Source: Nitrosopumilales archaeon
GTDB lineage: Archaea; Thermoproteota; Nitrososphaeria; Nitrososphaerales; Nitrososphaeraceae
Direction of reading: 5' to 3'
DNA length: 51,571 nt
Assembly (NCBI GenBank): GCA_044507735.1
Contig: JBIQJB010000014.1
Span: 1 to 51,571 of the forward strand
In this document: positions 1 through 51,571 of the stretch, one piece after another
Layout of the letters: every line of letters begins with the position of its first letter
Position numbering within the stretch: the first letter of the stretch is position 1
The notes under the pieces: model-generated
Seen by the model: the letters and a program-made list of their open reading frames with translations, nothing else
Databases searched by the model: none
What the model was told of the DNA's origin: nothing
Position numbers and translations under genes: made by a program

Positions 1-445
1 TCCCAGCCGTTAAGTATGGTTAAATAGAAGAGAAAGCAACGAACGCCTCATCTGTTATGGAACAGTAGCAGAAGGAGTTCATCGAATGAACCATCGGTCA
101 TGTGACAATTTTTCTAAAAGCTGTCAAAATCGTCACTCTTGCACTTGTCCGACAGGAAGTGCTGAACTGCGTTTCAAAAATTGTTGGAAGGTTTCGCAGG
201 ACATCATCTTGATGCATTGAAATCCAATATTGAAAATAATCCGGAAGGTTATCAAGTCATCTGCGAATGTCAACAGATGCTCTCTGGCGATATGTACAAG
301 AAAGCAACGATTACAGTGTACATTTCAATATTGGTTAAGGGCATTGCATTGTCCACATATTAAGTACAGAATATTCTTGGAGCGTTTGTCTAGATTAGTC
401 AGTTGAGAGGTACAGACGTTCTGACATTTCCGGAATTCAGAAGTA

Positions 446-805
446 CTACAAGAATTCGATGTTGAGCGACTTGATCTTTTTCCCGCTTGCAGGGTCATCT
501 TCAAATTGAAATGTGAATTTTCCCTTTACCTTGTCTCCCTTCTCAAATGTTATCAATGCTATCACCGTGTTGGGCCTAGTTGATTTTTCGATCTTGATTG
601 TACGTTGCAAGCTGCTATTTGCCATCATTGCCACCTTCAGAAAGGGCTCTATTGAGGACCTGCCTTTCAATCCTCCACTTATGTTGCTAAATGGTTCGTG
701 GACTACTGCGTCGTAATCAAAAAGATCCAATATGCCGGAAAGATCCTTAGCGTCAATGCATTTGAAGTATCGGCGTATTATTGCTTCGCCGTCAAGTGGC
801 GGCAT
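446..805 (-). CDS. SnoaL/NTF2-like fold protein
   Basis: Pattern IIRRYF..ID.KDL..ILDLF..DAVVHEP...LKGR..I..F is typical of SnoaL_2/NTF2. The frame is open upstream to ATA codons at 835/838. Confidence 0.75.
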   Translation of the reverse strand: MPPLDGEAIIRRYFKCIDAKDLSGILDLFDYDAVVHEPFSNISGGLKGRSSIEPFLKVAMMANSSLQRTIKIEKSTRPNTVIALITFEKGDKVKGKFTFQFEDDPASGKKIKSLNIEFL

Positions 806-889
806 CTGCGCTCGAACTTTAGGCTTCGTGGATATTATTCACCTTTTTGCTACTCTTGATAGATGCATTAGACTAATAACAACTAGGAA

Positions 890-904
890 TGCACTGCAAT
901 GCAA
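890..904. promoter_or_regulatory. (TGCAN)x3 box upstream of the SnoaL gene
   Basis: TGCAC TGCAA TGCAA. On the minus strand it is followed by T, 8 nt, then GTTATTAG (TATA-like). Confidence 0.55.
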
Positions 905-911
905 TGTTATA

Positions 912-1526
912 TTACCGCAGCACAACTTCTGCCACTGTAGTATTTGGAGTAGTACTGATTTCCGCCCTGACATTGGCTAGATTCTGGAAAATAAGAGCCA
1001 ATAGTTCCTTTGTAAAGAGCGACCAATTTTCTCCTAGCTCGTGCTGTATTATAAAGACATGTTTTCTTGCCCCTTCCAGCTTGTGGTCGGCCTTTATTCC
1101 AGAGACTTTCATGTATTCCTCAAGTACTGCTAGCACTACCCACAAGTTGTACTGTCTCTTCATAAGGAGCACGGAATCTTTCATTAGTCCAAATGCCAGC
1201 TGAGCGGCCTCTTTTATGATTTCATCACGGTAGCGTTCTATGTCCTTTATGCCACTGCTCTTTGCAACAGATACGGCTCTATCAATTAGGCTAGACAATA
1301 TCGCCTTTGGGACAGGCATCATACCTATCTTGTTTTCAAACCTATCCCACTCAGCATATCTCTTTAGAACTTGGTTCACCAGCACGTTGAGTGATATTTC
1401 CCTATTGTCCGCCTCTGATTGAAGTTCGTCCACTACTGCAGAGTCAAGCCTAAATGTAACACTGCGTGTTTTCTTCGATTGCGAGGCGCCATCGGGGATA
1501 CCGCCAACTGTGCCACCTTCAGACAT
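912..1526 (-). CDS. Ribbon-helix-helix (CopG/Arc-like) regulator with C-terminal putative ligand-binding domain
   Basis: N-terminal TRSVTFRLDSAVVDELQSEADNREISLNVLVNQVLKRY is a classic RHH, followed by an ~140 aa alpha/beta domain. Confidence 0.7.
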   Translation of the reverse strand: MSEGGTVGGIPDGASQSKKTRSVTFRLDSAVVDELQSEADNREISLNVLVNQVLKRYAEWDRFENKIGMMPVPKAILSSLIDRAVSVAKSSGIKDIERYRDEIIKEAAQLAFGLMKDSVLLMKRQYNLWVVLAVLEEYMKVSGIKADHKLEGARKHVFIIQHELGENWSLFTKELLALIFQNLANVRAEISTTPNTTVAEVVLR

Positions 1527-1616
1527 TTTTTAGTAGTAATCGTATGAAATGAGCGTATTAAAAGGATTCCAATAATACACGGTTATCAGAACGGTTGCAA
1601 CATAAGAGAGACTCTC

Positions 1617-2198
1617 TTACCACTGACGAAGGTCTCCTTCCAACAGCCCGCTACCTAAGTGAAGTCTATCGATATGCTTTGAAAGTTCGTCCTTGTTAGG
1701 AAATTCCGAGTGACAATATGGACAGAGTATGCGTGACGAATGGATATCTGCGGGCGGCTCAACTTCTGCCAGGTCCAGTGCCCTTTCTAAGGTGTTGCCT
1801 ACTATTGACCTAAGCGTCAGCATTCCGACAACGTTTCCACCTTCTTCGGTGACTGGCAATCTTCTGATATTATTTGTCCTCATTATCTCAATTGCATCCT
1901 TTAGACTGCGATCGCCATCGATTGTTATGAGAGGTGTGCTCATCACGGCCTTTAGAGTAGTCTTGAAAGGCCCCCTATTTTCTGCGACAACGCGATATAA
2001 CATGTCTTTTTCTGTTACTATTCCAACGCAAGATTTCCGCTCTGGGTTGCCTACCAAGACGCTCATGACTCCCCTCTTCCGCATCTCCTTGGCAGCCTCA
2101 GCGACAAGAGTTGATTCTCCTAGTATCACAATGTTCTTGTCTGCCAATTCTATCGCTTTCTTTAACACAATGCCGTTATTATCAACGGTCATTTCCAT
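1617..2198 (-). CDS. CBS-pair protein with C-terminal C2H2 zinc finger
   Basis: GIVTEKDM and IRRLPV...VVGMLT CBS motifs, plus CPYC-x12-H-x4-H (CPYCHSEFPNKDELSKHIDRLH). Confidence 0.85.
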   Translation of the reverse strand: MEMTVDNNGIVLKKAIELADKNIVILGESTLVAEAAKEMRKRGVMSVLVGNPERKSCVGIVTEKDMLYRVVAENRGPFKTTLKAVMSTPLITIDGDRSLKDAIEIMRTNNIRRLPVTEEGGNVVGMLTLRSIVGNTLERALDLAEVEPPADIHSSRILCPYCHSEFPNKDELSKHIDRLHLGSGLLEGDLRQW

Positions 2199-2244
2199 CT
2201 CCCCTATGCAGTAAAAGCTTACCCATCAATATATTGTGAATGTA

Positions 2245-2259
2245 TGCAGTGCAATGCAC
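2245..2259. promoter_or_regulatory. (TGCAN)x3 box upstream of the CBS-zinc finger gene
   Basis: TGCAG TGCAA TGCAC. On the minus strand it is followed by T, 8 nt, then AATATATT. Confidence 0.55.
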
Positions 2260-2515
2260 CACATTCCCATAATTCAGAAAAAAGGTCCTAGATTCGCGGG
2301 GCGAGAAATATCACGTCAGCAACAGCAGAAGATTCAGCATTTACCGCTGTTGCAAGCCATGCATCGAAATCACAGGTCCTCCCTGTTACGATCAGTGCAA
2401 AGGTCAGGTACGCATACCAGAGATTTATACTCAGAAATAAATCAAGCAATCGACCTGCCAGGAGAGGAACGTCTCATTTCAGCAACAATAATTGCCCTAT
2501 GATGCCGTCTTCTAT

Positions 2516-2546
2516 TGCAATGCACTGCATTCTTGACCTTTAAATA
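2516..2546 (+). promoter_or_regulatory. (TGCAN)x3 box plus TATA box of the CBS-USP operon
   Basis: TGCAA TGCAC TGCAT, 8 nt, then TTTAAATA (2539-2546), about 28 nt before the ATG at 2574. Confidence 0.6.
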
Positions 2547-2564
2547 AAATTTGGCTGCAAGTCA

Positions 2565-3404
2565 ATGTTGTACATGAAACCACGACCAGGACAGCAACAA
2601 AAGCGGAAAGCTAGGAAAAAATCGTTAAAAGTTGGCAGCTTTATGAGCTCTCCAGTCATTTCGTCCGGACCTGAAACAAATCTGCTCGATGCTGTAGATG
2701 CGATGATAAAGAACGGCATAGGCACGATCGCAATCGTCGATGGCGAGAGAGTGGTTGGTGTCATTACTGAAAGAGAAATACTGCACCACCTTGTTCTGAA
2801 CAAGACCGTATCTAATAAACAGACAAAGTATCTACTGACGAAAAAGTTTGCAAAGGTAACTCCGGAAACTTCCATTCTTGATGCGGCAAGAATAATGATA
2901 TCTAAGAAGGCAAGGTTACTCGTCTTCCAGAAGGACAAACGAACTGGCGCAGATCAGTTAGTGGGCATAATTACAGCATCAGATATCGTCAGGGCATTTC
3001 TGAAAGCAGGCCATAAAAGGAATCCTTCACTTGAGAAGGTCATGACGAACAAGATCTTTACGATCAGCCCAGAAAGTAGTATCCTGGCGGCTGTCAAATT
3101 GATGGTCAAGAAGAGAATAGGGAGTGTGGTGCTGACAACTAATGGGCCGCCTTATGCCATATTTACTGAGAGAGATCTGCTTAACAGAGTCCTGGCAGGA
3201 CAGCGAATAGACATTGAAGAAAGAGTCGGTGACTATTGCACCTATCCAATTGTTACTGCAAAAGTCGGTATAACAGCAAAGCGCGCCGCAAAGATGATGT
3301 TATCACGCAAGATCAAGAGACTGCCGCTAACAACGAAAGGAAACAAGATTGTTGCCATGGTTACTGCCAGAGACTTGGTAGAGGCGTTCCAAAGGAGTAG
3401 ATAG
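2565..3404 (+). CDS. Four-CBS-domain protein
   Basis: Four CBS repeats (GVITERE, GIITASD, AIFTERD, AMVTARD). The true start may be the ATG at 2574. Confidence 0.88.
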   Translation: MLYMKPRPGQQQKRKARKKSLKVGSFMSSPVISSGPETNLLDAVDAMIKNGIGTIAIVDGERVVGVITEREILHHLVLNKTVSNKQTKYLLTKKFAKVTPETSILDAARIMISKKARLLVFQKDKRTGADQLVGIITASDIVRAFLKAGHKRNPSLEKVMTNKIFTISPESSILAAVKLMVKKRIGSVVLTTNGPPYAIFTERDLLNRVLAGQRIDIEERVGDYCTYPIVTAKVGITAKRAAKMMLSRKIKRLPLTTKGNKIVAMVTARDLVEAFQRSR

Positions 3405-3410
3405 ATAAGA

Positions 3411-3872
3411 ATGTCATCTACGTCAACAAGTGACATAAACCTCAGACAGATAATCGTGCCACTGGATGGCTCCGAGTCATCATTTCAAGCAGCAAGGTAT
3501 GCCATCAAGATTGCCAAAATGGCAAAAGCAGAGATAATTTTCATGCATGCCGTCGTAAAACCACCCTATATAGAGTTCAAAGGTGCAGGCATAGCCCTCA
3601 TGCATTACATAGAGGAGATAAAGAAGTATGCAGAAACATGGTACAAGACTGTTGGAGAGATAGCATCAAAAGAGGGCGTGAAATTCTCAACCGACACCAT
3701 CTTGGATGTGGTTTCAGCACCTGATGCAATCGTGAACTACGCCCAAGACAAGAAAGCTGACCTGATAGTCATTGGCACAAAAGGGAGAAGTGGGATAAAA
3801 CGAGTTCTGTTGGGCAGCGTCGCAAGCGGAGTTGTATCCCATGCTAAATGCCCAGTTCTTGTTGTAAGATAA
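3411..3872 (+). CDS. Universal stress protein (UspA family)
   Basis: IIVPLDGSESS ... DLIVIGTKGRSGIKRVLLGSVASGVVSHAKCPVLVVR. Confidence 0.95.
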   Translation: MSSTSTSDINLRQIIVPLDGSESSFQAARYAIKIAKMAKAEIIFMHAVVKPPYIEFKGAGIALMHYIEEIKKYAETWYKTVGEIASKEGVKFSTDTILDVVSAPDAIVNYAQDKKADLIVIGTKGRSGIKRVLLGSVASGVVSHAKCPVLVVR

Positions 3873-4004
3873 CTGCAATCGAGTATTTTTCAAACGGTCA
3901 AAAAAAGCGCGCAGATTTGGAACATTCAAGCGGCGAACCCTCCATAAGCGTAAGGCTCCACATCCACCCCATTTGTTTTCTTCCTCAAGAGAAGCTGTGG
4001 CTTC

Positions 4005-5006
4005 TTAGGGGTTGATTGACGCTAATAGCTTAGATAGGCTGAACGGTTTTGTTATAATATCAATGCCCGGCTCGCTTTTTCCTGCATCTGCTATCGACGT
4101 CGTAGTTACAACAATTCTCTTATCAGGCAGCTTTTCCTTTATCTTTCTGGCAACCTCAACTATATTGTACTCATTGGAGTTAGCATCCATGATAATAAGG
4201 TCAAAACCTGCGTCTCCGTTGCTAAAGATGCGATCGAGGCATTCGGTACTGTTGTCTACAATCATTACATCGAACCCCATCTTAGAAAGATAGCGACTAT
4301 ACAAATACTTCATATCAGGATTCGACTCTGAAATCAAAGCTCTCCTTGCTCCATGCCTTCCAACATTGTGCTGGCCATCAGCAGACTGCATACTCGGTCT
4401 TTTGTAATGGTCGAGGTGAAGCGTCAGGGTGTGCACGCTCGCAATCATGTCCTTTGAATCCATATTTAGAATTCTACTCGGATGTGGACAGATTACTGTG
4501 ATGTTCTGCTCATTGTTTTTCCATCCCTGATAGACGCTCTGCCACCAGCTTTCCAGCGCCACACACTCCTCAAATTGCCCACTTTCTGACAACGTGCAAG
4601 CTGCGTCAGCAAAGACCAACACCCTGTCTCCCCTGCGGCCATCCATCTTCTGGTTTAGCAGCCGTTCAAGCTTGATCTTGAGCTGCCAAAAGGATGCAAG
4701 GCTACCCTTTTGAGCGGATTCAAAGAAAGGTTTCAAATCCACCACAACAAGATTGCCCTTTCTTACGTTTTCCTCGAAATCTGTTATCATAGAAGATATC
4801 CTAGATGTGTGCCACTTGCTGGCGCTATCGAGTGCGCCGACTGAGGCATAAACACAGAGGCGGTTATTTCTTAATCCCTCATCTATACAATGCGCTGCCG
4901 CAATGTTGCGCTCATTGTCACTGTCGTAAAGCAACATTACGTGTTCAGGACGTGCAGGACTAACTAGGCTTGTCATCTGTTGTTCTTTGTCTCCTCCCTC
5001 TGGCAT
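4005..5006 (-). CDS. MEDS (DcmR-like) sensory domain fused to a receiver domain
   Basis: EHVMLLYDS...GL..N.LCVY and LE.WW..ICP MEDS motifs. C-terminal REC domain with DLIIMD and KPF. Confidence 0.75.
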   Translation of the reverse strand: MPEGGDKEQQMTSLVSPARPEHVMLLYDSDNERNIAAAHCIDEGLRNNRLCVYASVGALDSASKWHTSRISSMITDFEENVRKGNLVVVDLKPFFESAQKGSLASFWQLKIKLERLLNQKMDGRRGDRVLVFADAACTLSESGQFEECVALESWWQSVYQGWKNNEQNITVICPHPSRILNMDSKDMIASVHTLTLHLDHYKRPSMQSADGQHNVGRHGARRALISESNPDMKYLYSRYLSKMGFDVMIVDNSTECLDRIFSNGDAGFDLIIMDANSNEYNIVEVARKIKEKLPDKRIVVTTTSIADAGKSEPGIDIITKPFSLSKLLASINP

Positions 5007-5171
5007 TAGCTAAGCAACATGATATTTCAATAACTGTCCTTGCATTTCTAAAGCAACAGATGCTACCTGTTGGGTCTTCCTGCGTCATAATAGTTATCAG
5101 GCAACCAGAAGACAATCGAAATAATAAATAATGATGATGTATTTTTCGATAGAAAAATCTCTAACAATTGA

Positions 5172-5885
5172 CTATTTCTTGCCACCATAGGTCCACAGGG
5201 CACCACTGATCGCACCAAGGGCAAACCAGAATGCAGTCATGGATAGCGAGATAGCGGATCGCCATGCGTTTATCACAGGCTGCGGAAGAAAGGAGTCATC
5301 TTCACTTTCGTAATCAGGAAAGACAAGGAATGCGCCCGCCACTACTGCGAGATAAAGGGCACCTGCGCCAAACACCTTCTCCTTCCTCCTTACCTTGCTA
5401 AAGCCATATGCTATTGATGCAGCCGCAACGCCCGACACCGCAGTATATCCAATCAGGAGCGGCTGGTAGACGGCGGCTGCCTCGGAGCGGAACACCGCCT
5501 CAGGGCTTGGAGGGTATTTCAACGTAGGCACAACATACAAGACAAACCATGCAATTCCTGCTATCACCAAAGCAGATTTTAACGCACTCACCCCAGCATT
5601 TTTGCTGTTGATAGCTATGAATGCGCTGCCAACCAGAATCCCACCTCCGAGCCCGGTCACTATCGCCCCGTACTGCTGCGAAAAGTAGATAGATTGAATC
5701 TGTACATCAAACTCTTCTTCGTCAAACGCCCCATCTGCAAGAAGGTTCTCAAGTTCAATGTCTGCAAGCAACATAGTATATGGTTGCACGAGCGCAAGGT
5801 TGATTCCTGCAAGGATACCTCCAGCAACGACTCCAGCCACTAGTGCCAGACCAATAATTCTGCCAGTAGCCTGTTCAATACTCAT
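5172..5885 (-). CDS. cbtA: CbtA-family putative cobalt transporter subunit
   Basis: About 6 TM helices and the family motif W...VVP.LKYPPSP ... WR.AI....FW. Confidence 0.8.
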   Translation of the reverse strand: MSIEQATGRIIGLALVAGVVAGGILAGINLALVQPYTMLLADIELENLLADGAFDEEEFDVQIQSIYFSQQYGAIVTGLGGGILVGSAFIAINSKNAGVSALKSALVIAGIAWFVLYVVPTLKYPPSPEAVFRSEAAAVYQPLLIGYTAVSGVAAASIAYGFSKVRRKEKVFGAGALYLAVVAGAFLVFPDYESEDDSFLPQPVINAWRSAISLSMTAFWFALGAISGALWTYGGKK

Positions 5886-6118
5886 ATCTCTTCTTCAAGT
5901 TCTTCAAACGCGGATGCTTTGGAGATTTCGTGGAGTCGCATGGCGACTCTCCGGCGGTACTCTGCCTTGTTGATCATGCCCTTTTCGTCGAGCATATCAA
6001 CTAGCGTGTCCAGCCGGGCGCTCAGCTCTTCGGTTTCGCTCAGCTCCTTGCCGGTTATCTTCTTGGGCGCTGCAAGATCGTTGTCATGGTCATCCCCACG
6101 GCTACGGCGGCCACTCAT
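5882..6118 (-). CDS. Small hypothetical protein translationally coupled to cbtA
   Basis: ATGA overlap with the cbtA start. LVDMLDEKGMINKAEY helical motif. Start taken at ATG 6118 (ORF track gives 6229). Confidence 0.6.
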   Translation of the reverse strand: MSGRRSRGDDHDNDLAAPKKITGKELSETEELSARLDTLVDMLDEKGMINKAEYRRRVAMRLHEISKASAFEELEEEI

Positions 6119-6461
6119 CTTCCTTTTCTGCTTGTCTGCTGCAACCATCCAGCTGGATTGGCGGGGCGGAAGTATATAATTGTCAGTTGAGCAGCTTGAG
6201 ACCCTGCTAGAGCATTCCACACATACCAATCAAACCCGCAAATCCCCTTATTGCACAAATCGGAGGCAAGCAAAGGGCGTTCGGAACCGTTGACTCCTGA
6301 CGGCCTCATTGGGAAATTTAGTATGCGTAGCGGGTACTGAGAACCTTCAGAAATGGCGATTCAGTTGTGCAAGAAGGTGGGTTTTGTGACAAATCACCTT
6401 TCTGGCTGCGTGAGAGATGTTTTAAATATTGTCATGTGGCATTCGACTTTATTAGTCCAAT

Positions 6462-6818
6462 ATGACAGCTACAAGCGAGTTGGAATGGTACCTCCGTGAC
6501 CATCTGTTCAGGCAGTCAAACGCTGACAAGAGTTCGTTCAGGAAAGAGTCGCTTCCAAATGAGATGGTGACACTTTACCTGCGGTACAGGAATGCTGACC
6601 TCCAGCAGCTGTCGCAATTGATGGAGCCTGTGGTACAGAACTTGGTTTCAAGAAGAGTGCTCGAGCAAGAGGGCAACGAGTTGAAGTTGCCCGGCAGGCT
6701 ATCGCGGCTCCAATGCGCAAGGTGCTTTTATATCAACTATCTTGCAGAAGTAGAACCAAGGTCATGTCTCCGATGCCAGCACCCCGAGCTTTACGATTTT
6801 CCAAGGAAGAAAGCTTGA
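6462..6818 (+). CDS. Hypothetical protein, winged-helix-like N-terminus plus C-terminal Zn ribbon
   Basis: CARC-x11-CLRC. TATA-like TTTAAATA about 35 nt upstream. Ends 24 nt before ycaO. Confidence 0.75.
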   Translation: MTATSELEWYLRDHLFRQSNADKSSFRKESLPNEMVTLYLRYRNADLQQLSQLMEPVVQNLVSRRVLEQEGNELKLPGRLSRLQCARCFYINYLAEVEPRSCLRCQHPELYDFPRKKA

Positions 6819-6842
6819 TATGAACTCCGGCAAGAGTTCTAT

Positions 6843-8171
6843 TTGGTGCAGCTGCAGAGCAGGAAGAAGTGGACCATAAACGGGACATCCAGAATTAGGC
6901 CGGCGCAAGAGACTTTGGAAAAGGTCATCCCGATTTCAAGGAGGATAGGGGTTACAAGGCTTGCGGACATTACAGACATGGATGTGCTTCGCATTCCAAA
7001 CTACTCCTCAGTCTTGCCAGGCACAGAGGATTACATCTGGGTCTACAGTGGCAAAGGTCCTACCAGAGAGCATGCAATGGCAAGTGCCTTGATGGAGAGC
7101 ATCGAGAGATATTCATCGCTCCCATCGGGTGGGACATGGAAATTTATCAGGTCGAGCTATGCAGACCTATCAAAGACTCGAAGGGTTTTGCACCCAGACA
7201 AGATAGTTGAGCCAACACGCTTTGAATACCGCGACGACATGCTTATGGACTGGCTGCCAGGCTACGACATTGCAAGTGGCGAGGAGGTGATGGTGCCCGC
7301 ATCGGTGGCGCTCTTTCGTTACACACCTTCCCCTCCTGCAGTCAACCCGTATGCGTATTTCCACACAAACGGGCTTGCGTCTGGCAACGTAATGGAGGAA
7401 GCAGTGTGTCATGCGCTTTGCGAAGTAATCGAAAGAGACGCCATCAGCCTTGCCGAGCTTAGAGCAAGTGCGATCCCATTCCACATTTTGAGGACAATAC
7501 ATCATTCGCTGACCTCTGCGGGACTGAAGCTGCCCCCCATTCCTGCTCATAGCTTTGTAGACGATCCAAGCGTATTCCCTGAAGTCGATATATCAGACAT
7601 AGATTTTGAGCCTGTCAGAAGCCTCGTTGAAAAATTCGAGCGGGCAGGCATCTCGTTGACGATAAAGGACATTACCTCAGACATTGGAATCCCTACGTTC
7701 AATGCCAGTAGCGTGGAGTGGGTCACCCATGACTACGGCTACCTTGCTGAGGGCCATGGCACGCACCCGGACGCAAGGATAGCCCTATTGCGGGCGATAA
7801 CAGAGGTGTCACAGACAAGGGCAGCCAACATACAAGGTGCAAGGGACGATCTGCGCAAGATAAAGTATGGCGAGCAAAACACAGACGACCGGCGCGCATG
7901 GCAGTTCATGCCGTCATCAAGAAAGATCAAATTCTCGGAAGTCAAGACGTTTTTTAACGAAGACATTCTTGACGACATCAAGCTTATATTGTCACGGCTC
8001 CAAGCCGCGGGGCTCTCTCAGGTGATAATCGTTGATCTTACAAACCCAGAAATTGGAATCCCTGTTGTCAGAGCAATAGTGCCGGGTCTGGAGACCTTTA
8101 AGATAACAAAATCTGTGATGGGCGTGCGCGCAAGAGCGTGTTTTGGACAATGGAAGAAAGCAAGCCAGTAA
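6843..8171 (+). CDS. ycaO: YcaO-family ATP-dependent backbone-modifying enzyme (TfuA-associated, thioamide-forming type)
   Basis: GVTRLADIT, SGKG.T...A.ASALMESIERYS, TNGLASGN..EEA..HALCEVIERD, RAITEV.QTR, PVVRAIVPGLE. No C-terminal PxP motif. Confidence 0.93.
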   Translation: MVQLQSRKKWTINGTSRIRPAQETLEKVIPISRRIGVTRLADITDMDVLRIPNYSSVLPGTEDYIWVYSGKGPTREHAMASALMESIERYSSLPSGGTWKFIRSSYADLSKTRRVLHPDKIVEPTRFEYRDDMLMDWLPGYDIASGEEVMVPASVALFRYTPSPPAVNPYAYFHTNGLASGNVMEEAVCHALCEVIERDAISLAELRASAIPFHILRTIHHSLTSAGLKLPPIPAHSFVDDPSVFPEVDISDIDFEPVRSLVEKFERAGISLTIKDITSDIGIPTFNASSVEWVTHDYGYLAEGHGTHPDARIALLRAITEVSQTRAANIQGARDDLRKIKYGEQNTDDRRAWQFMPSSRKIKFSEVKTFFNEDILDDIKLILSRLQAAGLSQVIIVDLTNPEIGIPVVRAIVPGLETFKITKSVMGVRARACFGQWKKASQ

Positions 8172-8827
8172 TATTCCTGGGGCCGTCGCTAAGCCACGAG
8201 AAAGCAAGAAAGATTCTTGATGCAGACTATAGGCCTCCTGCGAAAAAAGGCGACTTTTTGCGGCTGGCAGCAGATCCAAAGGTCACTATGGTAGGCTTTG
8301 TCGACGGTGTCTTCCTGCAGGACTACCCTCCTACGCCAATCGAAGTATACCAGCTGGCAAGAAGACCGGGCGTCTTTCTGGCCGGCGCGGCAAGCCTTGG
8401 TGCGCTGCGCGCGGTCGAGCTTGAAAAGTTTGGGATGGTGGGAATTGGCAAGGTATTCCAGCTATACAAATCTGGAAAAGTAATTGCCGACGACGAAGTG
8501 GCAGTCACATTTGCGCAAGAAGGCGACGACTACCGGCTCCAGTCAGAAGCAATGATAGACATCCGCTACAACCTCTTTCTTGCGCACAAGAAAGCCATTA
8601 TCAGCAAAAAGACCAAAGTCGCGATCTCCAAAGTTGCCAAAGAGATCTATTTCCCACACCGTAACTATGCGCACATTGCCGAGGAGTCGAAGAACAGACA
8701 TCCAAATCTTGCCAAAGAGATCGACTCGTTTGTCAGCTATCTAGCGTCCAACAGGAAAAGCCTGAAAGAAATCGACGCCATAAGGCTGATACATTATCTC
8801 AAGGAGCAGTTTGAGAAGCGCGCATAA
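8150..8827 (+). CDS. tfuA: TfuA-like protein
   Basis: IFLGPSL, PPAKKGD, VDGVF, GAASLGALRAVEL...GMVGIG, DDEVAV. Overlaps the 3' end of ycaO. Start taken at ATG 8150. Confidence 0.93.
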   Translation: MEESKPVIFLGPSLSHEKARKILDADYRPPAKKGDFLRLAADPKVTMVGFVDGVFLQDYPPTPIEVYQLARRPGVFLAGAASLGALRAVELEKFGMVGIGKVFQLYKSGKVIADDEVAVTFAQEGDDYRLQSEAMIDIRYNLFLAHKKAIISKKTKVAISKVAKEIYFPHRNYAHIAEESKNRHPNLAKEIDSFVSYLASNRKSLKEIDAIRLIHYLKEQFEKRA

Positions 8828-9713
8828 ATGATAATGGGGGTATTGCTTTGGGAGAGGGCAATTGCCACTACAGCGGCATGCCTCGCGCCCGGATCAATGT
8901 TGGGATTGTAATAGTCACGTTCACTCCATTGACGTTGTCTGACTACATGGTTGCCTAGGCACACTGGCTGCTCTGGAGGAGTGACCACTTCAGCCGCCTG
9001 GGCTGCCTGAAAATCACTTCAGGCAGCGAGATCTTGCAGACAAAACAGGCCACACGAAGTAAGAATCACTTGCTCCAAACAGATGATGATGGGTGATGGT
9101 GCGGGCCAGAACCATGATTTCTGCAAGGAGCGACTTTACGATGATGGCACTTAATTCCTGCTGTGCAAAGTAAGAACGATGTTGTCTTCTCTTTCAACAC
9201 CTCCTAATCTAGACGATCGAGCATACAAACCACCGACGAGTCAACCAATGGCTCCGAACATACCTTTTCAGCTAGTGCTCCAGCCCAAGATCGAACCTGA
9301 GCATCATATCAACAATTTCGCTCTTAGTCGGCTGGCGGTAAGGTAAAGTCCTCAGGCATGCCTACAAGAAGACAGTAGTGGAAAACTAGCATTTGGCACA
9401 CTCCGCTGCAGTGAAGCCCATAACAAGAGGCTAGGCCTGGCCAATTACCAGCAGATGCCATCCGGCCAAAAGAGCGCGACCATCGCACACTTGTATCATC
9501 GAATCAAACTAATCGCAAGGGTGCATTCCACTTCCCTTTGGAAGATAGCATCGCCTCCAATCCGTGAACTCTTCTTGTCCTCCCACAGAATAGTCGGGAC
9601 GGTGCAATCAGATTCTGTTGTGCACTACCGCTTCCCGAATACCACGTCCATGTATGCTTCACTCTCTTGCCCAGTTGCACCATAACTGGTTCACAGATCT
9701 ATCGCCAATTTTT

Positions 9714-10079
9714 CTATGAGTCGAGAGTTGCATTCACTTGAGTAACTAGACTTGCTATACTGATCGGCTTTCTGATGAATGCCCTCACGTCAATATTCGG
9801 AAACATCTTTCGGAACTCGTCGTAATAGATTTCAAATGCAGTGAGGAAGCACACCTTGACGGTCGCGTCCTTTTTCTTGAGCTCTCGATACAGGTCAAAT
9901 CCGTTCAGCTTGGGCATTCTGATGTCAATTATCATCAGGTCGTAACGGCCAGGCTTGAAACTGACAAGCGCGGCGTAAGGGTCGTTAAAGACGTCAACCG
10001 AAAAGCCGTGATGCTCAAGCCCCCTCTTTAGGACGGTGGTAATATCAGGCTCGTCGTCAACCACCGCAACCTTCTTCAT
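9714..10079 (-). CDS. Stand-alone response regulator receiver (CheY-like)
   Basis: VVDDE, DLMIIDIRMPKLNG, FLTA, RKP. Confidence 0.93.
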   Translation of the reverse strand: MKKVAVVDDEPDITTVLKRGLEHHGFSVDVFNDPYAALVSFKPGRYDLMIIDIRMPKLNGFDLYRELKKKDATVKVCFLTAFEIYYDEFRKMFPNIDVRAFIRKPISIASLVTQVNATLDS

Positions 10080-10187
10080 ATTGGGAAATGGGATTTTCAG
10101 AGGGCTATTTTAATACAGTGGATTTGTTTTCCATCCCGAGCTATACTCTTAAATCATCACTTAACTCATTTCTCCAAGTAAGGGCAT

Positions 10188-10772
10188 ATGAAGATATACA
10201 CCAAGACAGGCGACATGGGCGAAACCGGACTTATTGGCGGCATGCGGGTGAGCAAAGCGGATCCGAGGATCGTCGCCTACGGTGCGGTCGATGAGCTGAA
10301 CTCTTGCATTGGTCTTGCGATCTCGTTTATGCGAGAAAATGGTGGGAGACAGCTGCAGCCGCTTTCAGATCTCGTTGATGTCTTGGTGCAAGTGCAAAAC
10401 GATCTTTTTGTGGTTGGCTCTGATCTTGCGGACCCAACATATCCAGAACCGAGCAAGACGCCTCGCACAAGCAAAATGATGGCCTCTGCGCTTGAGCATA
10501 ACATCGACAGATTTGAAGCAGAGCTTCAGCCGATAACCTTCTTCATCCTGCCTGGAGGAAGTATAGAAGCTTCGCTTTTGCATCAGGCAAGAGGCGTGGC
10601 ACGTAGAGCAGAGACTGCGGCGGTATCACTCGCAAAATGCGAGACGGTTAACCCTGCAATAATTGTCTATCTCAACAGGCTCTCTGATTTGTTGTTTGTC
10701 TCAGCGAGGCTTGCAAACAAGAGGCTCGGGGTGCCCGATGTAGCTTGGAGAACCGGTAATAGTAAGGAATAA
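10188..10772 (+). CDS. pduO: PduO-type ATP:cob(I)alamin adenosyltransferase
   Basis: KIYTKTGD.GETGL, YGAVDELNS, FILPGG, ARRAE, YLNRLSDLLF. Confidence 0.95.
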   Translation: MKIYTKTGDMGETGLIGGMRVSKADPRIVAYGAVDELNSCIGLAISFMRENGGRQLQPLSDLVDVLVQVQNDLFVVGSDLADPTYPEPSKTPRTSKMMASALEHNIDRFEAELQPITFFILPGGSIEASLLHQARGVARRAETAAVSLAKCETVNPAIIVYLNRLSDLLFVSARLANKRLGVPDVAWRTGNSKE

Positions 10773-11184
10773 CCTGCTACCAACAATCTGGTCAAAATCC
10801 ACCATGAAGAAATCCCATAATTGACAGCGGCCTCTTGGATAGGCTTTGGGCCAGATCTTTAACTGAGCAAGAGCACGTGTAATCACCATGCGGATGCCTG
10901 CCGAGACTTTGGCAGTTGTGTGCTTTGCCGATCTTATCCTTGCCTTTATAAACGACGAGGCCATGAAAGTGGCACCGAATGTTTCAGTTGGCGCGCCGGC
11001 ATAGGGCCAATATTCGCTAGCTTTAAAGTCAAGTGCTACACCTTCTTCATCGAATGGCGACCAGCAAGGAAGGAGAGTCCAGTTGCCCTTACTGCGGATC
11101 CAAGTTCAAGGATAACGAAGAGCTTTCAAAGCACATAGATAGAATCCATCATGGCTCTGGGCTGCTTGAAGGCGACTCCAGGAA

Positions 11185-11745
11185 ATGGTAGCAGACAGTC
11201 TGTCTATTTTTTTTCAATCGATTTTGCGGCTAAAGTCTATCAGGCGCGCCGGGTGGGTTTCAAAGGTAAAGATTAAGGATCCCGAATCGGTTGCAGATCA
11301 TAGCTTTTCAATGTGCGCGATCGCGATGCTATTGTCAGACGTGCTTGGATTTGACACGCGTAAAGCGATGAAGATGGTCATCCTGCACGATCTTGCAGAG
11401 TCGGTCGTGGGTGACTATATGCCTGGCGACATCGCAGTCGAGGAGAAATTGGCTCAGGAGAAGAAGGCCATGAAGTCGATCCTCTCGGGCCTTCCCGAGG
11501 CAATAAGAGCAGAATATGAAGAGATCTGGGACGAATATCTCCAGGACAAGAGCGACATCGCAACGTTTGTCCACAGGATAGACAAGCTCGAAATGGCGTT
11601 TCAGGCAAACTACTATGCAAGACAGGGTTACGCAGAAGAGCTACTTGCACCGTTCTTTGAGTCTGCTCAGAATGCCGTTGGCGACAAAGGCGACATTGTC
11701 AGTGAAATACTAAAGACTTTAAAACCCAAATCTGCCAATAAGTAA
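11185..11745 (+). CDS. HD-domain 5'-deoxynucleotidase (HDDC2/YfbR-like)
   Basis: LK...RAGW, ESVADHSF, LHDLAES..GD, DKLEM. Confidence 0.9.
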   Translation: MVADSLSIFFQSILRLKSIRRAGWVSKVKIKDPESVADHSFSMCAIAMLLSDVLGFDTRKAMKMVILHDLAESVVGDYMPGDIAVEEKLAQEKKAMKSILSGLPEAIRAEYEEIWDEYLQDKSDIATFVHRIDKLEMAFQANYYARQGYAEELLAPFFESAQNAVGDKGDIVSEILKTLKPKSANK

Positions 11746-11747
11746 CA

Positions 11748-12071
11748 ATGCAGTATTTCACGGCTCTCAAAATGGGCGAAAAGCGTGTCAAAGCGGCAAG
11801 AGAATTGCTGGAACGATATGCAGGACATGCCATGCCAGCGCTCGCATTGAAGGATAACAAGGACAACAAATGGGAGCCAGTTGGAGAAGAAAACCTATTT
11901 GCCGTTGTAAAGGAAGATGCGGGGTACATGATCGCATTCTGTGACAAGAACGGTATCGCTAAGTCAATTGCGCAATGGTTCACAGAAGAGACAAAGAACG
12001 AAATAGTAGCCAAGATAAAGGAGGAGCAGAACATGCAAGAGTATTTTGGCAAGTTGTCACTTCCAATCTAG
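11748..12071 (+). CDS. Hypothetical protein
   Basis: 107-aa ORF 2 nt after the HD gene, with protein-like composition. Confidence 0.75.
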   Translation: MQYFTALKMGEKRVKAARELLERYAGHAMPALALKDNKDNKWEPVGEENLFAVVKEDAGYMIAFCDKNGIAKSIAQWFTEETKNEIVAKIKEEQNMQEYFGKLSLPI

Positions 12072-12714
12072 ATCAATTTCATTACTCCGTGAGAATTTCT
12101 CGGGAATCTGCACCTGCTTCCGACAAGCACATTATCAACATCTATCTAGACGGGAGCGATGTTGGTACTTGTGAGTGCCTGGAGAATCTTGCTCACTATG
12201 CTGTACACAAGGTTGGGGGTTTGACACCATCTCTCTTCCTTTTTGAAGGTAATATTACTTTCAGTATCGATGTTGCTAGATGAGCTCTTTCATACTTCCA
12301 GTCTAGTAATACGGCGAAGGGTGGTCTCATCTACAGAGCAAGCATATGTGACCATCTCGTCTCTCCGCGCCTTCTGATGGCGCATACGTCAGCGATCTTC
12401 ACTATGTTTGGAGGGCGCGCAAAGCCCGGGCTTCTCGCTCTTTCCCTGCCAGAACTGCCTATCTCTGTAGCTCTGGCGGACTGCTCTTGTTTGCCCTCCT
12501 GACTCTTCCAGAGGATGATGACTTTTCGCAAAGTGCCTTCTCTTTCTATGATTCAAGGACGCAGATCGACGCGAAAATTGCAAATTCACACATCATGGAT
12601 GTGGTAGCAAGATCAACCTTCCACACAGGACTGATTCATAATCAATCAATGCAATGAGAGTATGCTGCGATATGGCTTTTATACCGAAATAGGCTTCAGC
12701 TTAACTGCATAACC

Positions 12715-13965
12715 TTGGCGAACAGATTCGAGCAAGAAATTGAGGTTAAGGGACACCTTATCGACTCTATGATACTAACGAGAATATTTGACAGCGTCAT
12801 GGATCTTCAAGGTGACTTTCAGGTGCTCGAATTTTCTGTCGGTAAGAAAAAAGGCGACCCGAGCTATGCAAGGCTGCTTATAAAGGGCAAAAATAAAGAG
12901 CACTTGGAGAGCATACTACAACAGGTCTACCGCGAAGGCGCCCAACCCGTCTCAGTACAAGAAGTGAGATTGGAGCCCGCTCCAAATGACATGGTGATGC
13001 CCGACGACTTTTACAGCACAACAAACAATGCGACTCAGGTCTACTATGGAGGCCGCTGGATAGATGTACAGAACATGATGATGGACAAGTGCATCGTAGT
13101 AGATACAAAGCGAAAGACCGCGGAATGCAAGATGGTTCGCGACATTGTCAAAGGCGATATGGTGGTGGTAGGTGAGCAGGGAGTCAAGATAATCCCACTT
13201 GAGCGTCCTCGCGAGGGGGTTGATATTTTCCAGTTCATGAGTAGTTCGAGCTCAAGCGAGCGACCAACACAGCATATTGCGTACAAGGTCGCATACGATA
13301 TTTACAATACGAAAAAGAGCGGAGGCAAGATAGTAGTGGTATCCGGCCCGGTGTTGGTACACTCAGGTGCGGCCGAAGCACTTGCGTCACTGATAAGGAT
13401 GGGTTACGTTGACGGAGTGCTGGCAGGCAATGCGCTTGCCGTGCACGACGTTGAAAACGCGCTTCTTGGCACATCACTTGGAATGCGAGTGAAAGATGGT
13501 ACGCTTGCCGTAAGAGGTCATCGCAATCACATGCAGGCCATAAACGAGGTATTCAAGGCAGGAGGCCTCAAGGCAATGGTGGAGAAAGGAGTCCTAAAGA
13601 GTGGCGTGATGTACGAGTGCATCAAAAACAATGTGCCTTTTGTTCTCGCAGGCTCTATCCGTGACGACGGACCTTTGCCTGATGTCATCACAGATGTGGT
13701 CGAAGCGCAGCGCAAGTACAAGCAGGTTATTAAAGAGGCCAAGATGGTGCTGATGTTCTCCACGATGCTTCATTCAATTGCAGTGGGCAACATGCTGCCC
13801 GCTTCTGTTAAGGTAGTCGCGGTCGACATCAGCCAGCCGGTGGTGACAAAATTAATCGATAGGGGCACCGCGCAGGCAATAGGGATCGTCACCGACGTGG
13901 GCGCCTTCCTGCCAATAGTCGTGGATCATCTAAAGCAAATATTGGCTGCGGGCAAGCAGAAATAG
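12715..13965 (+). CDS. TIGR00300-family ornithine cyclodeaminase-like protein (LOR/SDH, ArgZ C-terminal-like)
   Basis: GHLIDS, PDDFYSTTN, GNALAVHDVE, LAGSIRDDGPLP, MLHSIAVGNMLP, TKLIDRGTAQA. Confidence 0.88.
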   Translation: MANRFEQEIEVKGHLIDSMILTRIFDSVMDLQGDFQVLEFSVGKKKGDPSYARLLIKGKNKEHLESILQQVYREGAQPVSVQEVRLEPAPNDMVMPDDFYSTTNNATQVYYGGRWIDVQNMMMDKCIVVDTKRKTAECKMVRDIVKGDMVVVGEQGVKIIPLERPREGVDIFQFMSSSSSSERPTQHIAYKVAYDIYNTKKSGGKIVVVSGPVLVHSGAAEALASLIRMGYVDGVLAGNALAVHDVENALLGTSLGMRVKDGTLAVRGHRNHMQAINEVFKAGGLKAMVEKGVLKSGVMYECIKNNVPFVLAGSIRDDGPLPDVITDVVEAQRKYKQVIKEAKMVLMFSTMLHSIAVGNMLPASVKVVAVDISQPVVTKLIDRGTAQAIGIVTDVGAFLPIVVDHLKQILAAGKQK

Positions 13966-14607
13966 AACTTTATAGAATTGATGCACTTGACAGCCCAAAT
14001 GCGGGCAACAAGAGACTTGAACTTTCTTGCACCTTGTTTCATGAATTCTCGATTCTAGCAAGTATGCTCATTCTTGTTAAGCAGTGCGATCTAGACAGTC
14101 AGATTCTGTGTCTATTATTCGATAATACGGCGAGCACGGATGAACATGATCATACATCAGTCTCTTGGAATACCTGAACAGGCGGGCACGTTGCCATCTC
14201 CGAGCCTCTGGCGATTGTGTGCGTAAGAGCAGGGCGATCGCAGAGAAAATATCAAATGAAGTTGCGGCGCGAGTAGTCAAAGAGTAGGAATTTCTCGCGG
14301 GTAAAAAGAGACGCGATAGTACGCTGCCATATGATCAATGAAAGGCCAAAGGGCCTATTTTCAACTAGGAGAATTTTAGCCAGGCAGTCCAGCAAATCTC
14401 GCAAACTACACTTCGAAACAATACAGATGTAATTGAGTTTCACAAAAATCCATCAGAGACCTTGTGTTCGGTGGACCATAACGACACGTGCATACGCTAG
14501 CCAAACCAGATGGCGCGAAAAAGAGCACAAATGCCAAACTGAGGGCAGTGGTAAAAGATGACAAAGGCAACGCCTAAAATAAGCGGCCTACGCAGATGAT
14601 CTAGCAT

Positions 14608-15000
14608 ATGCCAGACTACAAAGAACATCTTACGCCAGAGCAGTACGAGGTTTGCTGGAAGAAGGGTACCGAGCCGCCTTTTTCCGGTAAGTATTACAAG
14701 ACAAAAGACAATGGCGTCTACAAGTGCGTCTGCTGCGGGAGCAGTTTGTTCAGCTCTGAAACAAAGTTTGATTCAGGCACAGGATGGCCAAGCTTCTGGG
14801 AGCCCGTCAAGAAAGGCAGCGTGAAAGAAGAACTTGACACAAGTTATGGTATGGTGAGAACTGAAGTAATGTGTGCCAAATGTGGTGCGCATCTAGGACA
14901 TGTGTTTGACGATGGGCCCAATCCGACCGGGCTGCGTTACTGCATAAACTCATTGTCACTTTCGTTTGCCAAGGGTGAGACTATCGATGAGCAGCGGTGA
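14608..15000 (+). CDS. msrB: Peptide-methionine (R)-S-oxide reductase
   Basis: [37 protein letters not shown]. Confidence 0.97.
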
Positions 15001-15295
15001 AGAGTGGTCTCAGTGGCTTGACTTTGACAGAGCGAACGTTGAGGCTGTCCCCGAGTCACCCGGCGCATGTGTGATGCATGCTAGCATGAAGACGCTGTAC
15101 ATCGGCGGAAGCGAGAACATCCGGCAGGAGCTCCTGGCAAGGCTGTCAGATCCTTGTACAAGCAAAGCCAAACGCTTCAAATACATGCTGACCTCAGAAT
15201 TTGCAGTTGTAAGAGAGCAGCAGATAAAGGAGTATATTGGCAAGCACGGGAAGCTCCCTCTCTGCATGCAGCAAAATGCCCCAGAGCAGAAATAA
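14987..15295 (+). CDS. GIY-YIG-like small protein, probably degenerate
   Basis: VPESPG...[16 protein letters not shown] ribosome-binding site before ATG 14987. Overlaps the msrB end. Confidence 0.65.
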
Positions 15296-15355
15296 AGAAA
15301 TCTCTATCAGAGACACATTCGACAATTCATTATTACAATAGACCGCGCACGTCCA

Positions 15356-17242
15356 TTGGAAATGAATATTCGTCCGGTTATTTCTATTGGACTGGCGGCA
15401 ATCCTTGTGCTTGCCATGGTCCCCGCTTTCAGCATTTTTGCAAGAGCGCAACAGGCCGAAGATAGCGGTGACGCAAACCACGCTACAACAACAGGCCCCT
15501 CGGTCAAAGATCCAAATATCATAGTGGAAAAGGTGGCGGAGGGACTAACTTTCCCAACTACGATGGCTTTCCTTGACGAAGACCGAATTCTAGTACTTGA
15601 AAAGAACAACGGAACAGTCAGACTGATCGAAGACGGTGAGCTCCAGTCAGAGCCGTTGCTGGATGTAGCAGTGGCAAGTGAGAACGAACGTGGAATGCTC
15701 GGCATCGCAGTTTCAAAGATAAATGGAACCACATACGTTTTCCTCTATTTCACCGAATCTGGAGGTGGGCAAGACGGAGACGACCTGAAAGGCGTAGCAC
15801 CTGCGGGGAACCGGTTGTACCGCTACGAGCTGCAGGGAGACAAGCTGGTCGATCCGCAGTTGCTACTTGACTTGCCGGCACTGCCAGGACCCCGCTACAA
15901 TGGTGGACCTGTCGCGATAGGACCAGACGGGAATGTCTATGTCATAATTGGCGATGTGGAGGGTCACGCTACGCAGGTGCAGAACTTTGAAGGTCGGGGA
16001 GCGGCAGACGGAACAAGCGGAATACTGCGTGTAGGACCAAACGGAGAAACCCCGGAGCCAGTTATCGGAACAGGCGTCTTTGGTAAATACTACTTTGCGT
16101 ACGGTATCAGGAACAGCTTTGGCTTGGCCTTTGATCCCGAAACAGGCATGCTATGGGACACTGAGAATGGTCCTGCATTTGGTGACGAGATAAACCTAGT
16201 AGAACCCGGCTTTAACAGCGGTTGGCGCGATGTACAAGGCAAGGCGAACGCATCAGATCTAAATGACCTCGTGTTATTTAATGCTCGTAGCCATTACAGT
16301 GACCCCGAGTTTTCATGGACAGAACCAGTTGGCGTCACAGCGTTGGCGTTCCTCAATTCGAGCATGCTTGGAGAAGAGTATGAAGGAGACATGTTTGTTG
16401 GAGATGTCAACAACAGAGCTATTTACCGCTTTGAGCTGAACGAAAATAGAACCGAGTTAGTGCTGGACGGAGTGCTTGCAGACAAGGTGGCAGACACGCC
16501 GGAAGAAAGCCAAGAAGCAATCTTTGGCACTGGATTTGGAGTTGTAACTGACATCAAGGTCGGCCCTGACGGCAACCTTTACGTCCTTTCATACACCAAG
16601 GGCGAGATATACAAGTTAACCTCATCAAACGCGCAGGAGGACGACGATGGTGCCAGAACTGCCAGTCTTACGGTGAGATCCGAGGACCAGTCTGGGAACA
16701 CCATCACTGGCATGCACACGGTCATAGAGGACGACGACGGCAATGTACTGAAGGAAGGGCTGACTCCCCTTACTTTCGAGGAAGGCAAGGTAGGCTCCAC
16801 ATACACTGTGATCGTTTCTGACTTTCGTGACAGAGAATTCGACCACTGGGACGATGGTTCTGATGACAGAGAGAGGAAAGTGACACTTGAAGACAATACC
16901 ACGATTACGGCGCATTATGAGATCGAGTCGACCGATGACAATTCTAACACACGAAATAGCAACACACCCATCTTTGACAGGCTTACTAGGGTTCTGAATA
17001 TCGATGATTGCTTAGACGGGCAGAACCGACACAGGCTGTACAATGAAATTTCAAATTTGGTTGCCAAGATATTTAGAGGAGACGACAGGAGCACCGACAG
17101 ACTTCAGAAGCTTATCGATCGAGTAGTTGACGACTGCGTAGGCAACCATGACGATGATGATGATGACGACGACGGCAACAGTAACGACGTTAGAAGAAGG
17201 GGAAATGGATTACTTTTTGGAAGGAATGGCGACCGCGACTAA
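15356..17242 (+). CDS. Secreted glucose/sorbosone dehydrogenase-type (PQQ-dependent sGDH-like) beta-propeller with C-terminal extension
   Basis: Signal peptide, GLTFPT.MAF, ERGMLG, YGIRNSFGLAFDP, ENGP..GDEIN, GPDGNLY. Acidic tail includes Asp x8. Confidence 0.85.
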   Translation: MEMNIRPVISIGLAAILVLAMVPAFSIFARAQQAEDSGDANHATTTGPSVKDPNIIVEKVAEGLTFPTTMAFLDEDRILVLEKNNGTVRLIEDGELQSEPLLDVAVASENERGMLGIAVSKINGTTYVFLYFTESGGGQDGDDLKGVAPAGNRLYRYELQGDKLVDPQLLLDLPALPGPRYNGGPVAIGPDGNVYVIIGDVEGHATQVQNFEGRGAADGTSGILRVGPNGETPEPVIGTGVFGKYYFAYGIRNSFGLAFDPETGMLWDTENGPAFGDEINLVEPGFNSGWRDVQGKANASDLNDLVLFNARSHYSDPEFSWTEPVGVTALAFLNSSMLGEEYEGDMFVGDVNNRAIYRFELNENRTELVLDGVLADKVADTPEESQEAIFGTGFGVVTDIKVGPDGNLYVLSYTKGEIYKLTSSNAQEDDDGARTASLTVRSEDQSGNTITGMHTVIEDDDGNVLKEGLTPLTFEEGKVGSTYTVIVSDFRDREFDHWDDGSDDRERKVTLEDNTTITAHYEIESTDDNSNTRNSNTPIFDRLTRVLNIDDCLDGQNRHRLYNEISNLVAKIFRGDDRSTDRLQKLIDRVVDDCVGNHDDDDDDDDGNSNDVRRRGNGLLFGRNGDRD

Positions 17243-18706
17243 CTAACTGAAATTGCCATCCTTCAGCTTTTTTTGAATCATTTCTAACGCAGCCTTGGGA
17301 TCGGCCCTACCTTTAGTTGCCTGCATAACCTTACCCAGCAAAAAGTTTGCAGCATTTGGATTGTGCTTTGCGTCCTGGACTGCTGCCTGCTCTGAGTGGA
17401 ATACAGATTCGATCGCCTTAGCCAGCACTTCAGCATCGTCAATTTTGGCGACCTGGGTCTTTTTGACAACGGCAGAGGGTGCCTCGCCTGTCCTCACTAT
17501 CTGTCCCAGAATCTGCTTGGCAGTAACCCGGTTTATTGTACCCTGATCAACCAGCTTTGCCAATTCTGCAATGTGCTCTGGTCTTACGTTTAGACCTGCA
17601 AATGGAGATAGTTCCTGCTCCTCTCCAGCTTTTTTCCTCACATCCACAAAGCTCATGAGGTCCGTTACGATCCAATTAGCAATTTCCTTTGGAGAATTGT
17701 GAAGTTTGATTGCAGATTCGAAAAAGTCGGCCAGTTCTTTATTATTGATGAGTACCTGGGCGACGTGAGCTGAAAGCCCATGCTTCGAAATGAACCGCTC
17801 CTTGCGGGCGTCGGGCAGCTCGGGCATAGACCTTGCTATCGAAGAGGTAAACTCACTTCCTAGGACTATGGTAGGAATGTCTGGCTCAGGAAAATAGCGG
17901 TAGTCCTGTTCTTCCTCCTTTGTCCTGGATTCTTTTGTTACCTTTCTGGCATCATCCCAATGGCGCGTCTCAGATTTGACTTCGATATCTCGTGAAGCCA
18001 TTGTCCTCTGTCGCGTAATTTCATATCGCACGGCCTTTTCCACGTCTGCAAACGAGCTGACGTTCTTGATCTCTACCTTGTTGCCGCCCCCTACCGACAC
18101 GTTGGCGTCGCAACGCACAGATCCTTCAAGCTTTGTGTTGCACACACCGAGGTGTTCCAGTATCGAAGTTATCTTGTCAAGGAACATCCTTACGTCCTTC
18201 GGATCGGCAAAGTCCGGCTCTGTCACTATTTCCACAAGCGGGACGCCTGCCCTGTTGTAATCAATCAAGGCATAGACACTGGCCTCCATGCTTGTTCCTT
18301 CATAGACAAGTCTGCCGGGATCCTCTTCCAGCTGGACGCGCCTTATCCTTGCACTCTTGCCGTTGTCACCATATTCGAGCTTCCCGTCTACTCCGATGCT
18401 CGTAATGCCGTATGCGTTGTACTGCGTCAGCTGAAAGTTCTTAGGCAGGTCGGGGTAAAAGTAGTTCTTTCTATAGAACAAGATCTCATCTGGGATCTTG
18501 CACCCAAGTGCAAGCGAGATCATGCCTGCAAACTCGACTGCCTTTTGGTTCAAGAGCGGAAGGGTGCCGGGAAGACCGGAGCACGTGGGGCAGGTGTTTT
18601 CGTTTGGTGTCATGCCGCGATAGTCGCAAAGGCACCTGCAGAACAGTTTGCTCTTCGCGCCTGTCAACTGGCAGTGGATTTCAAGCCCAATCTTTGTTTC
18701 CATCAC
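17243..18706 (-). CDS. gatB: Asp/Glu-tRNA amidotransferase subunit B
   Basis: IGLEIHCQL, RKNYFYPDLPK, DYNRAGVPLVEIVTEPD, DYRYFPEPD. Confidence 0.98.
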   Translation of the reverse strand: MMETKIGLEIHCQLTGAKSKLFCRCLCDYRGMTPNENTCPTCSGLPGTLPLLNQKAVEFAGMISLALGCKIPDEILFYRKNYFYPDLPKNFQLTQYNAYGITSIGVDGKLEYGDNGKSARIRRVQLEEDPGRLVYEGTSMEASVYALIDYNRAGVPLVEIVTEPDFADPKDVRMFLDKITSILEHLGVCNTKLEGSVRCDANVSVGGGNKVEIKNVSSFADVEKAVRYEITRQRTMASRDIEVKSETRHWDDARKVTKESRTKEEEQDYRYFPEPDIPTIVLGSEFTSSIARSMPELPDARKERFISKHGLSAHVAQVLINNKELADFFESAIKLHNSPKEIANWIVTDLMSFVDVRKKAGEEQELSPFAGLNVRPEHIAELAKLVDQGTINRVTAKQILGQIVRTGEAPSAVVKKTQVAKIDDAEVLAKAIESVFHSEQAAVQDAKHNPNAANFLLGKVMQATKGRADPKAALEMIQKKLKDGNFS

Positions 18707-20148
18707 AACTCTGGACTCCTCTGCACTCTGGCAGATTGCTCAAACAAGTAAGCCGCATCAAGCATTGTCTGCTCTTGGAATTCGTCTGCCATTACCTGCA
18801 GGCCGACCGGTAAACCGTCGGCAAACCCAGCTGGCACAGACATGGCAGGCGTCCCAGTCAGATTTGCGACAACAGTATCAATGTCAACCAAGTACATCTT
18901 TAGCGGATCTTCTACTTTCTCCCCTATCCTGAACGGCAGTATGGGCATCGTGGGCCCTATCAGGACGTCATATTTCTTGAACAGCGACTTGATTTCGTGC
19001 TTCAAGAGCGCGCGCACTTGTTGGGCCTTCAGGTAGTATTTGCCGTAATATCCAGATGAAAGTACGTAAGATCCGACTATTATCCTCCTCTTGACCTCAT
19101 CTCCAAAATTGCTCCGCGCCTTGGCAAAATAGCTGTTCCATCCGTATCCTTCGGGGCTCATGTCAAAGCCGTACCGGATGTTGTCATAGCGGGCAAGGTT
19201 GCTGCTCGCTTCTGCGGTTGCAATAGTATAGTAGGATGCCAGAGCATGCTGCACTGACGGAAGCGACACCTCTTCACATGAACACCCCTGTGAAATTAGA
19301 GTATCCACGGCCTTGTTGATTATCTTGGTAACCTCTGCATCTGCACCTTCAATAAACTCCCTCACAAGTCCTATGCGCAGATTCTTCCTTTCTGAAATCG
19401 AATAAACAGGTGTGCTGCCTGCAGAGGTTGTGGTGTGGTCGTTCTTATCTATGCCGGCGATCACGTTCAGCAACGAAACAACATCTGACACTGTTCTACC
19501 CATCGGCCCTATCTGCTCCAAGCTATTTGCATACGATACAAGCCCATACCGGCTTATCAAACCGTAGGTAGGTTTGACCCCAACTACTGAACAAAAACTG
19601 GCGGGGCACCTTACCGAGCCTCCAGTGTCAGAGCCAAGGGACAGCGCGCATTCAAGAGCCGCCACACTTGCAGCACTTCCGCCCGATGAGCCCCCTGGAA
19701 CCCTGCCAATATCCCACGGGTTTCTGGTTGTGCCATGTCTACTAAACTCTGTTGTAGATCCCATAGCAAATTCGTCAAGGTTCGCTTTGCCGATTATTAT
19801 GGCCCCAGCTTCTTTCAGTCGCTTGACAACAGTCGCGTCGTAAGGTGGGATATAGCTGGCAAGCATCTTGGAAGCACAGGTAGTCTTGATGCCCTTTGTG
19901 GAAATGTTGTCTTTGACACTAATGGCCACTCCTGTAAGCGAGCCAGCCTGTTCGCCGTCCCTGATCTTCTTGTCAATGATGCGTGCCTGCTCGATCGCTT
20001 CCTCGTTATTGATTGTCACCAGGGCGTTTACCTTGGGCTCTACTTTTTCTATCCTCTCCAACAGTTGGCTGATGTACTCCTCGGCGGAAAATTCTCTGTT
20101 CCTTATTCCGCGGGCAACCTGGCTAGAATCAAGTGAATACAGAGCCAA
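18703..20148 (-). CDS. gatA: Asp/Glu-tRNA amidotransferase subunit A
   Basis: Amidase signature GGSSGGSAA, GSDTGGSVRCPA, EASSNLARYD. Confidence 0.98.
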   Translation of the reverse strand: MALYSLDSSQVARGIRNREFSAEEYISQLLERIEKVEPKVNALVTINNEEAIEQARIIDKKIRDGEQAGSLTGVAISVKDNISTKGIKTTCASKMLASYIPPYDATVVKRLKEAGAIIIGKANLDEFAMGSTTEFSRHGTTRNPWDIGRVPGGSSGGSAASVAALECALSLGSDTGGSVRCPASFCSVVGVKPTYGLISRYGLVSYANSLEQIGPMGRTVSDVVSLLNVIAGIDKNDHTTTSAGSTPVYSISERKNLRIGLVREFIEGADAEVTKIINKAVDTLISQGCSCEEVSLPSVQHALASYYTIATAEASSNLARYDNIRYGFDMSPEGYGWNSYFAKARSNFGDEVKRRIIVGSYVLSSGYYGKYYLKAQQVRALLKHEIKSLFKKYDVLIGPTMPILPFRIGEKVEDPLKMYLVDIDTVVANLTGTPAMSVPAGFADGLPVGLQVMADEFQEQTMLDAAYLFEQSARVQRSPEL

Positions 20149-20149
20149 G

Positions 20150-20425
20150 CTAGGTCATCCTCGGTCCTTTCACAAAGCCGTCCTTTCTGTATTTCGTGCC
20201 AAGCGGATCACCTTCAAATTTTTCCGGCTCATCAGGCCGCAGCTCTTCAAGCTTCTTCCTTAACGAGATGGGCTTTGTCTTATCTAGTAGTGGTATACTG
20301 TCAAGCGTATCAAGGTACTTGATTATTCCTTCTATCTGGGATGTGTAGCGCTCAACCTCGGCATCCGACAGATCTATCCTTGCAAGCCAGCCAAGATGCT
20401 TTACCTGATCTTTGGTTACTGCCAT
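20150..20425 (-). CDS. gatC: Asp/Glu-tRNA amidotransferase subunit C
   Basis: V.HL..LARI, LRPD, FVKGPR. Lies between aspS and gatA. Confidence 0.93.
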   Translation of the reverse strand: MAVTKDQVKHLGWLARIDLSDAEVERYTSQIEGIIKYLDTLDSIPLLDKTKPISLRKKLEELRPDEPEKFEGDPLGTKYRKDGFVKGPRMT

Positions 20426-20426
20426 A

Positions 20427-21767
20427 TCACGGAGCCAGCCTGTCGATGTCCCTCGGATACAGCGTAGCGTCGCGGATATTTTCGATTTTTGTCAGTGCCA
20501 TCATTAGTCTCTCAAGTCCCAGACCAAAACCTGCGTGGGGCGGGACGCCGTAATCGAACACTCTGAGGTGGTAGTCAAAAGAGTCTGGTTTCAATCCTTG
20601 CTTTTTCATTCGTTCGATCAGCTGATCCCTGCGGTTTATTCTCGTGCTTCCAGACGACATTTCAAGCGATCCAAACATGAGGTCGAACGATTCGCAGACC
20701 CTACCACCATCTACCAGACTGGGCTTAACGTAGAACGGCTTGGTAGATGTCGGCCAGTCTATGATAAAGTAAAAGCCGTTGAGGCGGTCGTCCTGAAGAC
20801 TTTTCATCACTTGTGGCGAGATGTCATCGCCCCACTGGATGCGCTCACCTGCTTCCTGTAATTTATCAATAAGATCGGAATAGCTATACTTTGGGAACGG
20901 CAATTCCACTCTTGGCAATTGTAAATCGAGGAATTTCAGGTCGACGGTGTTCCTCTCCTTTATCGTTTCCACGATGTGTACTATCATACGTTCAAGCAGA
21001 GACATCACATCATTATAGTCTGCAAATGCCTGCTCGACGTCTATTGAAATCGCTTCTGACAGGTGGCGGTTTGTCCGCGAGGGTTCTGCTCTGAAAATTG
21101 GCCCAATTTCAAAGACGCTTTCAAATGCCATCGTCAGCTGTTCTTTGTACAGCTGAGGGCTTTGAGCAAGGAATGCTTCTCGGTCGTAGTAGAATATTGG
21201 AAAGAGCGCAGCTCCGCCTTCTGTGGCGGTGGCAATCATTTTGGGAGTGGTCACTTCAATGAACTTTTGTCTTGCAAGAAACTCCCTGACAGAGTTGAGC
21301 ACAGTATGGCGTATGCGGAATATTGAACCGAGATAATTGCGACGCAGGTCAACTGCACGGAGGTCTAGCCTCGTGTCAATGCCTACAGGCGATTGCTTGC
21401 CCTGAGTAATGAAAGGTGCTGCTTTTCTTGCTATTGAAAAAGCCCGAATCTCTGTGGGGACAATCTCAACGCCGCCAGGCGCCTTTTCCTGCGGCCTTAT
21501 CTTGCCACGCACGCCAATTGAACTGTGTTCCTTGACTTCCTTGGCCATCCCAAAAAGAGAATCGCTGCACTCGCCCTTTTTAGCGGTAACCTGGATTTCC
21601 CCATGCATGTCCTTTAGTATGATAAACTGGATATTGCCATGGTCCCTAACGCTTGAGACCCAACCCATGACGACTATTTCGTTATCTCCGATAGAGGGAC
21701 TTATCTCTGAGGAGTAGTGAGTCCTCCGCCAGTGCCCGAGGTCTTGTTCTTCAAGCAAGTCGCCCAA
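20427..21767 (-). CDS. aspS: Archaeal aspartyl-tRNA synthetase, probably non-discriminating
   Basis: LAQSPQLYKE, FRAE...RHL.E, GVPPHAGFGLGLER. Operon with gatCAB. Confidence 0.97.
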   Translation of the reverse strand: MGDLLEEQDLGHWRRTHYSSEISPSIGDNEIVVMGWVSSVRDHGNIQFIILKDMHGEIQVTAKKGECSDSLFGMAKEVKEHSSIGVRGKIRPQEKAPGGVEIVPTEIRAFSIARKAAPFITQGKQSPVGIDTRLDLRAVDLRRNYLGSIFRIRHTVLNSVREFLARQKFIEVTTPKMIATATEGGAALFPIFYYDREAFLAQSPQLYKEQLTMAFESVFEIGPIFRAEPSRTNRHLSEAISIDVEQAFADYNDVMSLLERMIVHIVETIKERNTVDLKFLDLQLPRVELPFPKYSYSDLIDKLQEAGERIQWGDDISPQVMKSLQDDRLNGFYFIIDWPTSTKPFYVKPSLVDGGRVCESFDLMFGSLEMSSGSTRINRRDQLIERMKKQGLKPDSFDYHLRVFDYGVPPHAGFGLGLERLMMALTKIENIRDATLYPRDIDRLAP

Positions 21768-22301
21768 TTTGACTAAGTTCTCAAGGAGGTTAATTTAACC
21801 TTACCAGTGGTATCGGATATAGCGGAAGTGCTGCTCTGCAACACTTGGCATTCTGACTTACCAGATTTGCCCCATCCTAGCGAATCGCTTGTGATCAGCC
21901 CGGCAATGAGAGTGGTGGTTTACTAAAAACACCAGAAAACTTGATTTCTGGAGGTGGAGCGCGGTCATGACCATGATTGGTATTTCGGGACTTGCCTCCC
22001 CGACTACCCGGGTGGATTCATAACCATTCGTGGTCGAAATCCGCGAACGCCTGGAAAAAAATCACATGGTATCTTCGTCGTAGTCGTTATCCATGATTCC
22101 TCCAATCGTGCTTTCCTGGTGGATGAAGCATACCTTCTAGGTCCAATGGCTTTGCAATCTCACAATATGGATCGTATGGATCACACAGTCATCGCCACCT
22201 ACTGCTGCGATCCCTCCAAGAGTGCTGTGAAATCACATATTGCCAAGACCAGATCTGCTCCAGATTTTGAAGCTCATGGCGACATCGGCGGAGCATAAAC
22301 A

Positions 22302-23231
22302 CTATCGCAAGACTTGATTGGCGATTGCATCCATCACCCGGACAGCTGCTTCTTTTCTGACGATGCCTGTTACAAAGTGTGGTCTGCCGCCGCCCCGGCC
22401 GTCTGTCCCAACGAATTGCTTGAAGAGCTTGTTGCAGTCAAGGTCCTGCATATCATTCTCATTTCGGGCAAAGACAATCTTTGCGTGTTCGACGTCCATA
22501 TTCGCAATCAGGACCACCGTGTTTCTATTGTCCCTTATCTTTTCACCGGCAAATTCCTGCAGCTGATCGTCGAGCAGGTTCTCAAACAATCCTCTCAACA
22601 AGCTAACCTTGCCGTTTGTTGCTGGAACAATGTCTGCCAGCTTTTCCCTGCCAAGCGCCTTTAGCTTCTTGACGTTGTTTTCGCAATCTAGCTTCAGCTT
22701 CCTTGCAGTATTTTCGACTGTGTTGATATTAGCGCCCAGCTCGCCGCATACCCTGAGCAGCCTTTCCGAAAGCAAAACTGCAGTTTCTTTTGCCTGCTTA
22801 CCGACTACAAAATCCACTTCGTATTCGTTCCCGCTTTTTGACAGGCGGGTAACCAGAAAAAAATCACATTCCTGCAAGTTGCTTGCATGGTCCATCGCAC
22901 AGGCTGCAACATCGTGGTTTTCAATCTCCACTACCCGGACCTCTTCTGCTCCTATTCTCTCTTCGTTTGCACGGAGATTTGGGATCTGTTTCTTTGCTTC
23001 TTCAAGCGATGGGAACATGCGAGTCGAAATGCGCCTCCCTTCAGCTATGAGGGAATTCACTTCATTTTCCGCCTTGAGAACGGTATCAAGGTCAAGCTGC
23101 GGGATAACAATGAATGCAACGTTTGTAGCGCCCTTGTGCTCCACTTTCCTTACTCTCAGTGTCTTTCCGAGTAGTTTCTGGAGCGAGCTAATAAACGCAT
23201 GTTCCGCAGTATGCGCCAGCTTGTCGTGCAT
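22302..23231 (-). CDS. AlaX-like tRNA editing-domain protein with C-terminal DHHA1 (C-Ala-like) domain
   Basis: HTAEH ... VRVVEI...D..ACAMDH (HxxxH/CxxxH). C-terminal GRGGGRP. Confidence 0.75.
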   Translation of the reverse strand: MHDKLAHTAEHAFISSLQKLLGKTLRVRKVEHKGATNVAFIVIPQLDLDTVLKAENEVNSLIAEGRRISTRMFPSLEEAKKQIPNLRANEERIGAEEVRVVEIENHDVAACAMDHASNLQECDFFLVTRLSKSGNEYEVDFVVGKQAKETAVLLSERLLRVCGELGANINTVENTARKLKLDCENNVKKLKALGREKLADIVPATNGKVSLLRGLFENLLDDQLQEFAGEKIRDNRNTVVLIANMDVEHAKIVFARNENDMQDLDCNKLFKQFVGTDGRGGGRPHFVTGIVRKEAAVRVMDAIANQVLR

Positions 23232-23316
23232 ATGGATGATGTCCTAGTTAGTCCCGCGTCCACTATAAAATAGCATTGATAAGGATTTTAACCTCCCCTA
23301 TTACAACCAACAGCCG

Positions 23317-24378
23317 TTGGTGGCTAGAAAAGCCGCAGCTGCTGGCAGCAGCAAAGTTACAATTGCGACTCTGGGTTCACACTGTTCACTGCAGGTGTTA
23401 AAAGGCGCCAAGGACGAGGGCTTTCGTACGTTGCTTGTGTGTGAAAAGCGACGGCTTGGTCTCTACAAGCGTTTTAGGTTCATCGACGAAATTCTTGAAG
23501 TTGACAGCATTAACGAGGTGGCAGGCGATAGGTGCAGAAAGCGCCTAAAGCAGACAAACTCGATCTTGATACCTCACGGCACCCTCATATCACAGATGAA
23601 AAGCGACGAGATAGAAAAGATAGAAACCCCGATCTTTGGCAACAAGTGGATACTGAGGTGGGAGGCAGATAGAGAGCTCAAGGAAAAGCTAATGAACGAA
23701 GCTGGCCTCAAGACACCCCGGCCAATCAAGTCGAAAGAAGAGATCGACGGTCTCTGCATAGTCAAGCTGCATGGGGCAGCAGGTGGTCGGGGATACTTCC
23801 TTGCATGGAACCAAGAGAGCTTTGAAGAAGGTGCAAGACATCTGATCGAGCAGAAAGCGATCAACAGCGAAAAGGATCTCTACATTCAGGAATTCATCAG
23901 AGGAGTCCCGGTCTACTTGCAGTATTTCTACTCGCCAGTAACTGGTGAGCTGGAGCTTTTGGGAATTGATAGGCGATATGAATCAGACATCGACGGAATA
24001 GGCAGGATCCCGGCCAGGCAGCAGCTTGAGGCAGGGGTTGAGCCTTCATACAATGTCATCGGCAACATACCACTTGTGCTCCGCGAATCACTGCTTGACG
24101 GGGTCTACAAGATGGGTGAAAACTTTGTGAGGGCTGCAGAACGCTTGGTTCCGCCGGGAATGCCAGGGCCCTTCTGCCTGGAAGGCGTGTATGACAGAGA
24201 AGGCAAGTTCACAACCTTTGAGTTCTCTGCAAGGATTGTAGCCGGCACGAATCTCTACCTTGACGGGTCGCCATATTCTGGCTTGCTCTACGACGACCCC
24301 ATGAGCATGGGCAGAAGAATTGCACGTGAAGTCAAGATAGCGGGCAGGAAGGGCAAGCTTGCTAAAATTGTAACCTAG
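23317..24378 (+). CDS. purP: FAICAR synthetase (PurP family)
   Basis: [51 protein letters not shown]. Confidence 0.95.
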
Positions 24379-24420
24379 GTTCTAGAATATTTTTTATGCT
24401 CAGTTTTTGCAGCGTTACAT

Positions 24421-25638
24421 GTGGCCAGAGGCAAGCGGGGATTGGATCCCGAAAAATGGGCTGAAATTGCAGTGAGAGAAGCTGAAAAAGCCAGAAGGAA
24501 TGGCACCTTTGGCGTCGGAGGCCTCTTGATGGACAACAATAGCGGCAAAATAGCCAAAGTGATTCGAAACAGAGTGATCCAAAATTGCTCTGTCCACGAC
24601 CCGACTGCGCATGTCGAAAGACAACTGGTGGACTGGTATTATTGTCACTATTATCCAAAGAATAAGAAGAACCCTACGTCTGAACGCATGATGACAATAG
24701 TTACGTCTCTGGAGCCATGCTTGATGTGTGCAGGCTCTATTCTGACGGGCGGGTTTAACGTAATCTCTGTGTCCCGGGACGAGCTGGCGGGTGTGGGCTG
24801 CAAAGGACAGGAGTTCTCGACGTTGCCGGAGGACATGAGACAAAAAGCCAAGGAAACATTTTCAGCCTTTGGTATTGCTGGCAAGAGAGCGTTCAGCGGT
24901 CCCATTGATTCCATTTTCTACGGCAGCGAGATTGATAGCAGACTTGATCAGCGTTCGACTCTCGCCCTTTCTTCAAGCCTTGAAAAGGTCAAGCGCATAA
25001 TCAAATGCCATGGTCAGTCACCAAATAAGCTACTTAACCCAAAAACCTTGAAGAGATCATCAAGCGCGTTCAAACTGCTGAAAAAATGCAACCCCAAAGT
25101 GTTTTCGAATGACTATATCGTTGCGTTTGGCAAACCTGGGATCGAACTTGGACGCATCTTGGTCGAAAAGGCAAACAAGTCATACAAGGCATCAGGAGTT
25201 TTCAACGCGGCTTGCATTGTTGATCCATTCGGGAACGTGCTGCTGGCAGAAAGTGGGGCACAGGAGAAATCCCCCATAAGGACACCCCTAATGGACCTCA
25301 TGCGAAAATATCATAAATTGATGTTTGATGCAGGGCAGGAAGGCAGAAGATACTTTGCTCACATAAAATACTGCAAAACGGTCGCGATGTTAGGGCCAGG
25401 TCGAGATCCAAAAAGCCTGATGGAATTAGGATGTCTAGGATCTTGTACAGAGGGGAAGCTTCCGGAGGGCAGACAGTTTCAGTACATACTCCCGCAACAG
25501 CGGCAGCAGGATCTGAAACGCATGCTGGAAAACCTACCCCCGTTCTTTTCAACTGTTGTCCGGCTTCAGGATCACATTCAGCAGGTGGAAGACGAAGAGT
25601 TGATCAAGTTTTGCAAATCGGCGCTAGTTGCTTCCTGA
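24421..25638 (+). CDS. Zn-dependent nucleoside/nucleotide deaminase with a second, degenerate deaminase-like domain
   Basis: FGVGGLL, HDPTAHVE, TSLEPCLMCAG. The C-terminal half has AACIVDPFGNVL but no HxE or PCxxC. Confidence 0.8.
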   Translation: MARGKRGLDPEKWAEIAVREAEKARRNGTFGVGGLLMDNNSGKIAKVIRNRVIQNCSVHDPTAHVERQLVDWYYCHYYPKNKKNPTSERMMTIVTSLEPCLMCAGSILTGGFNVISVSRDELAGVGCKGQEFSTLPEDMRQKAKETFSAFGIAGKRAFSGPIDSIFYGSEIDSRLDQRSTLALSSSLEKVKRIIKCHGQSPNKLLNPKTLKRSSSAFKLLKKCNPKVFSNDYIVAFGKPGIELGRILVEKANKSYKASGVFNAACIVDPFGNVLLAESGAQEKSPIRTPLMDLMRKYHKLMFDAGQEGRRYFAHIKYCKTVAMLGPGRDPKSLMELGCLGSCTEGKLPEGRQFQYILPQQRQQDLKRMLENLPPFFSTVVRLQDHIQQVEDEELIKFCKSALVAS

Positions 25639-27468
25639 TCTGTGCACGGCATACCTTATTGCCTTTCCAGCCGCGATTGCTGATGCCCCCGCGGTGACGA
25701 CAATAAAGACAGATGTGCTTATTGAAAGCAGAGTGGGCAAAGCGAGCGGCAGCGTTACCAGCATAACAGCTGTCGCAGCGGCGACAGCAAATACAAGCCA
25801 GCTGATCTTGACTTTGCGGCTTGCGACATACCCTGCAGGAACCAAGTAGATAGCACCGATGAGTGTGCTCGCTGTTGCTCCAGCCAATATTGCGCCTGGC
25901 TCGCCCTCGGCAATAGAATACGATCTTTCAGCCGCAGTCAGTATCCCAAAGAGAGGATACAGTGCGGTTCTTATTGTTGCCTGAAGCCAAGGCTGCTCTC
26001 TTTCATAATCTGCAACCTGTGGGCTGAATGAGTAATACACAGAGTTGAATGCATTCATGAATGCAGCACCCGATGCAGTTGAAAGGATGTAATTGTCCCT
26101 GAAATTGCGCAGGTATTGTACCTGTGGTGTCAGCTCGGAGCCAAACGCTGCTGTTGCGATAAGACAGCCCGATGGCTGCTGAACAGGAGGCGGGACAGCC
26201 TCGCCGCTTCCCTGCAGCACGACAAGGTCTATCTTGGCGCTTTCCCCTTGGTCGTTAATCCTGTCTATGGCCAGTGTAACGGTGCCGGCAGTCGGAAAAG
26301 TATACTGGAACGAATAGAGTCCTAACTCTTCTGACATGTGCCGTCTGTGTATCTCACGGCCATCCTGAGTGACTACGAAATCAAACGATGAACCTCTGAT
26401 GATATCATCAGTGGTCGGGTCCTTGATGTTCATCACAAAGGTTATCGGAGTTCCGGTTTCTATTACATCAGGCCCCCATGAAAGCTGGACCAAGAACCTT
26501 TCGGTCGGCAGTGACATTATGTCAAGTGGGAACTTGGGTTTCTCAGTGGGCATAAGCGTAAATCTCGCAGTATCTGTATCTCCTACTGTTTCGGCAAATC
26601 TTGTAAGCATCGCGTTGTTGACGACAAAGTGTACAATGCGGTATTGCTCCGAAGAATAGTCGTCAATGACTACAGCCTGTGCTTCAAGCTCTCTGCCATT
26701 GAGTGTGCCACGGTAGCTGTTGGTCTTGAGTTCTTCCATTGACTTTGGGAACTGGACTTCCATGTGCAACACAGGAACCTGCGAGACGTAGGCTCTATCC
26801 CAGGTAAAGGGCATATCAAATGAAATGGTGCCATTTGAATAATTGAAATTGGAGACTTCGTCAAAGTATGTCTTGACTATCATCTGATTTCCACCGGCTA
26901 CATCAAAGGCATGTGAGCTGCCGATACTGACATAAAGATCGAACCTCTTGTCAGAGTCTACTGCAATTCCGGAACTACTTCTCTCAATTGTGACTGCAAT
27001 GTGATAAAGGCCACCTTCAGTCATGATCTTGCTCCTAAGCTGGATGGGATTGCTCTGGCTGATCTGCACCTGCTCCGGAGGCGCCTGACCGTTTATCTGC
27101 CAACCAGTGATTTCCGGATCAGGAACAAGGTTGGCAGCCACAACTCCATCTGAGGATCTGAAGCGTTGGTCAAGCAATGCCTCATTGCGCAAGCTCACCA
27201 CGACCCTCAAGTCCATGTTGGAAATAGTGGTGTTTCCACTGCCTGCTTCAAGCACCCTAACTACGAACCTCGGGCTGCCACTCTCGACCTCATCGATAAA
27301 AGTCGGGGTAAGCGACGCCTCGACTACCACCTGCTTATTTGAGATTGTCGCTGGAAGTGACGTGTCGGTCCCAAGCCCGTGGCCGTAAGTATTCGGGATA
27401 GTGTTTGAAACGGCCATGGTAGCGATAATCATAACCAGCGTCAGCGTTACGATGAGGCGCCTTTGCAT
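25624..27468 (-). CDS. Exported CFI-box-CTERM protein, mature N-terminus predicted HGLG
   Basis: Signal peptide ending TYG|H. GCLIATAAFGSELTPQVQYLRNFRD...YYSFSP. C-terminal TM helices. Confidence 0.85.
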   Translation of the reverse strand: MQRRLIVTLTLVMIIATMAVSNTIPNTYGHGLGTDTSLPATISNKQVVVEASLTPTFIDEVESGSPRFVVRVLEAGSGNTTISNMDLRVVVSLRNEALLDQRFRSSDGVVAANLVPDPEITGWQINGQAPPEQVQISQSNPIQLRSKIMTEGGLYHIAVTIERSSSGIAVDSDKRFDLYVSIGSSHAFDVAGGNQMIVKTYFDEVSNFNYSNGTISFDMPFTWDRAYVSQVPVLHMEVQFPKSMEELKTNSYRGTLNGRELEAQAVVIDDYSSEQYRIVHFVVNNAMLTRFAETVGDTDTARFTLMPTEKPKFPLDIMSLPTERFLVQLSWGPDVIETGTPITFVMNIKDPTTDDIIRGSSFDFVVTQDGREIHRRHMSEELGLYSFQYTFPTAGTVTLAIDRINDQGESAKIDLVVLQGSGEAVPPPVQQPSGCLIATAAFGSELTPQVQYLRNFRDNYILSTASGAAFMNAFNSVYYSFSPQVADYEREQPWLQATIRTALYPLFGILTAAERSYSIAEGEPGAILAGATASTLIGAIYLVPAGYVASRKVKISWLVFAVAAATAVMLVTLPLALPTLLSISTSVFIVVTAGASAIAAGKAIRYAVHRSGSN

Positions 27469-28088
27469 AGAAAAGGAAAAGGCGCGTGCTCAATATTTAC
27501 TTTAGCCGCTGCTCATCTACCCTTGTAGCTGCAATGATATCTCCTGTGGCAGTCACTATCATCAGCAATGATAACAGAAACTCCACAATCACTTTGGGGC
27601 GAAACGCTGTCTGCAGGTCCGGATGAACTTTTCTGTACACTATCCAATCGCCCCCCTGTGGCGCCTAGTAGTCTATCACTCGTAATAGATATTCAAAGGC
27701 TGCAGGAGCCTCCTATCTGTCGCTTCGGTTGACTTTGCGGACGCTAGTGGCTTTACTCGTTGACCAAACTGCATTGCGCCCACTCGCAGGATATACGGTG
27801 CCAGGTAATTCACTTCGTTAGGATGATCGCAGAGGTTCTCCCGTTATTCGCCTTACGTTTGTTCTTAGCTTTTTTCTTCCATTTCATCGCTGTTCTTGTT
27901 GCCATTGCGGTAGGGGAAGGCTTCCGTGAATTCAATACCTTTAGTTGGATTATTTGACTCCTCTCTGCAAATGACTCCATGCAGATCGTGCCGGCCAATA
28001 ATAAGGCGCAAGATTGCAAAATCTCTAGATTACCCATGTTTATAGACGCGCCGATCCATTAGCATTCCAGTGCGAGCACCGAATTTTC

Positions 28089-28628
28089 CTAGAGTTTTTT
28101 CTTGGAATGGAGATAAACCGCAATGCCAGCGATTGCGACTGCGGCCGGTGTGATATAGAAGAGCATCAGCTCATCAAGAGGGAGATACGGACCACCCACG
28201 GAAATGTCAAAACTGGCTTCAAGTGGAGTGGTCTCATACTTTTCATCTCCAACTATTATTGTCCTAAGAGTCACAACATAGTCGCCGGTATCGTTAAACG
28301 TGTATGGAATAGAGATGTCGCTAATTTCGTAAAACCTGTATGGGATTTGGCTTATTGCGTCACCGGTTTGCCTATCGGTTATTATCAGTGCGGAGTGAAT
28401 GTTATAGATGTTGTCACTATTCCGGAGCACACTGAAATTAAGGACTGTAGAATTGCTGCCAGCAATCGGAGCCGAGGGATAAGGTGCGAACACCACTTGA
28501 TACCCATCTACATCCTTTGTCGCTCCGAAAAAGTGACCGTATGCGAGATTTGCCTGCAGGGCACCAGCAGTAGTGGCAATGACCATACCAACGAACAGCG
28601 CAACCAAGACCGGCAGCAGGCGCTTCAT
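28089..28628 (-). CDS. Exported membrane-anchored Ig-like (YtkA/FixH-like) protein, mature N-terminus predicted HFFG
   Basis: Signal peptide ending AYG|H, PYTFNDTGDY motif, C-terminal TM plus KKKL. Confidence 0.8.
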   Translation of the reverse strand: MKRLLPVLVALFVGMVIATTAGALQANLAYGHFFGATKDVDGYQVVFAPYPSAPIAGSNSTVLNFSVLRNSDNIYNIHSALIITDRQTGDAISQIPYRFYEISDISIPYTFNDTGDYVVTLRTIIVGDEKYETTPLEASFDISVGGPYLPLDELMLFYITPAAVAIAGIAVYLHSKKKL

Positions 28629-28792
28629 CCTCTGCTACTTCGCGCTATCCATATTTCAACTATTATGCAATTCATTTATCGAATGAACCATAATTTCTAA
28701 AATAACCATAATGAAAATAATGGATGTCTGCAACGCGTGTTTGTTCATTATGGAGGCTTGAAGGCTAATTGGAGCCTTCTTTTTTTACCAGC

Positions 28793-29320
28793 TCATGCAT
28801 TCAGTCGCTTTTTCTTCCTTTTTTTCATAAAGACCAGAGTACCGGCAATACCCAAAGTGGCCGCCGCAGCAGAAGGCGCCGCAACATAATATACTACGTC
28901 AAACTGCCCACCCACATTGACAAAGAACGTAAATGTCAGTGTCTGACCACTGTATGCATAGTCGGTCAGGTCGATGTACAGGACGTACTTCCCGGCTTCT
29001 GGAAAAGTGTATTTCTGGGTGTGGTGGCCGTAAGGCACGATTATCGGATTTGTCTTTTGAATTTCAACTCCATCCTTTACTAGTCTGAGGGTTATCGGAA
29101 CATCTATCAAGTCATCGCCGTTGACCCCTGCAACCCTTATCAGCACATCTGTAGGGTTTCCCGCAATGGGGCTTGATGGTTCTGTCGTCATCTCCACGTC
29201 ATAATTACCAATCCTCTGCCTGTAAGCATTCAAGAGAGGGTCAGCAAAAGCCTGCCCGCTTGTAAACAATAGCAATGACATGACAATGGCGATGAACGAT
29301 GTGGCCAATAGGTACTTCAA
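28793..29320 (-). CDS. Exported membrane-anchored Ig-like (YtkA/FixH-like) protein, paralog of 28089-28628
   Basis: Signal peptide ending AFA|D, P..PIAG and YTFPEAGKY motifs, C-terminal TM plus basic tail. Confidence 0.8.
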   Translation of the reverse strand: MKYLLATSFIAIVMSLLLFTSGQAFADPLLNAYRQRIGNYDVEMTTEPSSPIAGNPTDVLIRVAGVNGDDLIDVPITLRLVKDGVEIQKTNPIIVPYGHHTQKYTFPEAGKYVLYIDLTDYAYSGQTLTFTFFVNVGGQFDVVYYVAAPSAAAATLGIAGTLVFMKKRKKKRLNA

Positions 29321-29345
29321 GCGCTTCTTATCTATGCAAGCCGAC

Positions 29346-29867
29346 TTATAGTTCTTCTACCATCTCTGCATAGTTATCGATTATTCTGTCGGTTAGGCTT
29401 GACTGATACTTTGACAGGACATCATAAACAAGGTCCCTGTCTGCCAGGCTATAAAGCTGGCATTCACCATACCTTACCAAGACTACGCCGTCCTCCTTCA
29501 TTCGTTTTAGGTGTGACGACACAGTCGACGGAGCCTTTTTCGTGTGCTCCACAATTTCGCTGAATGTGCACATGCTGTTTTCCAATATGAAAAACAATAT
29601 TTTCCTGACTGGCTCGTGCCTGACATATTTCAAGATGGTAGACTCTTTATCAGAAACGCTCAGTGGATAGTACCTTGTCATTCTTGACTTCCGATCTACC
29701 CTTATCGCGTCTGACTTTTCAAGCGCAGTCAGATGGTAGGTCAGGACGCCGTTGACAAATCCAGTCAGCCTCAACAATTCCCTGTAGCGGATGCCGGGGT
29801 TTTCCTCGATGTATCTCAGCAGGACTTCCCGTATGTCCACTATTTCTGCAGCCTGTCCTTCTACCAT
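29346..29867 (-). CDS. Double winged-HTH transcriptional regulator (ArsR/MarR-like)
   Basis: YIEENPGIRYREL...LTYHL..LE, and TFSEIV..TKKAPSTVSSHLKRM...GVV. Confidence 0.88.
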   Translation of the reverse strand: MVEGQAAEIVDIREVLLRYIEENPGIRYRELLRLTGFVNGVLTYHLTALEKSDAIRVDRKSRMTRYYPLSVSDKESTILKYVRHEPVRKILFFILENSMCTFSEIVEHTKKAPSTVSSHLKRMKEDGVVLVRYGECQLYSLADRDLVYDVLSKYQSSLTDRIIDNYAEMVEEL

Positions 29868-29870
29868 CTC

Positions 29871-30278
29871 TCACTTGTTCACCTTCAGAACCCCCAAGCC
29901 GAACATTGCTACCATCGCCAAAATAATGACGTGTGGAATCTCTATTCCAAGCGTAGAAATAGCGAACAGACTGACCACACTTGTAGCATCAAGCAGATAA
30001 ATGAATTCAACCATCGCCAGCGCCATGAACCCAAGTGTCATGAACAATAGCCTTGAGCCTGTGGCTCTACGATATGCAAGCATCGAGACTACGCTGAGAA
30101 AGACTGCAATCGTAAGACTGGCAATATGCAGAAGAATGTGATATATCATTGATGGGTGGGCGAGGTGGGGCATTATGATGGGGGCAACAATCCCTATGAC
30201 AATTGCCGTGATCAGCCCAAGCAGTATGGGTTTGCTGACAGAATCCTGTACAGGTTCGCCGCTGCTGCCCTTTTGCAT
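29871..30278 (-). CDS. His-rich four-TM membrane protein upstream of the regulator
   Basis: Four hydrophobic segments with PHLAHPSMIYHILLH and EIPH. Ends 3 nt before the regulator start. Confidence 0.8.
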   Translation of the reverse strand: MQKGSSGEPVQDSVSKPILLGLITAIVIGIVAPIIMPHLAHPSMIYHILLHIASLTIAVFLSVVSMLAYRRATGSRLLFMTLGFMALAMVEFIYLLDATSVVSLFAISTLGIEIPHVIILAMVAMFGLGVLKVNK

Positions 30279-30467
30279 CCACTATGTATATGGTAGTGTA
30301 CCACTAATAAGCCAATTGGTACATCGCCCGAAGAAGAAAAAGTGAGAAAAGGCGCGCAAAGTGCCTGATTTCTCTTTTGGCCCCTGAATGCCCCAAATCC
30401 AAAGAATCCGCCTATTGAAGCCGTCGCTGCCTAGACTCGGGGAATTGTACTATCTGGATTCTGCACA

Positions 30468-33392
30468 CTAGCGCCTGTCAAGGAGCATTGCCGCCCGCAC
30501 ATTGCGCTTGAGGTCGATAGCGCTCTTGCTATATGCAAGCGCGCTTATCGCGATGCCAGCTGCGATGGCAGGTCCGGCCAGGTCACTAAACGTAAAGCCA
30601 AGCTGGGGTATCCCTCCTGACGGCACTTCTCCTTGTCCTTCCTCACCGGGTGCAGTGGGCGAAGTTGATGGTTTAGCAGTTATCGTGATGCTGCCAAGTG
30701 CAGAGCCGCGCTGGGCCGCAAACCAGATCCTGCCTTTATCATCTGCAGTTATCCACTGGATTGTCGATCCACTAATTGGAATCTTGGCCTCTGCACCTAG
30801 GCCAGTCCTTGGGTCGATAACTCCAAGCCGATCTATTGTATGTTCTGCAAACCAAAGATTCCCGTAGTCGTCCATCGCCATTCCAAACGGAAGTCCATTC
30901 TGATTAACTGAAGGGAATTCGCGGAAGCTTTCAAGAAGTGAATTGAATACCAGTATTGTGTGACCACTGTGATCGGCGATGTAGATATTGTAGCTGTTTG
31001 GATCAGGGAATACCGCTGCAGGTTCCTCAAGAGTATACAGGCGGCTGTTAGGAGCGTATTCTGTGATGTTGCCCGTGGCTGGGTCGATCTTGGCAATATA
31101 ACCTGCTGCTTCGGCGAACCAGATGTTACCCTGTCTATCAGTCGCAATGCCGGCCGGCCGTGACGTGGGAGTGGGTATGTCGTAAGAGGCAAACGTCTCG
31201 CTTGCGGGATCGAACTTGACCACTACGTTGGCTTGAACTATAGGCATCCACAGGCTCCCACTCTGGTCCATGGCAAGCCCTGACGGGACGCCAGCGCGAG
31301 GTATCACAAACCTTCTGCTGGAGCTGTCTTGAGGATTATAGACGCCAAGTGCACCACTGTTATTTCCTCCTCCTATTGGATCCACGTACCATATTCTGCC
31401 GTCGGCAGCAAGCACGGTATTGGTTATCAGAGTGGCGTTGGGTATGCTGTGCATGGTATAGTTGTTAGTGTTGATATCAAACTGCCATATCCTCCCACTT
31501 CCAGGCACAGTATCACCGACCCATATCGACTGCCTTGCCGCGTCGAATATTGGGTAGTATGGGAGGCTGTTTTCAGGTGTTGTGTAATTTGCGACCTGGA
31601 ACTCTAGGTTTGAAACCAGAGGCTTGACGTTTGCGTTAATAGTTGCAAGGATGTTGTTGCCTTCGGTGTTCACACCCTCGACTTCAATGTGCCATGTTCC
31701 CTGCAGGCTGAACGCCGCATTAGCCGTAAAGACATTGCCAGCCTGACGGGTCATTTCGACTGTTATCGGGCCAATCCCTCTTTCGACTTGTGTCAGCTTC
31801 ATCGTGGCCGAGCTGATCCCTGTCGCATTGCTGCCGTCCAAATTAAAGAACGAAAGGCGGAAGCTGTTCTGACCTACCGCAAACGGGCTTATGGAAAGGT
31901 GAGCCTTTCCGTCGGTCGCATACAGTGTCCTGCTATAGTCGGTATTTGGCTGCTCAGCAAACGCTGACTGGGTGTCCTGCTGGCGCTCATACCCGGGGAA
32001 CTGACCGCTTGGCAGTGAGCCGTTTGCCATCAAAGAAACTGCTAACAGCAGCGCAATTCCTATGCCGGCTTCTGCCTTGAGCGTCTTGCCATAGTGTTTG
32101 AAACCTGTAATTCGTGTCCTTGTATCGTGGTCACCTCCTGTCATGACCACGACAGCCCTCTTCTGCACCACAAACTGCGAATATGCGCCCATTGCCACCA
32201 TTGCGCCTGCCAGCCCTAGCTTGACTGCCAATATCTGGCCATATAGCGAGGCAACCGTGAGAGAAAGATCGCTCTCAAGGGCAAATAGAAGTATAGGTCC
32301 TGTTATCACGGCGATGCCAAGGAGCGTCACCACCACAGTAGAGAATCGCGGGATCAGTATAGAGAGAGCGGCCGCTTTGACCCTTTCGTCTCCTATTGAA
32401 AGGAGCTTTGGCACTGCTACAAACCCAAGCAGAATCAAGCCGCCTATCCATATTGAAGCGGCCGCATTGTGGAAAAAGTCAAGTATCACCGGGAATATCT
32501 GGTTGGTAGCAGCCGCATGAGCCATCAGGCTTGACGTGACAAGCACCGCAAGACCCAGGATGAGTATCGCATACATTTCCGGCCTGCCTGTGCTTGAATT
32601 ACCTCTTGCTACCTTGCGGTAGACAGCCACGGCAATTCCCATCAAGATTGAAGACTGGAGCATCCTTGCCATCCAGACGTTGCCAAACTTGGTTGCAATT
32701 GCTTCAGGTATGCCTGCATCGATTGAAATTGCTTGTACGATGATGATAGCGACTCCTGACGCAAGAACAAGACCCGTACCAATAATGATAAGGCGCATCA
32801 TGTTCCTGTCAATCGATACACGTGTTTGCCCGATGGCGCTGCCAATCCAAGACACTCGTGAAAGAGGCTTCCAGAGCCACAATGTTGCAAACGCTGCGCC
32901 GACTACCATTGTCTGTCCGACCATGCCCGGGAACCTAGAGGCGGTATATTCTGGACCCAGCAGCGGCGCACCCTGAGCTTGAGCGGTCGTTTGCACGCCA
33001 ATTCCGAAAATGAATGTCTCTTCTACAGTATGACCATCGACTGCCGACAACACTCTCGTTGTCACGGTGTATTCGCCTTCAGGCAGGTTTGGTTGGAGTG
33101 TAGCCGCTATGGAAGCGGTGTCGCCTTCGACATTGTGCGGGTCATTCATATCGACTCTATTTCCATCGGGTCCTAGCACCCGAATGCTACTGTAGGAAAG
33201 CTCTATCGCTTCGCTAAAGAAAACCTTCACTTCTTCGGGCGATGATGAAACGCTCTCAAATGCTCCAGGCGTGGAATCGACGTAGACAGGATGAGCAAAC
33301 GATTGCTGTAGGCCCGATGCAAAGGTCAGGGCTGTTACGGTCAGCATCGCAATAGCAACAATAAACGAAAATTGCCGGCGTCTGCTTTGCAC
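30468..33392 (-). CDS. CopC-CopD-YtkA-like-NHL/Vgb beta-propeller fusion (copper uptake)
   Basis: SFA|HPVYVDSTP...V.FSE...YTV..RVLSAVDGH (CopC). Multi-TM segment with AHAAA, FHNAAASIWIGGL, PRFS, YG..L.VK (CopD). Propeller repeats DxxGNIWF. Start taken at GTG 33392 (ORF track 33521). Confidence 0.88.
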   Translation of the reverse strand: MQSRRRQFSFIVAIAMLTVTALTFASGLQQSFAHPVYVDSTPGAFESVSSSPEEVKVFFSEAIELSYSSIRVLGPDGNRVDMNDPHNVEGDTASIAATLQPNLPEGEYTVTTRVLSAVDGHTVEETFIFGIGVQTTAQAQGAPLLGPEYTASRFPGMVGQTMVVGAAFATLWLWKPLSRVSWIGSAIGQTRVSIDRNMMRLIIIGTGLVLASGVAIIIVQAISIDAGIPEAIATKFGNVWMARMLQSSILMGIAVAVYRKVARGNSSTGRPEMYAILILGLAVLVTSSLMAHAAATNQIFPVILDFFHNAAASIWIGGLILLGFVAVPKLLSIGDERVKAAALSILIPRFSTVVVTLLGIAVITGPILLFALESDLSLTVASLYGQILAVKLGLAGAMVAMGAYSQFVVQKRAVVVMTGGDHDTRTRITGFKHYGKTLKAEAGIGIALLLAVSLMANGSLPSGQFPGYERQQDTQSAFAEQPNTDYSRTLYATDGKAHLSISPFAVGQNSFRLSFFNLDGSNATGISSATMKLTQVERGIGPITVEMTRQAGNVFTANAAFSLQGTWHIEVEGVNTEGNNILATINANVKPLVSNLEFQVANYTTPENSLPYYPIFDAARQSIWVGDTVPGSGRIWQFDINTNNYTMHSIPNATLITNTVLAADGRIWYVDPIGGGNNSGALGVYNPQDSSSRRFVIPRAGVPSGLAMDQSGSLWMPIVQANVVVKFDPASETFASYDIPTPTSRPAGIATDRQGNIWFAEAAGYIAKIDPATGNITEYAPNSRLYTLEEPAAVFPDPNSYNIYIADHSGHTILVFNSLLESFREFPSVNQNGLPFGMAMDDYGNLWFAEHTIDRLGVIDPRTGLGAEAKIPISGSTIQWITADDKGRIWFAAQRGSALGSITITAKPSTSPTAPGEEGQGEVPSGGIPQLGFTFSDLAGPAIAAGIAISALAYSKSAIDLKRNVRAAMLLDRR

Positions 33393-33496
33393 GTGTAAAA
33401 TATGACATGCACCATATTTGACTCTTGCTTGATTTGTAGTACAAAGCCCGAAATATGCCGAAAGATTATAAGCATTTGAAGAGAAATTTATGTTGA

Positions 33497-34177
33497 ATGA
33501 AAATCGCGCTGATCCTTGCAAGTGTCCTCATAATGTCATCAGTTTTGGCGTTCAGTGGCGCTCGCCCAGCCATGGCGCATGCAGAAATTGTACAGGGAGA
33601 CATCAAAATCGTAGCAGGATGGAGGAACGAGCCCCCGATTGTAGGGCAACTCAATGGCATTGAACTTACGATAACCAGAGTGTCAGATGGCCAGCCGATC
33701 AGTAACGCAGTGGCTCAGCTTGATGTCAGTATCAAGAAAGGTACTCCGACCAAGTCCCTTAACTTCCAGCCGACGGAAGAGTCCGGCGTTTACGCGGCAG
33801 ATATTCTGCCGACTCAGACGGGACAATATACAGTCGTCATGAGAGGAACCATATCGGGTCAGGCCATTGACGGCCAGATAGAGATAGAGGACGTTGGGGA
33901 CACTGTCGCTTTGGCCTTCCCACCAAGCACGAGCGGTGGCATATCAGAGGAAGTGCTAGCGCAGCTGCAGACTGTGATCACTGACTTGTCTGCTCAGGTA
34001 GACGAGGCCAACACTTCTGCAGAAGAGGCTAGGACAGCGGCTGCAGGCGCAACAGAAGCATCGGAAGACCTAAGAATGGCGGCTGACAGAGCATACCTGT
34101 TTGGAATGGTGGGCGTTGGGGTCGGTGTGGCAGGCATCGCCATTGGAGTCACCGCCCTTCGCAGGGAAAAAATCTAA
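33497..34177 (+). CDS. Exported protein, mature N-terminus predicted HAE, with Ig-like domain, coiled coil and TM anchor
   Basis: Signal peptide ending AMA|H, GW.NEPP, ILPTQTGQY. Divergent from the copC/D fusion. Confidence 0.82.
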   Translation: MKIALILASVLIMSSVLAFSGARPAMAHAEIVQGDIKIVAGWRNEPPIVGQLNGIELTITRVSDGQPISNAVAQLDVSIKKGTPTKSLNFQPTEESGVYAADILPTQTGQYTVVMRGTISGQAIDGQIEIEDVGDTVALAFPPSTSGGISEEVLAQLQTVITDLSAQVDEANTSAEEARTAAAGATEASEDLRMAADRAYLFGMVGVGVGVAGIAIGVTALRREKI

Positions 34178-34701
34178 CGCCTGCTAAACCAACGCGCGAA
34201 TACCAGTGAACCGCCCATCATCGCGGCTACCGCGGCGCCAACAATGCCTATTGGAAATTCAGGGACCACCGTCACCGGAAATTCCACTTCTTCTTCAGTA
34301 GGTATTGGTGGTGCGATACCAGTGCCGCCAAGGAAGACTTGAATTGTGTAGTCACCATTTTCTTGGAAGGTGTAAGGAACCGTAATAGTACCCTCTACGT
34401 TGTGAATTAGCACTTGGCCGGTCTGCTGTGCCGCGCTGAATATCTGTACTCCGTCCTTCAGAATCCTAAAGTCATAGTCCTGATGTTCGTGAAGAGTGTC
34501 AGTTCCTGGGTTGAAGAAGCTCACTCTAAAGGACGCACTCCTATCCTCTTTCCAGATTGGCTCGACCATGATGTCCAGTGTTCCCTTGCTAGTTGTATCT
34601 CTCATACCACCGCCCTCTTGTGCGCTTGCGACGAGTGGTGTTGCTGTAATGCTGAAAGCCGCTGCCAACAGCAGCGCTGCCAGAAAAATGCGCCTTGCCA
34701 T
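34174..34701 (-). CDS. Exported Ig-like protein with PEF(G)-CTERM-type sorting signal
   Basis: Signal peptide, HQDYDF, YTFQENGDY, then VVPEFP plus TM plus basic end. Confidence 0.82.
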   Translation of the reverse strand: MARRIFLAALLLAAAFSITATPLVASAQEGGGMRDTTSKGTLDIMVEPIWKEDRSASFRVSFFNPGTDTLHEHQDYDFRILKDGVQIFSAAQQTGQVLIHNVEGTITVPYTFQENGDYTIQVFLGGTGIAPPIPTEEEVEFPVTVVPEFPIGIVGAAVAAMMGGSLVFARWFSRR

Positions 34702-34706
34702 TACAA

Positions 34707-35186
34707 TTAGTTGTCCCGCTGCCTAAATAAATTGTTGTATTGGCCAGCAAGTACCACTATGCTGAAGGCCATTGCTCCGAATACAAGTGAGGTGAGAGGA
34801 AACTCGGGAGTTACCTGTATTGGAATGACGACTCCTTCACCCAGCCCTTCGATATCCTCGAGCCTGATTTCATAGGACCCTGTGTCATCAAATGCGAATT
34901 CCTGTCTGATTGTGGTCTGGTCTAGACGAACCAACTCTCTGCCTCCGCTTCCGTAGATCGAAAAGTCATATAGCACATCCTCGATCTCTTTGCCGGTCTC
35001 TGGCTCGACAAAGCGAATATCAAACACGTGCGCGTGACCAATTTCCGCAGGTGTCCACGCTAGTTCAACCAAAAACGTCCCCTGATCACTTGTAGCTTCC
35101 AGCACAATCTGCTCCTGCGCATATGCTTGACCAAGAGCTGCAAGGAAGCTTGAGAGCACGGCAAGAGCAATAATCAGACCAATCAA
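34707..35186 (-). CDS. Exported Ig-like protein with PEF(G)-CTERM-type sorting signal (paralog of 34174-34701)
   Basis: Signal peptide, TSDQGTF.V...W, YDF, FDDTGSY, VTPEFP plus TM. Confidence 0.8.
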   Translation of the reverse strand: MIGLIIALAVLSSFLAALGQAYAQEQIVLEATSDQGTFLVELAWTPAEIGHAHVFDIRFVEPETGKEIEDVLYDFSIYGSGGRELVRLDQTTIRQEFAFDDTGSYEIRLEDIEGLGEGVVIPIQVTPEFPLTSLVFGAMAFSIVVLAGQYNNLFRQRDN

Positions 35187-35901
35187 GTCAACTACCCTCT
35201 TCGGCTAGATCATTTGACGGTTTTGTAACTGCCGTTCTATTGCGGCGTACGTTCTTGTTGTACGCCTCGTTCTTGAAATCAGAATCCAGACCAAACTGGC
35301 AACCCCGATTATAAAAGGCACCTATTTGGCACAGTATGCTTGTTGGTCGCTTGACCTTTCTTGTTTTGGACATCGTGGTTTGTTGCTCTAATTCAATATG
35401 TTGATCTGCTATTTATTTCAGTTAGCAATCAGAGTTGCATTGTTCCCCCCACGACTGTAAAATAGATCAAGAATCTTCTTGATAATATTGCGACCCTTCA
35501 GGCTTTCCGCTCACCATGTATCCGCACTGGCAGAAGAGTGCTGGAGACTGAAGAAAAATACGGGGTATGGAATATGGTTCTTTTGCCCACCCACCTCTCT
35601 CCGACGCATTTGCCGGACGGGCACTGGACTGTTCCGTTGGGCATACGCACATCCATACATTCAGAAACTGAGAATGGCCTTGCACCCTGCAAGCGGACAA
35701 GATCTTGGTCAATGGCAAAGTGCGCGAGTTTCCTTGCGTTATTTTCCATAAATCTTGTTCGCTCTAATTCCCATACACGGCCAAGATATCTAGAAAAGTT
35801 TCGTGGGCGAACCAGTGCACTTAGTAATGCAGGTAAAAGTTATCACGTTGTTGAAGTTTTCATCTACGATGTGATAAAAAGAAGAAAATGAAGGAAGGCC
35901 A

Positions 35902-36777
35902 TTAGGCTCTTCCAAAGAATCCAGTTCCACTTCTTGCGAACCTAGTGTAGCCAATGATAGCCGCGATTGTTGCTGCAAGTATTGCTGCAATAACAGGGAA
36001 TTCAGGAACCACAACCTCTGCCGTAATCGTCACAGAAGTCTCGCCCTCTGGCACTGTGAATGAAATGGTCGTGTTTGTGGCGTCCTCGCTTACTACCTGA
36101 TACTGAATTTGCTGAGTTCCTGCCATCACTGCTGTGATATTGCGTACCATATCCGCAGGTAGTGCTAGCTCTACGTCACCTGCGCCATCAAATTCGATTT
36201 CGACCGATTGGCCCGGGTTGATCGAGGCTGCTGTTGCTGAAGCGCTTCCAGATCCTGTTATTTCATATTCGTTACCATCGGCATCTGTGGCAGTTATTGA
36301 GAATTCTGTGGGTGTTGTTGGTTCCGACCCGCCATCGGTTGTATTGCCATCGGTTGTATTGCCACCGTTGTTGTCACCCCCGGTTGAAGCTGAAACTACT
36401 ACAGTGCCTACCATGTTCGGGTGGAGGCCGCAATAGTACGGGAACTCGCCCGCTTCTGCGAAAGTGTGGCTGAAAGTCTGTTGTGGAGCCAGCAGCGGGT
36501 TAAAGTTTGGCGAAGAGTCGAATTTGCCGTCCGGTGTTCCAGCAGTGCCTGACGTGACTGTGTGTGGAGTCGAATCTTTGTTGGTCCACGTAACAGTGTC
36601 CCCAACGTTGATTTGGAGTGGGTTTGGCGAATACGCATCGGTCGTCAAGCTTGACGAACCGGATTTTATCTCTGCTGCTACATCAGCTGCGAAGGCCGGC
36701 GTCAGTGTCGATATAGGTGCTAGCACTGCAGCAATTGCTGCTACCAGCCCGACAGCGACTGCAATTCTAGAGTTCAT
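35902..36777 (-). CDS. Blue (type 1) copper protein, plastocyanin/amicyanin-like, with PEF-CTERM anchor
   Basis: GDTVTWTN.D..PHTV and YYCGLHPNM give H,C,H,M ligands. VVPEFP plus TM. Confidence 0.93.
   Translation of the reverse strand: MNSRIAVAVGLVAAIAAVLAPISTLTPAFAADVAAEIKSGSSSLTTDAYSPNPLQINVGDTVTWTNKDSTPHTVTSGTAGTPDGKFDSSPNFNPLLAPQQTFSHTFAEAGEFPYYCGLHPNMVGTVVVSASTGGDNNGGNTTDGNTTDGGSEPTTPTEFSITATDADGNEYEITGSGSASATAASINPGQSVEIEFDGAGDVELALPADMVRNITAVMAGTQQIQYQVVSEDATNTTISFTVPEGETSVTITAEVVVPEFPVIAAILAATIAAIIGYTRFARSGTGFFGRA
36331..36360. repeat. 15-bp tandem duplication in the blue-copper linker (GNTTD x2)
   Basis: GCCATCGGTTGTATT x2. Confidence 0.85.
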
Positions 36778-36791
36778 TGGCTAAGGACAAG

Positions 36792-36808
36792 ATTTTATGC
36801 CATAAAAT
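36792..36808. promoter_or_regulatory. Perfect 8-1-8 palindrome upstream of the blue-copper gene
   Basis: ATTTTATG-C-CATAAAAT, 15 nt before the start codon. Confidence 0.45.
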
Positions 36809-36903
36809 GGTTTTGGTTGACGGAATACCAGCCAAGTACGAATGTAACGTAACAATTCTACATAAGGCAGATTTTTAAGATTGCAATTCTTGCAATTTCT
36901 CTT

Positions 36904-37818
36904 GTGCGGATTGTCTCATTCCTTCCAAGCGCAACAGAAACGCTGTACAAGCTTGGTGCAGGCAGCCAAATAGTCGGTGTAACGCACGAGTGCAGATTCC
37001 CCGTTCAAGCAAGGAAAAAGCCTCGCGTGATCAAGCCTTCTTTTGATCCAAACAAGATGACTGGCAGAGAGATTGATGCCAAGATAGTCGAGCTAATGCG
37101 CTCGGGCAGTGACATCTATGTAGTGGATGAAAAGGTTCTAAAAAAGGCAGATCCCGATCTGATAGTTGCGCAAGGGATCTGCGAAGTCTGCTCGCCTTTT
37201 ACAAAGGAGATAAGCCGTGCAGTGAAAATACTCGGAGGTCAACCAGACGTTCTGGTGCTCGACCCTCACGACCTTGACGACATCCTTGTCAGCATAAGGA
37301 AGGTAGCAGAAAAGGTAGGTAGAACCGATGAAGGGTCCAAGCTTGTTTCCTCATTGCAAGAGAGAATTGACTCAGTTCGTGCAATGAAAATAAAGAATCG
37401 TCCGAGAGTGGTCTGCATAGAATGGCTCGACCCGCTCTTCACCGCGGGCCACTGGGTGCCCCAGATGGTCGAATACGCAGGCGGAATAAATGGCATCAGT
37501 GTAGCCGGCGAGCCATCCCGCAGAATGGATATAGACGAAGTTGTGCAATTTGATCCAGACATCATTGTCCTCATGCCATGCGGATTTGGAATTCCTCGCA
37601 CACTAAGAGAGCTGCCAGCGCTTGCACGCAATGAAAAATGGAAGTCGCTTCGCGCAGTCAAGAATGGTGATGTCTACACAGTTAATGCCAATGCATATTT
37701 CAGCAAGCCTGGTCCAAGAGCTGTGATAGGACTTGAGATATTGGCAAAAATCTTGCACCCTGAGGCCTCGCGGCACATCAGGGTTCAGAAAGGTTCTTAT
37801 AAAAAACTACTGGGTTAG
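36904..37818 (+). CDS. BtuF/TroA-like cobalamin-binding protein without signal peptide
   Basis: Starts directly at MRIVSFLPSATE. EWLDP...GHWVP.MV..AGG, YFSKPGPR. Confidence 0.88.
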   Translation: MRIVSFLPSATETLYKLGAGSQIVGVTHECRFPVQARKKPRVIKPSFDPNKMTGREIDAKIVELMRSGSDIYVVDEKVLKKADPDLIVAQGICEVCSPFTKEISRAVKILGGQPDVLVLDPHDLDDILVSIRKVAEKVGRTDEGSKLVSSLQERIDSVRAMKIKNRPRVVCIEWLDPLFTAGHWVPQMVEYAGGINGISVAGEPSRRMDIDEVVQFDPDIIVLMPCGFGIPRTLRELPALARNEKWKSLRAVKNGDVYTVNANAYFSKPGPRAVIGLEILAKILHPEASRHIRVQKGSYKKLLG

Positions 37819-38118
37819 GGAGACTTCGATGTATACGTCGTCAGGGATCTTCAGTCGCATCAGCTGTCGGATGGCCCTGTCGTCGGCTCCGACATCAATC
37901 ACGCGCCGGTGGATCCTCATCTCGTATTTGTCATAAGTATTTGTGCCCTGGCCGCAAGGTGACTTCCTTGTCACTACCTTGAGTTTCTTGGTCGGCAGGG
38001 GGTGGGGTCCCTTGAGCTTTATGCCCGACTTCTCAGTCATCCCCTTTATCTCTGTGCAGACGCCTTCCAGCGTCGCGAGATTTGTGCTAGTAAGTTTGAT
38101 TCTTGCTGCTTGCGGCAT
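37807..38118 (-). CDS. rps10: 30S ribosomal protein uS10
   Basis: ARIKLTS, GPHPLPTKKL, RKSPCGQGT, YEMRIHRR. Confidence 0.98.
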   Translation of the reverse strand: MPQAARIKLTSTNLATLEGVCTEIKGMTEKSGIKLKGPHPLPTKKLKVVTRKSPCGQGTNTYDKYEMRIHRRVIDVGADDRAIRQLMRLKIPDDVYIEVSLTQ

Positions 38119-38130
38119 TTGCTAGTTCAC

Positions 38131-39444
38131 TTACTTTCTATTGGGGTCGTACTTGTCCGTGATGTTGAGCACGATGCCTGCGCCAATTGTAGTTCCCATG
38201 TCGCGGAGTGCAAACCTTCCAATCTCTGGGAAGTCCTTGAATGTCTCTATCGGAAGTGGCCTCACTGGTTTGATCTTGACGATTGCCGCGTCGCCTGTCT
38301 TTAGGAACTTGGGGTTCTCTTCGGTCGTTGCACCTGTCCTCGGGTCGATCTTGGAAACAAACGCAGAGATTGTTGCAGCCACCTGAGCAGTGTGAGTGTG
38401 CAGGACTGGCGTGTAACCCGGAGCGATTGCTGTCGGGTGGTGAATGACGATCAGTCTTGCCTCAAATTCCTTTGCGACGGTCGGCGGGTTGTCGGCTGGT
38501 CCGATCATGTCGCCGCGCTTGATCTGCTTCTTGTCTACGCCCCTGAGGTTGAAACCAACGTTGTCTCCAGCTTCGGCAGATTCCATCTGGGTGTGATGAG
38601 TTTCAATCGATTTGATTTCTCCGACGGCGCCAGACGGCATGACGACTACTTTGTCGTTTGCCTTCATCCTGCCTGTCTCGATCCTCCCGACAGGCACTGT
38701 TCCGACACCAGTGATAGAATACACATCTTGTATTGGAACTCTAAGGGGCTTGTCGACCGGCTTCTCTGGTGGGTCAAGCGCATCGAGTGCTGCGGCAAGG
38801 GTCGGACCCTTGTACCACGGCATGTTTGTTGATGGCTTTACCAAGTTGTCTCCCTTCCATCCCGAGATCGGGATAAAGTTGATCTTGGAAGTGTTGTAGC
38901 CTACCATCTTCAACATCTTTTCCACACTGTCCTTAACCTCCTTGTAGCGGGCTTCCTGATATCCAACATCATCCATCTTGTTTAATGCAACAACGATCTG
39001 ATTTACGCCAAGTGTCCTTGCAAGGAAAGCGTGCTCCCTTCCTTGGCCTCCAGGCTCGATCGACGCTTCTGTTTCACCCGGCTTGACAGAGATGACCAGG
39101 ATTGCCGCGTCTGCCTCAGACGCGCCGGTGATCATATTCTTGATGAAGTCCCTGTGACCCGGAGCATCGATCAGTGTGAAGAAGTACTTTGCCGTCTCGA
39201 ACTTTTGAAAAGCGAGATCGATAGTGATACCTCTTTCGCGCTCGTCCTTGATGCTGTCCAGCACCCAAGCGTACTTGAAGGTATCACCCTTGCCTGTTGA
39301 TTCAGATTCCTTTGCATATGCATCTATGGTTCTCTGGTCAATGGCACCCAGATCAACCAACAAATGACCTACAGTAGTTGATTTACCATTATCGACGTGA
39401 CCTGTAACCACCAAGTTCATGTGTGGCTTTTTGCTAGCGCTCAT
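38131..39444 (-). CDS. tuf: Translation elongation factor EF-1alpha
   Basis: GHVDNGKST, ERERGITID, DAPGHRDF, NKMD. Start taken at ATG 39444. Confidence 0.98.
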   Translation of the reverse strand: MSASKKPHMNLVVTGHVDNGKSTTVGHLLVDLGAIDQRTIDAYAKESESTGKGDTFKYAWVLDSIKDERERGITIDLAFQKFETAKYFFTLIDAPGHRDFIKNMITGASEADAAILVISVKPGETEASIEPGGQGREHAFLARTLGVNQIVVALNKMDDVGYQEARYKEVKDSVEKMLKMVGYNTSKINFIPISGWKGDNLVKPSTNMPWYKGPTLAAALDALDPPEKPVDKPLRVPIQDVYSITGVGTVPVGRIETGRMKANDKVVVMPSGAVGEIKSIETHHTQMESAEAGDNVGFNLRGVDKKQIKRGDMIGPADNPPTVAKEFEARLIVIHHPTAIAPGYTPVLHTHTAQVAATISAFVSKIDPRTGATTEENPKFLKTGDAAIVKIKPVRPLPIETFKDFPEIGRFALRDMGTTIGAGIVLNITDKYDPNRK

Positions 39445-39585
39445 AGAGCAAGAACGCTCCATGGGCTTTATTTGTATTTCGCCCGTGATTCGGACGAAAA
39501 TTGTACGTTCTCAATACATATTTTCAGTTCTAGATAACAAGTTATCGGAAAAGTTTTAAGCCAACAGGCATGAGTTTGTCACAGT

Positions 39586-40743
39586 ATGAGAATTACTGTG
39601 AGCGCCATCAAGGCAGACATTGGAGGAATTGGGGGTCACACATGCCCAAGTGAAAAACTTCTCGAAACCGTGAAGAATTTTGTTGCCAAGAATGCAAAGG
39701 GATTGCTTATCGATTATTACGTCGGATATACTGGTGACGACATTCATATCATAATGACGCATACGCGCGGCGTCGACGACGAAAAGATCCACAAGCTGGC
39801 ATGGGACGCCTTCACAGAAGGAACCAAGGTTGCAAAAGAACAGGGGCTTTATGGAGCAGGCCAAGACCTCTTGAGAGATTCTTTCTCAGGCAACGTCAAG
39901 GGCATGGGACCGGGCGTTGCTGAAATCGAAATGGAGGAGCGCCCAAGCGAAGTCTTTTGCGTTTTTGCCGCAGACAAGACAGAACCGGGAGCGTTTAACT
40001 TTCCGCTCTGGCGCATGTTCGTCGATGCGCGGAGCAATACTGGCCTCCTTATCAACGAGCGGCTTGCAGAGGGTGTTGTCTTCAGGATAATGGATGTCAT
40101 GACAGGCAAAGTCGCTGAGCTCAAGCTGTGGGAAGACAAAGCTGAGCTTGAGGCGGCACTGATGTATCCGGGCCGCTTTGTGGTTCACTCTGTCGTTTCC
40201 GCCGATCGCTCCGAACAGATAGTGTCCGCTTCCACTGACCGCTTGCACAACATAGCTGGTACTTATGTAGGGAAGGACGACCCTATCGCGATAGTAAGAA
40301 CGCAAAAGAACTTTCCGGCGACCGAAGAAGCAGGTAGCGCGTTCAACGATCCCCACTATGTTGCAGGCAACACAAGAGGCAGCCATCACATGCCCCTGAT
40401 GCCAGTAAAGCTCAATTCCGCCGCAAGCCTGAACTACTCTATCCCAATCGTTTCGTGCCTTCTCTTTAGCATGCACAACGGCAGGCTCACAGGACCGCAT
40501 GATGGCTTTGGAACCGCGGATTGGGACTTGCAGAGGATGTGGGCGTCAGAGCGGGCAATGATAATGCGCAACCAAGGCTTTATCCACCCTGCCACACTGG
40601 TGCCCGATGAGCTGGAATACAATAAGGGATATGAAGCGAGGATGAACAAGCTTCAGAGCAAGTTCCGCGACCTTGAAGACATTATGAACGGCAAGACCAA
40701 GTCGGCAACGACCGCGAGAACCAAAGCTGGCAGTAAGCATTGA
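39586..40743 (+). CDS. fbp: Bifunctional fructose-1,6-bisphosphate aldolase/phosphatase
   Basis: IKADIGG, GLYGAGQDLL.DSFSGNVKGMGPG, DKTEPGAFN, YVGKDDP. Confidence 0.96.
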   Translation: MRITVSAIKADIGGIGGHTCPSEKLLETVKNFVAKNAKGLLIDYYVGYTGDDIHIIMTHTRGVDDEKIHKLAWDAFTEGTKVAKEQGLYGAGQDLLRDSFSGNVKGMGPGVAEIEMEERPSEVFCVFAADKTEPGAFNFPLWRMFVDARSNTGLLINERLAEGVVFRIMDVMTGKVAELKLWEDKAELEAALMYPGRFVVHSVVSADRSEQIVSASTDRLHNIAGTYVGKDDPIAIVRTQKNFPATEEAGSAFNDPHYVAGNTRGSHHMPLMPVKLNSAASLNYSIPIVSCLLFSMHNGRLTGPHDGFGTADWDLQRMWASERAMIMRNQGFIHPATLVPDELEYNKGYEARMNKLQSKFRDLEDIMNGKTKSATTARTKAGSKH

Positions 40744-41399
40744 AAAGGCCGCTAATAATCAATTTCAAAAACTATGAAGAGATCTCGGGAGAGAAGGCTG
40801 TCGAATTAGCGAGAGCAGCAGAGGCGGTTGCAAAGAAGCTTGAAGTAGAGATAATGCTCGCGCCACCCCAGCCTGCATTAGCTCTTGTAGCCAAGAGTGT
40901 AAGAGTGCCGGTAATCTGTCAGCACGTTGACAGTGAAAAAATCGGTTCCTCCACAGGCTATTTCCTGCCGGAGATAGCCAAGTCGTACGGGGCTGTCGGA
41001 TCGCTGATAAACCACAGCGAGCACCGGATAGAGATGAAGCAGATCGAATCTCTGGTGGAGCGACTGAAAGGCCGGCACATGATTTCAATAGCGTGTGCGC
41101 GTGAACCTTGGGAGGTCATGGAGATATCAGCATTCCAGCCGGACTTTATCGCGATCGAGCCCCCAGATCTCATAGGAAGTGGCAGGGCTGTATCAAAGGA
41201 AAATCCAGAGATAATAACAAAATCGATCGAGGCTGCGGGCTCGCGCTCCAAAGTCATATGCGGGGCGGGCATCACAGACAAGGATGATGTTGCCAAAGCC
41301 ATCGAGCTGGGTTCCCAAGGTATTCTGGTAGCAAGCGGAATAATCAAAGCAAAGTCATGGGAAGACAAGATATCCGAGCTGGCTGCAAGTATGAAATAA
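40740..41399 (+). CDS. tpiA: Archaeal triosephosphate isomerase
   Basis: INFKNY, INHSEHR, AIEPPDLIGSG, CGAGI, GILVASG. Confidence 0.97.
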   Translation: MKRPLIINFKNYEEISGEKAVELARAAEAVAKKLEVEIMLAPPQPALALVAKSVRVPVICQHVDSEKIGSSTGYFLPEIAKSYGAVGSLINHSEHRIEMKQIESLVERLKGRHMISIACAREPWEVMEISAFQPDFIAIEPPDLIGSGRAVSKENPEIITKSIEAAGSRSKVICGAGITDKDDVAKAIELGSQGILVASGIIKAKSWEDKISELAASMK

Positions 41400-41516
41400 C
41401 TAATTCTCCCCCAAAAAGTGTTACTAAAAAAAGTTACAGTACAAATAACTATCAAGAATTTGCTCTAAATATAGAGAAATACCCTATTATATTTATCTTA
41501 TATAACTTAATACCAT

Positions 41517-42602
41517 TTGATGGAGACAGATAGATTAGCTAATAGAAAATTCGGTATTGTCTCAATACTTTTTGTTTCGGCAATACTGATGACAGCGACA
41601 CTAGCGAATTCCAGTGCATTCGCAGCCAAACAGACGCCATTAGATGGCGATGCAAGAGAGGCAAAATTCAATCAACTGTACCAAGACGATGCAGAGTTTA
41701 AACAAATAGTAGATACGTATAGAGAGATTTCAACAAAAGAAGAGGCATTGGCACAAGCCGATTGGGATCAGCTCAAAACGCTTTTCGACAGCATAAACAT
41801 AAAGATGGATGGCAAGACCCTAACTGAAGAAGAATGGAAGAATTACATGCCGCTTTTCAAGGAGGCCATCATCAGCAAGAGAGCTACTACTGCTTTGAAG
41901 AGCCAACCATCAAATGAAGTAACAGGATCAGCATCAACATCTTTACTTACACTTGTTGACACAGACTATATGCCAAGACTATACCAACCGACAATCGATA
42001 TAAACGGCGGCAGTCATGGAAGTCATACCCACAGCGGAGGGAATGGATTTCAAAAATATTATGTAAAGACATTTGATGAGACTGTCTATGGTTACACATT
42101 GACAGGAAAGATGATTTATGAAGTCACACTTGTGTTTGCAGATGAGGATTGTTTCTTTGCGGGCAGCAACTTTTGTGATACCGCTCATGACAACCAGAGA
42201 TTGTCAGATTGGGGCAGAATGAAAGACTTGGAATCATTCTTCATAGTAGTAGATAAATCAACTGGCAATGTTGACCATATATCCTTCATAAAAATAACCT
42301 TGAACAAAGTCGGCGGAGGAACTAGAACAGCTGATGGAGCCTATACTTACATCAAACACTTTGATGATTCAGATCACAATGTAGAGAAAGACTTCTCGTG
42401 GACATACTATACCGGGAAACACATGAGGATATGGGTAAACACTTGGAATCATGCCATGACTGATGTAGATACCAATAGCGATTTGTCCGATACCGGCTTT
42501 AGCGTATGGACATACACAAAGAATTCCGGTGCTAGATGGCAAGCAGAAAATGCTGAATCGACGATTGACTATAGCTCCCAATCACTGCCGCTATCGCCTT
42601 GA
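41517..42602 (+). CDS. Secreted hypothetical protein (helical N-terminal region plus beta-rich C-terminal domain)
   Basis: 361-aa ORF, signal peptide ending SAFA, AT-rich codon usage. Confidence 0.8.
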   Translation: MMETDRLANRKFGIVSILFVSAILMTATLANSSAFAAKQTPLDGDAREAKFNQLYQDDAEFKQIVDTYREISTKEEALAQADWDQLKTLFDSINIKMDGKTLTEEEWKNYMPLFKEAIISKRATTALKSQPSNEVTGSASTSLLTLVDTDYMPRLYQPTIDINGGSHGSHTHSGGNGFQKYYVKTFDETVYGYTLTGKMIYEVTLVFADEDCFFAGSNFCDTAHDNQRLSDWGRMKDLESFFIVVDKSTGNVDHISFIKITLNKVGGGTRTADGAYTYIKHFDDSDHNVEKDFSWTYYTGKHMRIWVNTWNHAMTDVDTNSDLSDTGFSVWTYTKNSGARWQAENAESTIDYSSQSLPLSP

Positions 42603-42629
42603 GCAAGGCGATCACTTTCTTTTTATTTT
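42593..42629 (+). terminator. Hairpin plus T-tract terminator
   Basis: ATCGCCTTG-AG-CAAGGCGAT followed by TTTCTTTTTATTTT. Confidence 0.55.
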
Positions 42630-42660
42630 AGGATGATGTAGTAGTAAAAGAGGATAAAAT

Positions 42661-43083
42661 ATGAAATTAGGACAAATTGGGATATGGACTTTAACCGCTG
42701 TATCTGCAATACTTTTCATACGTGCATCAATAGTTCCATTCTTTGCTGTCTATGGAGACCCATTAGATGAAATGTTCATGAGCACATTTTCATTGGCATT
42801 CATATCTGCAGCGTTTGCTCTTTCTATAAAGAAAGGCTCCTTTGTAGTCGGTTCTGTAATGACTTCAATAGGTGCGTTTTACATATACAATGGCAATCGC
42901 ATATTTGGTTTGATAACAGAAGAAATTGCCAGAGACCCTAATAGCCAAGGTATGGTTGCTGCAAATGTCTACACGATGGTAATTGGAGTTATCATACTTG
43001 CACTTGGCATTTTCTCCATAATCAGAAAATCTGAAGAAAGAAAAAGAAGTTCAAGCATAGCAAGAGTATCTATGGATGCCTGA
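42661..43083 (+). CDS. Hypothetical four-TM membrane protein
   Basis: 140 aa, four hydrophobic segments, basic C-tail, AGAGGA upstream. Confidence 0.75.
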   Translation: MKLGQIGIWTLTAVSAILFIRASIVPFFAVYGDPLDEMFMSTFSLAFISAAFALSIKKGSFVVGSVMTSIGAFYIYNGNRIFGLITEEIARDPNSQGMVAANVYTMVIGVIILALGIFSIIRKSEERKRSSSIARVSMDA

Positions 43084-43274
43084 TATCCCGCGACAGCCCA
43101 CACTTTTCTTTAAACTAGATTTTGTTGCATATACAATTATCCATAGTCTGACTACCTATCATTATGCAACAAAATTACAGTTTAATTCATTGCGGAAATG
43201 GCTTTTTTCACGATCGTTATGCAACAAGACGGCAGTTCGATTCTTTGATGTAACCAGGCAGAACCTCCACATGC

Positions 43275-43913
43275 CTACTCACCCTTCGGTAGCGGCAGGT
43301 TCCAGTTGTATTTCATTGCAAGTAGTCTCAGTGCAGTGGCTGCGACGATACTTGGTATGGCTGCTATGTTCAGATCTATGCCCGCAGTTAACAGTCCAAA
43401 AAATATGACGACCCCGATAAAGCTTGCTGACGCATATAGCTCTTTGACAAAGACTATTGGCACTTCGTTGACAAATACATCACGCAGGATCCCTCCGCCG
43501 ACAGCAGTGAGAACTCCCGCAATAGCCATTACAAGAAAATTCAGTCCAAACAGGTGGTAAGCAAAGGTCGCGCCGATAACAGTAAAAACTCCGAGCCCGA
43601 TAGCGTCAAATTGTAGGAAAAGATTCCAGTGCTTTTTGAGGAATCTGTAGAGAAAAAACATCACAACTCCTGTCGCCACAGTGATTGTTAGGTACATAGG
43701 GTTGACCATTGCAAGCGGCGGTATCCTGCCAAAAAGTACGTCCCTCATCACTCCCCCTGCGACTCCAGTCATAGTCGCGAGTATAACTATCCCAACGGCG
43801 TCAGATTTGTGCTCTATCGCCTTGAAGGCGCCTGTGACTGCAAATGCCATGGTGCCAAAGAGGTCCAGCGCCTGTATCAGGAGTGGAACTGGCAAGATGT
43901 TGTCAGAAGACAA
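43275..43913 (-). CDS. Trimeric intracellular cation channel (TRIC/UPF0126) family protein
   Basis: DLFGTMAFAVTGA, GGVMRDVL, DAIGLG, GGGILRD, ELYASAS. Start taken at TTG 43913 (ORF track 44018). Confidence 0.9.
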   Translation of the reverse strand: MSSDNILPVPLLIQALDLFGTMAFAVTGAFKAIEHKSDAVGIVILATMTGVAGGVMRDVLFGRIPPLAMVNPMYLTITVATGVVMFFLYRFLKKHWNLFLQFDAIGLGVFTVIGATFAYHLFGLNFLVMAIAGVLTAVGGGILRDVFVNEVPIVFVKELYASASFIGVVIFFGLLTAGIDLNIAAIPSIVAATALRLLAMKYNWNLPLPKGE

Positions 43914-44055
43914 TACGATCACCCAGACATGCCAGCAGCCTGTTCCGCCCCAATTTAACAGCGAGGACAGGAATTTGAAATTATCGGTATGTTTGTGTGT
44001 ATGTTCATATGTGCACAACGTTTTAAACCAGTAGAGCAGTTGATTATCATCTCAT

Positions 44056-46743
44056 ATGTCAGAAGAAAGTCTTGGCGGGTCACCGGTCATCACAAAGCCA
44101 ATATACTTTTTCGAAGAGGCTGATGGGTCGAACAAGGCGCTTCTTGGGAGCAAGGGAGCAGGGCTTGCAGAGATGACCAAGCTTGGGTTGCCTGTCCCAC
44201 CTGGTTTTATAATTACCACGGAAATTTGCGAAAAATTCTACGAAGCAGGCAAACGGCTGCCTGATGGCCTGATGGACGAAGTGCGGAAATCCATCCGGCG
44301 GCTTGAAGTTTCAACTGGAAGGAAATTTGGTGACCCGGGCAATCCACTTTTGGTATCAGTACGCTCTGGCGCGCCAGTGTCAATGCCTGGCATGCTGGAT
44401 ACGATTCTCAACCTTGGACTCAATGACGAAACGGTAGAAGGTCTCGCTAAGCAAAGCAACGATCCAAGGTTTGCATGGGATGCATATCGGAGATTCATAC
44501 AAATGTTTGGAAAGGTGGCCTTCGGGATAGACGACCGCAAATTTGATGCAACGCTTGCTGGCAAGGACCTGTCAAACGCAAAGGTGATCAAGAGCATTGC
44601 AATGTCGTTCAAGTCGCTCTGCGAAGCCACAGGAAGAAAGTTCCCCGCAGACCCATACAAACAACTAGAGCTTGCAATCGATGCGGTGTTCAGATCGTGG
44701 ACTGGCAAGCGCGCCGTTGAATATCGCCGTCAGTACAGTATCACTCAGGACATGGCCAATGGAACCGCCGCAACAATTGTTGCGATGGTATTCGGCAACA
44801 TGGGAGAGGACAGTTGCACAGGCGTAGTGTTTACTCGCGACCCGGAAACAGGAGAAAAGAGACTCTATGGTGATTATCTTGTGAACGCGCAAGGAGAGGA
44901 TGTTGTGTCGGGCAAGACCAATCCAAACCACATTGATTCTCTTGCCCGCGAAATGCCAGATGTATATGCTCAGTTGGTAAAGGTATGCGAGAAGCTGGAA
45001 AATCACTTCAAGGAACCACAAGATGTCGAGTTCACTGTCGAAAAGGGAAGGCTATACATCCTCCAGACAAGGGCTGCCAAGATGAACGCGGTGGCGGCCG
45101 TCAAGACTTCGATAGACCTTTACCACGAGGGTCTGATAAACAAGACTGCTGCCTTGGAGCGCATAGATCCAGAGGGACTGGAACAGATCCTATACAGGCG
45201 CATCGATCCTCATCCAAAACAAAAAGCGATCGCAACTGGGATCGGCGCGTCACCCGGCGCAGCCAGTGGCATTGCAGTTTTTGATGTAGAACGCGCAGAG
45301 GCGCTTGGACGGAAAGGCGACAAAGTCATTCTGGTCAGGGAAGACACAAAGCCAGACGACGTGCAGGCATTTTTCCAGTCGGCCGGCATACTAACCAGCC
45401 GCGGTGGCAAGACATCTCATGCAGCAGTTGTAGCGCGCGGGATGGGCAAGCCTTGCGTTGTAGGCTGCTCGCAGATAGAGATCGACCAAGAAGGTAGAAG
45501 CTTTAGTATCAACGGCAAAAAGGTGGTAAGCGAGGGTCAAAAGATTACAATTGATGGCTCTACCGGCAGAGTGTATGCAGGAGAAATCCCTACAGTAGAA
45601 CCCGAGATCACATCCGAGCTGAAAGAACTCCTGCAATGGTCTTCAGAAATGAAAGGGATCAAGATACGGGCAAACGCTGATACCGTGTCAAGTGCTGCTC
45701 TTGCACGAAAGTACGGCGCAGAGGGAATCGGCCTCTGCAGGACAGAACGCATGTTTAACCAGCACGATAGGATAATGCAGTTTGTCAACATGATAATGGC
45801 AGGGAGCGAAGAGGAGCGCAGGAAGACACTCGCAGAGCTTGAACCACTACAAAAGTCTGACTTTAAGGAGATCCTGAGAGAAATGAGGGGTCTGCCCGTG
45901 ACAATTAGGTTGTTGGACCCGCCGCTGCACGAGTTCCTGCCAAAGCAAGAAGACCTGATGCAAAAGATCTTTGAGTTAAAGTCAGCAGCCAGTGGCAAGG
46001 ATCAGGAGGAAATTGCCCGCATAGAAAAGGTCCTTCACCGCGTGCACGAGCTCTCAGAGATAAATCCGATGCTGGGGCACAGGGGAGTGAGGATAGGGAT
46101 TTCATTCCCCGAGATCTACGAAACCCAGATCCGGTCAGTCTGCGAAGCGGCCGCAGAATTGACAAAAGAGGGCATAGGAGTTGAGCCCCAGATTATGGTG
46201 CCGCAGGTAGGATTGGTAGAAGAGCTGTCAGCAGTTCGCCAGATATTTGAGTCAGTAAAGCGAGAAGTAGAACACAGACACAAGATAAAGCTCAAAATCA
46301 AGTTCGGCAGCATGATCGAAGTCGTTCGTGCGTGTCTTGTTGCTGACGAGATTGCTCACGTCGTGGATTTCATCAGTTTTGGTACCAATGACCTTACCCA
46401 AGCTACATTCAGTTTTAGCAGGGAAGACGCGGAGGGCAAGTTTCTGCCCTTTTACTTGGAAAAGGAGATCTTGAACGTCAATCCATTCCAGAGCATTGAC
46501 ACAAAGGGCGTGGGGAAACTTATGAAGATGGCAGTAGATATGGCTAGAAGCGTAAAGAAGGACATCGAGATTGGGATCTGTGGCGAGCACGGAGGCGACC
46601 CCCGCTCAATCGCGTTCTGTGCGGCTACCGGGCTTGACTATGTGAGCACTTCGTCTCATAGGATACCGATAGCCATCTTGGCCGCTGCCCAGTCTGCAAT
46701 CCAGCAGAACAAGCGCCTACAACAGCATCCTACTATAGCTTAA
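44056..46743 (+). CDS. ppdK: Pyruvate, phosphate dikinase
   Basis: LLVSVRSGA, NAQGEDVV, GGKTSHAAVVARG, GIGLCRTE, SFGTNDLTQ, GICGEHGGDP. Confidence 0.97.
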   Translation: MSEESLGGSPVITKPIYFFEEADGSNKALLGSKGAGLAEMTKLGLPVPPGFIITTEICEKFYEAGKRLPDGLMDEVRKSIRRLEVSTGRKFGDPGNPLLVSVRSGAPVSMPGMLDTILNLGLNDETVEGLAKQSNDPRFAWDAYRRFIQMFGKVAFGIDDRKFDATLAGKDLSNAKVIKSIAMSFKSLCEATGRKFPADPYKQLELAIDAVFRSWTGKRAVEYRRQYSITQDMANGTAATIVAMVFGNMGEDSCTGVVFTRDPETGEKRLYGDYLVNAQGEDVVSGKTNPNHIDSLAREMPDVYAQLVKVCEKLENHFKEPQDVEFTVEKGRLYILQTRAAKMNAVAAVKTSIDLYHEGLINKTAALERIDPEGLEQILYRRIDPHPKQKAIATGIGASPGAASGIAVFDVERAEALGRKGDKVILVREDTKPDDVQAFFQSAGILTSRGGKTSHAAVVARGMGKPCVVGCSQIEIDQEGRSFSINGKKVVSEGQKITIDGSTGRVYAGEIPTVEPEITSELKELLQWSSEMKGIKIRANADTVSSAALARKYGAEGIGLCRTERMFNQHDRIMQFVNMIMAGSEEERRKTLAELEPLQKSDFKEILREMRGLPVTIRLLDPPLHEFLPKQEDLMQKIFELKSAASGKDQEEIARIEKVLHRVHELSEINPMLGHRGVRIGISFPEIYETQIRSVCEAAAELTKEGIGVEPQIMVPQVGLVEELSAVRQIFESVKREVEHRHKIKLKIKFGSMIEVVRACLVADEIAHVVDFISFGTNDLTQATFSFSREDAEGKFLPFYLEKEILNVNPFQSIDTKGVGKLMKMAVDMARSVKKDIEIGICGEHGGDPRSIAFCAATGLDYVSTSSHRIPIAILAAAQSAIQQNKRLQQHPTIA

Positions 46744-46773
46744 AATGTGGGAATTAGTCCAAGAATCAAGAAG

Positions 46774-46941
46774 ATGGCAGCTCCAAGCGGAGGCGGTAAC
46801 GTAACCTATGAGTGCATGCGCTGCGGTACACCTGTGACCGTAGAAGAACTGTCAAGGCTGCCAGAGATTAAGTGCATCTGCGGTTTCAGGGTATTCCGCA
46901 AGGCAAGACCGCCCATAGTAAAGCAACTAAAGGCAATCTAG
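46774..46941 (+). CDS. rpoP: RNA polymerase subunit P (Rpo12)
   Basis: YECMRCG...IKC.CGFRVFRKARPPIVKQLKAI. Start ATG 46774 or GTG 46747. Confidence 0.92.
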   Translation: MAAPSGGGNVTYECMRCGTPVTVEELSRLPEIKCICGFRVFRKARPPIVKQLKAI

Positions 46942-46944
46942 CAA

Positions 46945-47154
46945 CTAACCATTTTTCCTTTCTTCTCTTGTCCTGTTGTATGAATGGAACTTCTTTGCAT
47001 GGTCTCGCATCTGCTCCATTCCTTCAAAGCCCATGTTGCATTCGTTGCACATGTATAGTCGCTGCTCATGTGCGATTTGTTGGTGGTGCATGAGCTCCTC
47101 GATCTTGCCAAACTTGTTTCCACACTTTTCACATTTATGCTTCTTGAACAACAT
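46945..47154 (-). CDS. Small tandem C2H2 zinc-finger protein
   Basis: CEKC...F....L..H...AH and CNEC...F.......H...FH. Confidence 0.85.
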   Translation of the reverse strand: MLFKKHKCEKCGNKFGKIEELMHHQQIAHEQRLYMCNECNMGFEGMEQMRDHAKKFHSYNRTREERKNG

Positions 47155-47159
47155 ACCAG

Positions 47160-47588
47160 CTAATCATCACTCCTTCTGTTCCGACTATCCCAACACTTCC
47201 TGCACAGGTTTCCTTCAATGTGCCATGCGGGCTTTGGATGGTAATAGAACATTCCCAACTTGCCGTTGCAGAGAGCACAAAAGTTCATCTTTTTGTTATA
47301 ATCTGCATCCTTCTTACGATAGCAGCTATCGCATAACAGAGTGCCCGGCTCCATCTCCCACTGCCACTTTGGCTTATTGGCAATATCGCCAAGCTCCTTG
47401 CCACACATTGCGCAAGTGTCCGCTGTTTCTTCCTCCTTGAGCATAAACTCCTTTGTCTTTTCAACGTGACAACCGCCGCAGAGAAGACCTTCTATACCCC
47501 AGCCATCACCGGGCTTGTATCTGTGGCGACCGAGCTCTTTGCCACATACTGCGCAATATGCAACCTGCTTCTTGCCGAATATGTGCAA
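47160..47588 (-). CDS. Triple-repeat Cys4 zinc-binding protein
   Basis: Three units of CAxC.K.LG...P..W...G.LCxxC. Confidence 0.8.
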   Translation of the reverse strand: MHIFGKKQVAYCAVCGKELGRHRYKPGDGWGIEGLLCGGCHVEKTKEFMLKEEETADTCAMCGKELGDIANKPKWQWEMEPGTLLCDSCYRKKDADYNKKMNFCALCNGKLGMFYYHPKPAWHIEGNLCRKCWDSRNRRSDD

Positions 47589-48179
47589 GCGAAATTATTT
47601 GACTGCACTGATACAAAAATGTATACGTCATTGCAAGAGATCGTTATCTAGTTCATTTCAACTTGGCATACCACAGCTCAACCTGTTTCGGAAGAATAAG
47701 CTGCACCCTCACAGCACACCGGTTATCACATACACTCAATGTCCGTCAAGCGTCTTGGTGGGTTATTGACAGGTTTCCGAAATGCTCAACGCGACGTAGG
47801 AATGTGTGTATCACTGCCAGAGATTGCGGATGCAAAAAGAGGATGTTGCAATAAAAGTGGGTCCTGAGCTTTTTCAGAGCCCTGCCAAGGTTCAGACTAA
47901 AGAGCAACCAAAGGAGGTTTTGGAAGAATCAAGGCCACAATATTGTGGAAATCCTAGAAGCGCGGAACAGGATGCAATGCACAAAATAAGCTGGCAGCGG
48001 GTTGACCAACATGCCGTATGAATCGGGTAATAACCCCAGAACTCCAATTATGAGACCTAGATTCAGTACTTTGTTATTCATAAATATTACATGAATTGAT
48101 ACTAAAGATTATACTATAATTACAAAATAGTCGAACTAATCAAAAAATATTTAATCCTTGAACAGTTCATTGCCCGTTA

Positions 48180-49448
48180 ATGAACAAACCCGTTATAGCA
48201 GGAATTGCGGCAGGTGTCCTGCTGGCTGGATTCATTGTTCTTGGCCCCTTGTTTCAAGTCGACTTGGGCGCACAAGCACAATCCACCGGCGTGACAAAAA
48301 AGGTGACTCTAATAGCGGACGAGGTGGACGTGCAGATAGCTCCGGATAATGCACTGCATCCAGGCGGCGTAATGTACAGGGCAATGGTGTTCAATGGAAC
48401 AATTCCAGGTCCAGTCATAGCAGTTGATGAAGGAGATACAATTGAATTCACATTGATAAATGAAGGCGAAGTGATACACAGCATTGACTTCCACGCGGGT
48501 TATGGCCCATCATCTGCGATTGGAGCAAATGCAAGCGACAAAGGTTCAACAGTGCAGAGTGGTGAATCCGTGACATGGACATGGCAAGCTCCGTTTGCGG
48601 GAGCATTCTTCTATCACTGTGGCGCTGACGGCCTCAACGGCGTATGGGAGCACATTGCCAACGGCATGTACGGTGGCATCATTGTGCATCCGCAGAACGA
48701 AGAACCGGCAAAGGAATTCTATGTAGTCTTTGGTGAAATTTACAGCAACAACGTCGAAGGAGTATTTGTTGCATCGAATGGCACAGGGACGTTTGATGTA
48801 GGGCAGTTCCTTACAGGCAACCCCGACATCGTATTGACAAACGGCATGGCACACAAGTATGTTCCGGCTCTAGGAGCAGTATCACAGCTACCATTGAATT
48901 CCAACGCGGAAATATTCAAGGTGAAACCTGGCGAACTTACAAGATGGTACATAGTCAATGCAGGACCTAATGACGGCGTATCATTTCACTTCATCAGTGG
49001 CATAATTGATGTGCGTGATGGCTTTGTCAAGAACAGATTAGGCACGCAAGCATTGAACGAGGAGACATGGTGGATACCTCCAGGATCGGCCTCAGTAATC
49101 GAGGCAACATTCCCCGAGGAGGGCATCTATGTTGGCGTTGACCATTCAATGAACGACGTTGTTAAGGGAGGCGCCTTCGTAGTCCAAGCAACAGAAGATT
49201 CAACTGACAACGATCATCCAGCAGGAACATGGGTGCCTCCAAAAGGAAGCAGCGAAGTCTCTAGCCCATCAATGATGGCGCCTACTGTGTCGAATGCAAC
49301 TGACACGGGCACGAATGCAACTGACACGGGCACGAATGCAACTGACACGGGCACGAATGCAACTGACACTGGGAATCAAACAAGCACAGTCAACAACGCC
49401 ACAGATACAGGAAACCAGACAGCAAGTGCCGGAAATAGCACTGGCTAA
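48180..49448 (+). CDS. nirK: Copper-containing nitrite reductase, AOA type
   Basis: HSIDFH, YHC, WEHIANGMYG, SFHF and VDH supply the T1/T2 Cu ligands and catalytic Asp/His. Signal peptide present. Confidence 0.88.
   Translation: MNKPVIAGIAAGVLLAGFIVLGPLFQVDLGAQAQSTGVTKKVTLIADEVDVQIAPDNALHPGGVMYRAMVFNGTIPGPVIAVDEGDTIEFTLINEGEVIHSIDFHAGYGPSSAIGANASDKGSTVQSGESVTWTWQAPFAGAFFYHCGADGLNGVWEHIANGMYGGIIVHPQNEEPAKEFYVVFGEIYSNNVEGVFVASNGTGTFDVGQFLTGNPDIVLTNGMAHKYVPALGAVSQLPLNSNAEIFKVKPGELTRWYIVNAGPNDGVSFHFISGIIDVRDGFVKNRLGTQALNEETWWIPPGSASVIEATFPEEGIYVGVDHSMNDVVKGGAFVVQATEDSTDNDHPAGTWVPPKGSSEVSSPSMMAPTVSNATDTGTNATDTGTNATDTGTNATDTGNQTSTVNNATDTGNQTASAGNSTG
49291..49369 (+). repeat. 21-bp tandem repeat (about 3.8 copies) encoding NATDTGT in the nirK tail
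   Basis: CGAATGCAACTGACACGGGCA x3 plus a partial fourth copy. Confidence 0.95.
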
Positions 49449-49475
49449 AAAGGAGCATCAGTCAGCACCAGCTGA

Positions 49476-49504
49476 CTTTCTCCACTTTCTTTTTTGATTT
49501 TTTG
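49476..49504 (+). terminator. Oligo-T archaeal terminator after nirK
   Basis: T-rich run TTTTCTCCACTTTCTTTTTTGATTTTTT. Confidence 0.55.
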
Positions 49505-49597
49505 CACATTTTATACAATCATTCCGAACAGATCATATATTTTGACTAATGCAAAATGCTTTAATAAAAGCGATGCCTAGCTGACTGGGTTTTGATT

Positions 49598-49942
49598 ATG
49601 AAAAGAATCGAAGCGATTGTTCCTTCCGCGAGACTCGACAAGGCGTTTGCGGCACTGAAAGAATTAGACTTGGGGGGCTTTACATATTACGACTCCAAAG
49701 GACAGGGCCAGATCCCACGCCCAGAGATCCACTCTGGAAGAGGGACAGGCACATACCGACCTGAGTTTAACGTAAACTCTACAATAGTCGTTGTCACAAA
49801 GGACTCGATGGTTGACCAGGTGATCGAAAAGATCCTGCAGAGCACCAGCACAGGCCTGGCAGGAGAGGGAAAGATATTCGTTTCTGATGTCGAGGAAGCA
49901 ATCGACATTGGTTCGAAGCAGCGCGGCGAGGGCGCGCTGTAA
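49598..49942 (+). CDS. glnB: PII-family signal transduction protein
   Basis: MKRIEAIV, STG..GEGKIFVSDVEEA. Confidence 0.9.
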   Translation: MKRIEAIVPSARLDKAFAALKELDLGGFTYYDSKGQGQIPRPEIHSGRGTGTYRPEFNVNSTIVVVTKDSMVDQVIEKILQSTSTGLAGEGKIFVSDVEEAIDIGSKQRGEGAL

Positions 49943-49951
49943 AAAAATTCT

Positions 49952-50074
49952 CTATTTTGCCAGATCCTCTATTGCCTGGCTTGCGTTGAGCATACCCTTT
50001 CTTTTAGCATACTCTTCGACTGCCTTCAGCTGTTCGGGAGTGAAGCATACTGGCATTGTTCTCTTGTCGTTCAT
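49952..50074 (-). CDS. 40-aa ribbon-helix-helix-like microprotein (not in ORF track)
   Basis: Hand translation MNDKRTMPVCFTPEQLKAVEEYAKRKGMLNASQAIEDLAK*, with strand-helix-G-helix pattern. Confidence 0.7.
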   Translation of the reverse strand: MNDKRTMPVCFTPEQLKAVEEYAKRKGMLNASQAIEDLAK

Positions 50075-50654
50075 GACCAAATATCCTGGATGCAAGATTA
50101 TAACTCTTTCTGCTTTATCTGACATCCTCTCAACACTGAAGGGTTTGAGGTTCCTGCCTGATCACCGGGTTCCTGTCCACTGTCATCACGGAGGAGGTTC
50201 AGGGTTGTGCCGGCTACAGCTGCAGCTCCCGATACAGAGACAGTATGCCCGTCCTTCAGTGGAGCTTCTCCTCACCGTCATCTTCTTCACTTGCTCTGTC
50301 GCTGTATTCCAGGCGACCGGTTGACTGTGCATTGCACCGCGCAAATCCCTCGAAAAGCCTCTTGCTTTGATCTCAGGCTCACCATCAAAGCAACCCCGCT
50401 GGATGGACGGTTGTCATAGCTATCTGCAGTACCTAAAGTGCATGATGGTGATTCATCCCTACCACGTAAAATAGCTCGAGCATTCTCACAACCTTGTCCT
50501 GTAACATATTCATGACATGGTCGCGCTTCTGATGAAGGGTGTGCATCGCGAATGTTCCAATAAACAAAAATGGAGAGGGAAGTTGACTTGCCCGTTTGGC
50601 ACAGCAGAGACAATGGTCTCGGAAAAAAAGGCTGAGACTTATGTAAAGTTCGCT

Positions 50655-50999
50655 CTAGAGCGCTGCATCGCCTGTTTCCTTACTTCCAATGTCATAAGCC
50701 TCTGCAACGTCGTAGACAAAGATCTTGCCGTCGGAAGCGGAGCCCGTGCTTATGACTTTCAATACTTCGTCAATGATACCTTTGGCCATTTGGTCCGGTA
50801 CCAGCACTTCAATCTTGGTGCGGAAGCCAAATTCGGGAACATAACGCATCACACCCCTGCCGACCGAAACAGGCTCTCTCTTGGCTCTGCCTCTCCCCTT
50901 GATGTCGTAAAAGGTCATGCCACCGACTTTGTGCTTGTGTAAAATCTCGTTTATCTCCGTTAGACGCTCGTGTGGTATGATAAGGTCCAATCTTTTCAT
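50655..50999 (-). CDS. glnB: PII-family signal transduction protein (second paralog)
   Basis: MKRLDLIIP, GMTFYDIKGRG, STG..SDGKIFV. Start taken at ATG 50999. Confidence 0.9.
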   Translation of the reverse strand: MKRLDLIIPHERLTEINEILHKHKVGGMTFYDIKGRGRAKREPVSVGRGVMRYVPEFGFRTKIEVLVPDQMAKGIIDEVLKVISTGSASDGKIFVYDVAEAYDIGSKETGDAAL

Positions 51000-51571
51000 A
51001 TGAATTATCAATTCAGCGGGCCTATTTATGAATATATCATAATTTTTCATTTTTATGTCATAGTTCCGCTCTCGAACTGCCGATTATGAATAAGATCTTG
51101 TGAGTTCTTGAAAGGCCTGTCGCACTTATGGCATGTAAAATACCCGCTGCTAGGCAGTAGATCAAGAGATCTTACCGATGACTGTTGGATCAATTCATTG
51201 ATTCTTGCTGCTGATGCACACGCCACAAAGACCACCAGAGATACATTGATGGGCTGAAAAATACGAGATGGAGGAATTCTCGTTATATTCACTACTCTTC
51301 TCTTTCTGACACGTTAGATGGCAGGGCATCAGACCCGGCGTTCATACTTACGCAGTTTGAGCAACCATAAGAGGTTTGACACCCTGCAAGATTACAGAAT
51401 TTTTCGTCATGCTGTAAACGGTGTGTGGTCCTTCTTCTTTTCTCGTACTCTTCATAAACGCCAGAGCACACAACGCAGGCAAAGACATTGAAAATATCAA
51501 GAACTGACAGCATGGTTATTCGCAAGATGAAAAAGGAGGAAAGGATGTTCACTTGCTCACTGTTTTGCAGA

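Follow-up and report, generated by a model that had tools for sequence, protein, structure and literature searches.

A ycaO-tfuA gene pair in Nitrososphaera and an unlinked NHLP-like protein as its candidate thioamidation substrate

The ycaO-tfuA gene pair in the 51,571-nt stretch of Nitrososphaera DNA analyzed here (the window) probably encodes a working enzyme pair that thioamidates a small NHLP-like protein encoded elsewhere in the genome, likely in the single loop of that protein (rough probability 0.6). The 118-aa winged-helix/Zn-ribbon protein encoded directly upstream of ycaO (ZnR118) would not be the substrate. The presence of ycaO-tfuA in ammonia oxidizers was known previously (Nayak 2017; Malit 2021, in the portions available), and the occurrence of a McrA-type enzyme pair without McrA in these organisms has been in print since 2017, with no target named in the accessible part of the paper (PMC5589413). 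A literature search found no paper naming a YcaO-TfuA substrate in ammonia oxidizers; it extended up to the supplements of PMC8120280, a possible site of predicted precursors for eight Thaumarchaeota clusters. The present comparison narrows the open substrate question to a single 59-aa candidate protein. The features are as follows (window coordinates except for the last; Ec, E. coli).

6421..6430, + strand: putative TATA-box-like element (TTTTAAATAT), about 32-41 nt 5' of the ZnR118 ATG, as read from the sequence
6462..6818, + strand: ZnR118, 118-aa winged-helix plus Zn-ribbon protein, probably a small DNA-binding protein (ORF, CxxC...CxxC, structure model)
6843..8171, + strand: ycaO, predicted single-domain, TfuA-associated enzyme for ATP-dependent activation of backbone amides (PF02624, TIGR03266, likeness to MJ1094)
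7083..7109, + strand: ATP/Mg motif 1 of YcaO (S81, E85, E88, R89; S81/E85/E88 equal Ec S71/E75/E78 by hhalign)
7368..7439, + strand: ATP/Mg motif 2 of YcaO (N182, E194, E197, R198; Ec N187/E199/E202/R203)
7470..7577, + strand: YcaO insertion of about 35 residues (residues 210-245), specific to the ammonia-oxidizer type, candidate substrate-recognition element
7791..7805, + strand: ATP/Mg motif 3 of YcaO (R317...E321; Ec R286/E290)
8138..8827, + strand: tfuA, predicted partner of a thioamide-forming YcaO (PF07812, NF033432, position beside ycaO)
G000:C3:116369-116548 (locus L072:1498-1677), - strand: small gene of the window's genome (G000), 59 aa, on another contig than the window

The synteny comparison proposed in the initial annotation was carried out across the order. 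In 21 loci from four families, ycaO-tfuA is the sole constant gene pair, and the one neighbor that recurs across families is an ORF of about 60 aa that is divergent from ycaO. This small gene is found head-to-head with ycaO in most sister genera, and the same arrangement is present in 47 of 80 loci on named public contigs. TfuA and the small-protein profile were searched over the same order sample of 151 genomes, and strong small-protein matches (E ≤ 4.5e-10) were obtained in 47 of 52 TfuA-positive and 0 of 99 TfuA-negative genomes. Among the five exceptions, three (all from family f12) carry McrA and two have tfuA at a contig end. Counted by family, small protein and TfuA are found in 31/31 and 31/31 genomes of f1, 6/7 and 7/7 of f4, 9/10 and 10/10 of f9, 0/32 and 0/32 of f10, and 1/32 (a weak match) and 0/32 of f13. 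These counts overstate the phyletic support, as few independent events underlie the match: a single gain may account for f1, f4 and f9 and a single loss for f13, and related genomes are not independent. The f13 ammonia oxidizers lack the system, which is therefore not tied to ammonia oxidation itself.

MCR had been taken to be absent from the ammonia oxidizer of the window. In agreement with this, its genome (97% complete, with two copies of archaeal amoA) contains no match to the McrA C-terminal domain PF02249, which was detected in two methanogens as a positive control. In the phylum sample, McrA is present in 26 of the 27 other TfuA-positive genomes, often about 5 kb from tfuA, and the small protein was found in none of the five tested among them. 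In this alternation, the enzyme pair is accompanied, at the locus or in the genome, by either of two candidate substrates, McrA or the small protein.

In 31 of the 47 genomes, the small gene is no more than 3.6 kb from tfuA. It is unlinked in the other 16, namely 13 from Nitrososphaera, the genus of the window, one from g19 and two from g36. It is represented by a single strong match in each carrying genome, accompanied in G161 by one weak second match (E 0.003). Because it is unlinked in this genus, the better candidate was invisible to the initial annotation, in which the locus was described as an orphan. That label is correct for the locus, where no substrate gene is found beside the pair, but probably not for the genome, given the unlinked 59-aa candidate. 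No functional clue was found among the small-gene neighbors in 26 unlinked Nitrososphaera-type loci and L072, which include Amt, a 388-aa cation-antiporter-like protein, a Thr-rich protein and others; in G000 itself, an Amt-like transporter and a Thr-rich secreted protein are encoded next to it.

Among 77 in-register homologs of the small ORF, 62% of the pairwise differences fall at third codon positions, which marks it as a genuine gene. Searches yielded 735 homologs at E ≤ 0.001, and among the matches listed, all named ones are annotated as "hypothetical protein". A profile of 13 small-protein sequences retrieved 181 representatives (E ≤ 0.001) from 1.84 billion proteins. The sole family-level signals are those of NHLP-clan precursors (TIGR03793, NF038399; Os1348 of Pseudomonas sp. 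Os17, 6LK7). They are sub-threshold in all five relatives' homologs compared (L057, L059, L065, L067 and L069, a set that excludes the G000 copy), with a best score of 30.9 bits against a cut-off of 40 for NF038399 and at most 21.9 against 50.9 for TIGR03793. Among 53 more distant relatives, chosen from 150 listed matches from rank 19 down, 52 match NHLP-clan models, many of them above cut-off. These profile matches place the small protein in the NHLP leader-peptide clan, as a divergent member.

In Haft's 2010 account, NHLP precursors reportedly combine a double-glycine cleavage site with a core peptide and have a C39-peptidase/ABC exporter encoded nearby. In contrast, the small protein is archaeal, shorter (57-62 aa in the 13 aligned sequences) and below all family cut-offs. 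No GG occurs in the 13 aligned sequences, which stop 15-20 residues past the leader-like part with no recognizable core, and no C39-peptidase/ABC exporter was found in the window or in the loci of relatives. Conservation extends over the full length of the protein and not over the leader-like part alone. The gene partners differ as well, as the small protein is paired with YcaO-TfuA, Os1348 with GNAT, peptidase and SagB-like genes, and other clan members with radical-SAM or cyclodehydratase enzymes. The small size and helical structure are shared with Os1348, for which post-translational modification by neighboring genes has been proposed (PMC7726476, portion available).

The structural model of the small protein (pLDDT 85) is all-helical with one loop at residues 38-43 (E-Q-Y-D-V-S). 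The loop Y is found in 76 of 77 sequences and the S three residues further on in all 77. No PDB entry was matched by Foldseek at E ≤ 0.001; the best hits, LigA-like domains of DesB (E 0.86) and then the proteusin precursor 8tb1 (E 3), are noise. VIA-align against 48,161 chains reached Z ≤ 6, which is non-specific for a helical protein, and Os1348 (6lk7; Z 5.4, rank 9, 54 residues, rmsd 2.5) is within this noise. The loop pattern (aromatic, D/N, I/V) resembles the G-F-D-L after thioGly465 of McrA (PMC5589413, as far as accessible), a likeness of three residues that by estimate arises by chance in about one in ten 59-aa proteins.

In the proposed mechanism, YcaO would use ATP to activate one peptide-bond oxygen. 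By analogy, sulfide may be delivered by TfuA from a thiocarboxylated ThiS-type carrier, and two frames in the genome score above the ThiS-family cut-off. The substrate would be the conserved cytoplasmic 59-aa protein, whose gene appears to have moved away from ycaO in Nitrososphaera, and the thioamide would be formed in its sole loop, which contains the nearly invariant aromatic residue.

As the small protein lacks a double-glycine site and an obvious core and consists almost wholly of the leader-like domain, it could instead be a partner that serves YcaO as a separate leader supplied in trans, as an activator or as a scaffold. The thioamide would then be installed elsewhere, for instance on a ribosomal protein or core enzyme, comparable to McrA or E. 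coli uL16. Synteny and co-occurrence suit a partner equally, and both characterized YcaO protein substrates are large and encoded away from, or loosely near, the enzyme (PMC13063428, in the part available). This alternative is nevertheless rated unlikely. In MCR-bearing relatives, the pair is located near the substrate gene mcrA, so that enzyme-substrate proximity has a precedent in the lineage, and annotated NHLP-clan proteins are themselves the modified precursors, according to model names and the accessible text of PMC7726476. Moreover, no second conserved neighbor presents itself as a possible substrate: the genes next to ycaO-tfuA in other families encode an SBF transporter, Opp-type permeases, a thioredoxin-like protein, PheRS, a metallophosphoesterase and DUF6659, none of which is conserved across families.

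A distinctly less probable alternative is an exported RiPP, for example a thioamide peptide that binds copper or acts as an antibiotic, with the small protein comprising leader and core and being cleaved after thioamidation and then released. The NHLP-clan membership would fit such a product, as would the eight "TfuA-related" clusters reported for Thaumarchaeota by antiSMASH-based mining (PMC8120280, available portion). In f4 and f9, tfuA is also followed by two genes for Opp/Dpp-type ABC permeases, but these belong to the binding-protein-dependent class of importers and have no counterpart at the f1 loci. The G000 small protein contains neither Cys nor His, which, with the full-length conservation and the single strong match per genome, speaks against this alternative. 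As stated initially, no cyclodehydratase (E1/ThiF-like) partner, peptidase or peptide exporter is encoded among the neighbors scanned with Pfam (4005-6229, up to about 2.8 kb upstream, and 9714-10772 downstream), which comprise a MEDS plus receiver protein, CbtA, a 115-aa ORF of no family, a receiver domain protein and a cobalamin adenosyltransferase. In the thioamitide and thiovarsolin clusters of Actinobacteria, YcaO-TfuA is also found beside a small gene, there the precursor (PMC8120280, same portion). The locus studied here differs from these clusters in that the scanned neighbors include no tailoring enzymes, and in that the candidate, conserved from end to end and represented by one strong match per genome, has no repeats and no hypervariable core.

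YcaO matches PF02624 over model positions 1-325 of 325 (E 8e-81, 272.3 bits, cut-off 25.7) and TfuA matches PF07812 (E 3.2e-35, 121 bits, cut-off 30). The YcaO domain is the sole domain of the 442-aa protein, which is the single YcaO of the genome. Among solved structures it is most similar to the thioamide-forming enzyme MJ1094 of M. jannaschii (6pe3/6peu, E 7e-40). A Pro-rich C-terminus with a PxPxP motif is a criterion for azoline-forming YcaO enzymes. The last 30 residues of the protein contain one Pro and no PxPxP, in keeping with the lack of a Pro-rich C-terminus noted in the initial annotation. Degenerate ATP-binding residues, which would have spoken against thioamidation, were not found: all nine residues aligned with the E. 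coli ATP/Mg residues of three motifs, a list reportedly given by Dunbar 2014, are conserved without exception across 21 sequences, as is R89. The E202A variant of the E. coli enzyme was used as an activity test (PMC13063428, part available).

The best-scoring NCBIfam models are TIGR03266 for YcaO and NF033432 for TfuA, both equivalog models of McrA-glycine thioamidation. Both enzymes score below the cut-offs (297.2 against 365 bits and 200.1 against 235.2 bits), and the YcaO family is chemically versatile (PMC4603692; PMC13063428, both in part), so that another ATP-dependent amide activation, with azoline or amidine formation as examples, might be considered. This is very improbable given the best-scoring models, the likeness to MJ1094, the adjacency of tfuA to ycaO in 21/21 loci, where the two ORF calls mostly overlap, and the absence of an E1-like/Ocin-ThiF cyclodehydratase partner, either fused or among the scanned neighbors. 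The initial assignment to the thioamide-forming, TfuA-associated kind is thereby supported, and gene identities and intact catalytic residues mark ycaO-tfuA as a predicted backbone thioamidation pair of known kind.

Within this kind, the enzyme of the window belongs to a separate lineage. The YcaO phylogeny suggested initially was reconstructed by a quick tree search; 37 rows of the ammonia-oxidizer type are split from 15 rows of the MCR type (SH-aLRT 100) and form a group on a long branch. In the tree of PMC5589413 (portion available), homologs from ammonia oxidizers were placed in the same clade as the methanogen enzymes. The insertion blocks 210-225, 228-234 and 236-245 are filled in more than 80% of the 37 ammonia-oxidizer rows and in less than 20% of the 15 MCR rows. 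MJ1094 has no such insertion, and query residues 213-256 are unmatched in the structure alignment.

The McrA thioglycine system of methanogens and ANME, exemplified by that of Methanosarcina acetivorans (Nayak et al. 2017, PMC5589413), shares the two-gene ycaO-tfuA unit and the single-domain YcaO, and in relatives of both systems the pair is located near the gene of the presumed substrate, mcrA there and the small gene here. It differs in the substrate, a 570-aa enzyme subunit as opposed to a candidate 59-aa helical protein, and in the lack of McrA, the long-branch YcaO group and the insertion found here. E. coli YcaO thioamidates the ribosomal protein uL16 at Met82 (PMC13063428, 2026, available part), which together with McrA makes two proteins known to carry backbone thioamides. 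The system is comparable in that YcaO acts on a folded protein and not a RiPP (for the small protein, as a candidate), in the common ATP/Mg residues, and in that the uL16 loop enters the active site in the model of that paper and the candidate site here is a single loop. The E. coli enzyme, in contrast, has 586 aa and functions without TfuA (same source, in part), and is distant kin (hhalign probability 96.7%, 25% identity; NF040716 38 bits against 700). Further YcaO protein substrates are expected by its authors (PMC13063428, accessible text).

Tentatively, and with the odds somewhat against it, the system may add a third case to the backbone thioamidations of the proteins McrA and uL16, present in terrestrial and thermophilic ammonia-oxidizing archaea. 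A dedicated, insertion-marked YcaO-TfuA lineage would have switched substrate between McrA and the small protein and would place a loop thioamide on an unprocessed, non-exported 59-aa protein of the NHLP fold. The leader-peptide fold would then itself constitute the final product and have its own physiological function, for example in regulation or as a metal site with soft ligands. If the small-protein reading holds, it would mean a new substrate class for thioamidation, an enzyme pair that changed substrate between McrA and a small protein among archaeal relatives, and the employment in housekeeping of a fold known elsewhere from the leader peptides of RiPPs. If that reading fails, the pair is still an orphan, though a well-defined one, in a nitrifier group of global importance.

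The three ORFs of the locus are found exactly where they had been annotated. The start codons are ATG for ZnR118, TTG for ycaO (442 aa) and GTG for tfuA (229 aa); ZnR118 and ycaO are separated by 24 nt, and the last 34 nt of ycaO are shared with tfuA. The proposal of one operon is firm only for ycaO-tfuA, given the conserved adjacency; in relatives, the Zn-ribbon gene is found on either strand or elsewhere. The 24 intergenic nt between 6818 and 6843 are too short for a TATA-like element comparable to that upstream of ZnR118. In a promoter and terminator scan of 6000-9800, counts did not exceed those of shuffled controls, and a hairpin at 6822-6839 carries no evidential weight. An Rfam scan of 5000-11000 gave no match at E ≤ 0.1, and the 887-nt gap downstream of tfuA (8828-9713) contains no ORF of at least 20 aa resembling the NHLP-like protein. 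Two short contigs from an RNA-library run (X1) are identical to 6919-7088 and 9606-9788, and a run that is probably DNA (X2) covers 262 nt of ycaO with four differences, both insufficient for a claim on transcription or an operon.

ZnR118 was the leading candidate of the initial annotation, as substrate or obligatory adaptor of YcaO-TfuA. It is encoded on the same strand as ycaO and adjoins it in eight of ten genomes of the genus, an adjacency kept through inversion (four co-directional, four divergent). Exceptions in the genus are G149, with 13.6 kb between it and ycaO, and L053 and L054, in which another gene takes its place. Outside the genus, it is a neighbor of ycaO in 0 of 17 genomes, at a distance of 326-485 kb in the three with both genes on one contig. 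The ZnR118 family was found in 64 of 80 Nitrososphaeraceae genomes and not in the other 16, although TfuA is present in 31/31 f1 genomes, and in only one of five TfuA-positive genomes of f4 and f9. With this distribution and a predicted fold of the DNA-binding winged-helix type, a role as substrate or adaptor is scarcely credible, and ZnR118 may at most be a genus-specific local regulator.

The four Cys of ZnR118 (C85, C88, C102, C105) are invariant in a 17-sequence alignment. The structural model (pLDDT 89) predicts an H-E-H-H-E-E winged helix followed by a small beta Zn ribbon. The best Foldseek matches, obtained separately for the two modules, are the winged-helix 1cf7_B (E 9e-3, TMq 0.51) and the RPB12-type Zn ribbon 5xog_L, none at E ≤ 0.001. 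ZnR118 has no family match in Pfam or NCBIfam and superposes poorly on Pyrococcus PF0610 (2gmg; rank 15, TMq 0.28), but its model has the same two-module layout as that protein.

The three genes that the initial annotation had read as a thioamidation operon were found as described, all as plus-strand reading frames of the window:

6462-6818, plus strand: ZnR118, the Zn-ribbon gene directly before ycaO, 118 aa, ATG start
6843-8171, plus strand: ycaO, 442 aa, TTG start, Pfam PF02624 (E 8e-81, full model)
8138-8827, plus strand: tfuA, 229 aa, GTG start, Pfam PF07812 (E 3.2e-35)

The ZnR118 reading frame is separated from ycaO by a 24-nt gap, and ycaO and tfuA overlap by 34 nt. The reported lack of an adjacent cyclodehydratase partner, protease or transporter was borne out, as a Pfam scan of the neighbours (4005-6229 and 9714-10772) revealed no cyclodehydratase partner, peptidase or peptide exporter. 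The 887-nt stretch after tfuA (8828-9713) has no ORF exceeding 76 aa and yielded no Rfam match (E ≤ 0.1), and a conserved small ORF was not recognized in it.

The integrity of the enzyme was assessed with a 21-sequence YcaO profile, which aligns with E. coli YcaO at a probability of 96.7%. Residues S81, E85, E88, N182, E194, E197, R198, R317 and E321 of the window protein align with S71, E75, E78, N187, E199, E202, R203, R286 and E290, which we take to be the ATP/Mg residues of the E. coli enzyme. All nine are invariant (21/21 YcaO sequences), so the ATP-binding residues, whose degeneracy had been considered, are not degenerate. E202 serves as a test residue for E. coli YcaO in a passage of PMC13063428. 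The closest solved structure to the window YcaO is that of MJ1094, the thioamide-forming enzyme of M. jannaschii (E 7e-40).

The host genome (G000; 2.33 Mb, 97% complete) encodes a single YcaO and two ThiS-family frames over the cut-off, and no McrA was found in it. Two full-length matches to archaeal amoA (E 3e-120 and 2e-115) were found in it, each on a contig of its own:

G000, contig C17, 115287-115835, minus strand: amoA
G000, contig C9, 29699-30247, plus strand: amoA

With the residues intact, TfuA coupled and McrA absent, the earlier reading of a thioamide-type YcaO-TfuA pair in a genome without MCR is right. According to passages of a 2026 article (PMC13063428), McrA and uL16 are the only characterized thioamidated proteins and further YcaO protein substrates probably exist; for E. 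coli, that work includes a structure-prediction screen of YcaO against the proteome. The presence of the pair in ammonia oxidizers had already been described by Nayak et al. 2017 (PMC5589413), and eight TfuA-related clusters are counted for Thaumarchaeota in Malit et al. 2021 (PMC8120280). A named substrate for the pair in ammonia oxidizers was not found in the literature searched; the supplements of PMC8120280 may list predicted precursors.

Two types of YcaO are distinguished in a quick maximum-likelihood tree (52 YcaO rows). A branch with SH-aLRT 100 and a length of ~3.9 changes per site splits 37 rows of the type found in ammonia-oxidizing archaea (AOA-type) from 15 MCR-type rows. Most identical duplicates were removed, as was any row that covered fewer than 400 profile positions, and type labels were set from the origin of the locus. 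McrA was found in 14/15 of the MCR-labelled genomes. Immediately behind the second ATP motif, the AOA-type proteins share a private insertion of ~35 residues (210-245 in the window protein). YcaO of family f12 groups with the MCR type despite being filed in the window's order, and McrA is present in all three TfuA-positive f12 genomes. No amoA was found in G069, the f12 genome tested. These genomes represent MCR-bearing relatives next to ammonia oxidizers:

G069, contig C53, 7410-7790: McrA and MCR-type ycaO-tfuA genome
G087, contig C38, 2142-2522: McrA and MCR-type ycaO-tfuA genome
G106, contig C28, 3283-3663: McrA and MCR-type ycaO-tfuA genome

In a phylum sample of 300 genomes, TfuA is found in 27 others (24/24 in family f25 and three in f51), 26 of which encode McrA, often on the tfuA contig at a distance of ~5 kb.

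For a synteny analysis, ~19.5 kb around ycaO-tfuA (13.7 and 14.9 kb at contig ends) were taken from 20 genomes of four families, and ORFs were called and clustered. The sole constant gene pair is ycaO-tfuA (21/21 loci). Across families, an ORF of ~60 aa recurs directly upstream of ycaO in divergent orientation. Among named public contigs that carry this small gene in a profile search, ycaO-tfuA is located head-to-head with it in 47/80; in 26 of the remaining 33 the upstream sequence exceeds 1.6 kb, so that these are truly unlinked, most of them titled Nitrososphaera sp. The window genome is likewise unlinked:

G000, contig C3, 116369-116548, minus strand: small gene (profile match E 3e-22), beside an Amt-like transporter

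The description of the pair as an orphan thus applies to the window locus and probably does not extend to the genome, since a candidate small protein is encoded elsewhere in the genome.

The distribution of the small protein was compared with that of TfuA in 151 genomes of the order searched with both profiles.

Matches to TfuA and the small protein by family (strong small-protein match: E ≤ 4.5e-10)
f1: TfuA 31/31; small protein 31/31
f4: TfuA 7/7; small protein 6/7
f9: TfuA 10/10; small protein 9/10
f12: TfuA 3/9; small protein 1 weak/9
f10: TfuA 0/32; small protein 0/32
f13: TfuA 0/32; small protein 1 weak/32

Strong matches occur in 47/52 TfuA-positive genomes (G000 counted) and in 0/99 TfuA-negative ones, a co-occurrence based on a small number of evolutionary events. 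Of the five TfuA-positive genomes lacking a strong match, three are those from f12 and two (G065 and G099) have tfuA at a contig end. The two weak matches, inside 467- and 206-aa frames, are probably spurious. Ammonia oxidizers of family f13 (amoA in 3/3 tested) have neither TfuA (0/32) nor a strong small-protein match, and the small protein was found in 0/5 of the searched TfuA-positive genomes from the phylum sample. Where both genes are present, the small gene is encoded within 3.6 kb of tfuA in 31/47 genomes and is unlinked in 16/47, comprising 13 genomes of the window's genus, one of genus g19 and two of g36. The small gene therefore tracks ycaO-tfuA and neighbours the pair in most lineages, which gives the known pair a new and testable candidate substrate.

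A 13-sequence profile of the small protein yielded 735 homologues at E ≤ 0.001 (90% clusters). Among the matches listed, all source-named homologues are annotated as 'hypothetical protein' and nearly all belong to Nitrososphaera, Nitrosocosmicus or Nitrosocaldus; one row is instead labelled as a MAG of a Nitrosopumilus sp. and another as a MAG of a Saccharimonadales bacterium. Third codon positions account for 62% of the pairwise differences, first positions for 23% and second positions for 15% (77 in-register homologues of 81), and the small ORF is, judged by sequence, a real gene. NHLP-clan leader-peptide models give weak but consistent matches in 5/5 copies scanned, the best being NF038399 (Os1348 family; E 2e-7, 30.9 bits vs. 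a cut-off of 40) and the others TIGR03793, Frankia_peptide and NHase_alpha, all below their own cut-offs. The same profile detected 181 representatives among 1.84 billion proteins. Of 53 relatives picked from the 150 listed, from rank 19 downward, 52 are matched by NHLP-clan models, many over the cut-off, so that the small protein is classed as a divergent, short member of the clan. Among the distant relatives P0139, P0157, P0162, P0171 and P0216 are proteins in which NHLP-like domains occur two to four times in tandem, and fusions to an OmpL47-type beta-barrel domain (P0157) or an anti-sigma antagonist domain (P0153, P0161) were observed.

The predicted structure (pLDDT 85) consists of helices 3-21, 23-31, 33-37 and 44-58 with a single loop at 38-43, in which Y is found in 76/77 homologues and S three residues on in 77/77. 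Fold searches with this model gave no significant match (Os1348, 6lk7, Z 5.4; proteusin precursor, 8tb1, TMq 0.52). Neither a double-glycine site nor an obvious core is present in the 13-sequence alignment, and the small protein might serve YcaO-TfuA as a partner and not as its substrate. If it is, as proposed, the substrate, YcaO would phosphorylate or adenylate one of its backbone amides, and sulfide would replace the oxygen. TfuA would be the sulfide supplier, with a thiocarboxylated carrier of the ThiS type as the probable source, a route reportedly described by Liu in 2021. The same mechanism is restated in a passage of PMC13063428. The thioamide site is probably loop 38-43, and the 35-residue YcaO insertion may be a recognition element. 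The aromatic, D/N, I/V run of the loop recalls the G-F-D-L that follows thioGly465 of McrA in a section of PMC5589413, a likeness of three residues that, by estimate, about one in ten such proteins would show by chance.

ZnR118, previously the leading substrate candidate, is unlikely in this role, as it adjoins ycaO only in the window's genus and is found in 1/5 TfuA-positive genomes of f4 and f9. It has no Pfam or NCBIfam family. Four invariant Cys form two CxxC pairs, and in the model (pLDDT 89) a small beta ribbon comes after a winged helix; Foldseek ranks winged-helix domains and Zn ribbons of the RPB12 type highest, none of them reaching E 0.001. A 17-sequence profile places the family in 64/80 genomes and 12/14 genera of the window's family; these tallies take in three genomes flagged as unpublished (G022, G009 and G194), none of whose sequences was used and on which no conclusion depends. 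Within the synteny set, just four loci have the gene next to ycaO; all four belong to the window's genus, and in two the gene is on the opposite strand. Genus-wide, it adjoins ycaO in 8/10 genomes (four co-directional, four divergent); in G149 it lies 13.6 kb away, and the G129 case is ambiguous. Beyond the genus it adjoins ycaO in 0/17 genomes, with 326-485 kb between them in three complete genomes. Because of this distribution and genus-limited adjacency, ZnR118 is neither co-distributed with YcaO-TfuA nor stably linked to it. Its divergent or co-directional position beside ycaO would fit a local transcription factor, and a TATA-like element is located ~35 nt upstream of its ATG. Genus g66 (G198, G203, G182, G191) has 3-4 family matches per genome, several stop-interrupted, suggesting paralogues and decaying copies.

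Further genes near the pair differ between families. Downstream of tfuA, f4 and f9 have a pair of Opp/Dpp-type ABC permease genes in tfuA orientation (opposite in locus L065), as in:

L068, 8766-9815, minus strand: ABC permease
L068, 7362-8741, minus strand: ABC permease

They are likewise found in L065, L067, L069 and L070. An SBF-family transporter gene separates the small gene from ycaO in genus g9 (family f9). Neither the permeases nor this transporter were seen in the window's family. The window locus is flanked by genes for a CbtA-like cobalt-transporter subunit (5172-5885, minus strand) and a cobalamin adenosyltransferase (10188-10772, plus strand), which recur near ycaO-tfuA in same-genus loci (clusters c6 and c2); this cobalt/cobalamin theme is unrelated to thioamidation. 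Between the CbtA and ZnR118 genes, a small basic/acidic ORF (5882-6229, minus strand; 115 aa as called) without a Pfam or NCBIfam match has a conserved C-terminal stretch of ~75 aa and is also found in L055 (7279-7515, minus strand). The product of 4005-5006 (minus strand), 333 aa long, combines a MEDS sensory domain at its N-terminus with a C-terminal receiver domain, and a stand-alone receiver protein is encoded at 9714-10079 (minus strand).
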